Shown piece after piece: positions 1-18,479 of a DNA stretch of 18,479 bases. The position numbers and the translations under genes are program-made. Each line of letters starts with the position of its first letter. The stretch's first letter is position 1. Source of the stretch: Octopus sinensis. Lineage: Eukaryota. The stretch lies in contig NW_021824480.1 of NCBI RefSeq assembly GCF_006345805.1, positions 1 to 18,479 on the forward strand. Reading direction: 5' to 3'. The notes beneath the pieces were generated by a model that worked only from the letters and a program-made list of their open reading frames with translations, was not told where the DNA came from and did no database searches.

Positions 1-507
1 GAGAGACAAACAAACGTTGGAGTCAGGGTTTCGAATGAGACGAAACGTAGAATAACAAAAATTAAAATATATACAATTAATGAGAATGAGTGAATAACAA
101 AAAATGAAGCGGAGATACGGTTGACCACAAACCAAGACTCAACTGAAGACTTCGATTTCTCCTTTCTACATTTCGACAGGTACTTTCACTTGCAACATAG
201 CTAAGACTCCATACGAAACAATAGTGACTTTATCCATTTTCTACAATTAAAACAGGAATCGTGCATAAACCAAGCAAATAGTAGCGCAATCGTAGAACGT
301 TTGACCGCTAGACAACCACACTTAACGAACGACAGTCTTCTCCATATTCCTTTTACTTGATCATTCCCTCCGCACTTTAATTCAACATTGATATTACAAT
401 CGTTTCACTCGAACCAAGGACTCGATAACCACACTGCAGTAAAGTAGACTACGTCCTTTCTACTAGAACGATTAAACACCTTTCTGCGTACGCACACTTT
501 CGTTACA
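1..507 (-). mobile_element. LTR-like sequence (partial, runs off window) inserted into the 3' end of Tx1 ORF2
   Basis: Similarity between Tx1 copy 1 and copy 2 (KIRLEK..LS vs KIRLGKQYLSREKFEMRW) stops abruptly at ~508. The minus strand then begins TGTAACG, a typical LTR TGT start, and continues as non-coding sequence. The other end and the TSD are outside the window. Confidence 0.5.
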
Positions 508-3500
508 CACACTGCGACAGGCATCTTTCTCCAGCCTTATTTTCCGTTTCATGTGGAAAACGAAAAAGTCGATTAGCTCGAGACTGGAGATAAACAGGCC
601 TGTTGCAATTCCTTTTACTCTCGTCCTCCACACTACTTCTTTCGCCATAGCAACTACCGAAATAAACCAGGCTCGCTCCTCCCTATTCAGGAAGGTCGGC
701 GGAACTATCTTAATTACAGATTCGCTCGACAGTTGTACTCTTCTCGAATGCGACAGCAGGTGTTCGACATAAGCCCAGAGTTCAGTCACCTTCGGGCATT
801 GCACAATTGCGTGCAGGACAGTTTCACTGTCCCTCTTACATCTTGCACAAACCGGCGAAGGTGCACACCCAGGTCTAAAGAGCTTATCTCGAACCGGTAA
901 AGCTCCTTTGTAACATTGCCAGGCCAGGGACTTTTGGTAATTATCCATAGGCCCCGGACCGAATGTTCTTTGGAACAGGCTGGCCAGTTGATTTTCGTCG
1001 AAGCCCAGAGTTTCTCCTAGGACGTCGTCACACTTAAACTCTACTAACCCTCTATAGAAGAACGAGGTAGTACCCCCGCCACCGGCGTTGCCCGACTGGG
1101 AGAGAAGCACGAGTGCCTGATAGCACTCTGCATGCCACATGCCCAACCTCGGTCTACACTTGATCCATGGGTTCAGTTCGTTAAACGATGTGAACTGTGG
1201 AAATAACAGCTTGACAAACGGAGACCACACCTGCTCACCGTCCAGGTAAATCCAGAGGTGCCTAAGCCTGAGCGCATTTTTAGCCACGGCATCCCTAACC
1301 CACCCTTCAGCGGCTTTTGGCAGCAAATAGAGCGCCTTACAAGAGGTCTGCTGCCCCTCCACAAAAAGCGAAAGATCATGCGTTCCAGTTTGTTCAGCCA
1401 CGAATCGGGGCAAGGCACGACGGTCAGGCGGTAAGTGATTACAGAGGCGATAAACACTTCTGCAACCTCCGCCCTCCCTTTCAAGGACAGCTTCCGCTCA
1501 GACCATGTCTGAGTTAGGAGAGCCACCTTTCTCGCCACCTCGCTCCAGTTCTTCTCTATCTGGAGATCTGGACCTAACCAGATCCCAAGCATTTTCACCG
1601 GTCCTTCCGTCCAACGTCCTACAACGCTGTCGGAAGACATCGACTTGCCCCTCCAGGTGCCGAGTTGCAAGCCGACCGATTTATCCCGGTTGACTTTCGC
1701 TCCTGCCACCGTTTCGTAGTCCCTTAAGGCCTCACCCACCCACTGTAGGTGCTCGACTCGGGAAACGATGATGGTGATGTCGTCCGCATACGCCGAAGCT
1801 GACTTTCCACACCCTAGATCTTGCGGAGTGCCTCTCATAGTTTCCAACCTACTCAGCAACGGCTCGAGGGCCAAAACGTAGAGAAGCGGGGAGAGAGGAC
1901 ACTCTTGACGTACCGAACGTTCAAGGCTGAACGGCTCCGAAAGGAAACCATTTACCCGAACTACCGATTCGATGTTGCTGTATAAAGCGATGATCCATCC
2001 GCGGAAGGTCGGGCCGAAGCCAGCCGCCGCCAGATGCTGATGGTCCACCCTATCAAACGCTTTCGATTGGTCCTAGTAGACCATAGCCCCACTCTTGCCA
2101 GGAATCCTATTTACCCTTTCTAAGGCAAAGCGTAGAAAGTGGAGATTGTCGTGGATGGTCCTTCCAGGGATGGCGCAAGTTTGCGCCTCGCCAACAAGTT
2201 CACCCACGACCCGCGCCAACCTTTTTGCTAAGACCTTGGCCAAGATCTTCAACTCTGCGTTAAGCAGAGTGATAGGCCGGAAATTATCAATTAAATCCCC
2301 CTTGTTTGGGTCCTTTCTTAACAGCGCTACCACCCCTCGGCTCACAAACTTAGGAATTCTCCCGTTCTGCTGCCAGTTGGTGTACACGCATGCAAGTAGG
2401 TGCCCAAACAAGTCTGGCATGCTACTATAGAGTTCGTAAGGCAGATCATCGAGTCCCGGCGATTTGTCCCCGCCGCAGTCTGCCAACATATCCTCGACTT
2501 CTTTGGCTGTGATCGGCGCCTCACAAGATTCCGCGTCCGGCCTCGATAGACGCGGCGAACCGGCTAGGAACTCTGCGAGCTTCTCCCCGCGCTCCAGCTC
2601 GCCGCTCCTCCCGAATAGCTGGCGCGAAATGATCATGAAACACCTTGCACATCTCCTCGGGTTCGTTTACTAATCGACCATTTGGGCCCGTCAAGGATCG
2701 AATGGTTGAGTTGTTGCCATGCTGGCCCTCTACCACCCAGGCCCATCCGACTGCGTTGATCCCTTCCTGTCTCATTGCACGGATCTTAGCCCTGACAATG
2801 CACCCTTCATGTTTAGCTTTGAGATGTTGGTCGAGTGCTAACCTCGCCGCTAACACTTTCGATGCCCTGCCTGATCTCATTGCCTCTTCTATTGCCTTAA
2901 CTAGTTCCTTTTCTACTTTGTTTCTAGCACTAGCTAGTTCTTTGCTAAACCTAATTGACTCAAATTTGATGGCTCTTTTCAGGGCGTACCACCATTTGTT
3001 GTTGATAATGGATCCGGTTAACGCCCTCATTACTAATTGTTTAATCCGATTCCTGTAGGCTTCACAGTCCAATAGTGACTTGTTTAGCTTCCAGTAACCG
3101 GTACCTCGTCTACACATGCTATCTATGTCGAGCGTACAGGTCACTAATTTGTGATCGCTGTAGCTGACGATATGGTGTTGTGGACAGCTAAGTATTTTCT
3201 TATCTTTCCTTCTAGTTATGATTCTATCGATGTAAGATCTGGACGCCCCGTCGTTTCTTGCCCAGGTCCACGCTGGAGTGTCTGGATGGTCCAGTCTGAA
3301 TCTATCTGCCAATTCGAAACGACTTAGCATATCGTTGAGGTGAGGTAATCCCCTCCTATTCTTTCTCGAGCCAACATAATCTACGCTTGCATCGCAAATT
3401 ATGTTGAAGTCACCTAGCAATACTAACGTGTTCGACGTGCCAAGAAAATTCTCTAGGCTTTTGAAATACTCTTTCTGCCCGGCTTTTCCTTCGCAGGGAG

Positions 3501-3843
3501 CAGAGACAGCGACCAGCCTGAACACTTTACCACTTCTGTGCGTCACATCCAAAACAACCAACCTGCCTTCCGGATCTATAAAGACAGTTCTAATCTCTAA
3601 ATCCAGGTTTTTCCTGACCAGCACTGCCACTCCTCCTCCCCCTCCAGGTCGACAGGGAGAAACGTATTTCTCGTAGCCGTTTAGAAGGGGCATAAAGGCC
3701 TGCAGCCCACTCAGTCTGGATTCGGTAATTACCACTACATCCAAACGATGCGACCTAAGGTCGTTAAGGAGGTAGCCTTGCTTCCAATACGACCCCAGGC
3801 CGCGAATATTTATACAACCGAGTTTAAACGAGAATGTGAAAAA
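508..3843 (-). pseudogene. Tx1 ORF2 (APE endonuclease - reverse transcriptase - Cys-rich C-terminus), disrupted
   Basis: EN motifs: CINIRGL, VITE, LGDFN, IDRI, SDH. RT motifs: KSPG, FRPITLLN, DQSKAFDRVDH, PLSPLLY, YADD (1779-1790). Also GGLG and CARC..ETVLH..C. Disrupted by frameshifts near 2630, 1275 and 523, and by a TAG at 2073. Confidence 0.92.
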
Positions 3844-3862
3844 TTAGTCGAAAGTTTAAAAC

Positions 3863-5377
3863 TTACTGTTTTAACGGAAGAGAGGGTGTAGTTTCACCCT
3901 CCTCTTTTCTGTTTGTGAGTGTTGTGTTTTGCGAGGTCAGTTTTTTTGCGTATTGCCTGTACAGATGGCTCTATAGTATAAAATTCTACATTTTCAGAAA
4001 TAGTATTATTTACATCTGTTGCGATATATTTTTTCGGCGATTTCATTAAAATAATTTGGTCTCTTAATAGTTTATTATTTTTATTTATCGCCGTGAAGGT
4101 GTTTCTTTTTTTAATGTTAGGCGATTGTGGAGGGGTGTGTGTGCGTGTGTTGTGGGGGTATGTGTGCTTGTAGAAGCGTGGGTGTGCTTGTGGTAGGTGT
4201 GTGTGTTTGTGTGTGCTTTTTCCAGTGTGTATGTTTTTTGGCTACGTGTGAGTTAGCGACTGTATTTGTGGGTGTGGGTGTGCTTGTCTGTCTCGGAGCA
4301 TAGTCCTGTGTATCCGAAGAGGGTGGGTTTTTCCGTTTCCGTCTTCCTTTTGAGGTTCTACGGTGACCCACTCCTGGATGTTATTGTTGATGTTGTCGTC
4401 GTCGTTGTTGTTGTTGATTTCTCCCGCTGTCGGCTGAACTTCGGCAATTGGGGTGCGCGACGTGTGGCTGCTATTTCTAGCGGTGGGTGTTGTTGTCTTC
4501 GGCGTCGTGCTTGCCTTTTCGGCAGCATTTTCTTTGGCTGTCTTCTTCTTACAGCTCGACCTTATGTGGGCTTTCTCGCCACATTCGTAACATCATGGCT
4601 TTCTCCCTCGACTACTTGTGAGGGAACTGGGCACTTTTTCTAAGTCTGAGGGGTTTGCTTGGATCACAAGCTCTAAATCTTGTCCAAACCAGTTCATGTG
4701 GCGATATCTCTTAGACTGAAGAATGGCAATTTCATCCTCTTTGCCTAAGAGAATAGCGGCTATGACAAACGCCACATCTATTTCGGGTGGAATATCCGTG
4801 ACCGTTATTTTTGAAGTTCTCTTTCCTAAATAAGTCGGGAGAAGAACTACATCTTCCGACTTCAATGTCCTTGTTGAATGTTCCCTAGCTTTTTCTTCGC
4901 AAGGGAAACGCACCTCTACAGTGCCAAAGCGACTACCCCTCGTTATAAAACTTGTTTGTTGCCATATCGGCCTCAAGCATTTTTCTATGGCTTCCCTCGG
5001 CACGAAGTCAATTTTTCTATTTTTCACATGATATGTTTTGTATATTACCGTCTTCTCTCCGTCGCGTAAATTAATTCACTGGGAGGGAGCAACTTCACAT
5101 TATCACCTTCTTTTTTTAGTAAACCTTGGTATTTCTTTAATTCTTCTTTGTTAATAACTATATTATCACAGGGGCGAGTTGCTGCACTCGCAAAATTTAC
5201 TTTTGACTTTTCCTGTTGTGTAGTAGCCTCGCTAGACATCTTGTCGTCTTCTTTAGTAATGCGCGCGTGAGACGCCTCTTTACTTTTACCTTCCTCCTCC
5301 CACATTTTCGCCTTCATGCCTTCAAACAAATTTTCAAAGTTTTCCTCCGACTCGGAAGAAATTGGTGGCAAATTCAT
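3863..5377 (-). pseudogene. Tx1 ORF1 (gag-like nucleic-acid-binding protein), disrupted
   Basis: Starts MNLPPISSESE (ATG at 5377) and spans ORF pieces 5045-5509, 4593-5027 and 4117-4371. The knuckle CYECGEKAHIRSSC at 4551-4592 lies in frame right after a TGA at 4593-4595. A Thr/Pro/His-rich low-complexity tail follows. Confidence 0.8.
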
Positions 5378-5579
5378 GTTTTTCGTCGCTTCGCCCCTGA
5401 AACAAGGGGGAAAGAAGAGCAAAACTCTGCTGCAGCAGCAGAAAAGAAGGGGTCTCGACGACCAAAACAGCAAATTTTCACAATTTTCAGCACAAAAACA
5501 ATCTTTCACTGCGGAGCAAAGAATAACACGACCGATCAGAGAGAGAGCGGTAATTATTGTTTTCTTTCTCTGTTTCCCT

Positions 5580-6035
5580 TGTAACAGGATGAGAGTTCAG
5601 GAACACTGGTGGGGTGTCCGGTCTGATCTTGTCACATACAAGTTGAAGAAACGGAACCAAAGTCAGGCTGTCTTCAATAACAACAATAGTAGTTTATTCT
5701 GCGGTTCACAGGTAAAACATATACATATGTATTTCTTGTGGGGAAACTGGCAGCCGAGTCCACAGGACTGTTTACAATGTTCACTCGTGTGAGCCAAGAA
5801 GATACGGTGTTCGTTCCCGCTTCGAAGTGAGAGCTTCTCTGTGCGTAGGGTGTTCCCTGAGAGAAGTCGAGCCACGTCCGATCGCTAGCTTGCTCTGCTA
5901 GAAAGACCGATTTAGTGGTCACGCTTTCAGGTTGAAGTTCCTGCGCATGCGCACATGAGGAAACTTCTGGTGGCCAACCGGAGGTAATCCAATTCTGCGC
6001 ATGTGCACTGAAACTTACACAGAAGTGTCACTACA
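5580..6035 (-). mobile_element. Solo LTR (Gypsy-like, 456 bp)
   Basis: Minus strand starts TGTAGTG and ends GTTACA (TGTA/TACA termini). AATAAA lies at ~5693-5698 on the minus strand. Flanks CCCT (5576-5579) and CCAT (6036-6039) form a 4-bp TSD with one mismatch. Confidence 0.75.
5942..6007. promoter_or_regulatory. Two NRF1-type motifs in the LTR U3 region
   Basis: TGCGCATGCGCA (5942-5953) is a perfect palindromic consensus; TGCGCATGTGCA (5996-6007) has one mismatch. Confidence 0.5.
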
Positions 6036-6212
6036 CCATAATTCTTGTCTTTATTTTTGGCTCTCTAATTTCGTTTTTGTTCACCTCCACCCACCTCTTT
6101 CTCATTTTCAGGAGTTATTCTTTTTACACTATCCCCAATTCCGCATCTCAAAGCTGGCTCTCGTTTATCAAACAGACCGGCGAAGCTTAGGTTACCTTCA
6201 GACGGTTCTGAA

Positions 6213-6490
6213 ATCACCATCATCCTCATCATTGTTATCATCACCATCATCATCCTCCCCATCATCATCACCATCATTATTATCAGTATCATCGTCATTT
6301 TACGTTTGTCTTCCATGCTGTCATTAGTTGAACTGTTTGGCAGAATCTGATAAGCCAGAGGATTGTGTTGAGTGCCAATGTCTGCTTTTTACGACAGTTT
6401 CTACAGATGGGTGTCCTTCCTATTACCAGTCATTTTACAGAGTGTACTGGATGTTCTTTTAAGAGTATTGTCACTAATGAGGCCACAAAG
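6213..6490. repeat. (CAT)n tract plus decayed interspersed repeat (same family as 13178-13300)
   Basis: Degenerate CAT repeat at 6213-6299, then TTTTACGTTTGTCTTCCATGCTG..., which resembles TTTAAACATCTGTTGTCTGTGCTGGCATG at ~13198. Confidence 0.6.
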
Positions 6491-6959
6491 TAACTCAATT
6501 CTGAATTTCAGTTTGGAAAGAAGTGAAGGAAAATAGGAATGGATCAGGGAAGATGAGGTGATAAGTGGCAATACTTAAAGGGTCAGTTGTGGAGAGAAAT
6601 AGAGAGATGATGTGAAGCGTGTGGAGTTGGAGAGAGAGGTGAGTACTGTACAGAGGTATATAAAAGTCAAAATTAATATGCAAAGCTGTTTAGGGTTAAT
6701 GGGGCATTCAGTGGAAAATATAGTGGTAAGAGGTAATATTGCGAATAAAAGATGGTTGACAAGAGAAGTGGTGCCAAAAACAAAAGTTGGAGTTGGATGA
6801 AATATGTGCAGCTTTGTTCTTGTAATTACAGTATTTGAGTAAATAGTGCTATAATTAAAAGAGTGATGAAGGGGCTGATGTTATAAAGATGAGTTGTAGA
6901 GAAGGTTTGATTGGGACAGATGTTTTGTAGGGTTATAGGCGTATATAATATGCTTTTAG

Positions 6960-7530
6960 GATCTCATTTTTTGGTTGAGATAAAAAGGTCTTCTTGAGCA
7001 CAGCAAGTCACCAGTCATCTCTGTTTTTATCATCTCTTGCATGAGGCTCAATATCATGAAATCGATCTTCATTACTTCATCCCATATCTTCCTGGGTTTC
7101 CCTTTTCTATAAATTCCATCTACATTTAGCACATCAATGTGCATCACAGTACCATACCAGTGTAGTCTTCTTCCTTGCACACTACATCGGATAACTCTTA
7201 TACCCAATTTTTCTCTCAGCAGATTTGCACTTTGTAGCATATTGCATATTGACTTTGCACATCTGGTAAAGCATGCTAATTTCATTTCTTTGCAACCTTT
7301 ACATGTCTTCTGCTTTCGAGGACTATGTTTCACTACCATTTAGCATTGCTGTTCATGCACAATATCAGTCTGAGAGAGACGCTTTTTGATACCAACAGAG
7401 GTAATAGCTCTCAGAAGTTTCTTCACTCACTTCTAATTTTAGCAACTGTGCTTTCAGAACATCCTACTCCTCTACTAATTAGGTCATCTAGTTAACAGCA
7501 ACAACCTACTATCTATAAGTAGATTAAATG
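6960..7530 (-). mobile_element. RTE-clade LINE 3' fragment, decayed
   Basis: Remnant translation DLISRGVGCSES..ELLPLL..AMLNGSET and LREKLGI..RRLHWYGTVMH..GKPRKIWDEV, typical of the RTE post-RT region. Confidence 0.75.
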
Positions 7531-7914
7531 ACATTAAAACATAATAATATGGAATTTACTACACAGATAAATGTGATTGTTTTTTGAATATTCACTTTGT
7601 CAGCTGTCACTGACTGAATGTAATATGTAGTAAGTGTTGAGTCACAGGTGATTGGTACATATACCACCCAGGAAGAGACAAATGAACAAAGCAATTATTT
7701 TATATAATGAAAATAAAGGCATTGGAGGGGCAATGCATATCCTATGCACAGATTATTTTTCATAAACTATAGTGTAGATTGTAATGTGTTGCTTGCCCAT
7801 GCTTTTTAATTGAACTGAATTAATTTTTTTTAAAGTATCGCCATTAAAGGTATTTATACTCCAGTGAAATTAAGTAATCAACTCCTCTATAGGCAAAACC
7901 CTGAAATCCATCAG

Positions 7915-7970
7915 TGTACACACTCACACACACATACATACACACGCACATGCACACATACATACACGCA
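7915..7970. repeat. (CA/TACA)n microsatellite
   Basis: Direct reading of the sequence. Confidence 0.85.
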
Positions 7971-7998
7971 GTTGCAGCTCTATGTATGTTTATATGAC

Positions 7999-8377
7999 TT
8001 TTACTCTTTTTACTCTTTTACTTGTTTCAGTCATTTGACTGTGGCCATGCTGGAGCACCACCTTTAGATGAGCAAATCAACCTCAGGACTTATTCTTTTG
8101 TAAGCCCAGTACTTATTCTATCGGTCTCTTTTGCTGAACTGCTAAGTTACAGCGACGTAAAACACACCAGCATCGGTTGTCAAGCAATGTTGGTGGAGAC
8201 ACACACAAACACACATATATATACATATACATATATACGATGGGCTTCTTTCAGTTTCCATCTACAAAATCCACTCACAAAGCTTTGGTCGGCCTGAGGC
8301 TATAGTAGAAACACTTGCCCAAGGTGCCACTCAGTGGGACTGAACCAGAAACCATGTGGTTGGTAAGGAAGCTACTT
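7999..8377 (-). mobile_element. tRNA-derived SINE (Octopus-type), 5' box A region missing
   Basis: Box B-like GGTTCAGTCCC (8336-8346, minus) followed by CORE-like GTGGCACCTTGGGCAAGTG (8312-8330), an internal TA/TG microsatellite and a (GTAAAAGA)n-type tail at 7999-8021. Confidence 0.8.
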
Positions 8378-11300
8378 TATTTCAATAAATTTGCCATGTA
8401 GGCATAATACAAAGGGGACAAACAAGGACAGACAAACATAGAATAGTGAAGTAGCTTAAAGCGTTGTTATGAATTGATTAAAAATATGAAAAAGGCGAAT
8501 AATTAAAAATAAAATAATATAAATACCTTGCGTTATGCAACGTGACACCGAAAGAAAGGCATCTGACATCAGGGTGGGGCCTTTGCTTTTCTTCCAGCTC
8601 TCCACATACTTGGTGCCAATCACTCCCAGCTTTCTTACCACAGGCTTCCATCTCATCTCGAATTTCTCACGTGACAGGTACTGCTTCCCCAGCCTGATCT
8701 TGCTGTTGAGGTGGTAACTAAAAATTTGACCAACCCTTAGTCAGATACAAAAGCACCCATCACAATCCCTTTCACATGTGTCTTCCATACCGTTTCTTTT
8801 AAAATGGCTACCACACCATAAAAACAGGCCTTCCTTTCCCTGCTAAGAGAAGAAAGCAGCACAATCTTGATGATGGATTCAGCTGATAGCTGTACTCTTC
8901 CCATCGATGACAACAGTCGTTCTGTGAAAGCTATCAATCCCGATAATTGCGGACATCCCACGAATGCATGCAAGATGGTTTCCCTGTCCTGCCCACATCT
9001 CGAACATGATGGTGAGGTGGCACTTCCGTGCCTTGAAAGCTTATCACGAACCAGTAACACCACATGGAAGCACTGCCAAGCAAGGGATTTCTGGTAATTA
9101 TCCAGATACCCTGTCCCGAATGTTCTCCTGAACAGGTTGATCAACTGATTTTCATCGTAGCCCAGGGTCTCCCCCAAGGCGTCTTCAGACATGAATCCCT
9201 CTAACCCACTATAAAAATCTGTGGTGGAACTTCTGCTGCCGGCATTGTCTGCCCGAGAGTGCCTTATGTCACTCCAAATGCCAATCCCCTAGTTTAGGTC
9301 TCTGCTTGATCCATGTACCAGGTTTGTTAAGGACTTTAACCTCGGAAGGTAGAACCAGACGTGCAGTTACCACACCTGTTCTCCATCCAGGTAAATCCAG
9401 AGGTGTCTCAGCTGTAACACAAATTTTTCATCCTCAGAAAAGGCATCCCTAGCTCACCCTTCAGTGGCTTCTGGCAGCAGACAGAGCGCTTCACAAGAGG
9501 CTTTCCTCCTTTCCACAGAAAGCAGAAAAAGATTCTCTCCAACTTGTTCAGCCACAAATCAGGGCAAGGCACCATGGTCAGACGGTAGGTGATAACAGAT
9601 GCTATAAACATCTACACCAACTCCACCTCCCTTAGCAAGGATAACATCTGCCCAGACTAAGTCTGGGTCAGAGCAGTCACCTTACTGGCTACCTCACTCC
9701 AATATTTCTCTATCTGGAGGTCTGGTCCAAACCAGACGCCAAAGCAGCTAACAGGACCTTCTGTCCAATGCCCTACAACATTATTGGACGTCATCGGCTT
9801 GCCTCTCCACGTGCTGAGTTGCAAACCGACTGACTTGTCCTTGTTAACCTTTGTTCCCGCCACCACCTCATAACTTTTGATGGCCTCTTCCACCACTGGA
9901 AGCTGGCTCTCATCCACCACAATGATGGAGATGTCATCCACATACACTGTAGCTCCACCTCCACACCACAGATCATTCGGTGTGCCTCCTAGTGCTTCCA
10001 GCTTCTGCAGCAATCACTCAAGAGCCAGTACATACAAAAGCGGAGACAGGGGATACCCCTGACGCACTGAGAGTTCGATCCTGAATGGTTTCGAGAAGAA
10101 TCCATTTACTTTGACTGCAGAATCGATGTTGCTGTACAAAGCAGCAATCCAACCATGGAAGGTTGGGCCTAGGCCAGCCTTTCCAAGGACTACTGCCAAG
10201 TACCGATGGTCGACCCTATCAAACGCTTTAGACTGGTCTAAATGTACCAGTGCCCCTCCTGTGCCAGAAAGATTCCCTACCCTCTCTAAGGTGTAACATT
10301 GAAGATGGAGATTGTCACGGATCAACCTGCCCGGGATCACCTTCCAGCACCTCAATCACCTCCTCGGCTGTGATTGACCCTTCACAGCACTCAGCTTCTC
10401 ACACCGAGAGACATGGGCCACCAGACAGGAAGCCCCTAAGGGCCTCATCATGATCCAGCTTCCCACTCATCCCGAACAACTCAGCAAAGTGTTCGTAAAG
10501 TGCCTCACACATCTCGTCTGTCTTTCGACTGAACTCCAACTATCATCAGTCAGAGACCTAATTGTGGCATCATTGCCACACTGGGTTTCTACCGTACGGG
10601 CTTATCTGGCAACATTAATTCAGTTATTAACCATCAGTTATTAACCACAGAGCCGGTTAACGCCTCTATACTAATTCCTTAATCTGACTACGGCATGCTT
10701 CACAAGTCAAAATAGACTTGTTCAGCTTCCAGTAACCGGATCCTCTTAACTGCACTATCTATGTTCAGCTTACACCCAACCATTCTATGGTCCGTGTGTG
10801 TAGGATACTTGAACAAGATGTGGACAAATAAAGCTAGCCTTATCTCTAGCTCTTATCACTATCCTATCTAAGTAAGACTTGAACTTTCTATCGCCATTCA
10901 TCCAGGTTCACTCTGGGACATTCAGATGGTCAAGTCTGTAACAATCCTCTAGCTGAAATCGCTTAAGCAGATCTATGAGACGTGAGTTCATTTTCCTATC
11001 AATTGAGCCAACACTGTCAATGCGTGCATCAACGAGAGCATTATTGTCACCTAACACCATTAATGTCTTTGACGTTATGAGAAAGGTCTCTAGGCGTTGA
11101 TAAAAATTTGTTTGCAATCCTCTAGCACAGGGTGCATAGATTCCGATCAACCTGAAGGATCTACCACTGTACCTCATATCAAGGACGACCAGCCCACCTT
11201 CAGAGTCCACATAGAATGTACTTATCTGCAGAGTCAAGCCTTTTCAGACAAGTACTACTACACCCCCTCGACTTCCAGTCTGGCTAGGAGACATAGTTTT

Positions 11301-12272
11301 TTCATAGCCATTCAGGAGGGGCAAGAAGGTTTTCAAACTGTCCTGCTTGGTCTCTGTAGCAACCATCACATGTATATCATGTGATCTGAGGTCATCGAGG
11401 AGGCAAGCTTGCTTCCACTTCAAGCTCAGACCATGTACATTTAAGCACCCCAAGTTAAGTGAAACCATAAACCTGGGAGAAAAAAACAAAGGCTCTACTT
11501 ACCCTTACTTGGAGATTCTGGGGCCAATCTCACCAAACGTGAGTCAAGCCTCCTCCTTTCTGTCCTTCTCCAGGCATTCGGGTTGGTCTTTGACCCTCCT
11601 GATGCCTCTCAGATGCCTATCCTTCATCTGCCTGAATAGGTTTTCCCCCATCCAGGCACGATTCATATGTGTGTCATTTAGATTCAAAAGTTCACCGTAA
11701 TGTGTTGTGGAATTTGTCCTTCCAAGTAATTGTCTTTAGAGTCATATTCGATTAAATTGTTTCTTCATTCTTTTGTGTTTTTTCTGGGGCGATGGAGTGG
11801 GGTCTTTTTTTGTTATCTGTGGTGTAGGGTTGTCCTTTTTCCCGTGGGGATGTGGGTGGGGAAGGTGCATGTAAATGTTTGCGAATTGTTGTGAATTCCC
11901 CTTTGGACATCTCCATGGTGTCGTCTGGGGATGTTGTGTTTGAAATACAAGGTGCCTCAGAAATCAGGTAGGAGGCGGTTTTTTTTTATTAATGTGGGGT
12001 TTGTGTATGCTGGGGTTGGGTTTTCATTACTTTGTTGGAGGTGGCACCACAACAGGGAGATTGGGAGCATTTGTTTTTGTGTGTGAGCTAGTGTAGGTGT
12101 GGGTTGGGGATGTTTTGAATAGTTGTGGGGACTGGTGTCTGTAAGAGTTTTTTTATCTTTTTTCTTCTTTCCTCCTCTTCTTTTTTATTCACAATCGCTT
12201 CGAATGTGACCTTTTTTTTCCACATTCGAAGCAAGTGACCTTTTTATCCTCCGCTTGAACTCAGAGGGTAAC
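8376..12272 (-). mobile_element. Second Tx1-clade LINE, 5'-truncated within ORF1, heavily decayed, with internal deletions
   Basis: Collinear with copy 1: knuckle CFECG..GHIRSDC (12191-12233), MVSLNLGCLNVHGL, GYWKLN, DQSKAFDRVDH, YVDD (9933-9944) and CSRC..ETILH..C. The 3' UTR ends in AATAAA at 8376-8381. About 100 RT codons are missing at ~10340 and about 80 linker codons at ~10620. Confidence 0.9.
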
Positions 12273-12414
12273 TTTTTCACCCATGCATACCCAGTCTGGA
12301 GGGTTTTCCATGGCTGAAATGCACTGCCCTGTCCAGGCAAAGCATGAAATCTGGAGGAATTGTATTTTGTCTGTCCTGTTGTACAACAGGGTAGCCATTA
12401 CCCCTAATATGTTA

Positions 12415-13507
12415 ACCATACTGGTACTCATATCAACATTTGGACTTCTTAACTAGATGCTAGATAAGATCTCAATTATTGATGTTGAAGACACCAAATT
12501 GTTAATTATAGAAAAACTGACATAGACTGCTTTTACTTAAAATAAAATTAAAGCTGCAGATGCTTAGAATCAATTTAAACAGCATTTGAATGTCACATCA
12601 TATCCTTCAACAGCTTCTACTGACCACCAGATGTTGAAATTTAGCTATGGATTGTGGCTACATATACGAGGCAGATAACATCATAAGAGTTTGAAAGGAG
12701 CTTTTAAGAAAGTATTCTCTGACCTATGATCAGGGATACACACCCAGAGAAGTCGAAAAACTCTACTTCAACAAATCTTGAGAAGAGAAGCTGTATACAC
12801 ATCACAAAATAAGCCATACACAGCTATGTTCAAAGAAATCTTCAAAGTAACACCAGCACTGATAACCAGAGTTATTAACAACAAGATATTAACTCTTACT
12901 TTAAAGGATACGCTTTTGCAATACTAGAACCAGAAATAACAACTGCTTGAGGAATAAAATTGACAAAAAGGATATAGACCACCCAAATCATTAGAAAAAA
13001 CTTCCATAGAAATGATAATCCTGAGGATACTAATACAAGAAGCTACTGAGATATGGAGAATATAATCCAACAAAATATGAAAGAATACTGATGGAATGTT
13101 CTTATAGACTAACAAAATGTAAACTTAACCGACCAGATTTAATGATCTACACACTTGTAATCAGTCACTCAGTAGTTCATCATCATTATCATCATCATTT
13201 AAACATCTGTTGTCTGTGCTGGCATGAGTTGGATGTTTTGACCAGGACTGGTGAAATGAAGGACAGCACCAGACTCCAGTCGTATTTGCCATTGTTGTTA
13301 ACATAATATTAAAGATGAGTAAAAAAGAACACATCTGAGTTGAATGGATGAGAAATCTGCTTTTAATCGATCCAGAATATGGTTCTATATTTCTATCAAG
13401 GGTTTTGGAAGCACATAAACTCAGAAAGAACACACCTAATCAAAAGATTACAAGTAATCAAGAGCGCTATCAAAATATGTAAAACAATCAAGAAGTTTAC
13501 CAAGTAA
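12415..13507 (+). mobile_element. Decayed RLE-type (R4/Dong-like) non-LTR retrotransposon 3' portion
   Basis: Remnant peptides STFGLLN*MLDKISIIDV (~12433), TAFECHIIS (~12578), SYFKGYAFAILEPEITT (~12894), EY*WNV..KCKLNRPDLMIY (RLE PD motif, ~13083-13150) and terminal KICKTIKKFTK*. Confidence 0.65.
13178..13300. repeat. Short (CAT)n-headed interspersed repeat inserted into the RLE element
   Basis: Similar to ~6280-6400 and interrupts the RLE domain remnant. Confidence 0.6.
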
Positions 13508-13554
13508 TACGTGCACATACATATACGTAAATGTTTATATACATACAGGTAAAG

Positions 13555-15601
13555 ATATTATACATACATAATACATACATACATGATGGCTGCCTCCTCG
13601 TAATCGAGTATGGCCATTGCACGAGGCTTAGTTGTTAATGGTGCTGTGATCAAATGTGACTTTTCAGTCCAGCTAAAGATCTACTATGTCTTGTACAGAA
13701 TTGGTAGCTAAAACCTTTATTGGCAATGCTGGCTGTAGTTGTAATTGGGCTTCATGTACCTTTGCATGTCGTTTTAGTCCTCCCGCCAAATCACACTCCC
13801 TTCCACATGCTTGAAAGATATGATTAGTATGGTGTGTAGCACCACCACCAGTGGCCTGGTAGTCAATCATTGGTCTTGCTTTATGACTACGAAGATGACT
13901 CTTGAGTCCAGCATTACTGAGGCAGGGTCTTTCACAGACAGTGCATTTCAACATCATAAGGAGATCTTTACTGTCTGGCAGTGCCACTGCAATGCTCTTC
14001 CTGACATCCCTCCTCGCTTTCTGATGCCCAACTCAAGATTTCTCAAAAGTAGCTGTCCCCTCATGCACAACTCTTCTCTACCTACTATGGTCAATAGCTA
14101 TGTCCTCCCATGTGTCAGGAGAGATATCCTTTTTTTTTTCATTTATGTGGAGGTTGTTCTCCTTTAGCTAACTCTCCATAAAAGAGTTGTTTTGGCATCC
14201 TTGAATCCTTCATCCTGACCAGATGACCACTCCATCTGAGCCTTCGCTTTAACACAAGAGCTTCTACACTTTCACACCGAGAGCCTTCCAATATTTGAAG
14301 ATCACTGATGCGGTCCTTCCACTTGATGCCATAGATCCGTCTGAAACAAATCTGATGGAAACGTTCCAGTTGTTTAAGGTGGTATCGATAGGTGACCCAC
14401 GTCTCGCAGGCATAGAGAAGAGAAGGGAGCACACATGCCTTGTACAACTTTATTTTTGTCTTTCTGCATATGTCTCGCGACTCCAGAGGCGCTTTTCTAC
14501 CCTTCCGAAAGCAACACTTGCTTTCCTAATTCTATGTGGAATTCATCATCCAAATTGCTATATCTATTAAATGTGCTTCCCAGGTAGACAAACTGATCAA
14601 CTACATCAAGTCGTTTAACATACACATAGATATTGGTACACTATACTGCTTACCAGGGGCAGATTGATGTATGACAACAGTTTTCTTGAGATTGACTGTC
14701 AATCCTAGGCAGTGCAAGCATCAGAGAATGCATTAAAAATGTGTTGCATATCAATCTCTGCGTGTGCTACTAGATCACAATCATCTGCATACAAAAGGTC
14801 TCTCATGATAGAGGTAAATACCTTTGTTCGCGCAAAGTGCCTGATATTAAATATGCTGCCAGAGGTTCGATAATGGATGTAAACACCGTATCTGTAGTTT
14901 CTGAATGCAATACAGAACACCATCGCAAAATATATGGCAAATAGAGTCGGTGCCAGGATATCCCCCTATTTCCATTTTGTATTGCAATGGCCTCCGACAT
15001 TTTCCCTCTAACATTCACCCTACCATTCATGTCTTCATGAAAAGACCTAACCAAAGCAAGGAACTTTTCAGGACACCCAAGTTTCTGGAGGACTTTCCAC
15101 AATGCTTTCTATTGACGGTATCAAAGGCTTTTGTCAGATCTACAAAAAACTGATACAAATCCAGACCCTGTTCCACACTTCTCCTGAAGCTGTCTAGCTG
15201 AAAAGATCATATCAGTAGTGCCACATCCCACACGAAAGCCAGATTGTCTTTCTTGAAGAACACAGTCTGCAACGTATTTCAGCAGACGATCTTTAGTACC
15301 ATGCATAAAACCTTTCCTACGACAGACAGCAATGATACTCCCCTATAATTACCCCAATCATTCCTGTTGCCCTTTCCCTTATACAGGACCACCATTACTG
15401 TATCTCTCCAGTCCTCAGGTACAGATTCACTAGTCATATCTTACCAAACAAAGAGTGAAGTTTCTGCAGAAGTTTCTCACCACCAGACTGTAACAACTCC
15501 GCATGTATGCCATCCATACCCGGAAACTTCCCATTATTCAACACTGAGACAGCCATTGCAACTTCTTCCAACTTTGGTGGTTCTGCGAGTGCTGCCTTTA
15601 T
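13555..15601 (-). mobile_element. RTE-clade LINE, 5'-truncated, decayed, with (ATGT)n tail and C-terminal C2H2 zinc fingers
   Basis: Motifs EPPKLEEV..GKFPGMDGI, PEDWRD, QSGFR..TTDMIFSARQLQEKC, LLYADD (14780-14791), LLYACETW and RLRWSGHLVRM..RMPKQLFYGEL. The 3' end runs into (ATGT)n at 13555-13585. Confidence 0.9.
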
Positions 15602-16056
15602 AACATACAATGGAAGATTTTGGCCAGATGTAAGCCCTATACCAACGGCAGCGGAAGGTGCGGTCTATGCGACATGGAGAGATGGCTTATCTGGAAAAGC
15701 AGCTTAGACCCTACTACATGTCTAAATACAAGGACAGAGCTTTTCGGATCATGCCCACGTGTGACTAAATTTCTGTTAAAGAAAACAGACAGAACATGCT
15801 TTCTATGTTATGTCCCAAGAAGAATTTATATATTTTTATATATTTTTATATATTTTTTATGCATTTTTATATAATTTTTATGACGAAAAATGCGAGCAAA
15901 CAGTGTTATAACAGAGTAATTTCCCTTTATTTAACGGTATTTTTCCTAGCGTTTTCAATAGCCAGATAACCGAAGAGTTGGTGTTGTGGATTTCCACTTC
16001 GGCATCTGAAACTCAGAGTTTTATCTTGACTACCGAGTAATGTAACATATTATTGT
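15599..16056 (+). mobile_element. Penelope-like element 3' fragment (GIY-YIG C-terminus plus pLTR/3' UTR)
   Basis: YNIQWKILARCKPYTNGSGRCGLCDMERWLI..CLNTRTELFGSCPRVTKFLL matches the PLE endonuclease tail pattern W.IL..CxLCxxE..LNxRxE..C(RH)..K. An HHR follows, then (TA)n. Confidence 0.8.
15964..16026 (+). ncRNA. Type I hammerhead ribozyme (HHR-1), core variant CCGAAGA
   Basis: Stem I AGATAA/TTATCT; core CCGAAGA (15970-15976); long stem II GGTGTTG-TGGA/TCCA-CGGCATC; GAAA (16008-16011); near-palindromic stem III ACTC-A-GAGT; GUU cleavage triplet (cut after 16020). Confidence 0.7.

Positions 16057-16120
<64 letters not shown>
16057..16120. repeat. (TA)n microsatellite
   Basis: Direct reading of the sequence. 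Confidence 0.95.
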
Positions 16121-16121
<1 letters not shown>

Positions 16122-16994
16122 GCAATTAAGGACAACTACTTAATAAGGAAAACTTAACAAGAAATTGTCAGGTAGATAGCGTAAAAACCTCATAAGAGAA
16201 AAAATTTCGAAAATAATTATTTCTTATTGAACATATTATTTATATATAGAGGGCATTAACATACATGCCAGAAGGCATTATACATACATGCCAAACGCTA
16301 AGAGGGACAATTAGTCATTTCTACCAAAAATATTACTAATCCCACCGAATGTAATTTTTCAAAGTAAGACATTTAAAAAATATAGACCTGTATCACAGTG
16401 ATTTCATACTTACGTACTCATCAGCAGGCCTGAATGTATTATAAATAAACAACGACCCTGCCCGCTTAAGCCGATCAGCTAACTGCTCAACATCAACGAA
16501 GCACATGGGTGAGTTTACATATATTACATCCGGATAAATGGCAAACTTTTAACGAATTGCATTTCGGGAGAGGAAAAGTTTTTTCGGAATAAAAATTAGC
16601 AATAAGGACAACTACTTAGTAAGGAAAACTTAACAAGAAATACAGGTCTATATTTTTTTAAATTGTCTTACTTTGAAAAATTGCATTCGGTGGGACTTAT
16701 TAGTAATATTTTGGTAGAAATGACTAATTGTCCCTCTTAGCGTTTGGCAGATGTATAATGCCTTCGCATGTATGTATAATGCCCTCTATATATAATTAAT
16801 ATGTTCAATAAGAAATAATTATTTTCGAAATTTTTTCTCTTATGAGGTTTTTACGCTATCTACCTGACAATTTCTTGTTAAGTTTTCCTTATTAAGTAGT
16901 TGTCCTTAATTGCTAAATTTTTATTCCGAAAAAACTTTTCCTCTCCCGAAATGCAATTCGTAAAAGTTTGCCATTTATCCGGATGTGTAATATA
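16121..16994. mobile_element. Non-coding HHR element (PLE pLTR / retrozyme-like): 1.1 tandem units on minus plus an inverted partial copy on plus
   Basis: 16121-16165 recurs at 16598-16641 (period 477). 16640-16914 is the reverse complement of 16121-16393, and 16915-16994 is the reverse complement of ~16520-16597. Flanked by (TA)n on both sides. Confidence 0.85.
16384..16431 (-). ncRNA. Minimal type I hammerhead ribozyme (HHR-2), intact core
   Basis: Minus strand reads AGGCCTG-CTGATGA-GTAC GTAA GTAT-GAAA-TCAC T GTGA-TA^CAGGTCT. It has a 7-bp stem I, a 4-bp stem II with a GUAA loop, a near-palindromic stem III and an AUA triplet. Predicted cut between 16391 and 16390. Confidence 0.9.
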
Positions 16995-17143
16995 AAATTT
17001 ATATATATATATATTATTATATATATATATATATATAGGTATGTATTGTATAGATATGTATGATTATATAATATATATATATATAATTATAATATATATA
17101 TATAATATAATATATATATATATGTATGTATGTGTATATATAT
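16995..17143. repeat. (TA)n / (TATG)n microsatellite
   Basis: Direct reading of the sequence. Confidence 0.9.
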
Positions 17144-17175
17144 GACTTTACACATCGCATCATATATGATGTGCC

Positions 17176-17421
17176 ATACTAATACATACACCACCTAATA
17201 CATACTAATAATACTAATAATACTAATAATACACCAACCTATACATACACACGTCCAGACCTCTCATACGCACTAATACTCTCTATACACACACACACAC
17301 ACACCCTTATACATACTAATACATACTAATACATACACCAACCCTATACATACACACGTCCAGACCTCTCATACGCACTAATACTCTCTCATACACACAC
17401 ACACACACACCACACCCTTAT
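17176..17421. repeat. Compound tandem repeat: (TACTAATAA)n-type short units and two ~105-bp units
   Basis: ACGTCCAGACCTCTCATACGCACTAATACTCTCT occurs at 17251 and 17356. Confidence 0.85.
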
Positions 17422-17712
17422 GTTGGAGCAGGTCATTCAACCTATTATCTCCCCTAATTTCCGCTCTCGCGTCTCATGTTTGATCTTTGACTTCTGGCCG
17501 AAATCAGATCGCCATGTTGATTCGTTAGTTACTGCAAGCATTTTTTTCTCTCTTTTTCTGTGTTTTTTTTCTCTGTGTATCTTTCTGTTGAAGAGCGTAG
17601 GCTCGAAACGTTAAAGACTTGTTTTATTATATTTCCTGAGCGCCATACTAATACAATTGTTTGTTTGTGTTCCACCTGCCTTCGTCTTTTGTCTATTTTC
17701 ATAAGCTTTCCG

Positions 17713-17713
<1 letters not shown>
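17422..17713 (+). mobile_element. Penelope-like pLTR fragment (non-coding) ending in (TA)n
   Basis: Carries a minimal HHR-like fold with pyrimidine-rich flanks, and its 3' end joins directly to (TA)n. Confidence 0.6.
17580..17617 (+). ncRNA. Minimal hammerhead-like ribozyme (HHR-3), variant core CTGTTGAA
   Basis: TCTTT-CTGTTGAA-GAGC GTAG GCTC-GAAA-CG-TT^AAAGA. Stem I TCTTT/AAAGA, stem II GAGC/GCTC, palindromic stem III ACGT, GUU triplet. Confidence 0.7.

Positions 17714-17776
<63 letters not shown>
17714..17776. repeat. (TA)n microsatellite
   Basis: Direct reading of the sequence. Confidence 0.95.
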
Positions 17777-17778
<2 letters not shown>

Positions 17779-17918
17779 AAATAGAAAGATGAATAATCTT
17801 GTAGTAGATTAATCAAAAGTTTAACCGATACCTTAGTAGCAAAAATCACAGCAGTAAACAGCACGGTTGGAGGTACAACCATATGGTGATGCAACCGTGC
17901 GTTGGTGCGGATAAATGT

Positions 17919-17941
17919 TATATATATATATATATATATAT

Positions 17942-17981
<40 letters not shown>

Positions 17982-17991
17982 ATATTATATA

Positions 17992-18050
<59 letters not shown>
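17919..18050. repeat. (TA)n microsatellite
   Basis: Direct reading of the sequence. Confidence 0.95.
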
Positions 18051-18479
18051 CTAAAATTACCATTACATATAAATTTATATATATAAATACATACATTCAT
18101 ACATATACACGTGTAGATACCCACATACGCATATATACTATCTAAAACAAAATGAAAACCTGTTTAAGTCCAAAGGGCAGTACTAGATATTGTTAGTAAT
18201 TTATATAGTTGTGGGGTGTAATTAAATGTGAATTATAAGCTAGTCAATGTTTATTCGTTTAAGTTAGCAGCAGAAAAGTTGTATGTGTGTGTTTGTCTCT
18301 TCCTGTGCGAATGCAAGTGTGTTCTTCGCAAGCGAAAAACAAACACACTTAAATATTTAACTTTCATGTCTTTTTTTTATAGGATTAAGGGAAATAACTC
18401 TAAAATATATTGTAGTTATCTCCCGTGATTATTTAATTAAGAGAATACACATATTTCTCGATGTTTTCTGTTTTACTTT

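What the first reader, a model, noticed from the sequence alone, without database searches (positions are those of the whole stretch)
16121..16994. Non-coding ~477-nt hammerhead unit, circularly permuted, fused to an inverted copy that begins at the ribozyme cleavage site
Seen: the minus-strand arm (16641->16121) is one full 477-nt unit plus a ~44-nt terminal redundancy, with an intact HHR (16384-16431) and no ORF. The plus-strand arm starts ATACAGGTCT at 16640, so its 5' end lies within 1-3 nt of the predicted cut (AUA^CAGGUCU). It joins the other arm through a 2-nt AT microhomology and reads through the unit junction to 16994. Both 3' ends run into (TA)n. Known: PLE pLTRs and non-LTR retrozymes carry type I HHRs, and retrozymes form monomeric circular RNAs. 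Inference: this is a small non-autonomous retrozyme-like element copied from a circular or multimeric RNA (permuted arm) and from a self-cleaved linear monomer (inverted arm). It would be a genomic record of in vivo self-cleavage.
Basis: partly seen in the sequence, partly recalled or inferred. Interest (0 to 1): 0.82.

Follow-up and report, generated by a model that had tools for sequence, protein, structure and literature searches.

The report
Hammerhead retrozyme with inverted Penelope-style copy
This is a copy of an abundant, non-coding repeat of about 480 bases that carries a predicted self-cutting RNA motif and sits in a TA microsatellite beside an inverted partial copy, a layout already known for Penelope-like jumping genes, whose enzyme likely inserted it; the inverted copy starts next to the predicted cut site, but one locus cannot show that the RNA was actually cut.

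Summary
The anatomy is real. The minus arm (16641->16122) is a 476-nt unit plus a 44-nt redundancy and holds a type I hammerhead (16431-16384). The plus arm (16640-16994) starts 1-3 nt before the predicted cut, and both 3' ends run into (TA)n. Public contigs show an abundant family; the head-to-tail joint appears in 3 of 4 runs laid, and there is no ORF. It fits a non-LTR retrozyme, a non-autonomous Penelope-like (PLE) derivative. Partial tandem, inverted 5'-truncated partner and (TA)n target are published PLE hallmarks, so neither a circle nor cleavage is needed. 'Record of self-cleavage' is not shown. The arm keeps the 3 nt upstream of the cut, which an uncut template explains letter for letter. 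Family depth shows no step at the cut, and the one inversion joint listed lies elsewhere. The window also looks like noisy long-read sequence (arms differ by 12 indel events and 2 substitutions). The proximity (about 1.5% by chance) leaves cleavage at about 20%. This locus's own junction was not independently seen. Stem III is palindromic and predicted to favour dimer cleavage. New member of a known kind.

The parts
16122..16641 (-). Arm 1: a 44-nt 5'-truncated piece followed by one full 476-nt unit (partial tandem); its 3' end merges into (TA)n through a 2-nt TA overlap
16598..16641 (-). 44-nt redundancy (pLTR-like), repeat of 16122-16165; covers most of a predicted terminal hairpin (-11.6 kcal/mol)
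16384..16431 (-). Type I hammerhead motif; predicted cut between 16391 and 16390 (AUA^C); palindromic stem III at 16402-16392, predicted to favour a dimer
16640..16994 (+). Arm 2: inverted 5'-truncated copy, starting 1-3 nt before the cut and reading through the unit joint at about 16914
16914..16994 (+). About 80-nt 3' extension of arm 2 past the point where arm 1 ends (tail-like); ends at a TA-rich patch of the unit
16640..16641 (.). Head-to-head junction with a 2-nt AT overlap; the only CAGGT of the + strand unit lies 3 nt past the equivalent position (16169), giving an imperfect longer match
16047..16121 (.). Left (TA)n target tract
16995..17143 (.). Right degenerate (TA)n target tract

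Best explanation
It is a dispersed copy of an abundant, non-coding, hammerhead-bearing head-to-tail repeat (a non-LTR retrozyme), likely inserted into a (TA)n tract by the enzyme of an autonomous Penelope-like element, likely from RNA that was not cut at the hammerhead. Shown: the unit, its head-to-tail joint in independent runs, the motif, the head-to-head layout and the (TA)n flanks. Inferred: the endonuclease nicked both strands of the (TA)n tract; each strand primed reverse transcription at one of two TA-ending sites about 80 nt apart on tandem (or circular) RNA; cDNA 1 ran 520 nt through an intact hammerhead; cDNA 2 ran 355 nt and stopped 1-3 nt past the cut site; the two cDNA ends were joined through AT, possibly helped by the nearby CAGGT match. 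The palindromic stem III is predicted to make cleavage depend on a second hammerhead, which would let uncut templates persist.
For: Layout. Family abundance: 3757, 1052 and 1081 contigs laid in X1, X3 and X7 with summed word depth of about 2-7 x 10^5 (the tool warns this is no copy number, so high copy number is my inference). Joint 16597->16122/16123 in X1, X3 and X8, none listed in X7. No ORF; GC 33%; circular fold z -4.5, 0 of 60 shuffles as stable. The only differences listed within 16384-16431 are at 16417 (G.U to A-U in stem II, pairing kept, 22-57% in three runs) and a minor one at 16431 in X7. Double-hammerhead fold -30.5 against -18.8 for two active monomers and -24.8 for two inactive folds. 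Craig 2021 (PMC8557442): partial tandems, an adjacent inverted 5'-truncated copy, tails and (TA)n bias are standard for EN+ PLEs. Frangieh 2024 (PMC11167929): a PLE protein cuts and extends both strands of AT-rich DNA, starts at two internal sites, uses mainly unprocessed RNA, and no RNA-seq reads began or ended at the cut. The left (TA)n tract follows the 3' end of another PLE-type element.
Against: No autonomous partner was found (no genome). A 5' end within 3 nt of the cut has only about 1.5% chance if ends are uniform, and my assumed likelihood ratios mostly favour cleavage (0.5-48; 16 of 18 settings above 1). The extended junction match is not rare (score reached by 6% of 6000 random pairs). 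This locus's junction was not listed in 4 runs. Rfam support is below the gathering score, and stem III has pairing probability 0.01-0.02 in the monomer circle. No target-site duplication can be read in (TA)n.
Confidence: 0.67

Rival explanations
1. Same element and enzyme, but arm 2 was copied from a self-cleaved RNA, so reverse transcription ran off the 5'-OH end and one A was added; a variant is stalling at a re-ligated junction of a circle.
For: 5' end at -3 to -1 of the cut, about 1.5% by chance; likelihood ratio 0.5-48 under assumed parameters. Metazoan retrozymes do self-cleave and give linear and circular monomers (PMC7229834). The 1.6 indels per 100 nt noise level could add one A.
Against: The ATA upstream of the cut is present and matches the uncut template. 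Joining through the 5-nt CAGGT match would have kept TGT, which is absent. No depth step or pile-up at the cut; the one listed inversion joint is at 16245/16289 (weak tests). No reads at the cut for the anole PLE. The locus was picked from a large scan because of this coincidence.
Confidence: 0.2
2. The arms are 5'-truncated terminal pieces (pLTR) of a coding PLE, not a self-standing non-coding unit.
For: Most PLE insertions are 5'-truncated. Depth across the joint is low (1,113, 15,368 and 1,044 at 16598 against 1.6-5.3 x 10^5 just before), so other continuations may exist; 121 loose ends were not shown.
Against: Both arms and contigs of 3 of 4 runs close the unit on itself with no room for an ORF. 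No listed loose end points consistently to a coding continuation. The low joint depth is confounded by two private deletions in the window and by competing placement at 16122.
Confidence: 0.07
3. The inversion is a long-read chimera or consensus artefact.
For: Indel-dominated differences between the arms (12 gaps, 2 mismatches) and in a nearby 105-nt tandem (4 gaps, 0 mismatches) point to unpolished long-read sequence. The junction was not listed in 4 runs.
Against: A fold-back would be symmetric and mirror the flanks; here about 250 nt are unpaired and the flanks differ. Arm 2 ends independently in (TA)n and carries family letters that arm 1 lacks (16352, 16258, 16602). The layout matches a known PLE pattern.
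Confidence: 0.06

Closest known systems
Metazoan non-LTR retrozymes (Cervera and de la Pena 2020, PMC7229834; Li, Clavereau and Pollet 2026, bioRxiv 10.64898/2026.07.22.740005)
   Same: Non-coding, low-GC, highly self-paired head-to-tail unit with a type I hammerhead; abundant; monomeric dispersed copies are described; proposed to be PLE-derived and PLE-mobilised.
   Different: Larger than the 170-400 nt of Cervera 2020 but within the 51-972 bp of Li 2026. This locus has one hammerhead, so it is not an 'active' dimer by Li's rule. Neither paper, in the parts read, describes an inverted partner for retrozyme copies.
EN+ Penelope-like element insertions (Craig 2021, PMC8557442; Frangieh 2024, PMC11167929; Cervera 2014, PMC4209133)
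   Same: Partial tandem (pLTR), inverted 5'-truncated copy at the 5' end, staggered 3' ends, (TA)n target, type I hammerhead with palindromic stem III; opposite-strand hammerhead pairs 100-700 bp apart were noted in Schistosoma.
   Different: No RT or GIY-YIG ORF; the 3' stagger is about 80 nt against the usual 30-40 bp tail.
L1 twin-priming 5' inversions (recalled; one search listed no PLE-specific paper)
   Same: Two cDNAs primed from opposite target strands and joined head to head by microhomology.
   Different: No poly(A) or target-site duplication; the arms overlap extensively because the template is repetitive.

Membership tests
Non-LTR retrozyme | Type I hammerhead in the unit | tested here: met
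   Core and three helices parsed; Rfam HH9 only 16.6 bits, below the gathering score of 52
Non-LTR retrozyme | Non-coding | tested here: met
   Longest stop-free stretch 51 codons, longest ATG frame 37 (the window has indel noise)
Non-LTR retrozyme | Head-to-tail repeat unit | tested here: met
   Joint in both arms and in X1, X3 and X8, not listed in X7
Non-LTR retrozyme | Small, GC under 45%, stable fold | tested here: met
   476 nt, GC 33%, circular MFE z -4.5; linear z -4.06
Non-LTR retrozyme | Two consecutive units with complete hammerheads ('active' array, Li 2026) | tested here: inconclusive
   Not met at this locus (one motif); family level unknown, as no genome is held and no listed contig spans the stretch
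Non-LTR retrozyme | Self-cleavage and monomeric circular RNA in vivo | not testable with these tools
   Only contigs were served; X8 is a guessed RNA run
Autonomous EN+ PLE | RT plus GIY-YIG ORF | tested here: not met
   No ORF in the unit
PLE-type insertion | Partial tandem and adjacent inverted 5'-truncated copy | tested here: met
   pattern
PLE-type insertion | (TA)n target | tested here: met
PLE-type insertion | 30-40 bp tail between two fixed start sites | tested here: inconclusive
   3' ends are about 80 nt apart; whether the sites are fixed could not be counted
PLE-type insertion | Sequence shared with the pLTR of an autonomous partner | not testable with these tools
   No genome; the neighbouring PLE fragment shares no sequence beyond a 19-nt hit at E 0.096

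The most novel reading that the evidence does not exclude
A retrozyme family with apparently thousands of copies is inserted by a Penelope enzyme priming on both target strands, and one cDNA ended at the 5'-OH end left by hammerhead cleavage (or at the re-ligated joint of a circle). Genomic copies would then record in vivo self-cleavage and show that cut monomers are transposition templates.
Probability: 0.2. Interest if true: 0.65.

Novelty: new member of a known kind. Interest (0 to 1): 0.3.

Why it matters
The link between retrozymes and Penelope-like elements rests so far on co-occurrence and pLTR phylogeny (Li 2026, parts read). A retrozyme copy with the full PLE insertion signature is structural support that the PLE enzyme moves it. 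An abundant family would let one count 5' and 3' endpoints and ask whether the hammerhead shapes the template, which is open (Craig 2021: function unclear; Frangieh 2024: cleavage not needed in vitro). One noisy locus does not answer that.

Tried and rejected
No genome is held, so the endpoint census could not be run. Pattern scans found 0 matches in metagenome contigs and viral contigs. No RNA holder on record was listed among 24 runs; X8 is only a guessed RNA run, so its 8 contigs and joint are not taken as evidence of expression or of a circle. I laid 4 of the 24 runs, on arm 1 only; absence of this locus's junction from contigs is not evidence of absence. Contig depth was tried as an endpoint test and shows no step, but it is coarse (values swing up to about sevenfold between bins in X1, more in X7). 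Joining through the 5-nt CAGGT match from a cleaved end was rejected because it predicts TGT at the junction. A structural stall at the hammerhead was considered; the stop lies past stem I in a predicted unpaired loop, so it has no clear support. The word-index homolog search of the neighbouring protein fragment found nothing, and cluster look-ups gave no names. Earlier scan findings by sequence and by genome gave nothing. Paper searches listed no paper whose title or abstract start concerns inverted arms starting at a hammerhead cut or cephalopod retrozymes; the library lacks most subscription journals, and supplements were not read.

Full report
Observation. The layout is as described. Self-BLAST gives 16640-16924 as the inverse of 16393-16111 (93%), 16870-16994 as the inverse of 16641-16520 (95%), and a 44-45-nt direct repeat at 16121-16165 and 16597-16641. 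The period is 476 in the window. Read on the hammerhead strand, arm 1 is a 44-nt piece followed by one unit; arm 2 is the 3' part of a unit plus about 80 nt of the next. Both unit joints therefore occur twice. The 5' ends meet at 16640-16641 and both 3' ends run into (TA)n. No frame exceeds 51 codons.

Hammerhead. 16431-16384 parses as a 7-bp stem I, CUGAUGA, a 4-bp stem II, GAAA, stem III and AUA, with the cut between 16391 and 16390. My descriptor hit this site and one at 17585, and nothing in 100 block-shuffled windows. Rfam support is weak: no hammerhead at E<=1 in the whole window, and HH9 at 16.6 bits against a gathering score of 52 on the short stretch. In the circularised unit stems I and II pair with probability 0.90-0.99 but stem III with 0.01-0.02. 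Stem III is a palindrome; a double hammerhead scores -30.5 against -18.8 for two active monomers and -24.8 for two inactive folds. Cervera 2014 (PMC4209133; parts 1-2 of 4 read) describes such palindromic, dimer-dependent motifs in metazoan PLEs, with low activity in vitro. Cleavage is predicted, not shown.

Family. Twenty of 24 listed runs hold part of the stretch, from 9 studies. I laid 4 runs, all contigs, on arm 1: 3757, 1052, 1081 and 8 contigs. Summed word depth in the three large runs is about 2-7 x 10^5, while listed single contigs run from about ten to several hundred; the tool warns this is no copy number, so 'thousands of copies' is inference. The head-to-tail joint appears in X1, X3 and X8 but is not listed for X7. 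Within the motif the only common change is at 16417, which turns a G.U into an A-U pair in stem II; a minor change at 16431 occurs in X7. Depth across the joint is low, which may mean most copies are monomers, but two private deletions in the window and competing placement confound this.

Sequence quality. The arms differ by 2 mismatches and 12 gap events in 366 columns, and a nearby 105-nt tandem by 4 gaps and 0 mismatches. Arm 2 has the family letter where arm 1 deviates (16352, 16258, 16602), and has private indels of its own. I infer unpolished long-read sequence and two nearly identical arms from one event. Arguments at 1-3 nt are at the limit of this accuracy. A simple fold-back is unlikely, since about 250 nt are unpaired and the flanks are unrelated, but this junction was not listed in the 4 runs.

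Is the junction a cleavage record? For it: a 5' end within 3 nt of the cut has about 1.5% chance if ends are uniform. Against it: the arm keeps the ATA in front of the cut, which an uncut template gives letter for letter with a 2-nt overlap, whereas a cut template needs an added A and a chance AT match. The only CAGGT of the + strand unit lies 3 nt past the end of arm 1; joining a cut end through it would retain TGT, which is absent, while an uncut end pairs through AT and CAGGT together (a match reached by 6% of 6000 random pairs). With assumed parameters the likelihood ratio for cleavage is 0.5-48, above 1 in 16 of 18 settings, and the posterior 0.01-0.95 depending on the prior: undecided. 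Family depth shows no step at the cut (ratios 0.98, 1.08, 1.33), no pile-up is listed, and the one strand-switch joint is at 16245/16289 in X3; all are weak tests. Frangieh 2024 found no reads beginning or ending at the cut and no need for cleavage. Four unchecked notes from other genomes report no clear role of the cut site; they are leads only and lowered my prior slightly. I put cleavage at about 0.2.

Context. 15599-15784 (+) encodes a 62-residue stretch with 365 relatives at E<=0.001. Four of 12 scanned relatives have weak GIY-YIG hits below Pfam's cut-off, one is MBD, one fn3 and six have nothing relevant; P0132 aligns at 45% over 58 residues and shows RT-like motifs upstream by eye. I read this as the 3' end of a PLE (the clade resemblance is recalled), followed by a hammerhead-like motif at about 15965-16026 seen by eye (my descriptor did not accept it). 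The tract thus looks like a repeated PLE landing site. The host looks like an octopus from a SINE near 8020-8370; this is recalled and untested.

Comparison. Craig 2021 (PMC8557442; 12 of 20 passages) lists partial tandems, an inverted 5'-truncated copy, tails and (TA)n bias as PLE features. Frangieh 2024 (PMC11167929; parts 1-2 of 4) shows both-strand cutting and extension and two internal start sites. Cervera 2020 (PMC7229834; passages and sections 14 and 17) defines non-LTR retrozymes and their circles. Li 2026 (bioRxiv; parts 1-3 of 5) argues they are non-autonomous PLE derivatives, with units of 51-972 bp; 1 of 9 dimers cleaved in vitro. PMC13282606 (passages; supplement listed, not read) reports recently active PLE families in Octopus vulgaris and does not mention retrozymes in its main text. 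Repeat libraries in supplements I did not see may already hold this family.

Verdict. Real, and best read as a PLE-mobilised retrozyme copy with the standard inverted partner (0.67). New member of a known kind; interest 0.3. The self-cleavage record stays possible (0.2) and is testable by an endpoint census.

Noticed in passing
window 15599-16046 (+): 3' end of a probable PLE: a 62-residue GIY-YIG-like C-terminus and a hammerhead-like motif at about 15965-16026 (6-bp stem I, altered core, long stem II), ending in the same (TA)n tract.
   Followed up: partly
window 17408-17713 (+): A further non-coding piece ending in (TA)n with a minimal hammerhead at 17580-17618 (palindromic, loop-less stem III, one core change); probably another PLE end.
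   Followed up: partly
window 17211-17411: 105-nt unit in 1.9 tandem copies differing only by single-base gaps.
   Followed up: partly
window 472-5596 (-) and about 8500-11480 (-): Two frameshifted non-LTR retrotransposon copies, 70-75% alike; the first has AP endonuclease, RT and zf-RVT domains and upstream ORF1-like frames.
   Followed up: partly
window 13650-15400 (-): Fragments that look like an RTE-type LINE (recalled motifs; no Pfam hit for the piece scanned).
   Followed up: no
window 8020-8370: SINE-like sequence that I recall as typical of octopus genomes; not tested.
   Followed up: no
window 18290-18345: Stable hairpin (minus strand z -4.2) of unknown nature.
   Followed up: no
X3 joint 16245/16289: Another family copy with a strand switch, at a 23-nt internal repeat region and away from the cut site.
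   Followed up: no
X7 at 16396 and 16533-16535: A divergent subfamily, including a hammerhead variant with a G-C first pair in stem II.
   Followed up: no
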